Source: a virus
Taxonomy: Duplodnaviria > Heunggongvirae > Uroviricota > Caudoviricetes
DNA: 11,363 nt
IMG/VR virus record: IMGVR_UViG_2563366799_000008
Reading direction: 5' to 3' (one strand)
Shown: positions 1 to 11,363 of the stretch, piece by piece
Layout of the letters: every line of letters begins with the position of its first letter
How positions within the stretch are numbered: the first letter of the stretch is position 1
The notes under the pieces: model-generated
What the model was told of the DNA's origin: nothing
Database searches by the model: none
The model's input: only the letters and a program-made list of their open reading frames with translations
Position numbers and translations under genes: made by a program

Positions 1-742
<742 letters not shown>

Positions 743-831
743 ATGAGACTTCATATTATAACTATAATTATGTAAAAAAGGCTGGTATTTTATACCTTGA
801 GGAAAATAGATAAGAGGAATGAGGTTTGGTT

Positions 832-2223
832 ATGATGAATTATACTGATGAGTCAACTTTTCTTGAAAAGTACAAACCGTTTAGGAAGTTTTGGACAATT
901 TTATCACCTCATTATGTATCTTTAATGCATGCACTTGCCAAAATGATAAGGGGAGGGAATCCAATTCAAGAACTACCTTCCAATGATGAGGATTTTCTTG
1001 CAGAGTATGAAACCTGTCTCAAAAATTGGAAAGACTCACAAAAAATCATATCTTTTGAGATTATTATTCGGCTGAGAGATATAAAAAGATTGGAAACTGA
1101 AAAAAAAGAGCACCATCGAAACAAGGATAAAGAAAATAAAGAAAAGTGTATTGATGAAATAAGTTTAAAAAAATTTGAAATTCTTATTCTTCGCCGTTGT
1201 ATTGACTCAATAATTTGGAGCATTCTTGATGAAGAACACTCTAGTTTGCGGCGTTTACCTATTAATGCAAGCAATGACAATCTATCAGAAGATAACATAA
1301 TTGATTCTATGGTCGCAGCCGATCTTATCAACCAGGACAAACACTCCGTAGCGATTGTCTCTGACATGAGCACATTTGTTCATGTGGGAGATTTAGTCAC
1401 CTTTAATCTACTGGATGGCTTCCAGCTCGTGGAAGTTAAAACAGGTGAAAAGAATAATGAGCTTTATGAAGCTGCTGAATTTTCTGTTATCTCAGAATGT
1501 CCGCACTTTGAAGAAAACTTCATTAACAATATGCCTGATAATGATGTTAAGCAATTTAATCGCATAAAAAGGCAAATCATTCGTGGCATGAATGTTCTGG
1601 AGGCGATTAATACTGGCGAGGGCTTTGACAACTTTCATCAGTCTAAAGTTAAAATCAATGAGATAGATCATCCGTCTGAATTTTATACCCACCGCTTAGT
1701 TAAAATGTGGGAGATTATTCGCGGAGGAAAAAATTGGGCAATTGATACTATTGATGAATGTTTGTTCTTAGGTATGTACCGTGATTCTGAAATGGGCTTT
1801 GTTGCCTTCAATGGATGGATGGATAGTCTCGGTATAAAAAGCCCTGTTGTGAATATAAATGATTCATTCTTTGACCCTTTGTCTCGACCATTTATGAGTT
1901 TGCATCTGCCAACTGAAATGCTCTCCGATCTCATGTCGGGACAAATAATCATCGTCATGTGTTTTGACAATGAACTTTTTTTTCACCGTGCTAACAAAAC
2001 GTACCCGGGTTTATATCTCCTTAGCGATGCAGCAAGAACAAAGCAGCCATTAGAAAATATTCTTCGTGTTGGTTCACAAGGGATAGCTTCTTACGTAGAT
2101 GGGAATACCAGCTTTTTAGGTAATGGTATTGAATCCCGTATCCTTTTCGATCAGCAACGACCCGACAACATTATTGAGTGGAGCTATGCTAGAAGCGATC
2201 TCAAAAAGCAACATGAAGCATAA
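832..2223 (+). CDS. hypothetical protein with a PD-(D/E)xK nuclease-like motif; candidate defence effector
   Basis: 463-aa ORF; track start TTG 826, but ATG 832 is preceded by GAGG at 821-824. About 33% GC. Residues HVGDLVTF...QLVEVK (nt ~1390-1440) fit the D...ExK catalytic signature. Lys/Glu-rich predicted helical stretch at residues ~80-125. No Walker A motif seen. Confidence 0.75.
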   Translation: MMNYTDESTFLEKYKPFRKFWTILSPHYVSLMHALAKMIRGGNPIQELPSNDEDFLAEYETCLKNWKDSQKIISFEIIIRLRDIKRLETEKKEHHRNKDKENKEKCIDEISLKKFEILILRRCIDSIIWSILDEEHSSLRRLPINASNDNLSEDNIIDSMVAADLINQDKHSVAIVSDMSTFVHVGDLVTFNLLDGFQLVEVKTGEKNNELYEAAEFSVISECPHFEENFINNMPDNDVKQFNRIKRQIIRGMNVLEAINTGEGFDNFHQSKVKINEIDHPSEFYTHRLVKMWEIIRGGKNWAIDTIDECLFLGMYRDSEMGFVAFNGWMDSLGIKSPVVNINDSFFDPLSRPFMSLHLPTEMLSDLMSGQIIIVMCFDNELFFHRANKTYPGLYLLSDAARTKQPLENILRVGSQGIASYVDGNTSFLGNGIESRILFDQQRPDNIIEWSYARSDLKKQHEA

Positions 2224-2485
2224 GCCGTTGGATGGGATTTCCCATGAATTGCCATGGATAATCTAGACACTTCGAGCCGTTGATAATGTTGATTTTCGTA
2301 TTCTGTCGGTGGAGTATCCCGAAAGGTATAGAGCAAAACCTGGAGAAAACACACAGCATCCCATTTTAATCTTTAACTCTGACCTTCCATAATGTCCGCT
2401 GTTGGCACAAAGCGGACAACCACGCTAGCTCTACCCTGTGCCACAAAATGTCAATTTGCATCTGAACTAATGCACTTTAATCTCG

Positions 2486-2908
2486 TCACTTCAATAAATA
2501 CCGAACATCCCCCTGATAAAACGACAATATGCGCTGCATAACTTCGCTTTTACGACACTCAGTACAAATCATATTATGACGCCTGTCGTAACGACGTATT
2601 TCTCCATCAGGTAATGACCAGATAAGGTCCGGATCAACCGCAGATGGTTTCTTCAGCTTTGCCCTTGAGAGCTTTTTACGGGCATTTTGCCAGTCCTTAC
2701 GCGCCTGTTCAGACGGGAATAACCCGTAACCAGAGTTGTATACATCGCCACTGGCAACCAGCTCTCTGGCCAGAACGTTCATCAGATATTTTGTTGCCCC
2801 AGTTTTAGTTTCCAGTTGTCTTAACGTCTCGCGCCCACTCTGGCGTACGAGTTCAACAACCTGCCCTTTAATTTTTTCCCGCTCTTCTTGTGTAAAAACT
2901 TTTGCCAC
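2486..2908 (-). CDS. hypothetical protein, 140 aa, last gene of the rightward early operon
   Basis: GTG start at 2908 with AGGAGGG immediately upstream on the - strand (short spacer). Lys/Arg-rich C-terminal half. Codirectional with and just downstream of the O-like gene. No family recognised. Confidence 0.55.
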   Translation of the reverse strand: MAKVFTQEEREKIKGQVVELVRQSGRETLRQLETKTGATKYLMNVLARELVASGDVYNSGYGLFPSEQARKDWQNARKKLSRAKLKKPSAVDPDLIWSLPDGEIRRYDRRHNMICTECRKSEVMQRILSFYQGDVRYLLK

Positions 2909-2948
2909 AAGCCCTCCTGAAAATTACCTCATGACCAGAAATTAACAC

Positions 2949-4019
2949 TTACCCCCTGAAGCCCGGCGGAATTTCGTTATCCGGTTCAGAAATATGATTC
3001 ACACAACGCTGGTTGTTCGTGCCGCTTACCGGGAGCAACCAGGGGTTCTCAAAATTCCGGTCCGGTCCAAAAAACGTCGTCGCTCGCTGAACAAATTCCG
3101 TTCCCGTTTTCCCGGTAGCCGCCAAGTATCTTGCGTAACGCCTCACGCCATCCAGCATGGCCTCTGGTGGCACCCCCTCGCGTAATCTGGCCTTCCAGGC
3201 ACTGAAAGCGGATTTCTTCGGGTTTGCTCCGGCACGCAACGGGTACTCCCGCCAGACCTGTTCGAACACATCCGGATAATCCACTCGTCCCACAGACTGC
3301 CCGGTGTTTTCCGGGACTACCCGATCGGCTTCCCGCTGAATGGCGGAATCGGCTTCGGGCTGCTGCAGTTGGTGTGATTGCTCCGGCCTTGCGGTCATCA
3401 CCTGCTGCACAGCGCCCGAATCGGCTTTCAGCGCATACGCTGAATCGGCTTCCGGTGTCGTGCCTGCTGGCTGACCAAGATTGACGGTCTGAACATCCCC
3501 TGCCTGGTTCGTGGCGTTTTTTACGCCATGGACCATAGTGTTTTGATCTTCTTGATCTGTATCTTTATCTGTATCTTTATCTTTCGTGACTCGTCGTGAC
3601 ATGTGCGTGACATTTCGTGACGCGCCGTGACAATCGCCATTTTGTTCCCGCTTTCTTTCCCTCTCTCGCTGCGCCCTCTTGCGCTCTGCAGGAGATTTTG
3701 CGGTTTGCGAAATATTGCCGTTGTCCTCTTTAAGCACCTGGCGTTTTTCCCATCCAGTGATTAAATCACCATCAAGTACCCGCCCCTGCATCGTCTGCAA
3801 AATTGAATCAATTACCTCTTCTGTCACGTCGAGCGCACTTGCCAAATCTTCTGTCGTGACATCAATGTGACCTCGCGTGACATTTCGTGACGCGCTCACC
3901 AAGAGGTGGATATACACTGCCATCACTGTTGCAATTGGCTGCCCTGACACCCTGGCAATTGTTCGCCACTTAGGGTCATTTGGCATGTCATGCCATAATC
4001 TGAGCCAGGCGTTAGCCAT
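2949..4019 (-). CDS. phage replication initiation protein (lambda O-like / YdaU-like replisome organiser)
   Basis: Track ORF 2949-4025; ATG at 4019 preferred (MANAWLRLWHDMPNDPKW...). C-terminal FEQVWREYPLRAGANPKKSAFSAWKARL resembles prophage replication proteins. Internal iteron clusters and an AT-rich tandem repeat lie within the coding sequence, as in lambda O. Confidence 0.8.
   Translation of the reverse strand: MANAWLRLWHDMPNDPKWRTIARVSGQPIATVMAVYIHLLVSASRNVTRGHIDVTTEDLASALDVTEEVIDSILQTMQGRVLDGDLITGWEKRQVLKEDNGNISQTAKSPAERKRAQRERERKREQNGDCHGASRNVTHMSRRVTKDKDTDKDTDQEDQNTMVHGVKNATNQAGDVQTVNLGQPAGTTPEADSAYALKADSGAVQQVMTARPEQSHQLQQPEADSAIQREADRVVPENTGQSVGRVDYPDVFEQVWREYPLRAGANPKKSAFSAWKARLREGVPPEAMLDGVRRYARYLAATGKTGTEFVQRATTFFGPDRNFENPWLLPVSGTNNQRCVNHISEPDNEIPPGFRG
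3545..3584. repeat. AT-rich tandem hexamer repeat (ATCTKT units) inside the O-like gene
   Basis: atctgt atcttt atctgt atcttt atcttt at 3555-3584, preceded by gatctt. Encodes the KDKDTDKDTD linker on the - strand. Lies directly beside iteron cluster 1. Confidence 0.7.
3585..3631. repeat. iteron cluster 1: five CGTGAC direct repeats at ~10-11 bp spacing (putative replication origin)
   Basis: CGTGAC at 3585, 3595, 3606, 3616 and 3626. The 21-bp block gcgtgacatttcgtgacgcgc (3605-3625) recurs exactly at 3875-3895. Confidence 0.6.
3855..3895. repeat. iteron cluster 2: four (C/T)GTGAC direct repeats at ~10-11 bp spacing
   Basis: CGTGAC at 3855, TGTGAC at 3866, CGTGAC at 3876 and 3886. An inverted copy (gtcacg) sits at 3824-3829. 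Contains the exact 21-bp copy of 3605-3625. Confidence 0.6.
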
Positions 4020-4090
4020 ACTCACCTCTTTTGATACCGAATCTTTTTACTCATAAATTGCCGGAAGTGATCCGGTATGAATATTGCGAG

Positions 4091-4516
4091 TCAATGCACA
4101 GCCACAATATTTCCTGCAGGGCCACCACGATTCATCTGGTTGAAACCAGCGATCGCCACTGCGACAAAATCATCAGCGTCTCTCACCAGTCGTTCCCGCG
4201 TCTCCACTAGTTCCCGAAAATAGGCTGAGCTATGACTGCGCATTCGGGCCACCAGCAGAGGTGGCATTGCTTTTTCGATAGCTGGTAACAACGCCTGAAT
4301 TTTTTTAACCGCATCAGGGGTGTCTTTCTCCACCCAGCGGAAAATTTTCTGAGTATTGCGAGCCAGGGCTTCCGGATGGCTGTCGTCATACAGTTCCGGG
4401 AACGTCATTCCCAGCTCGAAATACGCTTTGGTAATTTTCGCAGCCGGTACTTTTTCGCCGTCCGGATGCGCCCAGGCATTCATCGCCATGCGGATGTGTT
4501 CATGCTTGATTTTCAT
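4091..4516 (-). CDS. YdaT-like protein (Rac-type prophage, cII-position gene)
   Basis: 141 aa, begins MKIKHEHI as I recall for Rac YdaT. GGGAG SD about 6 nt upstream. Its ATG overlaps the stop of the Cro-like gene (ATGA), suggesting translational coupling. Confidence 0.75.
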   Translation of the reverse strand: MKIKHEHIRMAMNAWAHPDGEKVPAAKITKAYFELGMTFPELYDDSHPEALARNTQKIFRWVEKDTPDAVKKIQALLPAIEKAMPPLLVARMRSHSSAYFRELVETRERLVRDADDFVAVAIAGFNQMNRGGPAGNIVAVH

Positions 4517-4767
4517 GAATCAACTCCCATCAGCTTTTTCGTAGTAGTTTTATTCCTGCCAATAGTTAAAATTGCATCGGCAGAAAATAATCCGTTTGAT
4601 GCAAGAGCGATTTTTTCAGCGTAATTTGTTTCGCCGGTATATTCTGTGCGAGGCAATTTTCCGTTATCCATCCATTTATAGATTGCTCTTTGGCTGACAC
4701 CACAAACGTCGGCCACAACAGCAACGCGAACAGTTTTGATTACATCTTCAAGTGTTTTCTGGTTCAT
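4513..4767 (-). CDS. Cro-like HTH regulator (YdaS-like)
   Basis: Track ORF 4513-4839; ATG at 4767 preferred because GAGGG sits just upstream and the product starts MNQKTLEDVIKT. HTH-like segment VADVCGVSQRAIYKWMDNGKLP. Divergent from the repressor gene. Confidence 0.7.
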   Translation of the reverse strand: MNQKTLEDVIKTVRVAVVADVCGVSQRAIYKWMDNGKLPRTEYTGETNYAEKIALASNGLFSADAILTIGRNKTTTKKLMGVDS

Positions 4768-4846
4768 ATCACCCTCACAATGTGAACTTTGAGTACATGC
4801 TATAACAGAACTGACAGTACATTCAAGAGCGAATATCATTGAACTT
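4768..4846. promoter_or_regulatory. divergent immunity promoter/operator region (OR-like)
   Basis: 79-bp gap between divergent cro-like and repressor genes. Direct AGTACAT repeats at 4792-4798 and 4816-4822. + strand candidate: -35 CTGACA 4811-4816, 17-bp spacer, -10 TATCAT 4834-4839, placing the start at or next to the repressor ATG. - strand candidate: -35 TTGAAT, -10 TATAGC (weak). Confidence 0.45.
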
Positions 4847-5266
4847 ATGGTTCATGAAGATAAAGCGCGTAAAGAGTTCGCCAGTAGGCTTGCGCTAGCC
4901 TGTGAAAACGCTGGTTATGAACAACATGGAAGGCAGGCAGAAATTGCCCGTCGAATGAAATTAACACCAAAAGCGGTTAGCAAATGGTTTAATGGCGAAA
5001 CAATTCCTCGCCGGGAGAAATTAAGGGAATTAGCAACACTAATAGGAACAACACCAACCTATCTTTTGGGAGAGGATACAGAAGAAAGTGGACAGGTACG
5101 TTTCTATCAGGAGTTAAATCCAAGACAAAAAATCATCATTGACCTTCTGGACGAGCTCCCTGACAGTGAGACAGATGAACTTTTAAAAACTCTTGAAGAG
5201 AAAAAACAGAAGTACAATGCAATTTACGAAGAGTTAGCACGAAAGAAAAAACAAAAAGCCTCTTAA
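4847..5266 (+). CDS. prophage repressor, XRE-family HTH (DicA/RacR-like CI analogue)
   Basis: 139 aa. N-terminal HTH (AEIARRMKLTPKAVSKWFNGETIP) and acidic/basic helical C-terminus. Divergent from the cro-like gene. No SD upstream, consistent with a leaderless transcript. Confidence 0.85.
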   Translation: MVHEDKARKEFASRLALACENAGYEQHGRQAEIARRMKLTPKAVSKWFNGETIPRREKLRELATLIGTTPTYLLGEDTEESGQVRFYQELNPRQKIIIDLLDELPDSETDELLKTLEEKKQKYNAIYEELARKKKQKAS

Positions 5267-5276
5267 ACCAGCATAA

Positions 5277-5314
5277 ATCCGGTAGCGCCTTCCTCCGGGT
5301 TTGTGCTTCACTTT
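5277..5314 (+). terminator. weak candidate intrinsic terminator after the repressor gene
   Basis: Arms ATCCGG (5277-5282) and CCGGGT (5295-5300) with a 12-nt loop, followed by T-rich TTGTGCTTCACTTT. Stem is short with one G-U pair. Confidence 0.25.
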
Positions 5315-5325
5315 ATCCCATCTCA

Positions 5326-5390
5326 TTTTTTTACATACAAAATGTACTAATAGTACTTTACAACAATGAACGCAAAGTACGTTATATGCC
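5326..5390. promoter_or_regulatory. OL/pL-like operator-promoter region for the leftward early operon
   Basis: Near-palindrome ATGTACTAATAGTACTT (5342-5358) and AGTAC at 5376-5380 share the AGTACAT half-site found between cro and repressor. TTTACA hexamers at 5330 and 5357. No clean -10 identified. Confidence 0.3.
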
Positions 5391-5563
5391 TGCCACCCAC
5401 CCCGCCCCACAGAATGCAGGGCAATACTTCGAGTTACCAGGCAGTGGTCAGGGGTTAAGTAGCCAGCCCGAGGCGTAAGAACATGACGGCAGGGTTCAAC
5501 TTTAATAACTATGCAGCAGGTTTTTGTTCCGCTACCCCGGCGTTAAGGGGAAATGAGGTCAGC

Positions 5564-5719
5564 ATGGATACTATCGATCTTGGCAACAGCGAATCTCCGG
5601 TATGTGGCGTGTTCCCCAACCAGGACGGTACGTTCACCGCGATGACGTATACCAAAAGCAAAACGTTTAAAACCGAAAATGGTGCCCGTCGCTGGCTGGA
5701 AAGAAACTCAGGTGAGTGA
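5564..5719 (+). CDS. small early-left protein, YdfA/YdaF-like (DUF1391-type)
   Basis: 51-aa product MDTIDLGNSESPVCGVFPNQDGTF... from the internal ATG at 5564 with GAGG 5 nt upstream. Size and position after the repressor match ydfA in Qin. Stop sits 1 nt before the next ATG. Confidence 0.65.
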   Translation: MDTIDLGNSESPVCGVFPNQDGTFTAMTYTKSKTFKTENGARRWLERNSGE

Positions 5720-5720
5720 T

Positions 5721-6296
5721 ATGGATTTCGACACAATCATGGAAAAGGCTTACGAAGAATACTTCGAAGGTCTTGCCGAAGGCGAAGAAGCTCTCAGCTT
5801 CAGTGAGTTTAAACAGGCACTCAGAATAAGAATGTGCTCTCACAATGACGCGGAGCACAAATATGAGAAGCAAAATCAGACCGCAGAAAATTTTGTTCTG
5901 GAACCCGGAGAAACGCTTTTCAAAATTCCCGTTACGTGCCCCATTTGCGGTTTTACATCAGAAGAACTTGACGACTCCTGTAACAATCAGGAAACAACCA
6001 AGTATGTCGAAGATGATACCGAGTGCGCACGAAGAACGATTATATCCACGAGTCCAAACTCCAGGACCAATAAATCTCACTTTGAGAGGGTGATTAATCC
6101 ACTCCCCCAAACCAATAAAAAAGATGCCGGAGGACAAAAAACCCAATGGAACAACGGGATATCTGTCAAAAAAAGACGTTCCATTAAAGACAAACAACGC
6201 AGCGCCAACAACTGTAAGCGCTTTATACCAGTAATCAATTTTCATGTTCTTAAGCGGATTTATTGGTGGTTGCGACATTGCTTAATGAATCCTTAA
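5721..6296 (+). CDS. hypothetical acidic protein with CPICGF Cys motif (YdfB/YdfC-position); 3' extent uncertain
   Basis: ATG 5721 with AGGTGA SD. The first ~100 aa look protein-like (acidic, CxxC...C...C). The C-terminal half is a basic low-complexity sequence that fully overlaps a hydrophobic - strand ORF. Confidence 0.4.
   Translation: MDFDTIMEKAYEEYFEGLAEGEEALSFSEFKQALRIRMCSHNDAEHKYEKQNQTAENFVLEPGETLFKIPVTCPICGFTSEELDDSCNNQETTKYVEDDTECARRTIISTSPNSRTNKSHFERVINPLPQTNKKDAGGQKTQWNNGISVKKRRSIKDKQRSANNCKRFIPVINFHVLKRIYWWLRHCLMNP
5958..6278 (-). CDS. possible small membrane protein, antisense to the early-left operon (SieB-like position)
   Basis: 106 aa with three hydrophobic helix-like segments. 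ATG with AAGGA about 11 nt upstream and an in-frame stop directly 5' of it. Opposite orientation mirrors sieB in Rac. Could instead be a shadow of the + strand ORF. Confidence 0.35.
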   Translation of the reverse strand: MSQPPINPLKNMKIDYWYKALTVVGAALFVFNGTSFFDRYPVVPLGFLSSGIFFIGLGEWINHPLKVRFIGPGVWTRGYNRSSCALGIIFDILGCFLIVTGVVKFF

Positions 6297-6555
6297 AACT
6301 GTGGTGATTTTAAGGATACCACCTCGCCTGACGTGGTTAAAAGCAGGCACACAACACGAAAGCGCACGGCGAAGTTCGTCTCACTGTACGGTGTCGTTAA
6401 ATTTAATTCGACCGTGCGCTTCCGGTTGTGGCAACCCGCGAAATGGCGCGGCGGTAAGTATGGCGGGGTTATTCCTTCCCCGTTGAGGACACCGAGTTGT
6501 CAGGTTGACCATACGCTTAAGTGACAACCCCGCTGCAACGCCCTCTGTTATCAAT

Positions 6556-6613
6556 TTTCTGGTGACGTTTGGCGGTATCAGTTTTACTCCGTGACTGCTC
6601 TGCCGCCGTTTTT
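6556..6613 (+). ncRNA. dicF: DicF small regulatory RNA (ftsZ-targeting, Hfq-dependent) with 3' T-tract
   Basis: tttctggtgacgtttggcggtatcagttttactccgtgactgctctgccgcc followed by gttttt matches the ~53-nt DicF sequence as I remember it. Lies about 170 bp upstream of dicB, as in Qin. Confidence 0.8.
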
Positions 6614-6782
6614 AAAGTGAATTTTGTGATGCGGTGAATGCGGCTAAGCGCACGCGGAACAGTTAAAACCAAAAACAGTGTTATGGGTGGATTCTCTGTA
6701 TCCGGCGTTAATTGTTAACTGGTTAACGTCACCTGGAGGCACCAGGCACTGCATCACAAAATTCATTGTTGAGGACGCGATA

Positions 6783-6971
6783 ATGAAAACGTTATTACCA
6801 AACGTTAATACGTCTGAAGGTTGTTTTGAAATTGGTGTCACTATCAGTAACCCTGTATTTACTGAAGATGCCATTAACAAGAGAAAACACGAACGGGAGC
6901 TATTAAATAAAATATGCATTCTTTCAATGTTGGCCCGTTTACGTCCGATACAAAAAGGATGCTGGCAATGA
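6783..6971 (+). CDS. dicB: cell-division inhibitor DicB (acts through MinC)
   Basis: 62-aa product MKTLLPNVNTSEGCFEIGVTISNPVFTEDAINKRK...KGCWQ is near-identical to K-12 DicB as I recall it. GAGGA SD 7 nt upstream. Track ORF 6678-6971 is an upstream extension. Confidence 0.85.
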   Translation: MKTLLPNVNTSEGCFEIGVTISNPVFTEDAINKRKHERELLNKICILSMLARLRPIQKGCWQ

Positions 6972-7159
6972 ATACAGCATTTGCACTTGTTCTGACAGTT
7001 TTTCTTGTTTCCGGAGAGCCAGTTGATATTGCAGTCAGTGTTCACAGGACAATGCAGGAGTGTGTGACTGCAGCAACCGAACAGAAAATTCCCGGTAACT
7101 GTTACCCGGTCGATAAAGTTATTCACCAGGATAATATCGAAATCCCGGCAGGTCTTTAA
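6968..7159 (+). CDS. ydfD: YdfD-like small protein with N-terminal hydrophobic segment (lysis-associated in Qin)
   Basis: 63-aa product MNTAFALVLTVFLVSGEPVDIAV... from ATG 6968, with AGGA 9 nt upstream. Start overlaps the dicB stop (ATGA). Directly follows dicB, as ydfD does in Qin. Confidence 0.75.
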   Translation: MNTAFALVLTVFLVSGEPVDIAVSVHRTMQECVTAATEQKIPGNCYPVDKVIHQDNIEIPAGL

Positions 7160-7252
7160 AACAGTTCCGTAATAAATATCCGGTTTCATTCTTATATGCC
7201 AGCAATGGCAGGGATTTGTTCATCCTTAAATCTGTCATGAGGTTAAAACAAA

Positions 7253-9724
7253 ATGAGTAAAGTCTTTATTTGCGCCGCTATTCCTGACGAACTGGCAACA
7301 AGGGAAGAAGGCGCTGTGGCTGTAGCCACAGCCATTGAAGCTGGCGACGAACGCCGTGCTCGAGCAAAATTTCACTGGCAGTTCCTGGAACATTATCCGG
7401 CTGCTCAGGACTGCGCTTATAAATTTATTGTCTGCGAGGATAAACCTGGCATACCCCGCCCTGCCCTCGATTCATGGGATGCTGAATATATGCAGGAAAA
7501 CCGCTGGGATGAGGAGTCTGCTTCTTTTGTCCCGGTTGAGACTGAATCCGATCCGATGAACGTCACTTTTGACAAGCTGGCCCCTGAAGTACAGAACGCT
7601 GTCATGGTTAAGTTCGACACATGTGAAAACATCACCGTTGATATGGTTATTAGCGCACAGGAATTGTTGCAGGAAGACATGGCAACATTCGACGGACATA
7701 TCGTTGAAGCGTTGATGAAAATGCCAGAAGTTAACGCCATGTATCCGGAGCTTAAGTTGCACGCCATTGGGTGGGTTAAGCATAAATGTATTCCTGGTGC
7801 TAAATGGCCCGAAATTCAGGCAGAGATGCGCATCTGGAAAAAACGTCGCGAAGGTGAACGCAAGGAAACCGGAAAATACACGTCTGTTGTTGATCTCGCC
7901 CGCGCCAGAGCCAATCAACAGTACACTGAAAATTCAACAGGAAAAATCAGCCCGGTCATTGCTGCCATTCATCGCGAATACAAGCAGACATGGAAAACAC
8001 TGGATGACGAACTGGCCTACGCTCTCTGGCCTGGTGATGTAGATGCCGGAAACATTGACGGCAGCATCCATCGCTGGGCAAAAAATGAAGTTATCGACAA
8101 CGACCGCGAAGACTGGAAGCGTATCTCGGCATCAATGCGCAAACAGCCTGATGCCCTTCGCTACGACCGCCAGACTATTTTTGGCCTTGTCCGTGAACGT
8201 CCGATCGACATTCACAAAGACCCTGTGGCACTGAACAAATACATTACTGAATACCTGACTACAAAGGGCGTGTTTGAAGATGAAGGAACAAATCAGAGCG
8301 CAACTGATACTCTCTCGTCGCCAGTACCAGAAACTGATGCAGTGGAAACGGCAATTCCAGACAACGAAAAAACCGAATGCAAAGTGGAAGTCGAACCATC
8401 TGTAGAACGTGAGGGGCCGTTCTACTTCCTCTTCACCGACAAGGATGGCGAAAAATACGGTCGCGCAAACAAACTTTCTGGTCTGGATAAGGCGCTGTCT
8501 GCTGGGGCTACTGAAATCACGAAAGAAGAATATTTCGCCCGCAAAAACGGTACATACTCAGGTTCACAACAAAATACTGGTGCATCTGACACGACCGCAC
8601 AACCAGGGTCAGTAAAAGTTACCGCTGACGAAGTAAACAAAATTATGCAGGCAGCCAATATCAGCCAGCCTGACGCCGATGAACTGCTTGCAGTATCACG
8701 TGGTGAATTTGTTGAAGGGATTAGCGACCCGAATGATCCGAAATGGGTTAAGGGGATCCAGACCCGCGATTCTGTGAACCAGAACCAGCAAGAAACGGAA
8801 CAGAACGACCAGAAAGCGGAACAAAACAGCCCAAATACGCAACAAAACGAGCCAGAAACAAAACAACCTGAACCAGTAGTGCAACAGGAACCGGAAAAGA
8901 TCTGCACCGCCTGCGGTCATAGCGGTGGCGGCAACTGCCCTGATTGTGGTGCGGTGATGGGTGACGCAACATACCAGGAAATATTCGATGGAGAGAATCA
9001 GCCTGAAGTTCAGGAAAATGATCCGGAGGAAATGGAAGGCACTGCGCATCAGCACAAGGAGAACACTGGCGGCAATCAGCATCACAATAGCGATAATGAA
9101 ACTGGCGAGACGGCAGATCACTCAATTAAGGTGAACGGTCATCACGAAATCACATCCACCAGCAGGACGTGTGACCATCTAATGATCGACCTTGAAACCA
9201 TGGGAAAAAATCCTGATGCCCCGATCATCTCAATAGGTGCAATATTTTTCGATCCGCAAACCGGAGATATGGGACCGGAATTTAGTAAGACTATCGATCT
9301 GGAAACTGCTGGCGGAGTCATTGATCGGGACACCATTAAATGGTGGCTTAAGCAATCACGCGAAGCGCAATCTGCCATTATGACCGATGAAATCCCGTTA
9401 GATGATGCACTGTTACAATTGCGGGAATTTATCGACGAAAACTCCGGTGAATTTTTTGTTCATGTCTGGGGAAATGGAGCCAACTTCGACAACACGATTT
9501 TGCGCCGTTCATACGAACGGCAGGGAATCCCCTGCCCGTGGCGTTACTACAACGATCGCGATGTACGCACAATCGTTGAGCTGGGGAAAGCCATAGACTT
9601 CGATGCCAGAACGGCTATTCCATTCGAAGGTGAGCGCCATAATGCACTTGATGACGCCCGTTACCAGGCAAAATACGTTTCAGCTATCTGGCAAAAACTG
9701 ATCCCGAGTCAGGCTGATTCTTAA
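7253..9724 (+). CDS. exodeoxyribonuclease VIII-like early protein (YdfE-like) with C-terminal DnaQ-like DEDDh 3'-5' exonuclease domain
   Basis: 823-aa ORF with GAGG SD. C-terminus carries Exo I (IDLETMG, D at nt 9188), Exo II (WGNGANFDNTIL) and Exo III (HNALDDARY) motifs. Middle has a Q/N/E-rich low-complexity linker (~8760-8900) and a CTACGHSGGGNCPDCG zinc-ribbon-like motif (~8910-8960). Confidence 0.9.
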   Translation: MSKVFICAAIPDELATREEGAVAVATAIEAGDERRARAKFHWQFLEHYPAAQDCAYKFIVCEDKPGIPRPALDSWDAEYMQENRWDEESASFVPVETESDPMNVTFDKLAPEVQNAVMVKFDTCENITVDMVISAQELLQEDMATFDGHIVEALMKMPEVNAMYPELKLHAIGWVKHKCIPGAKWPEIQAEMRIWKKRREGERKETGKYTSVVDLARARANQQYTENSTGKISPVIAAIHREYKQTWKTLDDELAYALWPGDVDAGNIDGSIHRWAKNEVIDNDREDWKRISASMRKQPDALRYDRQTIFGLVRERPIDIHKDPVALNKYITEYLTTKGVFEDEGTNQSATDTLSSPVPETDAVETAIPDNEKTECKVEVEPSVEREGPFYFLFTDKDGEKYGRANKLSGLDKALSAGATEITKEEYFARKNGTYSGSQQNTGASDTTAQPGSVKVTADEVNKIMQAANISQPDADELLAVSRGEFVEGISDPNDPKWVKGIQTRDSVNQNQQETEQNDQKAEQNSPNTQQNEPETKQPEPVVQQEPEKICTACGHSGGGNCPDCGAVMGDATYQEIFDGENQPEVQENDPEEMEGTAHQHKENTGGNQHHNSDNETGETADHSIKVNGHHEITSTSRTCDHLMIDLETMGKNPDAPIISIGAIFFDPQTGDMGPEFSKTIDLETAGGVIDRDTIKWWLKQSREAQSAIMTDEIPLDDALLQLREFIDENSGEFFVHVWGNGANFDNTILRRSYERQGIPCPWRYYNDRDVRTIVELGKAIDFDARTAIPFEGERHNALDDARYQAKYVSAIWQKLIPSQADS

Positions 9725-9735
9725 TGTTCAACTGT

Positions 9736-9767
9736 CGCCGGTTGTGACTGGTATTCTGCAACCGGCG
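9736..9767 (+). other. RNA hairpin between exonuclease and excisionase genes (9-bp GC-rich stem, 14-nt loop), no U-tract
   Basis: cgccggttg (9736-9744) pairs with caaccggcg (9759-9767). Followed by ctcgtctgatg, so it is not a canonical intrinsic terminator. Confidence 0.3.
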
Positions 9768-9796
9768 CTCGTCTGATGTAAGAGATAAAGAAATCG

Positions 9797-10048
9797 ATGA
9801 GCGAAGTAATCATGATTGTCTCTCCCGGCAAATGGGTATCCGAAGAGCAGTTAATTGCGCTGAAAGGAATAAAAAAAGGTACGTTAAAAAAGGCCCGGGA
9901 AAAATCGTTTATGGAAGGAAGGGAATATAAGCATGTCGCTCATGACGGTATGCCATGGGATAACAGTCCATGCTTTTACAACCTGGAAGAAATTGATCGC
10001 TGGATTGAGCGCCAGGCATCAGCAAGACCAAGACGTCATCTTACTTGA
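9797..10048 (+). CDS. xis: excisionase-like protein (Xis)
   Basis: 83-aa basic protein immediately upstream of and codirectional with the integrase, with a 34-bp gap. Weak SD. Position and size are typical of lambdoid xis. Confidence 0.65.
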   Translation: MSEVIMIVSPGKWVSEEQLIALKGIKKGTLKKAREKSFMEGREYKHVAHDGMPWDNSPCFYNLEEIDRWIERQASARPRRHLT

Positions 10049-10082
10049 CTAAAAGCCACACTAACTAATGAGAGAAGTTGAA

Positions 10083-11363
10083 ATGAAATATCCGACAGGC
10101 GTGGAAAACCATGGAGGGAAATTACGTATCTGGTTTGTTTATAAAGGCGTAAGAGTCAGGGAAAACCTGGGGGTTCCTGACACAGCAAAAAACAGGCGCG
10201 TTGCAGGTGAGTTACGCGCCTCTGTTTGTTACGCAATAAAAACTGGTGTTTTCGACTATGCAAAACAGTTTCCCTCCTCACGCAATCTGGAAAAATTTGG
10301 TGAGGCCCGACAAGATTTAACCATAAAAGAACTGGCTGAAAAATTTCTGGCACTGAAAGAAACTGAAGTCGCAAAAACATCACTCAACACATACCGTGCC
10401 GTCATCAAAAATATCCTGAGCATAATCGGTGAAAAAAATCTTGCCTCATCGATTAATAAAGAAAAATTACTGGAGGTTCGTAAAGAGCTACTGACTGGAT
10501 ACCAGATCCCCAAAAGTAACTATATTGTTACACAACCAGGGAGATCGGCTGTAACTGTAAATAATTACATGACAAATCTTAACGCCGTGTTCCAGTTTGG
10601 TGTTGATAACGGTTACCTGGCAGATAACCCGTTTAAGGGGATCTCGCCATTAAAGGAATCAAGAACCATTCCGGATCCTCTTTCGCGGGAGGAATTTATC
10701 CGTCTTATCGATGCGTGCAGAAATCAGCAAGCAAAAAATTTATGGTGTGTTTCTGTTTATACTGGCGTTCGCCCTGGTGAGCTGTGTGCACTTGGATGGG
10801 AGGACATAGATCTGAAAAATGGAACAATGATGATCAGGAGAAATTTAGCAAAAGACCGTTTCACGGTACCAAAAACACAGGCGGGAACCAATCGGGTCAT
10901 TCATCTTATTAAGCCAGCAATCGACGCTCTCCGGAGTCAGATGACATTAACGAGACTGAGCAAAGAGCATATCATTGATGTTCACCTCAGAGAGTATGGC
11001 AGAACAGAAAAACAAAAATGCACCTTTGTTTTTCAACCTGAAGTGTCAGCGAGAGTAAAAAATTATGGTGACCATTTTACCGTTGACTCAATAAGGCAGA
11101 TGTGGGACGCAGCGATAAAACGTGCCGGACTCCGCCATCGAAAATCATATCAGTCGAGACATACTTATGCCTGCTGGTCGCTGACAGCTGGTGCTAACCC
11201 GGCATTTATAGCAAACCAGATGGGCCATGCAGATGCGCAAATGGTATTTAAGGTATACGGAAAATGGATGTCTGAAAACAATAATGCACAGGTAGCTTTG
11301 TTAAATACACAGTTAAGCGAGTTTGCCCCAACCATGCCCCATAACGAAGCAATGAAAAATTAA
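10083..11363 (+). CDS. int: phage tyrosine integrase (IntR/lambdoid family)
   Basis: Track ORF starts 10068; ATG 10083 (MKYPTGVENHGGKLRIWF) aligns with the N-terminus of IntR-type integrases. Catalytic-region motifs GVRPGELCALGWEDID and SRHTYACW...GHADAQMVFKVYGKW. Stop is at the window end. Confidence 0.9.
   Translation: MKYPTGVENHGGKLRIWFVYKGVRVRENLGVPDTAKNRRVAGELRASVCYAIKTGVFDYAKQFPSSRNLEKFGEARQDLTIKELAEKFLALKETEVAKTSLNTYRAVIKNILSIIGEKNLASSINKEKLLEVRKELLTGYQIPKSNYIVTQPGRSAVTVNNYMTNLNAVFQFGVDNGYLADNPFKGISPLKESRTIPDPLSREEFIRLIDACRNQQAKNLWCVSVYTGVRPGELCALGWEDIDLKNGTMMIRRNLAKDRFTVPKTQAGTNRVIHLIKPAIDALRSQMTLTRLSKEHIIDVHLREYGRTEKQKCTFVFQPEVSARVKNYGDHFTVDSIRQMWDAAIKRAGLRHRKSYQSRHTYACWSLTAGANPAFIANQMGHADAQMVFKVYGKWMSENNNAQVALLNTQLSEFAPTMPHNEAMKN

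Follow-up and report, generated by a model that had tools for sequence, protein, structure and literature searches.

The open reading frame at positions 832 to 2,223 of the DNA analysed here (11,363 nucleotides in all, hereafter the window) encodes DS-37, also known by the working identifier SC24, whose gene has published anti-phage activity. In our best explanation, to which we assign a probability of about 0.65, it is a defence gene carried by prophages and plasmids, and its product acts as a self-contained sensor-effector built around a divergent PD-(D/E)xK DNA endonuclease. That the protein serves in defence is, in our view, nearly certain. DS-37 and its link to AbiH are already published, so that our find in a genome scan is a rediscovery; what we add is modest, namely the set of invariant residues, the boundaries of a cassette, the swapping of Abi-type partners in distant homologues and a copy of the locus that is disrupted by IS5.

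The identity can be read directly from the published material. In the DefensePredictor study (DeWeirdt et al., Science 2026; PMC13092281), accession WP_000982358.1 bears the working id SC24 and was named DS-37. The sequence printed for SC24/DS-37 in Table S8 matches the protein of the window, with the same accession and the same length. SC24 was taken from an E. coli assembly as a one-gene transcription unit, it is flagged TRUE both for defensive and for replicated, and its entry gives no homology by HHblits to any defence protein known before (PMC13092281). The units in this screen were carried on a low-copy plasmid with their native upstream region in the host MG1655, and DS-37 reached a -log(EOP) of 4.32 on Bas69 and of 1.94 on SECphi27 (PMC13092281). 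The initial annotation, made from the sequence alone, had guessed at a defence effector, and this guess was right, since WP_000982358.1 is DS-37 and the identical protein lowers the plating of Bas69 and SECphi27. In a second publication (Microlife 2026; PMC13639185), DS-37 is handled as one of the subtypes of DefenseFinder. In 240 of its 341 instances (71%) it is colocalised with AbiH, and the authors propose that the two act in synergy or that DS-37 is an accessory in this pairing.

The same screen also gives DS-37 its nuclease label. The basis named by the authors is an HHpred match to NERD over residues 154-204, with a probability of 0.47 (PMC13092281). [quoted passage not shown] Of the 31 further systems validated in the screen, 13 contain a PD-(D/E)xK domain (PMC13092281). 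NERD (PF08378) and the other single-protein PD-(D/E)xK systems found there share a theme with DS-37, a minimal nuclease core (putative in DS-37) combined with unrelated extra domains. DS-37 is absent from the main-text discussion of PMC13092281, and in the literature that we searched we were not able to find a DS-37 mutant, a nuclease assay or a mechanism.

As a whole, the window is a lambdoid E. coli prophage of the Qin/Kim type, and its positions 201-11363 are 99.9% identical to the locus in strain FDAARGOS_1058. It contains the following features:

1-200, minus strand: terminal part of an IS5 copy that interrupts the AbiH gene, 100% identical to the IS5-like element IS5 family transposase of more than 2,400 E. 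coli genomes
201-742, plus strand: AbiH remnant, about residues 123-302 of 302 (the C-terminal 60%; Pfam AbiH E = 6e-37, PADLOC AbiH E = 2e-18)
743-831, plus strand: intergenic region with a Shine-Dalgarno sequence and a weak promoter-like site (807-836)
832-2223, plus strand: DS-37 coding sequence, 463 amino acids and stop (WP_000982358.1)
2224-2245, plus strand: right edge of the AbiH + DS-37 cassette; homology to pMS-37c spans window positions 201-2245 (93%) and then stops
2486-4516: a YdaT-family gene, a replication gene and a DUF977 gene
near 4513-5266: repressor-type genes
6557-6608, plus strand: DicF small RNA (Rfam RF00039, 72.5 bits)
7253-9724: exonuclease
9797: excisionase
10068 to the end of the window: integrase

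The presence of DicF is consistent with a prophage of the Qin/Kim type. With 31-38% GC, the region around DS-37 is the most AT-rich part of the window (other parts of the prophage have 45-59%), and it had correctly been described as AT-rich cargo. In K-12, the slot of the Qin prophage between hokD and the replication genes (compare window positions 743-2245) is presumably occupied by relBE; if so, the site of DS-37 would be a variable cargo site of this prophage.

The proposed reading frame of 463 amino acids could be confirmed. It starts with the ATG at 832, the Shine-Dalgarno sequence GAGG lies at 821-824, seven bases 5' of it, and window positions 201-2500 are 100% identical to loci in which RefSeq annotates WP_000982358.1 as a coding sequence, labelled "hypothetical protein". 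A promoter scan of the intergenic region between AbiH and DS-37 scored no better than shuffled sequence, and scans of window positions 1-2600 for promoters, terminators and repeats gave nothing exceeding chance. Region 743-831 presumably drives the expression of DS-37, given that the published construct was active with the native upstream region alone.

Next, we asked how the protein is conserved. There are 48 close homologues in Enterobacterales and Aeromonas, all of them without a name, and a homologue search with a profile built from 84 sequences returned essentially the same close set. An exhaustive profile search gave 678 clusters (at 50% identity), most of them about 450 residues long and matched over their full length, while a scan of genome representatives gave three loci; among deposited phage genomes there was no match. 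The protein had been said to belong to no recognisable family, which holds for Pfam, NCBIfam, PHROG and PADLOC 2.0, because none of these libraries has a family that matches it, and does not hold for the literature, where it is named DS-37.

In the alignment of the 84 homologues, with identities down to 19%, the only invariant columns are D178, D187, E201, K203, G205, R244, Q248 and P444. Three of them belong to the PD-(D/E)xK signature which had been read from the peptides HVGDLVTF (residues 184-191) and QLVEVK (residues 198-203). The motif is thus borne out, and judged from this alignment it is not a product of chance, since D187, E201 and K203 are among so few invariant columns. Note that these residues had been picked out correctly as D189, E203 and K205 with a numbering that started at an upstream TTG (position 826), and that they become D187, E201 and K203 when counted from the ATG at 832. 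As a side remark, the two trailing columns of Table S8 (PMC13092281) print '210-212' and '199' in the row of SC24/DS-37, which correspond to E-L-Y and L and not to the motif. The row of RED7 prints '201-203' and '187', an exact fit to the motif of DS-37; in the table as stored, a shift of rows may have occurred in this pair of columns.

The AlphaFold2 model of DS-37 (pLDDT 81.9, pTM 0.81) and the alignment together divide the protein as follows:

985-1227, plus strand: long helical hairpin rich in lysine and glutamate, residues 52-132 (AlphaFold2 model)
1288-1614, plus strand: putative PD-(D/E)xK core, residues 153-261; a helix is followed by three strands and then by helices (AlphaFold2 model)
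1363-1446, plus strand: invariant motif D178...D187...E201-x-K203-x-G205, the predicted metal-binding and catalytic site (84-sequence alignment)
1561-1575, plus strand: R244 and Q248, both invariant, on the helix that follows the strands of the core (invariant columns; model helix 236-261)
1615-2220, plus strand: alpha/beta region at the C-terminus (residues 262-463), function unassigned; conservation in the family extends over its full length

The N-terminal region had been described as helical and rich in Lys and Glu, and it is: these two residues make up 24% of the N-terminal third as against 11% elsewhere, and the model folds residues 52-132 into the hairpin, which may be an oligomerisation or regulatory element. 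The elements of the core are the helix 153-166, the strands 172-176, 188-192 and 196-200, and the helices 206-221 and 236-261. In the restriction-endonuclease fold, whose core runs alpha-beta-beta-beta-alpha(-beta), the aspartate usually opens one strand (strand 2) and the (D/E)xK lies on the next (strand 3), typically at its end. In the model of DS-37, a helix and a first strand are followed by a beta-hairpin in which one strand starts at D187 and the next ends at E201-x-K203. R244 and Q248 may play a helper role at the active site. The C-terminal region has no match in Pfam or the PDB; it is not a duplicate of the core (hhalign probability 0.5%), and comparing the core with the C-terminal and N-terminal regions by hhalign we found no internal duplication.

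Structure prediction followed by Foldseek had been recommended as a check: the model puts the motif on a beta-hairpin, and the search of the PDB returned nothing with E < 0.08. Profile searches of PDB sequences with the DS-37 family gave no match either. We saw no hhalign signal between the core and single sequences of the Mrr, PDDEXK_4, EC042_2821 and DpnII-like proteins from neighbouring genes, as is to be expected because these templates were single sequences. NERD, for which the authors' HHpred probability was only 0.47, matched none of the 84 members in hmmscan against Pfam. The only Pfam family matching more than two members is SduA_C, with 4 of the 84 members and a best E of 0.013. In all four the match falls on the D...ExK segment, at about profile positions 34-62; these positions were located with queries in which the motif regions of several members were concatenated, and from this run only the positions can be used because concatenation inflates E-values. 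We therefore rate it as likely, not as demonstrated, that the central domain is a nuclease, since fold and profile searches gave no confirmation and the recurring SduA_C signal is faint. On balance we lean towards a defence that depends on nuclease activity.

Potentially, the motif could be non-catalytic, and DS-37 could defend the cell by other means, for instance if it bound DNA or a protein of the phage and thereby blocked replication or packaging. The lack of any significant fold or profile match to a nuclease would fit, as would the fact that about 330 of the 463 residues are unassigned. We nevertheless consider this very unlikely, as strictly invariant D, D and E-x-K on a beta-hairpin in 84 sequences are hard to explain without chemistry.

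The SduA_C signal raises the question of whether DS-37 is a very distant and rearranged relative of Shedu (SduA; Pfam SduA_C/DUF4263), that is, an oligomeric nuclease recognising free or unusual ends of phage DNA. Shedu, whose mechanism involves the sensing of DNA ends, is like DS-37 a one-gene defence system; its core is of the PD-(D/E)xK type, as is predicted for DS-37, and the faint likeness of the profiles lies just at the D...ExK segment, where SduA_C is the sole recurrent Pfam signal; two single members also match SduA in PADLOC (E = 0.007 and 0.04). On the other hand, all SduA_C scores stay below the Pfam cutoff of 27 bits, the top two (23-25 bits) are inflated by concatenation, and the protein of the window itself has neither an SduA_C nor a PADLOC match. 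The PADLOC Shedu models do not detect the family, given that the SduA models match only 2 of the 84 members, and weakly. Moreover, the nuclease domain of SduA is C-terminal according to Pfam and follows a variable N-terminal domain, whereas the core of DS-37 is central: its motif occupies residues 178-203 of 463, with the helical hairpin before it and about 260 conserved residues after it (the C-terminal domain accounting for roughly 200). A kinship with Shedu thus seems improbable to us.

We also looked for a confident match to a housekeeping enzyme family, which the initial annotation had named as evidence against its proposal, and found none. We reject a housekeeping enzyme, as DS-37 is patchy (the AbiH + DS-37 stretch is present in 65 of 5,426 complete E. 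coli genomes), lies on mobile elements and matches no housekeeping family.

The immediate neighbour of DS-37 is AbiH, a Sir2-like abortive-infection protein according to a review (PMC13064643). In the window, the reading frame 131-742 covers only positions 119-258 of the 260 of the Pfam AbiH profile, and its N-terminal part has been replaced by IS5; intact loci have the gene in full length (WP_001297700.1), and undisrupted AbiH copies elsewhere cover positions 1-258 with E = 2e-69. This junction between IS5 and AbiH was found in none of the 5,426 complete E. coli genomes in RefSeq, while the intact pair of AbiH and DS-37 is present in 65 of them. Here AbiH is dead, because IS5 sits in its gene, and DS-37 is intact. 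The locus therefore differs from the published DS-37, a one-gene unit filed as PD-(D/E)xK (PMC13092281), not in the protein, which is identical, but in the neighbouring AbiH cut by IS5.

AbiH and DS-37 form a discrete cassette of 2,415 bp that reaches from near the start codon of AbiH to 22 bp past the stop codon of DS-37. This cassette is common to the Qin-like prophage of E. coli and to the SSU5-like IncFIB phage-plasmid pMS-37c of Enterobacter, at 93% identity, and outside of it we found no homology between the two elements. As one unit, it travels among mobile elements that are not related to each other. An example of the intact cassette is NZ_CP065970.1, 3359894-3362303 (L001, 8636-11045).

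AbiH is not the only partner of this kind. The gene pair in the intact copies of our locus is the AbiH-DS-37 'synton' of PMC13639185, which reports the pairing with AbiH only, whereas we also see other partners, solo genes and the edges of the cassette. On plasmids of Pantoea, Erwinia and others, more distant DS-37 homologues are preceded, at a distance of 16-43 nt, by Abi_2 (a HEPN family of the AbiD/F type), and in Dickeya the upstream gene encodes a DUF3644/EC042_2821 protein. The latter combines a HEPN domain with an endonuclease-like domain (PMC3710099). Abi_2 and DUF3644 are separated from DS-37 by 16-43 nt, AbiH by 88-93 nt. Identities of partner and DS-37 run in parallel for AbiH (91/96, 91/92, 89/90 and 87/86%) and co-diverge for Abi_2 (91/86, 78/72, 56/45 and 56/44%). 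When homologues were grouped at 90% identity, an Abi-type partner stood upstream in 10 of the 25 clusters; 14 had no Abi-type gene immediately upstream, and one is a locus with a truncated gene. Genes without a partner follow gpU or gpD in P2-like prophages or come directly after an integrase; others lie on an IncP-like plasmid, in defence islands or next to Gabija-like genes. In still more distant members, the upstream gene encodes an alpha/beta hydrolase (DUF900), an SRAP protein or a DpnII-like protein.

These neighbourhoods bring in the main rival reading, a two-part system of DS-37 and its upstream neighbour. DS-37 would then be the sensor, adaptor or amplifier of the Abi-type effector encoded just before it (AbiH in E. 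coli, Abi_2 or DUF3644 in more distant clades), and its acidic/lysine site would recognise nucleic acid and not destroy it. The co-divergence of AbiH and Abi_2 with DS-37, the short gaps and the mobility of the cassette as one unit are what one would expect from such a pair. The activity of DS-37 as a single gene is compatible with it as well, because the two halves could act alone and do better together. Still, DS-37 protects without AbiH, more than half of the clusters (14 of 25) have no such partner, one shared interface would have to serve three unrelated partner families, and in the window AbiH was destroyed while DS-37 was kept intact. Taking this together, we consider a mere partner role unlikely. 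A related suggestion, which we put forward tentatively and hold to be rather doubtful, is that the DS-37 family is a module swapping among unrelated effectors (AbiH, Abi_2, DUF3644/EC042_2821), with which it is co-inherited and works together; DS-37 would sense or process phage DNA and license the partner effector. If this were true, the 'single-gene' AbiH, AbiD/F-type and DS-37 systems would often be halves of two-gene systems.

We prefer to see DS-37 as a self-contained sensor-effector. Its central domain would be a divergent, Mg-dependent DNA endonuclease of the PD-(D/E)xK type, in which D178, D187 and E201 would bind the metal and K203 would serve as catalytic lysine; R244 and Q248 would sit on the next helix. 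Before infection the enzyme might be kept inactive, probably in an oligomer, by the helical hairpin at its N-terminus together with the alpha/beta domain at its C-terminus; our confidence in these details of autoinhibition is low. Infection would supply a trigger, upon which DS-37 would cleave the DNA of the phage, either alone or along with that of the host. AbiH, possibly NAD-depleting as a Sir2-like protein, would form a second layer beside DS-37. An antitoxin role of AbiH can be ruled out, since DS-37 is intact here with AbiH disrupted, has been cloned alone and has homologues that occur alone; for the same reasons AbiH is not strictly required.

Precise targets for mutagenesis are now available (D178, D187, E201, K203, R244 and Q248), and a functional link between DS-37 and the neighbouring Abi genes has become directly testable. 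Should this link prove real, a number of abortive-infection systems that are classically taken as one-gene systems would have to be read anew as two-gene modules.

Finally, a few members of the family deserve a remark. A subfamily of about 680 residues (P0159, P0164, P0165 and P0183; loci L071 5001-7037 and L072 5001-7043) has some 230 additional residues at its N-terminus, which form a domain that opens with a conserved 'GILAYGSLIDDPG' motif that by eye resembles gamma-glutamyl-cyclotransferase/ChaC-type motifs; the extension has no match in Pfam or the PDB. One copy of this subfamily overlaps an SRAP gene and adjoins imuB/dnaE2, and another adjoins dnd genes. Fragments 86-90% identical to the E. 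coli DS-37 were seen on a contig of 583 bp from Streptomyces plumbiresistens (L003) and on one of 245 bp from Vogesella urethralis (L004); these are probably assembly contamination and not true occurrences. On a Bacillus cereus plasmid (NZ_CP129006.1, 520956-521845), a match with 26% identity to residues 86-379 is annotated as three hypothetical proteins, and it may be a fragmented distant homologue of DS-37 in the Firmicutes.

Follow-up and report, generated by a model that had tools for sequence, protein, structure and literature searches.

A prophage replication module with one initiator, no helicase-loader gene and a DnaT-like C-terminal peptide

We analyzed a stretch of 11,363 nucleotides of viral DNA (Caudoviricetes; IMG/VR record IMGVR_UViG_2563366799_000008), referred to here as the window, in which a phage replication initiator gene is followed by a gene for a small basic protein and by no gene for a helicase loader. 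We found that, most likely, a Qin/Tritos-type E. coli prophage carries here an intact lambdoid replicon of the initiator-only (O-only) kind, and that its initiator ends in ...SEPDNEIPPGFRG, which is the extreme C-terminus of host DnaT. The best overall explanation, to which we assign a probability of about 0.6, is a functional replicon that lacks a loader of its own and for which we propose that the DnaT-like tail docks the host DnaC-DnaB complex on the phage origin.

Gene content of the module and viability of a near-identical phage

The initiator lies in the early-right operon, in the order CI / Cro / CII-like / initiator, with the CII-like gene directly upstream (Table 1). The initiator, named 'phage replisome organizer' by NCBI and belonging to a 90% cluster of 5786 member sequences, has 358 aa if translated from the GTG at 4025 and 356 aa from the RefSeq ATG at 4019. 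Among the window ORFs, scans with Pfam, PHROG and NCBIfam found no DnaC/IstB, Phage_lambda_P or DnaB; downstream of the initiator there is no ORF with a Walker A motif, and neither PF06992 nor an IstB/DnaC-family AAA+ gene follows it directly. Similarly, tblastn with phage DnaC and lambda P yielded a best E of only 0.03 in the window, in its 42-kb context (L001) and in the complete genome of phage Tritos (46,360 bp). Thus, the ORFs, the HMM scans and tblastn all bear out the earlier note on this DNA, which had described positions 2486-4025 as an initiator followed by a 140-aa basic protein and no loader.

The spacer between the initiator and the 140-aa gene is identical across loader-less modules whose initiators differ, and its position is the site at which other prophages carry a DnaC cassette (with or without DUF1627). 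We also compared the spacer with a deletion scar of such a cassette, but the likeness is vague (GTCATGA ... GGAGG.GCTT) and did not convince us. Past the 140-aa gene lies, as claimed earlier, a convergent cassette, made up of two plus-strand genes that encode a 465-aa hypothetical protein and AbiH. The hypothetical protein has no Pfam, PHROG, NCBIfam or PADLOC match; its gene is outside the replicon and marks the downstream boundary, and Tritos has another gene in this slot. The first ~166 nt (5' end) of the AbiH gene are outside the window. Beyond the cassette, where a loader gene might have been sought, there are instead hokD, DUF968/ydfU, the Q antiterminator, and lysis and structural genes. 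Scans for sigma-70 promoters and intrinsic terminators from 2150 to 5000 gave counts equal to those of shuffles, with nothing usable at the convergent junction. We also note that the window holds two Chi sites (0.22 expected), and that the prophage copy in FDAARGOS_1058 has a frameshifted terminase and so may not make virions, which has no bearing on the replicon.

Table 1. Positions of the module, its parts and its neighbors in the window
Feature	Position	Strand	Evidence
AbiH abortive-infection gene	1..742	+	Pfam AbiH 6e-37; PADLOC on the full 302-aa protein; RefSeq
Convergent cargo gene, hypothetical, 463/465 aa	826..2223 (RefSeq start 832)	+	
DUF977 gene, 140 aa	2486..2908	-	Pfam PF06163 1e-28, 100.4 bits (cutoff 22.1)
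Spacer, initiator stop to DUF977 start, about 41 bp	2909..2948	-	
Replication initiator gene	2949..4025	-	PHROG 3729 'replication initiation protein', E 3e-257
C-terminal tail, aa 335-358, GTNNQRCVNHISEPDNEIPPGFRG	2952..3023	-	Matches last ~22 residues of host DnaT
C-terminal three-helix domain, aa 246-333, YPDVFEQVWREYP...FFGPDRNFENPW	3027..3290	-	AF2 pLDDT 85-95
Disordered acidic indel-rich linker, aa 130-245	3291..3638	-	AF2 pLDDT about 30; pI 4.9
AT-rich 12-bp tandem repeat, GATAAAGATACA x 2.8	3540..3584	-	TRF score 59, 95% matches
Iteron cluster II, 5 x GTCACG, 10-11 bp spacing, candidate origin core	3582..3632	-	TRF period 10; repeat families
N-terminal domain A, aa 1-95, MANAWLRLWHDMPNDPKWRTIA...	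3741..4025	-	AF2 pLDDT about 80-88
Iteron cluster I, 4 x GTCAC(G), 10-11 bp spacing, in N-domain coding region	3853..3891	-	
CII-like / YdaT-family gene	4091..4516	-	PHROG 163 CII-like 3.5e-45; Pfam YdaT_toxin

The 140-aa protein (pI 9.8; 28 K+R vs 18 D+E), which had been called unknown, is a DUF977 protein that matches PHROG 142 at 6.5e-45, the same PHROG that lambda Ren matches at 1.6e-41. In pairwise BLASTP only the C-terminal 20 aa align with Ren (E 1e-5), and we base their homology on the shared PHROG profile. An AF2 model gave only winged-helix DNA-binding domains in Foldseek, and the one paper found on DUF977 also describes it as a winged helix. We considered whether this protein might stand in for DnaC or P as a new type of helicase loader or adaptor, as it is both basic and conserved, directly follows the initiator in every loader-less E. 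coli module at the fixed 41-bp spacing, and has a C-terminal half with a fold that could not be assigned (pLDDT below 60). However, DUF977 equally follows the loader in modules with DnaC (with or without DUF1627) or lambda-P, just as Ren comes after P in lambda; its confidently modeled part has no resemblance to a loader; and the loader-less phages SfV, SfII, 118970_sal3 and LLS have no DUF977 adjoining the initiator. A loader function is therefore very improbable, and the view that the protein takes the loader's place, or is a known loader or primase-recruitment factor, is not supported. The DUF977 protein is a Ren-like winged-helix accessory, the positional equivalent of lambda ren, and not a loader. 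Ren, whose phenotype in lambda is protection from Rex-type exclusion, is dispensable for lambda replication.

The same initiator and DUF977 pair is present in Tritos with 96% nucleotide identity (98.9% of amino acids in the initiator, 95% in DUF977), and none of the 56 annotated features of this phage is a DnaC, P or helicase. Tritos forms plaques on E. coli K-12 MG1655 and has been imaged as a siphovirus. Of 5426 complete E. coli genomes, 1558 (29%) have this pair in one contiguous stretch at 95-100% identity, and the number of related places per genome has a median of 2 and reaches 9. Only an O homolog was reported in 34/314 Enterobacterales lambdoid phages (~11%; Genome Res 2025, PMC12315714), in a panel that includes LLS and Tritos; the same paper links this phage class to RecBCD-aided growth and states that O-only replication is 'not yet understood', giving no mechanism and leaving the tail unmentioned. 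The module in the window has the initiator after cro/cII and no helicase or loader gene, and is probably replication-competent, judging from the near-identical module of Tritos. Its class is already known, and in other respects the module of the window is unremarkable and very frequent among E. coli prophages. Such modules are reportedly the 'initiator-solo' type defined by Weigel and Seitz in 2006 in their work on replication-module types. We hold with high confidence that the module is a functional loader-less replicon that uses host factors.

The other possibility raised earlier was that the prophage is truncated at this point and cryptic; the module would then be a remnant that has lost its loader and with it the capacity to replicate. 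Relatives with DnaC do exist, one of which (L160) shares the N-terminal domain of this initiator; the 41-bp spacer could be, if weakly, a deletion scar; one host genome has a frameshift in the terminase gene; and the Qin prophage of K-12 at the same locus is cryptic. Nevertheless, synteny with an intact relative, the plaque-forming Tritos, already contradicts this reading, and both the prevalence of the arrangement at such high identity and the viability of the independent loader-less phages LLS, SfV and SfII speak against it. Moreover, the operon runs on into late genes, and the module has an origin of its own (see below), making truncation extremely unlikely. Thus, the part of the earlier reading that stands, given the plaques of Tritos, the 1558 genomes and the 34 O-only phages, is the use of a different route of helicase recruitment, while truncation and the 140-aa protein as a loader substitute are not supported.

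Initiator domains and a candidate origin within the gene

From the AF2 domain map and an alignment of homologs, the initiator consists of an N-terminal domain (which we call A), a basic helix, a disordered linker with many indels between homologs, a C-terminal domain and a tail. The N-domain is helical and winged-helix-like in the AF2 model; it matches Pfam Phage_rep_org_N (PF09681) at 16.5 bits, below the cutoff of 23.3, with profile positions 1-119 of 121 covered. This sub-threshold match was the only one obtained with the split domains, and the whole initiator matched no Pfam family at E<=0.01. Foldseek of the AF2 model against the PDB gave a best E of 1.3, with generic MarR or sigma helices only, and is uninformative here because the domains are small and half of the model is disordered. 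The C-domain is common in phage initiators of Enterobacterales, Vibrio, Burkholderia and Ralstonia (207 phage records by tblastn), and matches PHROG 1701 'DnaD-like helicase loader' and PHROG 9327 'primosomal protein'. We considered N-domain A as the reason for dispensing with a loader, and rejected this idea, since the gene after N-domain A initiators may encode DnaC (Aeromonas, L160), lambda-P (Serratia, Yersinia, O157) or a primase-helicase (Pseudomonas).

The initiator gene itself contains two phased iteron clusters, about 260 bp apart, and an AT-rich tandem repeat, which together make it the candidate site of the origin. Eight of the nine copies of CGTGAC in the window are inside this gene, and five iteron copies within 55 bp were found in 0 of 500 shuffles. 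Both clusters occupy equal gene positions in N-domain A initiators of Escherichia, Aeromonas, Pseudomonas, Serratia and Yersinia, and an initiator whose N-domain is of another type (B) has no GTCAC iterons. We infer that N-domain A binds the GTCAC iterons. The AT-rich repeat, which adjoins cluster II on its downstream side and encodes the part of the linker that reads TDKDTDKDTDQ, is a candidate DNA-unwinding element by analogy with the lambda ori. Only one match to the DnaA box TTWTNCACA was found in the window, compared to 1.5 expected by chance, so that a dependence on DnaA is unsupported.

This architecture is similar to that of lambda O-P-ren, where iterons and an AT-rich region also lie inside the initiator gene, the initiator has two domains with a flexible linker, and a ren homolog closes the module. 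In contrast to the module in the window, lambda has a P gene and 19-bp repeats (here, 5-6 bp cores at helical phase); the origin sequences are unrelated, the window initiator has no similarity to lambda O, and the C-terminus of lambda O is the acidic ...LDLTNTDWIYGVDL rather than ...IPPGFRG. Iteron plasmids (pSC101 RepA, R6K pi, RK2 TrfA) likewise have a single Rep protein, phased iterons and an AT-rich region, use host DnaB-DnaC with no loader of their own, and usually also need DnaA boxes. Likened by this general description, the module shares their architecture, but differs in having a single, chance-level consensus box.

The DnaT-like tail and the type of loader gene

The likeness of the initiator to DnaT is confined to the tail. 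With phmmer, the tail matches the DnaT entries 6aep (E 0.003), 2ru8 and 9zbt_D (residues 159-179) of the PDB, and the NCBIfam DnaT equivalog aligns at positions 156-179 only (19 bits; cutoff 201). The last ~13 residues are near-identical to those of E. coli DnaT, SEPD[SN]xIPPGFRG. However, the initiator has no DnaT N-terminal oligomerization domain. A search at E<=1 with its last 117 aa gave no match to PF17948, the ssDNA-binding three-helix domain at the C-terminus of DnaT, while the relative P0057 matched at 1e-17; the C-domain of the window initiator is also modeled as three-helical. Moreover, the initiator is probably specific for its origin sequence, whereas DnaT is brought to forks by PriA/PriB. 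The tail is joined to at least five unrelated C-terminal domains and to many N-domains, and thus behaves as a portable motif.

The tail of the initiator corresponds to the type of loader gene next to it. Among the matches listed in the pooled IMG/VR loci, the IPxGFRG end is present in 54/54 initiators with DnaC as the next gene (one more locus was scored as DUF977 followed by DnaC) and in 60/60 loader-less ones, whereas 11/11 initiators with a lambda-P-like next gene have an acidic ...ALDC[PT]DW[RC]DD tail; the first IMG/VR sample was chosen by the tail itself, and the sampling is redundant, as many of the E. coli prophages hardly differ from one another; clustering at 70% identity leaves only 5 loader-less, 14 DnaC and 4 P lineages. 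In a sample anchored on DUF977, and thus not selected by the tail, the tail is found in 58/58 loader-less initiators among the matches listed. These samples were drawn by pattern scans, as alignment-based relatives amounted to at least 80 near-identical loci with no diversity. In three cases, an N-domain A initiator has an acidic tail, and each time the next gene is PF06992 Phage_lambda_P. An IP[PAET]GFRG end is present in all six loader-less phages inspected (Tritos, mEp460_ev081, SfV, SfII, 118970_sal3 and LLS), and no IPxGFRG end is present in lambda O (with P), phiP27 L17 (with DnaC and DnaB) or P7869 (with a primase-helicase).

We observed the same association in host chromosomes, in which a tail-bearing dnaT is followed by dnaC in 75/75 evaluable cases among the matches listed. 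For tail-bearing prophage initiators in the species genomes, again among the matches listed, the next gene was DnaC in 17 (plus 6 short ORFs), nothing was recognized in 3, and P never followed. Thus, a tail-bearing protein directly upstream of the DnaC gene is common to the dnaT-dnaC operon and to many prophages. Three initiator clusters (>=70% identity) mix DnaC-adjacent and loader-less members, and the DnaC cassette is therefore optional within lineages. The converse does not always apply: phiP27, with a DnaC-like gene, and Burkholderia and Ralstonia phages, which have other tails, are DnaC-adjacent without this tail, indicating that DnaC-family loaders do not universally need it.

The closest modules with a loader are those of Rac (ydaU-ydaV-ydaW), Gifsy-1 and phiSTEC1589-Stx1c, which share the linker, C-domain and tail at about 64-80% identity and have DUF977 downstream; residues 163-358 of phiSTEC1589 O match the window initiator, and the tail is also present in Rac YdaU and in O of Gifsy-1. 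In these modules, a DnaC-family AAA+ loader begins 7 bp past the initiator stop, whereas here DUF977 follows directly. Their N-domain is different and, consequently, so is their iteron type. The O-only module of LLS resembles that of the window in its lambdoid order, with a single origin-binding initiator after cro/cII and no helicase or loader, and its O ends in ...IPEGFRG; it differs in a P22 gp18-like N-domain, in its C-domain, and in the next gene, which encodes a methyltransferase and not DUF977.

Possible routes of helicase recruitment

That the end of the initiator is the same as the DnaT peptide suggests that the phage borrows the host loader DnaC. We propose that the N-terminal domain would bind the phased GTCAC(G) iterons within its own gene, next to which the AT-rich tandem repeat would open as in the lambda ori, and that the long disordered linker would tie this domain to the small three-helix C-domain and the tail of 13-24 residues. 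The tail would then dock host DnaC, in the form of DnaB6-DnaC6, at the opened origin, and host DnaC would load host DnaB, with no loader supplied by the phage. In related prophages, an own copy of DnaC between the initiator and DUF977 would act as an optional cassette, and DUF977, as a Ren-like accessory, would have no share in helicase loading. The assignment of DnaC or DnaB-DnaC as the direct partner of the tail comes from the genomic association, and we put it somewhat short of even odds; the tail could equally bind DnaB, PriA, PriB or SSB.

Since the cryo-EM model of the preprimosome includes only DnaT residues 84-153, the tail would be free for another partner in DnaT as well. Papers on DnaT define no function for residues 154-179, the recruitment of DnaB/DnaC by the preprimosome 'remains unknown' (2024 and 2026 papers), the literature reports no demonstrated direct contact of DnaC with PriA, PriB or DnaT, and a published model favors recruitment of DnaB/DnaC through the N-terminal domain of DnaT. 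A literature search for the string PPGFRG gave no match. The comparison of sequences points to the same C-terminal peptide for O-only loading and for preprimosome recruitment. We tentatively propose that the PDxxIPxGFRG tail is the peptide, missing until now, by which the E. coli primosome recruits DnaC (DnaB6-DnaC6). If this is correct, host DnaT would use the tail to bring the helicase-loader complex to forks marked by PriA/PriB; many prophage initiators of enterobacteria would use the same peptide to bring their own or host DnaC to phage origins, explaining O-only replication; and tails would constitute a loader code (acidic DW for lambda-P, IPxGFRG for DnaC), with dnaT-dnaC as a domesticated prophage initiator-dnaC module. 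One small peptide would then make two questions testable, namely helicase loading in ~11% of lambdoid phages and DnaB-DnaC recruitment by the preprimosome, and annotation might predict which loader an enterobacterial prophage replicon uses from the final ~15 residues of its initiator.

We considered that the initiator might instead be an origin-tethered DnaT mimic, whose C-terminal region or tail recruits PriA/PriB or DnaT such that the restart machinery loads DnaB. DnaT is the only cellular protein with detectable similarity to the initiator; sister initiators (SfV type, Aeromonas pAEv1818 and O157 P0057) carry PF17948, the DnaT domain that in the preprimosome docks on PriA and filaments on ssDNA; the acidic disordered linker is reminiscent of the acidic PriB-binding linker of DnaT; and phages of the Tritos class are Chi-rich and linked to recombination-dependent growth. 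However, the C-domain of the window initiator does not match PF17948, PriA docking in the structure occurs via DnaT residues 84-153 and not via the tail, and the genomic partner of the tail is consistently a DnaC-family gene, never priA or priB. Furthermore, initiators that combine the DnaT C-terminal domain with an acidic tail pair with lambda-P; the type of loader thus goes with the tail rather than with the C-terminal domain. We therefore consider recruitment through PriA unlikely, and prefer docking of host DnaC-DnaB by the tail.

Finally, the module might not direct loading at its origin at all, with the loader supplied in trans (for instance, by a Rac-type ydaV) or with replication dependent on recombination (RecBCD/Chi, D-loops). 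E. coli strains usually have several lambdoid prophages bearing DnaC-like genes, in line with the median of 2 and maximum of 9 related places, and K-12 indicator strains carry Rac; since Tritos and LLS were plated on K-12 with the DnaC-like ydaV, help in trans could have been available to them. The Chi sites of the window and the connection of this phage class to RecBCD-aided growth (PMC12315714) would fit recombination-dependent replication. Nonetheless, we regard both variants as improbable, because the conserved iterons, the AT-rich element and the intact, highly conserved initiator favor origin-specific initiation, the loaders of resident prophages are repressed in lysogens, and host dnaC is always available, which makes a prophage copy in trans unnecessary.

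A replication module without a loader gene

The region tested (window 2200-4600) is 100% identical to E. coli chromosomes such as FDAARGOS_1058, in which the window makes up the early part of a lambdoid prophage integrated at the Qin site, next to rspB/ynfA. We confirmed by profile scans and tblastn the earlier note's claim that the replication module lacks a helicase-loader gene. DnaC/IstB, lambda-P and DnaB families were not found among the window ORFs in Pfam, PHROG and NCBIfam scans, and tblastn with phiSTEC1589 DnaC and lambda P gave no match in the window, its 42-kb genomic context (L001) or the full genome of Tritos, a plaque-forming relative. A loader just beyond the convergent cargo was also looked for and not found; the chromosomal operon resumes there with hokD, DUF968/ydfU, the Q antiterminator, and lysis and structural genes.

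We reject the idea that the module is truncated (cryptic), since the initiator and 140-aa pair is present in Tritos and, contiguously, in 1558 of 5426 complete E. coli genomes. The pair is common to seven sequenced phages, Tritos among them, with 95-97% nucleotide identity. Tritos (46,360 bp), whose 56 annotated features include no loader or helicase, arose by spontaneous induction from strain LF82; it formed a plaque on MG1655 hsdR-, from which it was isolated and propagated, and imaging showed a siphovirus. A study of lambdoid phages with Tritos in its panel reported an O homolog alone for phage LLS (Genome Res 2025, PMC12315714). Thus, the window module is a common member of a known O-only lambdoid class, and the reading that it uses a different helicase-recruitment route is supported.

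The 140-aa protein, which is indeed basic (pI 9.8), belongs to Pfam DUF977 (100 bits, compared to a gathering score of 22) and to PHROG 142, 'Ren-like exclusion protein', which lambda Ren matches over its full length (1.6e-41). The gene after P in lambda is ren, and the DUF977 gene here is in the ren position. Its AF2 model has a winged-helix domain at residues 7-66 (pLDDT >90), matching a 2009 profile analysis of DUF977, followed by a long helix and then a C-terminal stretch that is predicted poorly. Loader-bearing relatives keep DUF977 downstream of the loader, in the order initiator-DnaC-DUF1627-DUF977 in phiSTEC1589 and many prophages and initiator-P-DUF1627-DUF977 in others, and no DUF977 adjoins the initiator in the loader-less phages SfV, SfII, 118970_sal3 and LLS. 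Because it is present with loaders and absent beside these four initiators, we consider DUF977 a ren-position accessory gene and not a loader substitute, and reject the proposal that the 140-aa protein takes the loader's place.

The cargo between DUF977 and hokD, where GC falls to 31-38%, includes AbiH (matched by PADLOC and Pfam) and a 463/465-aa protein with no match in Pfam, PHROGs, NCBIfam or PADLOC. Since the same slot in Tritos holds a different, 444-aa gene, this slot is a variable defence or moron hotspot.

Features of the window, with the parts of the initiator in amino acids
Feature	Position	Strand	Remarks
AbiH (302 aa) and 463/465-aa hypothetical	1-2223; L001 17635-20024	+	convergent, downstream of 140-aa gene
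140-aa protein (DUF977)	2486-2908	-	early-right operon, last in window
Initiator, 356/358 aa	2949-4019/4025	-	early-right operon
Helical N-domain	aa 4-90
Basic helix	aa 112-129
Acidic linker	aa 130-245		disordered, indel-rich
Three-helix C-domain	aa 246-333		confident in AF2
C-terminal tail	initiator end		after C-domain
AT-rich 12-bp tandem repeat	3540-3584	-	directly follows five-copy cluster
Iteron cluster, five copies	3582-3632	-	10-11 bp spacing
Iteron cluster, four GTCAC copies	3853-3891	-	three full hexamers; ~260 bp from other cluster
CII-like / YdaT-family gene	4091-4516	-	early-right operon, after Cro-like gene
Cro-like gene	4513-4767/4839	-	early-right operon, first
CI	4847-5266		divergent from early-right operon
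DicF antisense sRNA	6557-6608	+	Rfam RF00039, 72.5 bits
dicB	6783-6971		divergent from early-right operon, after DicF; then ydfD
823-aa exonuclease	7253-9724	+
xis, int			in window, with divergent genes

The initiator and its iterons

A homolog alignment and an AF2 model divide the initiator into five parts, which recombine freely among homologs. The homolog P0031 and phiSTEC1589 O have the linker, C-domain and tail of the window initiator with a different N-domain, and O157 prophages join its N-domain (N-domain A) to a DnaT-like domain (PF17948).

The window holds nine CGTGAC hexamers, and all but one fall inside the initiator gene, as two clusters; five copies within 55 bp were obtained in none of 500 shuffles. 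The layout is lambda-like, with the ori inside the initiator gene. N-domain-A initiator genes from Aeromonas, Pseudomonas, Serratia, Yersinia and O157 prophages have both clusters in the same places, and GTCAC clusters were absent from the one initiator gene compared that has another N-domain. This co-occurrence ties N-domain A to GTCAC(G) iterons, which it would probably bind. We also note that the GTCACG iterons (in the window and at loci L086, L087 and L271-L273) are read in frame as the recurring peptides SRNVT, CH.. and VT.., and therefore changes in copy number appear as protein indels, as in P0003 and P0022 in the homolog alignment (A1).

The C-terminal tail and the neighboring loader

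Likeness of the initiator to solved structures or curated cellular families is found only at its very end, where GTNNQRCVNHISEPDNEIPPGFRG can be aligned both to the extreme C-terminus of DnaT (PDB 2ru8, 6aep and 9zbt_D residues 159-179) and to the NCBIfam DnaT model (positions 156-179). The remainder of DnaT was not detected in the initiator by Pfam on its domains or by the NCBIfam DnaT model. Residues 84-153 are the part of DnaT used in its crystal structure and in the cryo-EM model of the preprimosome, and a literature text search found no paper with the PPGFRG string.

Scanning IMG/VR for DNA encoding ...PDxxIPPGFRG-stop, a sample selected on the tail, yielded at least 120 loci, in which the tail is joined to many N-domains and at least five C-terminal domains (window type, lambda-O-C-like, DnaD-like, DnaT C-terminal and P22-gp18-C-like). 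Two layouts predominate: a DnaC-family gene 7 bp past the initiator stop, usually then DUF1627 and DUF977, or, with no loader, DUF977 starting at an offset of 41 bp. Both occur with the same type of initiator, and since three clusters at 70% identity hold both layouts, the DnaC cassette is optional. A second scan, anchored on DUF977 and independent of the tail, found the tail on 58/58 loader-less initiators among the matches listed, as well as a third layout of initiator, lambda-P-like gene, DUF1627 and DUF977. Pooling these redundant samples, one of them selected on the tail itself, we found IPxGFRG on 54/54 listed initiators followed by a DnaC-family gene (at least 54 loci) and on 60/60 listed followed directly by DUF977 (at least 60 loci), compared to an acidic ...LDxEER..ALDC[PT]DW[RC]DD on 11/11 listed followed by a lambda-P-like gene (at least 11 loci).

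Individual phages were inspected as well. IP[PAET]GFRG ends the initiator in all six loader-less phages (Tritos, mEp460_ev081, SfV, SfII, 118970_sal3 and LLS), and the tail or something close to it is also found in three with DnaC: Gifsy-1, phiSTEC1589 and Aeromonas pAEv1818. The IPxGFRG tail is missing from phiP27 L17, which comes with DnaC and a DnaB of its own, and from Pseudomonas P7869 (primase-helicase). Lambda O, the partner of P, ends ...LDLTNTDWIYGVDL, and N-domain-A initiators with acidic tails (Serratia, Yersinia and E. coli O157; L271-L273) have a PF06992 gene next (3/3). In the acidic class (L221, L222, L227, L228, L234, L236 and others; L271-L273; lambda L005 687-1586), a Phage_lambda_P gene is always next, whatever the N- or C-domain (11/11 listed and three single look-ups).

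We then counted neighbors in one genome per species (L275-L394), among the matches listed. Host dnaT genes (at least 82) had dnaC next in 75/75 evaluable cases; this label comes from a query of the E. coli DnaT N-terminal 80 residues, whose 82 matches support its use as a classifier only. Longer prophage initiator-like ORFs numbered at least 25, and the 22 with enough downstream sequence were followed by DnaC (17), nothing recognised (3), DUF1627 (1) or DUF977 (1); DnaC was next in 6 of at least 7 short ORF fragments, and no tail-bearing ORF had a P-like gene next. Outside Enterobacterales, the three-helix C-domain bears other tails: ...DLDNGDWSSK in Vibrio D290 (L215; no loader adjoining the initiator), ...DYDDFFNHRRGFDR in BcepIL02 (L216) and ...QYDDIFERKRA in Ralstonia QkW1 (L217). 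Tails appear specific to host clade.

Judged from sequence, the initiator tail tracks loader type, independent of N-domain and C-domain. Most simply read, the tail would be a peptide that docks the loader. Lambda-P would be the partner of the acidic DW tail (P is bound by the C-terminal part of lambda O) and DnaC-family loaders that of IPxGFRG, and a replicon with IPxGFRG and no DnaC gene of its own, such as that of the window, would use the host DnaC-DnaB complex. The main alternative is a primosome route, in which the tail, with its likeness to DnaT, or the C-terminal region would recruit PriA/PriB; DnaC-family loaders can pair with other tails, as in phiP27 and non-enterobacterial phages. 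If the tail docks the loader, the acidic and IPxGFRG classes suggest a general 'tail code' for loader choice, and the same logic suggests that the DnaT tail might contact DnaC-DnaB. The value of the window module is in its DnaT-like tail, which offers a specific, cheap-to-test hypothesis for how O-only phages engage DnaC-DnaB, one that possibly extends to the E. coli primosome.

Tail-bearing host dnaT lies directly upstream of dnaC, just as the initiator gene does in prophage initiator-dnaC modules, and in some prophages (SfV type, Aeromonas pAEv1818) the initiator combines the tail with the DnaT C-terminal domain. A prophage module may be the source of the dnaT-dnaC operon, its two genes having been domesticated together.

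Other features of the prophage

The Qin-type cell-division inhibition cassette (DicF, dicB, ydfD) is intact. The gene in the cII position is labelled 'CII-like transcriptional activator' in PHROGs (E 3.5e-45) and 'toxin YdaT family' in RefSeq and Pfam; modules of Serratia, Yersinia and Aeromonas also have this family ahead of the initiator, and 'toxin' may be a misleading label. The 823-aa exonuclease, called exonuclease VIII in Tritos, bears at its C-terminus not a RecE-type fold but an Rv2179c-like 3'-5' exoribonuclease/DEDD domain (Pfam 4.6e-67), and its long N-terminal region has no family match. Two Chi sites (GCTGGTGG) lie on the - strand (4249-4256 and 9156-9163), compared to 0.22 expected by chance (two were reached in 5/200 shuffles), in agreement with the Chi-rich 'Tritos class' (Genome Res 2025, PMC12315714). 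Finally, the large terminase gene of the FDAARGOS_1058 copy is annotated as frameshifted (L001 5182-7282, outside the window), so that DNA packaging may fail in this copy despite an apparently intact replicon.

Follow-up and report, generated by a model that had tools for sequence, protein, structure and literature searches.

What do two clusters of one short repeat do inside a single gene of an E. coli prophage, and could they mark the site at which the prophage begins to replicate? In the window (the whole stretch of DNA analysed, 11,363 nucleotides), the hexamer YGTGAC was found 14 times on the two strands, against 9.0 ± 3.2 expected overall, and 10 of the 14 sites fall within 3585-3891 (probability of at least 10 of 14 in any 307-bp span, ~7e-12). 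We consider it probable that these arrays, the A/T-rich tract beside them and the palindrome that follows constitute the prophage's replication origin, housed within the gene for its own initiator. The elements concerned, with their coordinates in the window, are:

2949-4019, minus strand: replication initiator gene, encoding 356 aa (ATG at 4019, stop at 2949-2951)
3636-4019, minus strand: region coding for the N-terminal domain (aa 1-128), predicted to fold like a winged helix, with a basic helix after it at aa 110-127
3855-3891, minus strand: upstream ('N') iteron array, four copies of GTCAC(G/A) spaced 10, 10 and 11 bp
3823-3828, plus strand: single inverted copy, GTCACG
3585-3631, minus strand: linker iteron array, five copies of GTCACG on the coding strand spaced 10, 10, 11 and 10 bp, at gene nt 389-435
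3545-3584, no strand assigned: A/T-rich tract, candidate DNA-unwinding element, 27.5% G+C
3505-3535, no strand assigned: palindrome with 13-nt arms, 85% complementary, and a 5-nt loop, directly downstream of the A-rich tract
2952-3023, minus strand: C-terminal tail GTNNQRCVNHISEPDNEIPPGFRG, resembling the last 24 residues of the E. coli primosomal protein DnaT

The minus-strand open reading frame 2949-4019 contains both arrays, whose unit of 10-11 bp combines an asymmetric core of 6-7 bp with a spacer that varies. On the plus strand, the YGTGAC copies start at 3585, 3595, 3606, 3616 and 3626, and then at 3855, 3866 (TGTGAC), 3876 and 3886. Along the gene, the linker core reads (T)GTCACG(C/A) from 3631 to 3585, and the coding-strand copies of the upstream array occupy 3886-3891, 3876-3881, 3866-3871 (GTCACA) and 3855-3860. 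The original prediction had described five (C/T)GTGAC copies at 3585-3631 and four at 3855-3891, phased at about one helical turn, with a common exact 21-bp block, an AT-rich ATCTKT tandem repeat abutting the first cluster and about 270 bp between the two blocks, a split that it called less usual. Our recount returned the same copies at 10-11-bp spacing. The block, GCGTGACATTTCGTGACGCGC, is exact at 3605-3625 and 3875-3895, and no other 21-mer recurs anywhere in the window; the arrays start 260-270 bp apart, with 229 bp from the last copy of one to the first of the other. Tandem Repeats Finder reported the AT-rich repeat as 2.8 copies of TCTTTATCTGTA at 3550-3582, directly adjoining the five-copy array, and also as a 6-bp period at 3550-3584. 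The predicted inverted copy exists, but its position had been given as 3824-3829, one base off. As a putative functional site it is weakly supported: it is found in about half of the GTCACG-class genes, the other core classes have no counterpart, and its synonymous conservation is just moderately raised (0.76, n=2).

The A/T-rich tract, in a gene of 53.9% G+C, displays purine/pyrimidine strand asymmetry: its coding strand reads (GATAAAGATACA)n, which translates as KDKDTDKDTDQED, and it contains two GATC sites. Among all 40-mers of the gene, duplex stability is lowest in the one that begins at 3541 (-43.4 kcal/mol; mean for the gene, -57.3 ± 3.9). The 40-nt segment past the last iteron exceeds its gene in AT content by 10 points or more in 45 of 51 homologues. 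Folded as DNA, the palindrome reaches -8.7 kcal/mol (z=-3.1); it also scores terminator-like on the plus strand. Of the 51 homologues, 17 have a perfect hairpin that starts 27-69 nt past the last iteron and is the best in its gene (p=2e-10); its sequence differs in each. DnaA boxes and oriC-type 13-mers in or near the A-rich tract occurred at chance-level counts (three adjacent weak 13-mer matches at 3554-3584 were not significant), as did hits in a promoter and terminator scan, and an Rfam scan gave no match in the initiator gene, only DicF elsewhere in the window.

The hexamers of the linker array, which sits at the junction of the N- and C-modules of the protein, are read in all three frames, and the upstream array encodes the end of helix 29-45 together with the subsequent loop (SASRNVTRGHIDVT). 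When synonymous codons were permuted, GTCACR occurred in 2.4 ± 1.2 copies, against the 9 observed, a number reached in 1 of 20,000 permutations. Across 25 species, third-codon positions in the cores are 95% conserved, compared with ~51-53% elsewhere (p=1.8e-5), the reference for the 51% being equally conserved amino acids. On this comparative evidence the repeats are under selection at the DNA level. Their action at that level is indicated by the use of all three frames together with the excess over what the protein requires; since a peptide repeat would not occupy three frames, that explanation fails, and frame usage, the permutation null and the clustering statistic together rule out both chance and a peptide repeat.

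The layout is widely conserved. The original prediction had named absence of the repeats from functional homologues as evidence against it; we found them kept at the same gene positions in about 50 species. Among 62 tabulated homologues, each from a different species, the linker array is present in 50 and the upstream array, at the same position in the gene, in 48, and the cores are lineage-specific. The two arrays carry the same core in 47 of the 62 (24 GTCACG, 17 CGAACG and 6 GTAACG), just one gene mixes cores, two homologues (L121 and L146) lack the upstream array, and 10 genes have none of the four cores. The returns of one search were mostly frameshifted fragments. Spacing within the arrays of the homologues is 10 bp in 163 cases and 11 bp in 34. 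The gap between the arrays ranges from 127 to 340 bp, and 23 of 27 distinct gaps lie near multiples of ~10 bp (Rayleigh p ~0.002); helical phasing between the arrays is only suggestive, because periods of 10.0 and 10.4 bp are inseparable and the lineages are not independent. Core class differs among prophages of related hosts. Pseudomonas phage P7869 has only the N domain in common with this gene (69.5% aa identity), yet both arrays and the GATAAAGATACAG tract are kept. That the arrays travel with the N domain is in part inevitable, as they are one and the same stretch of DNA. Because related genes in ~50 bacterial species keep the layout, it is very probably a real and so far undescribed form of intragenic origin.

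The gene that houses these elements encodes WP_001262357, which RefSeq labels 'hypothetical protein', with no origin marked; in the annotation of phage vB_EcoS-689R5 it is 'DNA replication protein O', and fragments carry the NCBI name 'phage replisome organizer'. The protein matches PHROG 3729 'replication initiation protein' over its full length (E=3e-257), and its C-terminal two-thirds (aa 123-356) match the PHROG 'DnaD-like helicase loader'. In Pfam, no family scored above threshold and just three weak unrelated matches appeared at E<=10; Phage_rep_org_N (PF09681), the SPP1 G38P type of N-terminal domain, reached 16.6 bits where its gathering cut-off is 23.3 (E=0.008), in a colinear alignment that spans model positions 1-119 of 121. 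The initiator region was matched in 2,921 of 5,426 complete E. coli genomes, and in 1,647 of these the match covered 80% or more of the 1.2-kb query. The N-domain family comprises 1,990 cluster representatives at E<=1e-3, in prophages of gamma-, beta- and alpha-proteobacteria. Our literature search found no account of this initiator family or its iterons, and the paper on the Stx-phage Eru does not discuss origins or iterons (PMC8044961).

An AlphaFold2 model of the N domain (mean pLDDT 81.6) comprises helix 29-45, a loop, helices 56-63 and 67-77, a beta wing and the basic helix. In a Foldseek search of the PDB with this model, winged helix-turn-helix regulators dominated the list and none was significant (best E=0.3), which supports a general winged-helix resemblance only; the helix at the usual 'recognition' position is acidic in the predicted model. 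When neighbouring proteins were compared, the N domain was the sole protein common to all 26 GTCACG-class loci. We propose the N-terminal domain, with its basic helix, as a candidate reader of the iterons.

The C-terminal module appears to be exchangeable, and the point of exchange between the N- and C-modules falls right after the A-rich tract. The tail matches positions 156-179 of 179 in the NCBIfam DnaT model (E=7.5e-4) and, over the tail only, PDB 6aep (E=0.0027); as a full-length DnaT the initiator was rejected (19.2 bits against a cut-off of 201 in the DnaT equivalog model). The same DnaT-like tail is found on Rac YdaU and on other C-modules (L093, L103 and L109). No loader, P, DnaC or DnaB-type gene lies next to the initiator, which stands alone likewise in the isolated phage vB_EcoS-689R5. 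We propose, from this similarity, that the tail may contact the host helicase-loading machinery; the DnaT literature that we searched defines no role for such a tail, even in DnaT itself.

The best reading, and a likely one, is a lambda-like core origin within the initiator gene, joined there by a second array that is conserved and auxiliary. The N-terminal winged helix and basic helix would bind one core per helical turn in both arrays, the bound initiator would oligomerise, possibly bridging the two arrays, and the complex would destabilise the adjacent A-rich tract. The exchangeable C-terminal module, through its DnaT-like tail, would then bring in host helicase-loading machinery, which is invoked because no loader or helicase gene lies beside the initiator. 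For the upstream array, the most likely role is that of an auxiliary site bound by the initiator, which could either stabilise the complex through a DNA loop or restrict copy number or the synthesis of initiator.

A more ambitious reading, which we regard as possible but doubtful, takes the arrays as one bipartite origin, in which an initiator filament would bridge sites ~22 helical turns apart and wrap or loop the DNA that encodes its own DNA-binding domain. Recognition would then follow a simple, evolvable code: the core's 5' triplet, which is GTC, GTA or CGA ahead of an invariant ACG, would switch with a few residues of the basic helix (Q, Y or W at position 117, with 114, 115 and 120 class-dependent as well) and with the loop peptide encoded by the upstream array, so that the coding and protein-binding roles of one stretch of DNA would co-evolve. 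By way of a conserved hairpin located past the unwinding element, together with the DnaT-like tail, helicase loading would pass through the host primosome, and such routing would explain an initiator that stands alone.

It is unlikely, but less so than the explanations that follow, that the arrays, the upstream one only or both, bind the initiator mainly for control, by autoregulation or by handcuffing, that is, the pairing of element copies, as at P1 incA or plasmid iterons. Both arrays do lie within a transcribed gene, where bound initiator would block transcription, and the upstream array has no AT-rich tract of its own and lies 229 bp from the linker array and its tract; L121 and L146 function without it, and the gap between the arrays varies widely. 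However, at the domain junction the linker array is accompanied by both an AT tract and a palindrome, the complete lambda-like setting, which is hard to explain for a pure operator. A control role of the upstream array may accompany a role at the origin.

We regard as very improbable the suggestion that a different protein binds the repeats, whether one of the host or another phage regulator such as the YdaT/CII-like protein, Cro or the repressor, for transcriptional or other regulation unrelated to the initiator. A sigma-70-like match (GTGACA..GACAAT, 3607-3634, plus strand) overlaps the linker array, but such matches occur at chance rate. Homologues of the YdaT-like, Cro-like, repressor and DUF977 proteins were each present in just 1-2 of the 26 GTCACG-array loci, and no further array was found in the 25-kb prophage or in the ±3-kb flanks of 51 loci; the variation of core class between prophages of related hosts makes a conserved host factor unlikely. 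That the repeats are a functionless by-product, whether of a repetitive peptide, of replication slippage or of recombination scars at a module boundary, is scarcely credible: the identical 21-bp block does suggest duplication or gene conversion between the arrays, and the linker array does lie at the module junction, but the excess over the permutation null, the conserved synonymous sites and a core that shifts in concert in both arrays in three lineages all speak against it.

If a lambda-like core origin with an auxiliary array is indeed what this gene contains, sequence alone would suffice to annotate the origin of such prophages. At least three natural classes of initiator/iteron specificity would be available for studying how recognition evolves under an overlapping coding constraint, and the DnaT-like tail would be a candidate host helicase-loading route for initiators that have no adjacent loader gene. 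The general picture of phage replication, established by lambda, would stay unchanged.

Lambda is the paradigm with which an intragenic origin is compared (PMC7466680). Its iterons occupy nt 349-433 of the O gene, those of the linker array nt 389-435 of this initiator gene, and the P22 origin, also intragenic, nt 353-497 of gene 18; in all three genes the origin, here the proposed one, lies at the junction of the DNA-binding and partner-recruiting halves. In lambda as here, direct repeats are followed along transcription by an A/T-rich, purine-biased tract and then by a palindrome, which in lambda has 12-nt arms and the same relative place as that at 3505-3535, and the N domain and its own iterons exchange as a single module. 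The lambda arrangement put forward in the original prediction was thus borne out in the order of the elements and in their matching position in the gene, and the computational tests all favoured its central reading, initiator-binding iterons beside an AT-rich tract, with the unusual feature of a split in two. The term 'O-like' holds for role and architecture but not for descent: lambda O (Phage_rep_O) gave no Pfam match and a probability of 0.07% in hhalign of the family alignment, in a search that, like those against SPP1 G38P and YdaU, used single-sequence templates and is therefore weak for very distant homology. The differences are also clear. The annotated lambda iterons are 18-bp sites with internal dyad symmetry, whereas the units here are 10-11 bp long with a short asymmetric core, so that the complex may have another stoichiometry; lambda O is described as binding its iterons as a dimer. 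Unlike lambda, this gene has a second conserved array inside the region coding for the DNA-binding domain, and no P, DnaC or DnaB-type gene follows it.

In SPP1, the replisome organizer G38P binds repeats in its own gene (oriL, gene 38) and a distant second site, oriR; here, the second site is 229 bp away in the same gene. The loader G39P and helicase G40P lie downstream in SPP1, whereas this initiator stands alone, and hhalign found nothing between it and G38P. The original prediction had suggested a comparison with the ydaU/O genes of Rac-like prophages. The prophage is not Rac: it occupies the Qin site, and both DicF and dicB are present in it. The likeness of its initiator to YdaU is chiefly that of a 19-residue C-terminal tail (68% identity in BLASTP), with the basic/KDTD linker weakly aligned (24% over 54 aa, E=0.006) and no alignment between the N-terminal domains, that of YdaU being DUF1376. 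For Rac, an active origin named oriJ has been reported (PMC3945230), for which we found no sequence-level position. The order repressor, Cro-like gene, YdaT, initiator is common to both prophages, and YdaU carries repeats of its own, four copies of AACAGATGTTCAA followed by a KDTDKD-coding tract, which differ in sequence from those described here; a DnaC-like gene, YdaV, follows YdaU, and no loader gene follows this initiator. Two separate clusters of one short initiator-binding repeat are also known from P4 (ori and crr) and P1 (oriR and incA). The P4 clusters lie kilobases apart, the P1 cluster serves copy-number control of the plasmid prophage, and both systems keep their clusters outside or beside the initiator gene; here, in contrast, both clusters lie within a single coding sequence.

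Fourteen YGTGAC sites were found in the window, an unremarkable number overall (9.0 ± 3.2 expected), and 10 of them fall within 3585-3891 (p ~7e-12 for at least 10 of 14 sites inside any 307-bp span). Both clusters of the original prediction, with five and four copies, were present at 3585-3631 (the linker array) and 3855-3891 (the upstream array), as was the exact 21-bp block common to them, GCGTGACATTTCGTGACGCGC, which lies at 3605-3625 and 3875-3895 and is the sole 21-mer occurring more than once in the window. The inverted copy predicted at 3824-3829 also exists, one base from that position, and the predicted AT-rich tandem repeat abutting the first cluster was located as a 12-bp repeat in a tract (3545-3584) with a G+C content of 27.5%, compared with 53.9% for the gene. 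The iterons, the shared block and the AT-rich repeat all lie inside a minus-strand ORF, 2949-4019 (356 aa), which encodes the initiator.

Features of the initiator gene and its prophage
3585, 3595, 3606, 3616 and 3626, + strand (as YGTGAC): linker array, five copies, gene nt 389-435
3855, 3866, 3876 and 3886, + strand (as YGTGAC): upstream array, four copies
3823-3828, opposite strand to the other nine: single inverted copy
3550-3582: 12-bp repeat TCTTTATCTGTA, 2.8 copies, adjoining the five-copy array
Gene nt 436-475: A-rich tract
3505-3535 (gene nt 485-515): palindrome with 13-nt arms and a 5-nt loop
2952-3023, - strand: DnaT-like tail, ..VNHISEPDNEIPPGFRG, matching the C-terminal 24 residues of E. 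coli DnaT
6557-6608, + strand: DicF antisense RNA (Rfam RF00039, 72.5 bits)

The nine direct GTCAC(G/A) copies on the coding strand occupy all three reading frames, as V-T, S-R and x-H-x. When synonymous codons were permuted with the protein fixed, 2.4 ± 1.2 copies were obtained, compared with the nine observed, and nine were reached in 1 of 20,000 permutations; this null is conservative because the repeats have themselves shaped the protein sequence. In 25 GTCACG-class species (59-95% amino-acid identity), third-codon positions of the upstream-array hexamers were 95% conserved, compared with 51% elsewhere at equally conserved, degenerate amino acids of the same domain (Mann-Whitney p=1.8e-5). 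The repeats are a DNA feature, selected as DNA, and not a protein feature.

Homologues were sampled at one locus per species from 66 species. The most frequent 6-mer of nearly every homologous gene was an iteron-like core, and the cores sit in two arrays, at gene nt ~117-165 and ~345-450, with a spacing of 10 bp in 163 cases and 11 bp in 34. These cores are lineage specific (GTCACG, GTAACG, CGAACG and GTGACG), with ACG common to all. The original prediction was to fall if functional homologues lacked the repeats; both arrays are kept in most, and 47 of the 62 genes tabulated carry the same core in both (24 GTCACG, 17 CGAACG and 6 GTAACG), the remainder comprising one mixed gene, three with the linker array only, one with the upstream array only and ten without any of the four cores. 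The rest of the 25-kb prophage had no comparable array, and neither did the flanks (±3 kb) of 51 loci. The iterons are arranged one per helical turn, in two arrays whose core changes in concert.

The frame that yields TAA is closed to GTAACG. In one GTAACG-class gene (L105), exact copies occur in two of the three frames only, with upstream-array spacings of 21, 21 and 43 bp, and in this gene and a second of the class (L109) variant cores, such as GTGACG, lie between exact copies at gene nt 139-451. Such frame-limited copies would show how the overlapping coding constraint shapes the iteron array. The upstream array of the Escherichia albertii homologue (L085; gene nt 129-186) is 21 bp longer than that of the window; because 21 bp corresponds to two iteron units, or two helical turns, and to seven codons, this excess suggests that arrays grow by frame-preserving two-unit steps. 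The 21-bp block common to the two window arrays has the same length as this extra stretch.

As in ori-lambda, the linker array is accompanied by an AT-rich tract and a palindrome. Gene O of lambda has four annotated iterons (nt 349-433), then a purine-biased, A-rich tract and finally a palindrome with 12-nt arms. The window gene has the same order, which supports the predicted lambda arrangement inside a replication gene; the annotated P22 origin lies at nt 353-497 of gene 18. The least stable 40-mer of the window gene is inside the A-rich tract (-43.4 kcal/mol, compared with -57.3 ± 3.9). The 40 nt downstream of the last iteron were clearly AT-enriched in 45 of 51 homologues (66% versus 44% mean). 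In 23 of the 51, a perfect hairpin with a stem of 6 bp or more, mostly with a 4-nt loop, begins 27-69 nt past the last iteron; in 17, the post-tract hairpin was the best of the whole gene (~2.5 expected; p=2e-10). Palindrome or hairpin sites include window 3505-3535, L150 863-890 and those of L091, L095, L102, L117, L122, L125, L135, L142 and other loci. The hairpin sequence varies from gene to gene (the usual 4-nt loops are TGAC, TAAC, TATC and TGGC), which suggests that the hairpin is selected for structure rather than sequence.

The window belongs to a lambdoid prophage of E. coli that occupies the Qin site, adjoining rspB/ynfA, and the prophage is Qin-type rather than Rac-type because it carries DicF RNA, dicB and ydfD (the latter two in the matching genome). 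Its genes run in the order repressor, Cro-like HTH, YdaT/CII-like protein, initiator gene and DUF977/Ren-like gene. RefSeq labels the initiator 'hypothetical protein', and a Pfam search returned zero families above threshold (Phage_rep_org_N matched colinearly below it); PHROG 3729, 'replication initiation protein', matches its full length (E=3e-257), and a second PHROG, 'DnaD-like helicase loader', matches residues 123-356. The initiator gene is not followed by a gene of the P, DnaC or DnaB type, either in the prophage or in vB_EcoS-689R5, an isolated phage with a 98.9% identical initiator. Of 5426 complete E. coli genomes, 2921 contain a match to the 1.2-kb initiator region. An AT-rich insert (131-2223, +), which resembles a defence moron, lies downstream of the replication module. 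It holds a 465-aa ORF without any Pfam match and an abortive-infection gene of the AbiH family that is truncated by the window start. At the recE position, 7253-9724 (+) encodes an 823-aa 'exonuclease' with a C-terminal Rv2179c-like 3'-5' exoribonuclease domain and a four-copy 21-bp tandem repeat (8783-8866) in its low-complexity middle part.

The initiator is modular, its N- and C-terminal parts having separate relatives. Residues 1-138 share 69.5% identity with a protein of Pseudomonas phage P7869, whose gene keeps both arrays in the same places, then GATAAAGATACAGAAGAAG, and is followed by a primase/helicase gene. Residues 158-356 share 63.7% identity with a Shigella phage 75/02 Stx protein that has a different N-terminus and DnaC next to it. 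The 75/02 Stx gene has zero copies of GTCACG; at the equivalent junction (L003 2960-3000) lies a (GAACAG)n run, then the same palindrome as in the window. Since 75/02 Stx has both the C-module and the palindrome of the window, the palindrome moves together with the C-module, and the iterons accompany the N-module.

The model of the N domain, with a mean pLDDT of 81.6, shows a winged-helix-like fold (H29-45, loop, H56-63, H67-77 and beta wing), and beyond it come a disordered region and a basic helix at 110-127; no fold match was significant, and wHTH regulators dominate the list. The upstream array codes for the end of H29-45 and the next loop. Outside this iteron-encoded loop, the residues separating the core classes are 114, 115, 117 (Q, Y or W) and 120, all in the basic helix. 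The description 'O-like' holds for the lambda-like anatomy but not for sequence, homology to lambda O or SPP1 G38P being undetectable. Comparison with Rac ydaU, a check proposed with the prediction, likewise gave a divided answer: YdaU parallels the window gene in having its own repeats, then a KDTDKD tract, and the same C-terminal tail, but its N domain is unrelated. In E. coli K-12 (L154 2472-2563), four AACAGATGTTCAA-like repeats are spaced at 33, 33 and 12 bp, with the KDTDKD-coding stretch just downstream (aa ~160-166 in the protein alignment); these repeats could be the sequence-level site of oriJ.

The tail is nearly the same as the final 20-24 residues of the host primosomal protein DnaT (..S.PD..IPPGFRG), whose C-terminal domain builds filaments on ssDNA within the preprimosome (PMC13377028). 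It is also present on Rac YdaU (L154 2921-2977) and the 75/02 Stx initiator (L003 3514-3585), and recurs on other, unrelated C-modules in the family (L093, L103 and L109). It may give these proteins a common point of contact with the host machinery for helicase loading.

We propose that the N-terminal part of the initiator would bind the cores, that an initiator oligomer, possibly bridging the arrays, would melt the A-rich tract, and that the C-terminal module and tail would bring in host helicase loading. The upstream array would be either an auxiliary origin element or a control element. A control-only role, in autoregulation or handcuffing, is plausible for this array but not for the linker array, where the full origin context is present. 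It is unlikely that another phage or host protein binds the iterons, given that the N domain is the only neighbouring window protein found in 26/26 GTCACG-class loci and that prophages of related hosts differ in core class, a difference that speaks against recognition by a host factor. That the repeats are a non-functional by-product is contradicted by the permutation null, the synonymous conservation and the concerted core change.

Iteron origins that lie within the initiator gene are classical, as in lambda and P22; no description of this initiator family or its iterons was found in the literature. Unlike in the lambda and P22 origins, the initiator here belongs to a different family, stands alone and bears a DnaT-like tail, the iterons are short, asymmetric and set one per helical turn, a second conserved array lies within the coding sequence of the DNA-binding domain, and at least three natural specificity classes exist in the family.

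Follow-up and report, generated by a model that had tools for sequence, protein, structure and literature searches.

Lysis/lysogeny region of a probable Tritos-like, Qin-family lambdoid prophage with a YdaT-type CII analogue

The viral DNA analyzed here (IMG/VR record IMGVR_UViG_2563366799_000008; 11,363 nucleotides, hereafter the window) very probably harbors, at positions 4091–5392, the lysis/lysogeny region of a lambdoid prophage of the Qin family that resembles Tritos, in which the Cro analogue and YdaT are not toxins and repressor loss would harm the host through prophage derepression. The prophage adjoins rspB, the Qin site, and its remainder lies outside the window. The immunity region is already known, its exact proteins being those of Tritos, an active phage described before. 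Table 1 lists the features.

Table 1. Genes and predicted regulatory sites in and around the immunity region (window coordinates).
Feature	Position	Strand	Basis or remark
DUF977/Ren-like gene	2486..2908	-	Pfam DUF977; phrog_142
Replication initiation/replisome-organiser gene	2949..4025	-	phrog_3729, E 3e-257; RefSeq 'phage replisome organizer'
ydaT-type gene	4091..4516	-	141 aa
YdaT-box TTGATT-N6-AATCAA	4506..4523		exact match; spans cro stop/ydaT start
Cro analogue gene	4513..4767	-	84 aa
OR1 TGAAC-N5-GTACA, predicted	4783..4797		motif scan; at -10/+1 of predicted PR
Predicted PR (cro-ydaT-replication) TTGAAT-18-TAGCAT	4797..4826	-	8/12; manual reading, inference only
OR2 AGAAC-N5-GTACA, predicted	4807..4821		24 bp from OR1; in predicted PR spacer, overlaps -35 of repressor promoter
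Predicted repressor promoter (PRM analogue) CTGACA-17-TATCAT	4811..4839	+	promoter scan, 10/12
OR3 TGAAC-N5-GTTCA, predicted	4840..4854		perfect palindrome over repressor start codon; predicted autoregulation site
Immunity repressor gene	4847..5266	+	139 aa
OL-a TGTAC-N5-GTACT, predicted	5343..5357		motif scan; half-sites largely conserved, 5-nt spacer varies between copies
PL analogue (ydfA-dicF-dicB-ydfD-exo-xis-int)	5357..5385	+	TTTACA-17-CATTAT in relatives; -10 here CGTTAT
OL-b TGAAC-N5-GTACG, predicted	5367..5381		24 bp from OL-a; GTACA in every other copy
ydfA (DUF1391), first PL-operon gene	5564..5719	+	Pfam DUF1391; RefSeq
DicF sRNA (inhibits ftsZ translation)	6557..6608	+	Rfam RF00039, 72.5 bits, gathering score 48
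dicB, cell-division inhibitor	6783..6971	+	RefSeq annotation of 99.96%-identical locus
ydfD, lysis protein	6968..7159	+	RefSeq annotation; function from PMC10448788

All three open reading frames of the region coincide with RefSeq CDS calls in E. coli G3/10, whose prophage is 99.96% identical, confirming the layout proposed in an earlier sequence-only reading: a repressor divergent from cro-like and YdaT-like genes that are coupled by an ATGA overlap. The + strand TCAT at 4513–4516 reads ATGA on the - strand, such that the ATG of the 141-aa frame overlaps the TGA of the 84-aa frame. The latter is preceded by GAGGGTG at its start at 4767; an alternative, longer frame (108 aa, start 4839) begins inside the promoter/operator region. 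A 79-bp intergenic region (4768–4846) separates the repressor and cro. The gene order is that of lambda (int-xis-exo…dicB-dicF-ydfA, repressor, cro-ydaT-replication). On the PR transcript, the replisome-organiser gene lies downstream of ydaT, and the DUF977/Ren-like gene is the final gene ahead of a moron insert. The locus has the layout of a lambdoid immunity region, with divergent repressor and cro genes, predicted operators at both of their promoters and at PL, a CII analogue, and replication genes.

Tritos (OV696610.1), which resides in E. coli LF82 as prophage 3, forms virions and plaques (PMC9928086). Its immunity genes, TRITO_33-35, include those annotated CI and Cro, and 97.9% nucleotide identity to the window extends over 4091–5400. 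The repressor and the Cro analogue are each 100% identical to Tritos CI and Cro, and the YdaT-like protein is 99% identical to TRITO_35. The replication genes, ydfA, DicF, dicB, ydfD, exo, xis, and int are also common to both. The differences are a longer Cro start and the label 'Rha family regulator' for YdaT in the Tritos annotation, the morons beyond the replication genes, and position 5381 in the PL -10, which is A in Tritos and G in the window.

The repressor has an N-terminal XRE-type helix-turn-helix (HTH), with Pfam matches to HTH families only (HTH_3), and lacks the S24 peptidase domain. It aligns with DicA at 29% identity over 112 aa (E 5e-15; residues 30–137, including the C-terminal LPDSE…YEEL region) and with a PaaR-type protein at 27% identity, again including the C-terminal region. 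This combination of an XRE HTH and a homologous C-terminal helical domain without an S24 peptidase is the DicA/PaaR-type architecture. The RacR-type identity suggested by the earlier reading is rejected, since BLASTP aligns only 33 aa of the HTH with RacR (36% identity, pairwise E 1e-4) and the Pfam profiles differ (HTH_3 for the repressor versus a weak HTH_17 for RacR). A sequence search of the PDB matched only the HTH of P22 C2, and PADLOC returned only HTH-level matches for the repressor and the Cro analogue.

Because the S24 peptidase domain is absent, the repressor is predicted to be incapable of self-cleavage upon RecA signalling, so that induction would be either spontaneous (bistable) or driven by an antirepressor. 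Ciprofloxacin did not induce Tritos. No homologue of the Rem-type antirepressor, a known DicA antagonist, was found in those sections of the loci from G3/10, Tritos, and O157 that were examined.

The Cro analogue is an HTH_17/AlpA-like protein, with a weak Pfam HTH_17 match and assignment to phrog_35 'transcriptional repressor' (E 6.8e-14). It had been likened to YdaS, an identity that does not hold: the YdaS profile PF15943 gives no match for the 84-aa protein at E <= 0.01, while the positive controls, YdaS of K-12 and YdaS of a PaaR-type O157:H7 prophage, score 107.7 and 38.8 bits, respectively, and BLASTP against YdaS is not significant (E 0.075). Homology to DicC is likewise rejected, as no alignment was obtained. 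A PDB sequence search with this protein found nothing.

The 141-aa protein, in contrast, was correctly recognized as YdaT-like. It matches Pfam PF06254 (YdaT) at 39.1 bits, above the curated cut-off of 21, and phrog_163 'CII-like transcriptional activator' (E 3.5e-45), and it aligns end-to-end with K-12 YdaT at 33% identity (E 6e-15), well beyond chance. Full-length homology extends to characterized YdaTs, with 97% identity to PDB 3C4R and ~87% to 8BT1, the CP-933P YdaT. By homology, it is a CII analogue, a tetrameric POU-type HTH activator. Judged by sequence, it is the only gene within the cassette plus ydaT that is homologous to the Rac module.

The Pfam name 'YdaT_toxin', the RefSeq name 'toxin YdaT family protein', and the small, overlapping two-gene layout all evoke a type II toxin–antitoxin pair in which YdaT would be the 'toxin' and the Cro-like protein the antitoxin. 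The toxin names, however, were assigned by a prediction algorithm. YdaT itself binds DNA as a tetramer whose structure is solved and whose operator is defined (PMC9986795), and toxin–antitoxin behavior was not seen in experiments on homologues (PMC8630535) or, as relayed in PMC5917428, by Christensen-Dalsgaard 2010. The gene upstream of ydaT here is outside the YdaS family, and PADLOC has no match for YdaT. The toxin–antitoxin assignment is thus largely refuted already and has a negligible probability.

The assignment of YdaT as a DNA-binding regulator is consistent with the YdaT-box, which has its sole exact match in the window (0.09 expected) at the start of ydaT, with the ydaT ATG within the spacer of the box. 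Each of the 9 ydaT-bearing loci examined has a single such box, positioned where ydaT begins. An identical box has been footprinted for the CP-933P YdaT (PMC9986795), and the box of the Rac YdaT has also been footprinted (PMC11879457). Following infection or derepression, YdaT would bind this box over its own start codon and would then switch on a reverse promoter inside cro for repressor synthesis. No reverse, PRE-type + strand promoter inside cro reached the promoter-scan threshold, as is expected of an activator-dependent promoter.

A scan of the window with the operator motif TGWAC-N5-GTWCA gave 8 matches versus 1.08 expected, 5/8 of which are at OR and OL. The motifs occupy equivalent positions in four further copies of the cassette, in which the half-sites are largely kept and the spacers vary; the exception is OL-a of one copy (L006), which has more than the one mismatch allowed by the scan. 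The four heteroimmune loci examined lack these motifs, and no third OL operator reached the scan threshold. The repressor would bind these 15-bp operators, three at OR and two at OL. Occupancy of OR would close the rightward promoter, which serves cro and ydaT, then the replication genes and, more distally, late genes; occupancy of OL would close the leftward one, which serves ydfA, dicF, dicB, ydfD, exonuclease, xis, and int.

No strong PR reached the promoter-scan threshold, and the manually assigned PR is weak. On the opposite strand, the repressor ATG at 4847 lies ~7 nt past the predicted -10 and lacks a Shine-Dalgarno sequence, suggesting that the repressor mRNA is probably leaderless, as is the case for cI and paaR2 (PMC8630535).

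The arrangement shares with lambda three OR sites, the 24-bp OR1–OR2 spacing, an OL at the leftward promoter, an activator in the cII position followed by replication genes, and an immunity cassette that forms a mosaic unit. It differs in that sequence homology to cI, Cro, and CII is absent, the repressor has no RecA-cleavable domain, and only two OL sites are recognizable. CP-933P is akin in its YdaT and identical YdaT-box, its PaaR-like repressor architecture, and the downstream ydfA-dicB backbone, and the YdaT of a sister PaaR-type prophage is 92% identical to the one here. The leaderless start, predicted here, has been demonstrated for CP-933P paaR2 (PMC8630535). In contrast to the window, CP-933P has a paaA-parE toxin–antitoxin pair after the repressor; its Cro is different, and its operators are 18-bp palindromes with the half-site consensus GTTTAGTAA, whereas those predicted here are 15 bp.

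K-12 Qin shares the site beside rspB and the PL operon (ydfA, dicF, dicB, and ydfD at 96–97.5% nucleotide identity; 97.5% for the dicF-dicB-ydfD segment). Its DicA is likewise a two-domain, non-cleavable repressor, similar across both domains, and the regulatory logic, in which a repressor silences division inhibitors (PMC10448788), would also be alike. Qin nevertheless has another immunity specificity and a DicC unrelated to the Cro analogue, and it no longer carries ydaT, replication genes, the exonuclease gene, or a functional integrase. Rac shares the gene order, the divergent layout, a homologous YdaT, and a YdaT-box over the ydaT ATG that agrees at 17/18 positions. H56 of the Rac YdaT is replaced by F, and in Rac a gap of 22 nt lies between ydaS and ydaT, while cro and ydaT overlap here.

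The likeness to Rac led the sequence-only reading to propose a RacR/YdaS/YdaT-type toxin–repressor module, in which the repressor is addictive because the Cro-like and YdaT-like proteins are toxic upon derepression. A full-length YdaT homologue with a matching YdaT-box is indeed present, racR is essential and the Rac YdaT toxic (PMC5700377, PMC5700373, PMC11014345), prolonged over-expression of CP-933P PaaR2 or YdaS slows growth (PMC8630535), and an identical immunity cassette occupies the place of RacR beside a Rac-type YdaT in 618 genomes. However, the repressor and the Cro analogue are not RacR and YdaS homologues. Only YdaT is toxic in Rac, with YdaS being non-toxic (PMC11014345), and it acts via the host rcsA promoter (PMC11014345, PMC11879457), a toxicity not common to the CP-933P-type clade. 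By sequence, the YdaT here belongs to that clade, and the CP-933P YdaT showed no toxicity (PMC8630535) and was unable to activate rcsA (PMC11879457). The CP-933P protein is ~87% identical to the YdaT here, the Rac YdaT 33%, and the Rac cause of addiction probably does not transfer. A letter by Jobling further argues that phage regulators are not to be classed as toxins just because they are toxic when expressed ectopically (PMC5917428). A toxin–repressor module is thus improbable; on the best explanation, the Cro analogue and YdaT are regulators rather than toxins.

The other part of that proposal, the need of the host for the repressor, fares better. The repressor is probably required in the lysogen, as suggested by its identity to Tritos CI and by CRISPRi of the LF82 prophage repressors, the knock-down of which is described collectively, in a preprint, as detrimental 'across conditions and phages' (bioRxiv 10.64898/2026.01.05.697630). 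Expression of Tritos CI in the lysogen is 24-fold above local background (PMC9928086). The reason for this need is likely ordinary prophage derepression and not toxic small neighbors. The better-documented toxic cargo under the repressor is the downstream dicF-dicB-ydfD segment, together with the PR-driven replication and lysis program; DicA keeps dicBp repressed, and expressing dicBF is toxic (PMC10448788). Upon repressor loss, PR would drive replication and lysis while PL would drive dicF, dicB, and ydfD, and the host would be harmed by a DicB/DicF division block, YdfD, runaway replication, and lysis.

The immunity cassette is exchanged as a mosaic unit between related phages. The repressor occurs in 1047/5426 complete E. 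coli genomes and cro plus OR in 1045/5426, a prevalence of 19%, on both Rac-like and Qin-like backbones. The cassette is joined to a Rac-type ydaT in 618 genomes, where it replaces racR-ydaS beside a YdaT 94% identical to that of K-12, and to a Tritos-type ydaT in 410. Homology to three heteroimmune relatives ends on the left at 4522–4527 and resumes on the right at 5393–5395; with breaks at ~4524 and ~5392, the swapped unit is exactly cro, OR, the repressor, and OL/PL. No genome was found in which the repressor is lost but cro-ydaT is expressed, all 1047 repressor matches being full length. In the single natural repressor loss that was inspected, the deletion extends to OR, the 5′ part of cro, and the entire PL operon, and because the promoters and the PL operon were removed as well, this deletion neither supports nor refutes addiction.

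The repressor lies upstream of ydfA-dicF-dicB, and the predicted OL operators flank the -35 of the PL-type promoter and fill its spacer. PL is detected by the promoter scan in G3/10 but not in the window, where an A-to-G change at 5381 destroys the -10 hexamer and alters OL-b. The G is private, being shared by no complete genome. It is one of five differences from the closest relative, the G3/10 prophage, which carries a nohA pseudogene; at a distance of 45 nt from it there is another private change. In addition, IS5 interrupts the neighboring abiH in this genome. The 5381 change may have silenced PL here, weakening the dicBF argument for this strain, and it is conceivable, albeit doubtful, that the prophage is being tamed.

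These two lesions, together with the location at the Qin site, where the K-12 prophage is defective, might also point to a decayed, non-functional immunity remnant in a cryptic prophage. Such decay is very unlikely in view of the three intact open reading frames, two of which encode proteins that an active phage carries in identical form, the intact and conserved predicted operators, YdaT-box, and PRM, and the full-length integrase, excisionase, and exonuclease genes, unlike those of K-12 Qin.

Assigning this locus to lambdoid immunity serves mainly as a correction: both the precedent of Rac and the label 'toxin YdaT' suggest a toxin–repressor module, while the evidence points to ordinary lambdoid immunity. 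For an uncharacterized immunity type, concrete predicted sites are available in the operator motif and at the junction that bears the YdaT-box. The private change in the PL -10 may offer a small example of how the toxic arm of a prophage can be silenced. If PL is dead, dicF, dicB, ydfD, xis, and int would no longer be inducible, and the hold of the repressor would rest on the PR arm alone. Were taming indeed under way, this prophage would be a naturally occurring stage on the way from an active phage of the Tritos type to a cryptic element of the Qin type.

The window corresponds to the early region of a lambdoid prophage of the Qin family, adjoining rspB. Its leftward arm carries ydfA, DicF (Rfam, 72.5 bits), dicB, ydfD, a full-length exonuclease, xis, and int, and its rightward arm carries the replication genes. 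The sequence-only reading described a repressor divergent from Cro-like and YdaT-like genes, and these three ORFs are confirmed in place, with an ATGA in which the start codon of the 141-aa ORF overlaps the TGA stop of the 84-aa ORF. The prophage of E. coli G3/10 matches window 201-11363 at 99.96% identity, and RefSeq annotates the equivalent CDSs there. Escherichia phage Tritos, a phage of E. coli LF82, has an identical repressor and Cro (100%) and a 99% identical YdaT in the phage database; on these identities, the immunity cassette is assigned to Tritos. Tritos forms virions and plaques and expresses CI in the lysogen (PMC9928086). Elements of this kind have been described before, and this phage immunity region itself is already deposited and annotated.

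Features of the immunity region and its surroundings
Feature	Coordinates	Strand	Basis
End of IS5 element	1 to about 200
IS5 end plus truncated abiH	1-742
465-aa ORF	826-2223	+
YdaT ORF, 141 aa	4091-4516	-	ORF call
Left recombination joint	4493-4527
YdaT-box, TTGATT-N6-AATCAA	4506-4523
ATGA overlap	4513-4516	-
Cro-like ORF, 84 aa	4513-4767	-	ORF call
Mosaic boundaries	about 4524 and 5392		BLAST vs heteroimmune relatives
Putative operators, divergent intergenic region (OR)	4783-97, 4807-21, 4840-54		motif matches
Promoter-like site, CTGACA-17-TATCAT	4811-4839		promoter scan
Repressor ORF, 139 aa	4847-5266	+	ORF call
Putative operators directly after repressor gene (OL)	5343-57, 5367-81		motif matches
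205-aa ORF	5679-6296	+
Segment with variable presence	5819-6338
106-aa ORF	5958-6278	antisense

The YdaT-like gene encodes a genuine YdaT, as judged by Pfam PF06254 (39.1 bits; cut-off 21), phrog_163 ("CII-like transcriptional activator", E 3.5e-45), and end-to-end alignment with K-12 Rac YdaT (33% identity). The protein is 97% identical to PDB 3C4R, 92% identical to YdaT of a PaaR-type O157:H7 prophage, and about 87% identical to the crystallized YdaT of the O157:H7 prophage CP-933P (8BT1). By sequence, it is far closer to this CP-933P/PaaR-type clade than to Rac YdaT. The YdaT-box is exact and is the sole match in the window (0.09 expected). It has been footprinted for YdaT of CP-933P (PMC9986795) and of Rac, where the ydaT ATG likewise lies in the spacer (PMC11879457). 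Each of the nine loci compared that have ydaT carries a single box, placed at the ydaT start; K-12 Qin, without ydaT, has no box.

The repressor is not of the RacR type that had been proposed. RacR aligns with it only within a 33-aa HTH stretch. The alignments with Qin DicA (29% identity over 112 aa, E 5e-15) and with a PaaR-type repressor (27%) span both domains. XRE-type HTH models are its sole Pfam matches, and no S24 peptidase is found by Pfam. The failure of ciprofloxacin to induce Tritos (PMC9928086) agrees with a repressor that lacks a cleavage domain. The 84-aa protein, the Cro-like member of the proposed module, gives no Pfam match to PF15943 (YdaS), a model that scores 107.7 bits with K-12 YdaS and 38.8 bits with YdaS of the PaaR-type O157:H7 prophage; BLASTP against YdaS and DicC yields nothing significant. 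It does not belong to the YdaS family. It shows a weak HTH_17 (AlpA-like) signal and matches phrog_35 ("transcriptional repressor"). The proposed RacR/YdaS/YdaT module is supported in part: the YdaT homology stands; the RacR-like repressor and the YdaS-family neighbor do not.

The predicted operators share a 15-bp motif, TGWAC-N5-GTWCA, with eight matches in the window against 1.08 expected. The OR and OL sites lie at identical positions in four other cassette copies (G3/10, Tritos, an O157:H7 Rac-like prophage, and phage 666R9), with half-sites largely conserved and spacers variable; OL-a of the O157:H7 locus falls beyond the one-mismatch threshold. None of the heteroimmune loci compared contains such sites. 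The promoter-like site ends 7 nt ahead of the repressor ATG, which is preceded by no Shine-Dalgarno sequence, suggesting that the repressor mRNA is leaderless, as shown for lambda cI and paaR2 (PMC8630535). PR, the promoter of the cro-ydaT-replication arm, is a weak manual call (TTGAAT-18-TAGCAT, minus strand).

A standard immunity switch is the best-supported reading. The repressor would block PR from OR1/OR2, regulate itself from OR3, and block PL, the promoter of the opposite arm, from OL; Cro would oppose it, and YdaT would play the role of CII from the YdaT-box. Host harm on repressor loss would then arise via DicB, DicF, and YdfD, as well as replication and late functions. DicA represses dicBp, and dicBF expression inhibits growth (PMC10448788). 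A CRISPRi screen describes knock-down of the LF82 prophage repressors as detrimental "across conditions and phages" (bioRxiv 10.64898/2026.01.05.697630). The sequence-only reading instead took Cro and YdaT as potentially toxic in themselves, so that the repressor may be addictive. In Rac, racR is essential and its depletion derepresses ydaS-ydaT (PMC5700377, PMC5700373), and YdaT alone is toxic, independently of Rac, via activation of host rcsA (PMC11014345, PMC11879457). CP-933P YdaT cross-activates the YdaT-box promoter but cannot activate rcsA (PMC11879457), and no toxicity was seen for it (PMC8630535). The mechanism of intrinsically toxic Cro and YdaT is possible but disfavored for this YdaT clade.

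At one comparison locus (L007, NZ_CP137696.1 2550042-2551510), an IS1-associated deletion has taken out OR and the repressor together with the cro 5′ end and the entire PL operon, reaching the 3′ part of the exonuclease gene; an identical ydaT and the replication genes are retained, intact but without a promoter. This one natural repressor deletion inspected is compatible with the immunity switch and with toxic neighbors alike.

After base 200, the window differs from G3/10 at five positions, two of which (5336 and 5381) fall in the OL/PL control region. Neither change occurs in any complete E. coli genome that carries this region (1010 genomes; best identity 98.5%). With A5381G, the PL −10 reads CGTTAT in place of CATTAT, and the last base of OL-b, which is conserved elsewhere, is G and not A. 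In G3/10 the promoter scan calls TTTACA-17-CATTAT; at the equivalent place in the window it calls no promoter. A5381G could represent a sequencing error or a promoter-down allele of dicF-dicB-ydfD, the arm with the known toxic genes; PL is possibly silenced in this genome.

Several neighboring features were also observed. The IS5 element is inserted in abiH, leaving the C-terminal 203 aa (PADLOC AbiH profile positions 149-316 of 343); G3/10 abiH is intact (909 nt). The adjoining 465-aa ORF occupies the moron slot, with hokD on one side and the replication genes on the other. It has no match in Pfam, PHROGs, or PADLOC and may be an AbiH partner or a separate defense gene; in Tritos, another hypothetical gene of 1335 nt stands at this place. 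In the 205-aa ORF, the YdfB N-terminus is followed by a unique extension that contains a CPICG...C motif, and the full length of the ORF matches phrog_35040. RefSeq labels ydfB "incomplete" at this locus. The variable segment is absent from K-12 Qin and two heteroimmune relatives. The 106-aa ORF is hydrophobic.

The mosaic boundaries make the exchangeable unit exactly cro, OR, repressor, and OL/PL, with its left joint at the YdaT-box. In the window and the comparison loci L002 and L004-L009, the left joint comprises the box and the first ydaT codons. Across these loci the 18-bp box varies by no more than one mismatch and connects two YdaT clades with four different immunity types. The ydaT allele family of the window occurs in 3036 of 5426 complete E. 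coli genomes and is found beside at least four immunity types, among them one with a LexA-family repressor and one with a PaaR repressor plus a ParE toxin-antitoxin pair. With as many as seven copies in a genome, prophages that share a host are likely to cross-talk; for the YdaT proteins of Rac and CP-933P, cross-activation has been published (PMC11879457).

Among the same 5426 genomes, the repressor gene is found in 1047 and cro with OR in 1045; the cassette is joined to Tritos-type ydaT in 410 and to Rac-type ydaT in 618. In the latter pairing, YdaT shares 94% identity with its K-12 counterpart, and the cassette stands in for racR-ydaS of Rac-like prophages. At one such locus (L006, E. coli O157:H7 ATCC 35150, NZ_CP038405.1 2786343-2787515), the same repressor (99% identical) and Cro take the racR-ydaS position; kilR and recE are close by, and the adjacent YdaT has 94% identity to the K-12 protein that is toxic. 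The toxic-neighbor mechanism would be more apt for these 618 genomes, in which a Rac-type YdaT is under the control of this repressor, and loci of the L006 type would offer a better test of the hypothesis.

Follow-up and report, generated by a model that had tools for sequence, protein, structure and literature searches.

What kind of switch controls the repressor gene of this phage-derived DNA, and does the repressor mRNA begin at its own start codon? The window, by which we mean the whole stretch of 11,363 nucleotides analysed, is a lambdoid, Qin-like prophage of Escherichia coli with dicF, dicB, ydfA, xis and int among its genes, and a near-identical prophage is found in E. coli strain G3/10. 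As expected of a lambdoid switch, an HTH repressor gene (4847-5266, plus strand) and a cro-like gene (4513-4767, minus strand) diverge with 79 bp between them, and similar palindromic operators lie over the divergent promoters, with a second cluster at PL past the repressor gene (Table 1). The promoters of both control regions were located by scan or by homology. From sequences, spacing, conservation and protein homologies, which were established directly, we infer operator binding, the transcription start, regulatory outcomes and the induction route. Read in this way, the locus is highly likely to be a lambdoid immunity switch of a Qin-like prophage, with HK022-type specificity and a leaderless repressor mRNA. 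The finding is ordinary in that the prophage is common, its control region follows the HK022 pattern almost exactly and the mechanism is already known in kind: of 5,426 complete E. coli genomes, about 1,045 (roughly one in five) carry the repressor/operator set, and the pair is also present among deposited phage genomes, Tritos for example.

Table 1. Positions of the genes, promoters, operators and other elements of the switch in the window
Feature	Positions	Strand	Sequence or description	Remarks
YdaT-family regulator, CII analogue	4091..4516	-	Pfam YdaT_toxin	Second gene of PR operon
YdaT operator-type inverted repeat	4506..4523		TTGATTTTCATGAATCAA	On cro-stop/ydaT-start junction
cro-like gene, 84 aa	4513..4767	-	ATG at 4767	Shine-Dalgarno GAGGGTG 4771-4777
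OR1	4783..4797		TGAACTTTGAGTACA; over predicted PR start region	Aligns with HK022 oR1
PR-like promoter for cro (predicted)	4799..4826	-	-35 TTGAAT (4826-4821), 16 bp, -10 TATAGC (4804-4799)	
OR2	4807..4821		AGAACTGACAGTACA; centre at -35 of repressor promoter	Aligns with HK022 oR2 GGAACTGATAGTACA
PRM-like repressor promoter	4811..4839	+	CTGACA-17-TATCAT	Predicted start A4847 or T4846
OR3	4840..4854		TGAACTTATGGTTCA; centred on A of repressor ATG	Top score with HK022-derived matrix
Repressor, 139 aa	4847..5266	+	HK022-cI-like HTH domain + DicA-like C-terminal tail	Mosaic
Terminator-like hairpin (putative function)	5270..5307	+	4 nt past repressor stop	
OL2	5343..5357		TGTACTAATAGTACT; abuts PL -35	Aligns with HK022 oL site TGTACTATTGGTACT
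PL-like promoter	5357..5385	+	TTTACA-17-CGTTAT	-10 is CATTAT in relatives
OL1	5367..5381		TGAACGCAAAGTACG; in PL spacer and -10	Aligns with HK022 oL site TGAACTTTAAGTACA
ydfA	5564..5719	+	First gene of PL (dicBF-type) operon; Pfam DUF1391	RefSeq annotation in G3/10

The preliminary description of this DNA had proposed AGTACAT as the operator motif, present twice between cro and the repressor gene and a third time downstream of it. All three copies exist (4792-4798 and 4816-4822, with the complement at 5342-5348 within ATGTACTAATAGTACTT) and the motif does belong to operators, but the real unit is 15 bp rather than 7 and the sites number three plus two rather than two plus one; OR3 (4840-4854, over the start codon) and OL1 (5367-5381) had been overlooked. 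AGTACAT as such was rejected as the operator, since the 7-mer by itself does not exceed chance (3 copies where 0.87 are expected, a count that 12 of 200 shuffles reach) and amounts to the right arm plus flank of the 15-bp site. That site, TGWAC-N5-GTWCA, has five copies, all within the two control regions; GWAC-N5-GTWC occurs 5 times in the 11.4 kb, where 0.33 matches are expected, and 0 of 200 shuffles reach five. The HK022 operator assignments follow the GenBank feature tables and Carlson and Little (1993). A weight matrix derived solely from the five annotated operators of HK022 (record X16093) gives four of the five sites as the window's top four matches. Centre-to-centre spacings are 24 bp (OR1-OR2), 33 bp (OR2-OR3) and 24 bp (OL1-OL2), the same as in HK022 oR and oL (X16093, HK75), and OR3 has exactly the sequence of the site that the HK022 record marks at 3000-3014 (named oR3 for HK75), a site also centred on the cI ATG. 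The OR/OL-like layout proposed earlier is borne out, as operator clusters flank the repressor gene and agree with the annotated HK022 oR1/oR2/oR3 and oL both in their sequences and in how far apart they lie. The element is conserved across genera, and operator differences between the window and Tritos are confined to the N5 centres, the arms being intact.

Further candidate sites did not hold. A third OL site (5321-5335, TCTCATTTTTTTACA), aligned with HK022 oL3, was rejected with 6 of 10 arm positions matching, and scanning the window with the HK022-derived matrix gave no far-right operator after cro. The palindrome TACAT-N5-ATGTA at 5332-5346 was rejected as a conserved site: it is perfect only because the window has its own T at 5336, where G3/10 and Tritos have C. 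When the frequency of this variant was sought, 41-mers with T and with C at 5336 alike gave no match, although G3/10 carries C there.

The repressor promoter proposed earlier, CTGACA (4811-4816), 17 bp and TATCAT (4834-4839), agrees with the consensus at 10 of 12 positions and is the sole sigma-70-like site that a scan finds in 4400-5800; the same scan finds it in G3/10 and in HK022, where it reads CTGATA-17-TATAGT. The repressor ORF starts at the ATG at 4847, 7 nt past the -10, and in-frame ATG, GTG and TTG are all absent from the stop at 4790 to 4847. The claim that this ATG has no Shine-Dalgarno sequence also stands, with GGAG, GAGG and AGGA absent from the 20 nt upstream, which are taken up by the -10 and the OR3 left arm. 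Across eight related phage and prophage sequences, the -10 keeps the key positions TAnnnT and ends 7 nt from the ATG in every case, the -35 CTGAnA inside OR2 is invariant, and a Shine-Dalgarno site has no room in any of them because the OR3 left arm fills the space. Transcription from CTGACA-17-TATCAT would start at the repressor's own AUG or 1 nt before it, and would therefore yield a leaderless mRNA; a standard 6-nt discriminator would put +1 at T4846 rather than A4847, that is, a 1-nt leader. By comparison with the relatives, the repressor mRNA of the window allele is very probably leaderless. It would add one more example to the repeated association of prophage repressors with leaderless mRNAs, which have been found for dicA, racR and ymfK by dRNA-seq (PMC4681348), for paaR2 by 5' RACE and N-terminal sequencing (PMC8630535) and for lambda cI transcribed from PRM (PMC8630535, PMC3342100). 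OR3 is centred on the repressor start, and its occupation by surplus repressor or by Cro would silence the repressor promoter.

The protein itself joins two lineages. Its identity to HK022 cI is 47% for residues 4-102, the recognition-helix region being nearly identical (TPKAVSKWFNGE in the repressor, TPKAISKWFNGE in HK022 cI), and it is 29% identical to K-12 DicA by BLASTP (E 5e-15), in an alignment that runs through the tail. Its domains are of HTH families only (Pfam HTH_3); Pfam places Peptidase_S24 (PF00717) in HK022 cI and in neither the window repressor nor DicA. It has the features of a DicA-type short repressor (about 135-140 aa, an N-terminal HTH, a DicA-homologous helical tail and no cleavage domain), and shares with the HK022 type the operator consensus and spacing, the recognition helix and a homologous Cro, but it is not a RecA-cleavable LexA-like repressor with a Peptidase_S24 C-terminal domain. 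The 'CI repressor' of phage Tritos has the same sequence (100% identity). RacR, with a marginal HTH match only, was rejected as a relative, and among solved structures the sole match of the repressor was the P22 C2 repressor (E 0.006), with none for Cro. Homology suggests that the 139-aa repressor binds the TGWAC-N5-GTWCA operators as a dimer. Because it lacks the S24 domain, induction is expected to proceed via an antirepressor or by bistable switching, as for DicA, and not by RecA-stimulated cleavage. No Rem homologue was found at the syntenic position in G3/10, which lies beyond the window: the gene there, adjoining hokD, is unrelated to K-12 Rem. The hairpin past the repressor stop has a 13-pair stem (-19.2 kcal/mol, z = -4.5, with 0 of 200 shuffles folding equally well); the terminator scan misses it because its U-tract is weak.

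On the opposite strand, Cro shares 60% identity with its HK022 counterpart across 73 aa (E 1e-33), and the same 84-aa CDS is annotated by RefSeq in G3/10. DicC was rejected as a Cro homologue for want of similarity, as was YdaS, whose match is marginal and not significant. PR is the positional homologue of the annotated HK022 pR (TTGACT-16-CATAAT) and is identical in the Tritos genome; it falls below the scan threshold because only 8 of 12 positions match the consensus. It is a weak consensus match with C at -7. Repressor on OR1 and OR2, which cover the PR start region, spacer and -35, would silence the replication genes as well as cro and the CII analogue ydaT, and the HK022-like Cro presumably uses the same operators. 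YdaT is about 97% identical to PDB 3C4R, with a strong match to 8BT1, and its CP-933P counterpart has been shown to bind DNA and to play a CII-like role (PMC8630535, PMC9986795). The inverted repeat at 4506-4523 is the window's sole zero-mismatch match to TTGATT-N6-AATCAA, a motif footprinted for CP-933P together with its position at the ydaS/ydaT junction (PMC9986795). By analogy with lambda, a YdaT-dependent PRE-like promoter is likely to give a second repressor transcript, this one with a leader, which during establishment is probably driven by YdaT bound to the inverted repeat at the cro/ydaT junction.

On the other side of the repressor gene, PL is the positional homologue of the annotated HK022 pL (TTTACA-17-CATCAT). 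Repressor on OL1 and OL2 over PL would turn off the ydfA-dicF-dicB-ydfD-exonuclease-xis-int operon. The promoter scan finds TTTACA-17-CATTAT in G3/10 and no PL in the window, whose -10 carries an A-to-G change at -11 (G at 5381), a G absent from the 5,426 complete E. coli genomes; the last base of OL1 is A in relatives. PL in the window copy is probably crippled by this change, and with PL seemingly inactivated, OL may have been left with nothing to control. The window sequence rejoins K-12 Qin just upstream of ydfA. DicF (6557-6608) is the only Rfam match in the window, and no put-like or other structured RNA was found in the PL leader (5392-5565, z = +1.24).

Comparison with known switches places the locus closest to HK022 and HK75. 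Besides the operator consensus, near-identical sites (OR3 identical) and the 24/33-bp OR and 24-bp OL spacings, it shares with them OR3 over the cI ATG, a repressor-promoter -35 within OR2, a -10 ending 7 nt ahead of the ATG, and a PL of the form TTTACA-17-CATyAT with OL1 in its spacer. Unlike HK022, it has a 139-aa repressor in which a DicA-like tail replaces the Peptidase_S24 cleavage/oligomerisation domain, and YdaT in place of cII; it lacks a convincing OL3, a far-right operator after cro, a nun gene and a put-like RNA after PL. With the K-12 Qin DicA/DicC/dicBp switch, whose layout and downstream operon are as in the window (PMC10448788, PMC3441716), it has in common the prophage family, the PL-side operon (ydfA, dicF, dicB, ydfD), the short repressor architecture and the homologous tail. 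In K-12 Qin, too, operators are predicted both between dicA and dicC and between dicA and dicBp (PMC10448788), but these are of the TGTTAGT-N4-ACTAACA type, the DNA-binding domain is only distantly related and DicC is unrelated to the window Cro; site-for-site use of the K-12 DicA operator data was rejected because the operator sequence is different. K-12 dicA, moreover, has no consensus promoter and depends on DicA to be activated (PMC3441716), whereas the window repressor promoter matches at 10 of 12 positions. The CP-933P PaaR2/YdaS/YdaT locus of O157:H7 shares a closely similar YdaT, the TTGATT-N6-AATCAA site at the cro/ydaT junction and the lambdoid PR, PRM, PL and PRE logic, but its repressor, Cro and operators are all different, and the paaA2-parE2 toxin-antitoxin pair that follows its repressor gene is absent from the window locus. 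Lambda has the same divergent repressor and cro genes, tripartite OR and OL cluster past the repressor gene; its operators are 17 bp against 15 bp here, its OR3 lies over the promoter body rather than at the transcription start, its OR2 at about -42 rather than centred on the -35, and the window repressor, lacking S24, is predicted not to be RecA-cleavable.

Other readings of the locus were weighed against a leaderless repressor mRNA under HK022-type operators. The repressor might be made mainly from a leadered transcript that starts upstream, at a PRE-like promoter near 4500 activated by YdaT or at another site, with CTGACA-17-TATCAT incidental or minor. The perfect YdaT site at 4506-4523 and the YdaT-dependent PRE that reads toward the repressor gene in CP-933P (PMC8630535, PMC9986795) speak for it, as does OR2, which encloses the -35 of the proposed promoter and could block it in a lysogen. 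We nevertheless judge this improbable: the key bases of the -35 and -10 and their distance to the ATG are kept in eight diverged sequences while neighbouring bases vary, a PRE transcript would likewise lack a Shine-Dalgarno sequence before the ATG, and lambda and CP-933P have both routes, the leaderless one being the maintenance transcript (PMC8630535).

The preferred reading also assumes that the sites serve the repressor. They could instead be chiefly for Cro, or be inherited HK022 sequence that a short repressor without the HK022 C-terminal cooperativity domain does not use. The S24 domain, which mediates pairwise cooperativity in lambdoid repressors, has been lost here. For K-12 DicA, an in vivo assay showed binding to only one (Oc) of the three predicted operators (PMC3441716). 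The recognition-helix region almost identical to that of HK022 cI argues the other way, as do the intact arms in a pair carried by about 1,045 of the 5,426 complete E. coli genomes as well as by deposited phages, Tritos among them, with differences between copies falling in the spacers and not in the arms, so that we give this account very little weight. That the AGTACAT repeats arose by chance in an ordinary intergenic spacer, as the counts for the 7-mer alone would allow, has a negligible probability: the 13- to 15-bp element is strongly over-represented and occurs nowhere but in the two control regions, its spacing reproduces that of HK022, and it is conserved across genera. Its enrichment, its conservation in the eight sequences and its ranking with the HK022 matrix refute that explanation.

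If operators of HK022-type specificity are indeed what the repressor binds, that specificity predicts superinfecting phages to which carrier strains should be immune, and the 15-bp site offers a defined operator for reporter or EMSA work. The whole -35 of the repressor promoter is enclosed by OR2, a point against the preferred reading in that repressor synthesis is harder to explain while OR2 is occupied. Since in HK022-type switches the -35 sits exactly at the OR2 dyad with the arms on either side, repressor and sigma region 4 might use opposite faces of the same 15 bp; lambda CII and polymerase show such opposite-face occupancy at PRE. Repressor bound at OR2 might then bind together with RNA polymerase or even activate it instead of excluding it, and, separately, the A-to-G change at -11 of PL might be a selected silencing of dicBF, ideas that we find rather unlikely and put forward tentatively. 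Were they true, co-binding or activation at OR2 would be the work of a short repressor without the usual cooperativity and cleavage domain, and the private -11 change would silence the toxic dicBF operon.

We found that the AGTACAT sites proposed in the preliminary description as operators on both sides of the repressor gene are present at 4792, 4816 and, as the complement, at 5342, but that the 7-mer alone is within chance expectation (three found, 0.87 expected; at least three in 12 of 200 shuffles). The two intergenic copies both extend to GAACT-N3-AGTACAT, 24 bp apart, and the general form of the operator is a 15-bp near-palindrome, TGWAC-N5-GTWCA. Across the window GWAC-N5-GTWC matched five times (0.33 expected), a count reached in none of 200 shuffles. 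With this improved definition, the sites proposed earlier in the OR1, OR2 and OL2 region proved real, but OR3, between cro and the repressor gene, and OL1, downstream of it, had been overlooked. Centre-to-centre distances are 24 and 33 bp among the OR sites and 24 bp between the OL sites.

Features of the control region and its two flanking arms, in window coordinates; promoter starts, and operator positions relative to them, are predictions
Feature	Position	Strand	Remarks
YdaT-family gene	4091-4516	-	left arm
cro-like gene	4513-4767	-	left arm
Replication-organiser gene, DUF977 gene		-	left arm
OR1	4783-4797		TGAACTTTGAGTACA; centre 4790
PR (cro promoter)	start ~4792		TTGAAT-16-TATAGC, by homology with HK022 pR TTGACT-16-CATAAT; OR1 at about -5 to +10, OR2 at -15 to -29
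OR2	4807-4821		AGAACTGACAGTACA; centre 4814
OR3	4840-4854		TGAACTTATGGTTCA; centre 4847
Repressor promoter	start 4847		OR3 at -7 to +8, OR2 at -40 to -26
Repressor gene	4847-5266	+	right arm
OL2	5343-5357		TGTACTAATAGTACT; centre 5350
OL1	5367-5381		TGAACGCAAAGTACG; centre 5374
PL (ydfA-dicF-dicB operon promoter)	start ~5392		TTTACA 5357-5362, 17 bp, -10 at 5380-5385; OL1 within spacer and -10, OL2 against -35
ydfA	5564-5719	+	right arm
sRNA DicF	6557-6608	+	right arm; 72.5 bits
dicB, ydfD, exonuclease (823 aa), excisionase, integrase		+	right arm, after DicF

The window is a Qin/Rac-type lambdoid prophage of E. coli, with its control region flanked by a minus-strand left arm and a plus-strand right arm. 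A near-identical prophage in E. coli G3/10 shares 99.96% identity across 11,163 nt, and the 1.1 kb around the switch was covered to at least 80% in 1,045 of 5,426 complete E. coli genomes. The repressor of the deposited phage genome Tritos is identical, and those of three vB_EcoS phages are 99.3% identical. In a protein search against phage genomes, the first 100 residues of the repressor resembled coliphage HK022 cI (47% identity over residues 4-102; recognition-helix segment TPKAVSKWFNGE versus TPKAISKWFNGE in HK022). HK022 cI runs on into a Peptidase_S24 domain, the one HK022 feature lacking here, whereas the window's repressor is complete at 139 aa; its tail is homologous to the K-12 DicA tail (29% overall identity, E 5e-15). 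The repressor is thus mosaic, joining a DNA-binding domain of the HK022 type to a tail of the DicA type. Cro is 60% identical to HK022 Cro, marginally similar to YdaS and unrelated to DicC.

The likeness to HK022 extends to the operators. In its record X16093, annotated oR sites of 15 bp occupy 3057-3071, 3033-3047 and 3000-3014, at centre spacings of 24 and 33 bp and with the last centred on the cI ATG, and two oL sites spaced by 24 bp occupy 2201-2215 and 2225-2239; the equivalent sites are named oR1-3 and oL1-3 in the HK75 record. The HK022 sequences (TGAACTTATGGTTCA, GGAACTGATAGTACA, TGAACTTATGGTTCA, TGAACTTTAAGTACA and TGTACTATTGGTACT) align base for base with the window, and a weight matrix built from these five annotated operators alone ranked OR3, OL2, OR1 and OR2 as the window's four best positions and OL1 eighth. 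Within the operators, sequence differences from Tritos fall in the N5 centres of OR1 and OL2; the arms are unchanged except at 5381. Judged from sequence, the locus would work as an immunity region of the HK022 type and for the most part is one, which supports the earlier reading of an immunity switch. Its short-repressor architecture and downstream operon are shared with the K-12 DicA system and its characterised CII analogue, YdaT, with the O157:H7 cryptic prophage CP-933P; all of its modules are known already, and leaderless mRNAs of prophage repressors have been amply documented.

A promoter scan of 4400-5800 returned a single site, CTGACA (4811-4816), 17 bp, TATCAT (4834-4839), with 10 of 12 matches; this is the plus-strand promoter ranked best in the preliminary description, in the same place. 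The scan independently recovered the equivalent promoter in G3/10 and HK022. The repressor ATG had also been described as lacking a Shine-Dalgarno sequence, and the 20 nt upstream indeed contain no such tetramer, nor is there an in-frame ATG, GTG or TTG between the stop at 4790 and the ATG at 4847. We compared eight OR regions (the window, Tritos, HK022, HK75, Salmonella S9-5 and SI8, Klebsiella 2b LV-2017 and Citrobacter Omnitron). The -10 hexamers (TATCAT, TATAGT, TATGAT, TACTAT) share a fixed T, A and final T with differing inner bases, and the distance from the -10 to the ATG is 7 nt in all eight. The -35, CTGAnA, is fixed across these diverged regions though located at the N5 centre of OR2, a segment that varies in OR1 and OR3; this invariance fits a double role of the OR2 centre as repressor-promoter -35, exactly at the operator dyad. 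In the record of Klebsiella phage 2b LV-2017, the homologous repressor region (901-1611) matches residues 1-102 only, and a separate CDS annotated as 'C2' (1243-1611) comes after it, suggesting that the gene is split or frameshifted there.

In all eight regions, the left arm of OR3 and two centre bases (TGAAC plus two) take up the 7 nt upstream of the ATG, leaving no room for a ribosome-binding site. A 6-nt discriminator would set the start at T4846; pyrimidine-purine steps are favoured transcription starts, and the T4846-A4847 step makes A4847 at least as likely. The predicted leader is 0-1 nt whichever is used. For this allele, a leaderless mRNA is a prediction drawn from comparison and precedent: dRNA-seq of K-12 found only five leaderless mRNAs, three of them dicA, racR and ymfK (PMC4681348), and for paaR2 of CP-933P the absence of a leader was established by 5' RACE, N-terminal sequencing and mass spectrometry (PMC8630535).

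In the proposed switch, repressor bound at OR1 and OR2 would block PR, and at OL1 and OL2 would block PL, while the position of OR3 would let excess repressor or Cro shut off the repressor promoter. OR2 encloses the repressor-promoter -35 at its dyad, where, by our reasoning, the major groove of the -35 would face away from an arm-bound dimer, the geometry of lambda CII at PRE. Repressor on OR2 might block RNA polymerase, tolerate it or help it. A strong hairpin at 5270-5307 (13 base pairs in its stem, -19.2 kcal/mol, z = -4.5) begins 4 nt beyond the repressor stop; despite its weak U-tract it is a likely terminator, which may stop repressor transcripts before OL and insulate PL. As the repressor has no S24 domain, DicA-like induction is expected, by antirepressor action or stochastic switching (PMC10448788); G3/10 has no Rem homologue at the syntenic position.

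Of the five differences between the window and G3/10, two fall within 46 bp in the OL/PL segment: the window has T at 5336, where G3/10 has C, and G at 5381, where G3/10 has A. OL1 ends at 5381, which is also position -11 within the PL -10; the G turns the CATTAT of relatives into CGTTAT, and the scan detected TTTACA-17-CATTAT in G3/10 and nothing at that place in the window. Since no other base of a -10 matters as much as -11A, this copy of PL is probably crippled. The G could be a sequencing error, or else a promoter-down mutation that silences, or domesticates, the toxic dicBF operon; the 41-mer around position 5381 matched none of the 5,426 complete E. coli genomes in its G version and 218 in its A version.

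The window's YdaT is about 97% identical to PDB 3C4R, and 8BT1 was also matched. TTGATT-N6-AATCAA has a single perfect match in the window, an inverted repeat at 4506-4523 across the cro-stop/ydaT-start junction, with the ydaT ATG inside its central spacer. In CP-933P, footprinting identified the same motif where ydaS meets ydaT (PMC9986795), and there it forms the YdaT site OM. This match makes a candidate YdaT-dependent, PRE-like establishment promoter reading toward the repressor gene likely nearby.

The window's left end (1-200) is an IS5 terminus, matching annotated IS5 copies at 100%. The insertion interrupts an abiH-family abortive-infection gene that is intact in G3/10, leaving a truncated AbiH ORF at 131-742. 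The adjoining 465-aa ORF (826-2223), without a Pfam match and annotated as hypothetical in G3/10, may be a defence-module partner.

Follow-up and report, generated by a model that had tools for sequence, protein, structure and literature searches.

A plus-strand segment at 6556-7159 of the Caudoviricetes record IMGVR_UViG_2563366799_000008 (11,363 nucleotides, all of which were analysed and which are referred to below as the window) was described in the original prediction as a dicF-dicB-ydfD cluster that manipulates the host, which raises the question of whether the cluster is intact, in what kind of element it lies and whether it serves the host, the phage or both. The dicF-dicB-ydfD module is already known and well studied: in Escherichia coli K-12, DicF pairs with ftsZ, xylR and pykA (PMC5069750), and both DicF and DicB block FtsZ-dependent division (PMC5069750, PMC6832061). 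Nothing found here contradicts the identity of the module. All three elements are present at the predicted positions, and it is highly probable that the region is the intact dicF-dicB-ydfD segment of the early-left (“dicBF”) operon of a Qin-type lambdoid prophage. The module and its immediate flanks consist of the following features.

6350-6430 (arms 6350-6373 and 6407-6430), plus strand: long imperfect hairpin of about 22 bp in the DicF leader, from the MFE fold
6419-6608, plus strand: predicted 190-nt DicF precursor
6556-6608, plus strand: dicF, antisense sRNA of 53 nt (Rfam RF00039)
6609-6613, plus strand: U5 tract that completes the DicF intrinsic terminator, from reading of the sequence
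6609-6782, plus strand: dicF-dicB spacer, forming the dicB leader, with a GAGGA ribosome-binding site and 3 mismatches to K-12
6783-6971, plus strand: dicB, cell-division inhibitor of 62 aa (PF05358, NF049927)
6968-7159, plus strand: ydfD, lysis protein of 63 aa, DUF1482 (PF07358)
7197-7210, plus strand: small GC hairpin with a T-rich run behind it, downstream of ydfD, from a scan for terminator-like sequences

A cmscan search of the whole window, the check that had been proposed for DicF, matched RF00039 at 6557-6608 with 72.5 bits, above the gathering score of 48 (E 8.6e-15, model positions 1-52 of 52), and DicF was the sole Rfam match at gathering thresholds. The segment 6556-6608 is identical to K-12 dicF (NC_000913 1649382-1649434, 53 nt) at 52 of the 53 bases. 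In both the MFE and the centroid structures, the first 15 nucleotides (6556-6570) are unpaired and form a single-stranded 5′ seed, and 6571-6607 forms the terminator hairpin, which was missed by the terminator scan because its apical loop exceeds 8 nt; termination at the position of the U-tract has been described for K-12 DicF (PMC5069750). The duplex predicted by RNAduplex between DicF and positions -29 to +25 of ftsZ has an energy of -38.9 kcal/mol, versus -38.5 kcal/mol for the K-12 allele, with K-12 ftsZ from -60 to +40 as the target, since the ftsZ gene of the host lies outside the window. The RNA thus has the covariance score, the single-stranded 5′ end with a terminator, and the antisense complementarity to ftsZ that define DicF.

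The single difference from K-12 dicF lies at position 6608, which is G in the window and C in K-12. It affects the last base of DicF (C53G), directly before the terminator U-tract, and the alignment to K-12 dicF establishes that it is genuine; the original prediction had noted one differing 3′ base. The hairpin structure is identical in the two alleles, with an MFE of -16.6 kcal/mol for the G allele versus -15.9 kcal/mol for the K-12 allele, and base 53 takes no part in pairing, whether in the Rfam consensus structure or, for either allele, in the predictions of the hairpin and of the ftsZ duplex. An effect of C53G on DicF folding or on pairing with ftsZ was ruled out by these fold and duplex predictions. 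The base is also G in phage Tritos and is C in K-12 and PPompW, and an exact 70-mer carrying the G allele occurs in 872 of the 3956 dicF-bearing E. coli records.

In K-12, DicF is cut from a polycistronic RNA that begins upstream of ydfA; RNase III generates the 5′ end of the 190-nt species, RNase E generates the 53-nt form, and intrinsic termination provides the 3′ end (PMC10448788, PMC5069750), the 190-nt species and its dependence on RNase III being known from that strain (PMC10448788). Counted back from the 3′ end, the expected 5′ end of a 190-nt product in the window is 6608-190+1 = 6419, which falls in the 3′ arm of the leader hairpin and is paired with 6362. The folding model suggests that this hairpin, at 6350-6430, is the RNase III substrate, and by analogy with K-12 the RNase E cut probably lies in the AU-rich AUCAAUUUU stretch before 6556. 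Only two bases differ from K-12 within 6409-6608, namely 6495 and 6608, and the region varies hardly at all between the window, K-12, Tritos and PPompW. In the 5′ arm of the hairpin, positions 6352 and 6367 are C in the window and U in K-12, so that G-C pairs are replaced by G-U pairs in the latter. The determinants of DicF processing have thus been retained, although the sequence just upstream has been exchanged, and processing would be expected to proceed as in K-12.

Downstream of dicF, the original prediction had proposed a BLAST-type comparison for the 62-aa and 63-aa products, and these align with DicB and YdfD, respectively. DicB matches Pfam PF05358 with 126.9 bits (cut-off 27) and NCBIfam NF049927 with 131.8 bits (cut-off 100), in both cases over positions 1-62 of 62. 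It is identical to K-12 DicB at 56 of 62 residues (90%): residues 1-35 are unchanged, and the six substitutions fall at residues 36-61. To be toxic and to bind MinC, DicB needs its N-terminus, including K2 (present here) and L5, whereas a DicB that lacks the last 8 residues is still toxic (PMC4967827). The N-terminal segment with these essential residues is therefore intact in the window, three of the substitutions (residues 55, 56 and 61) lie within the last 8 residues, and L54P lies just outside them. The protein differences from K-12 fall mainly within a ~100-nt patch that covers the 3′ end of dicB and the 5′ end of ydfD and that is a major allele in itself, found with an identity of 99% or more in 1248 records, O157:H7 among them. 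K-12 DicB binds MinC and, via ZipA, dismantles Z rings; it also blocks phage DNA entry through ManYZ as well as sugar transport in a MinC-dependent manner, and protects against lambda about 100-fold (PMC6832061). The block of division through MinC and ZipA and the inhibition of ManYZ would be expected of the present DicB allele.

The dicB leader was also considered as a possible second RNA family around dicF. Under permissive Rfam thresholds, the dicF-dicB spacer together with the first dicB codons (6606-6815) aligns with the full STnc100 model (RF02076, model positions 1-206), a prophage-associated RNA (bioRxiv 10.64898/2026.05.13.724894), at 34.5 bits (E ~4e-6). This candidate was rejected since the score is below the gathering score of 47; K-12, Tritos and PPompW likewise have no match to RF02076 at the gathering level.

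YdfD matches Pfam PF07358 (DUF1482) with 90 bits (cut-off 25); there is no NCBIfam model for this protein. It is full-length, without truncation, has a hydrophobic N-terminus and is identical to K-12 YdfD at 60 of 63 residues (95%), the changes being S3T, V6A and M33V. The dicB stop codon and the ydfD start codon overlap as ATGA, and ydfD is translationally coupled to dicB. K-12 YdfD binds IspG and lyses dividing cells, lysis requires both of its termini, and co-expression of DicB prevents lysis (PMC8835842); IspG-linked lysis may be expected of the present YdfD as well. Northern blots in K-12 have revealed a transcript that ends after ydfD (PMC10448788), and the hairpin at 7197-7210, the sequence of which is identical in K-12 and phage Tritos, is possibly the 3′ end of the transcript running from ydfA to ydfD.

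The functions attributed to the cluster in the original prediction agree with the literature on the K-12 alleles (PMC5069750, PMC6832061, PMC8835842), and at 90-98% identity these alleles would be expected to confer division inhibition, exclusion of ManYZ-dependent phages and IspG-linked lysis. In a lysogen, the local CI-like repressor would hold the operon off. Upon derepression, a polycistronic RNA would be produced from upstream of ydfA; RNase III would cut the long hairpin at about 6419, the terminator at 6571-6613 would fix the 3′ end, and RNase E would trim the RNA to the 53-nt DicF. DicF, together with Hfq, would pair across the ribosome-binding site of ftsZ and thereby block FtsZ synthesis, and would also regulate xylR, pykA and manX. 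Read-through past the DicF terminator would yield DicB and, by translational coupling, YdfD. DicB would bind MinC and bring it to ZipA at midcell, so that Z rings would be dismantled, and would block ManYZ-dependent entry of phage DNA; YdfD would bind IspG and cause lysis in dividing cells, and the division block imposed by DicB would counteract this lysis.

The element in which the module is embedded was defined from the genes on either side, which are as follows.

4513-4767, minus strand: Cro-like HTH regulator, divergent from the repressor gene (RefSeq annotation of the 99.96% identical G3/10 locus)
4847-5266, plus strand: CI/DicA-like HTH repressor of 139 aa, of a different immunity type (match to NF007257 below cut-off)
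5330-5390, plus strand: weak candidate for the operator/promoter of the early-left (dicB-type) operon, from an AGTACAT motif
5564-5719, plus strand: ydfA, first gene of the operon (RefSeq annotation)
5721-5822, plus strand: N-terminal part of ydfB (RefSeq annotation)
5822-6338, no strand assigned: cassette of 517 bp absent from K-12, seen as a gap in the blastn alignment to K-12
5958-6278, minus strand: gene for a three-helix membrane protein of 106 aa, directed against the operon (homologues; open in diverged copies)
7253-9724, plus strand: intact exonuclease of 823 aa (Pfam Rv2179c-like domain, E 4.6e-67)
9797-10048, plus strand: excisionase, xis (RefSeq annotation of G3/10)
10083-11363, plus strand: tyrosine integrase, int (RefSeq annotation of G3/10; 99.1% identical to K-12 intQ)

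Positions 201-11363 of the window are 99.96% identical to a prophage of E. coli G3/10 that adjoins rspB, the chromosomal site occupied by Qin in K-12, and RefSeq labels the identical DNA in G3/10 as dicB and “lysis protein YdfD”. The prophage setting that had been proposed for the cluster is borne out by this adjacency, by the repressor/cro-like pair upstream and, on the downstream side, by genes for an exonuclease, an excisionase and an integrase: the prophage, of which the window forms the early-left arm, is lambdoid, lies at the Qin site and is fuller than Qin of K-12. The G3/10 prophage at rspB is about 48 kb in length and contains lysis, head and tail genes along with several pseudogenes. 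K-12 matches the window by blastn at 5526-5821 (ydfA and the start of ydfB, 96% identity), 6339-8019 (97.5%) and 10204-11363 (intQ, 99%); the second alignment stops at 8019 at an IS2E insertion, and K-12 ydfE is the IS2-truncated remnant of the 823-aa exonuclease. DNA of dicF or dicB is present in approximately 4750 of 5426 complete E. coli genomes. In a PADLOC scan, the sole match was a truncated AbiH at the left edge of the window, and there was no match for DicB, YdfD, the 106-aa membrane protein or a 465-aa protein (826-2223).

The immunity region has the same layout as that of K-12 Qin, but is of a type other than DicA/DicC, with a different specificity. The repressor scores 56.8 bits against the NCBIfam DicA model NF007257 (cut-off 101) and shares 29% identity with K-12 DicA, and no alignment was found between the Cro-like protein and K-12 DicC. 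The motif AGTACAT occurs three times in the window, at 4792 and 4816 in the cro/repressor intergenic region and, inverted, within GTACT-AAT-AGTAC (5342-5348), and is confined to the intergenic regions on either side of the repressor gene. This distribution would fit shared operators, with weak statistics (0.87 copies expected by chance; 12 of 200 shuffles reach 3). A consensus scan found no sigma-70 promoter between the repressor gene and ydfA, and the promoter and operators of the operon differ from those of K-12.

The 517-bp cassette takes the place of the C-terminus of ydfB and of ydfC. It is present in 806 of the 5426 complete E. coli genomes (~15%), and the arrangement is found at an identity of at least 99% in 787 genomes. 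RefSeq records at the cassette contain nothing beyond “partial ydfB” or a 191-aa plus-strand ORF, and the membrane-protein gene is often unannotated. The plus-strand ORF, which is 191 or 205 aa in length and fused to ydfB, is listed as a “hypothetical protein” in some RefSeq records and matches phrog_35040. It was rejected as the true gene of the cassette, as only the minus-strand ORF has distant full-length homologues, and it is further disfavoured by loci L022 and L006, in which it is broken and the minus-strand ORF is intact. Full-length homologues of the 106-aa protein, with 34-58% identity, occur in Yersinia, Herminiimonas, Reinekea and many metagenomes; the conserved motifs are DYWYKA and GLGEWINHPL, and there are three hydrophobic helices. 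The AlphaFold2 model of the protein has a pLDDT of 86.8, and a Foldseek search of this model against PDB and BFVD found no significant match. Approximately 30 nt just 3′ of the stop codon of the gene are conserved even in the Yersinia copy.

In enterobacterial prophages, the 106-aa gene always lies beside a cI-like repressor and points against the early-left operon, and the more distant homologues occur in other contexts. The idea that the cassette always travels with one particular repressor was rejected, given that the 139-aa repressor of L022 is unrelated. In the window, about 400 nt lie between the end of the gene and the predicted RNase III hairpin of the DicF precursor downstream, and a cassette with a convergent gene could change the amounts of DicF and DicB. 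The fuller proposal that the 106-aa gene is expressed from its own promoter in the lysogen as a new superinfection-exclusion or defence factor and, at the same time, that convergent transcription or antisense RNA gates the output of DicF, DicB and YdfD is unlikely in this joint form; a role in lysogen exclusion and interference with dicBF are speculative.

Three other readings of the locus were weighed against a host-manipulation cluster that is intact and equivalent to that of K-12. One accepts the same identity but holds that the module chiefly serves the early lytic phase of an active temperate phage and is not a host-serving cluster of a cryptic prophage; as with lambda kil or Rac kilR, it would briefly block division, and would rewire metabolism, upon induction or infection. 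It is a real possibility, with a chance that falls somewhat short of even. The module sits in a repressor-controlled early-left operon between the immunity region and exo-xis-int, the same slot is occupied by KilR in related prophages, and the G3/10 prophage, at ~48 kb, retains head and tail genes, although its several pseudogenes mean that it may be defective. DicB homologues are now found in 20 phage records, including Tritos, HannyBb, mEp460_ev081 and PhiR42_1, with dicF annotated in Tritos, whereas in 2016 no phage genome with dicB or dicF was found (PMC5069750); the presence of the module in sequenced phage genomes argues that it also, or mainly, serves the early lytic programme of the phage. 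On the other hand, K-12 DicF accumulates in stationary phase and its promoter is stochastically on in lysogens (PMC10448788), DicB affords roughly 100-fold protection against lambda (PMC6832061), and host and phage roles are not exclusive. The dicBF operon is under repressor control, exerted by DicA in K-12 (PMC10448788), and any benefit to the lysogen therefore requires derepression. The module is best seen as an early-left phage function from which lysogens can profit too, which qualifies the emphasis of the original prediction without contradicting it.

The other two readings question whether the module still works as it does in K-12. That C53G in DicF or the C-terminal variant of DicB makes the product functionally unlike its K-12 counterpart, through termination, Hfq binding, target range or MinC binding, is very unlikely: C53G adjoins the terminator U-tract and makes the fold slightly more stable, and the DicB substitutions are grouped in one part of the protein, but base 53 forms no pair in either the Rfam consensus or the ftsZ duplex, the MFE structure is the same, the residues of DicB up to 35 match K-12 and its last 8 are dispensable (PMC4967827), and the variant alleles are widespread (872 and 1248 records), the G allele extending to phage Tritos. 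Both sets of changes are most likely neutral, common natural alleles. Rearrangement upstream might instead have left the module as a silent or decaying remnant that is no longer expressed, as ydfC has given way to the cassette, which also cuts ydfB short and places a gene on the opposite strand between the promoter and dicF. Such decay is very unlikely in view of the three intact genes, the preserved processing hairpin, terminator and ribosome-binding sites, the near-identity of the cassette arrangement across 787 genomes, and the exonuclease, xis and int genes downstream, which, unlike those of K-12, are intact.

The reading of the locus as an intact dicBF segment places it within a textbook case of prophage genes that reprogramme the host, in which FtsZ is shut down both by an sRNA and by a small protein, which in addition prevents the entry of ManYZ-dependent phages, and isoprenoid synthesis is the target of a coupled lysis protein. 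A further copy of the module is nothing new in kind; its occurrence in a much less decayed Qin-type element and in sequenced phages updates the earlier view that only defective prophages have retained it. Upstream of dicF, the transcript has a modular make-up, and a common variant that carries a membrane-protein gene on the opposite strand could matter for the expression of DicF and DicB.

Compared with the dicBF operon of K-12 Qin (ydfABC-dicF-dicB-ydfDE), the window has the same gene order dicF-dicB-ydfD at the same site by rspB, with 97.5% DNA identity over 6339-8019, and the two share their leader hairpin, terminator and ATGA coupling. The two differ in the immunity region, where the window has a repressor 29% identical to DicA and a Cro-like protein unrelated to DicC; in the 517-bp cassette, which stands in place of the ydfB C-terminus and ydfC; in the genes downstream, where ydfE and intQ are broken by IS2 in K-12, whereas the exonuclease, xis and integrase are intact in the window; and in DicF C53G and the ~100-nt divergent patch at the dicB 3′/ydfD 5′ junction. 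Phage Tritos (OV696610) is 96.5% identical over 74% of the window and shares with it the repressor, the replication genes, dicF (G allele), dicB, ydfD, the exonuclease, xis and int, but has K-12-like ydfB and ydfC without the cassette and a DicB C-terminus of the K-12 type; in phage mEp460_ev081, DicB is 96.8% identical to that of the window. Lambda Kil and Rac KilR differ from the DicB system in that their sequences are unrelated to it and they have neither an sRNA partner nor a lysis protein of the YdfD type, but they occupy the same early-left slot and act on the same target pathway, the assembly of the FtsZ ring, lambda Kil doing so in a ZipA-dependent manner (PMC3961180), and in loci L021 and L022 KilR is found at the equivalent position, beside the same 106-aa membrane-protein gene.

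Upstream of dicF, the Qin-type early-left operon dicBF contains a cassette that is not present in K-12 Qin, the reference cryptic prophage, and that encodes a small membrane protein:

5822-6338: cassette standing in place of the ydfB C-terminus and ydfC
5958-6278, minus strand, inside the cassette: gene for a 106-aa membrane protein

The cassette was found in 806 of 5426 E. coli genomes. Its product is a conserved three-helix protein encoded in the direction opposing the dicBF operon; the gene is without annotation in the RefSeq record of E. coli G3/10, whose prophage is nearly identical to the window, and in other records an overlapping plus-strand ORF is called instead. Searches of Pfam and PADLOC and a structure comparison gave no match for the protein, and distant homologues were identified in Yersinia, Herminiimonas and Reinekea. 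In two other Escherichia prophages (L021 and L022), the same gene is flanked by a cI-like repressor gene and an antirepressor-like gene, with KilR and RecE coming next. The membrane-protein gene therefore moves from one immunity region to another, regardless of which division inhibitor, DicF/DicB or KilR, lies downstream.

Directly 3′ of the stop codon of this gene, a stretch of ~30 nt (~5925-5955) is kept even in the Yersinia copy, the protein of which is merely 51% identical. Translated on the plus strand, it reads IPxxCPICGF; the stretch could act as a terminator, have a regulatory role, or else encode a short peptide on that strand.

Across the window, the motif AGTACAT is confined to two places: the cro/repressor intergenic region, which contains two copies (4792-4822), and a site downstream of the repressor gene, where a third copy is inverted within GTACT-AAT-AGTAC (5342-5358). 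These sites are candidates for the OR- and OL-type operators belonging to the prophage's immunity type. The -10 element of the predicted repressor promoter ends at 4839, just 8 nt ahead of the ATG at 4847, a proximity which hints that the repressor mRNA is nearly leaderless, as is that of lambda cI from PRM.

Beyond the prophage replication genes, the left end carries two genes that may form a defence island:

1-742, plus strand: 3′ portion of an abortive-infection gene of the AbiH family (PADLOC AbiH, E 2e-18)
826-2223, plus strand: 465-aa hypothetical protein without a family match

Positions 1-200 of the window have no match in G3/10.

Two further features lie on either side of dicF and dicB:

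6350-6430, plus strand: hairpin of ~22 bp in the DicF leader
7253-9724, plus strand: 823-aa "exonuclease VIII"-type protein

The spacer between dicF and dicB, together with the first dicB codons (6606-6815, plus strand), aligned over the full length of the Rfam STnc100 model but scored below its threshold (34.5 bits versus 47, E about 4e-6), a sequence similarity which suggests that the dicB leader and this prophage sRNA family are distantly related. The 823-aa protein carries not the RecE nuclease domain but a C-terminal DEDDh Rv2179c-like 3′-5′ exonuclease domain (E 4.6e-67); its gene is intact in the window, whereas K-12 ydfE is its N-terminal, IS2-truncated remnant. The leader hairpin includes the expected RNase III-generated 5′ end (~6419) of the 190-nt DicF precursor. 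Compared with K-12, Escherichia phage Tritos and PPompW, its apical loop (6374-6406) is unlike any of the three, and its arms are conserved or show G-C to G-U changes.
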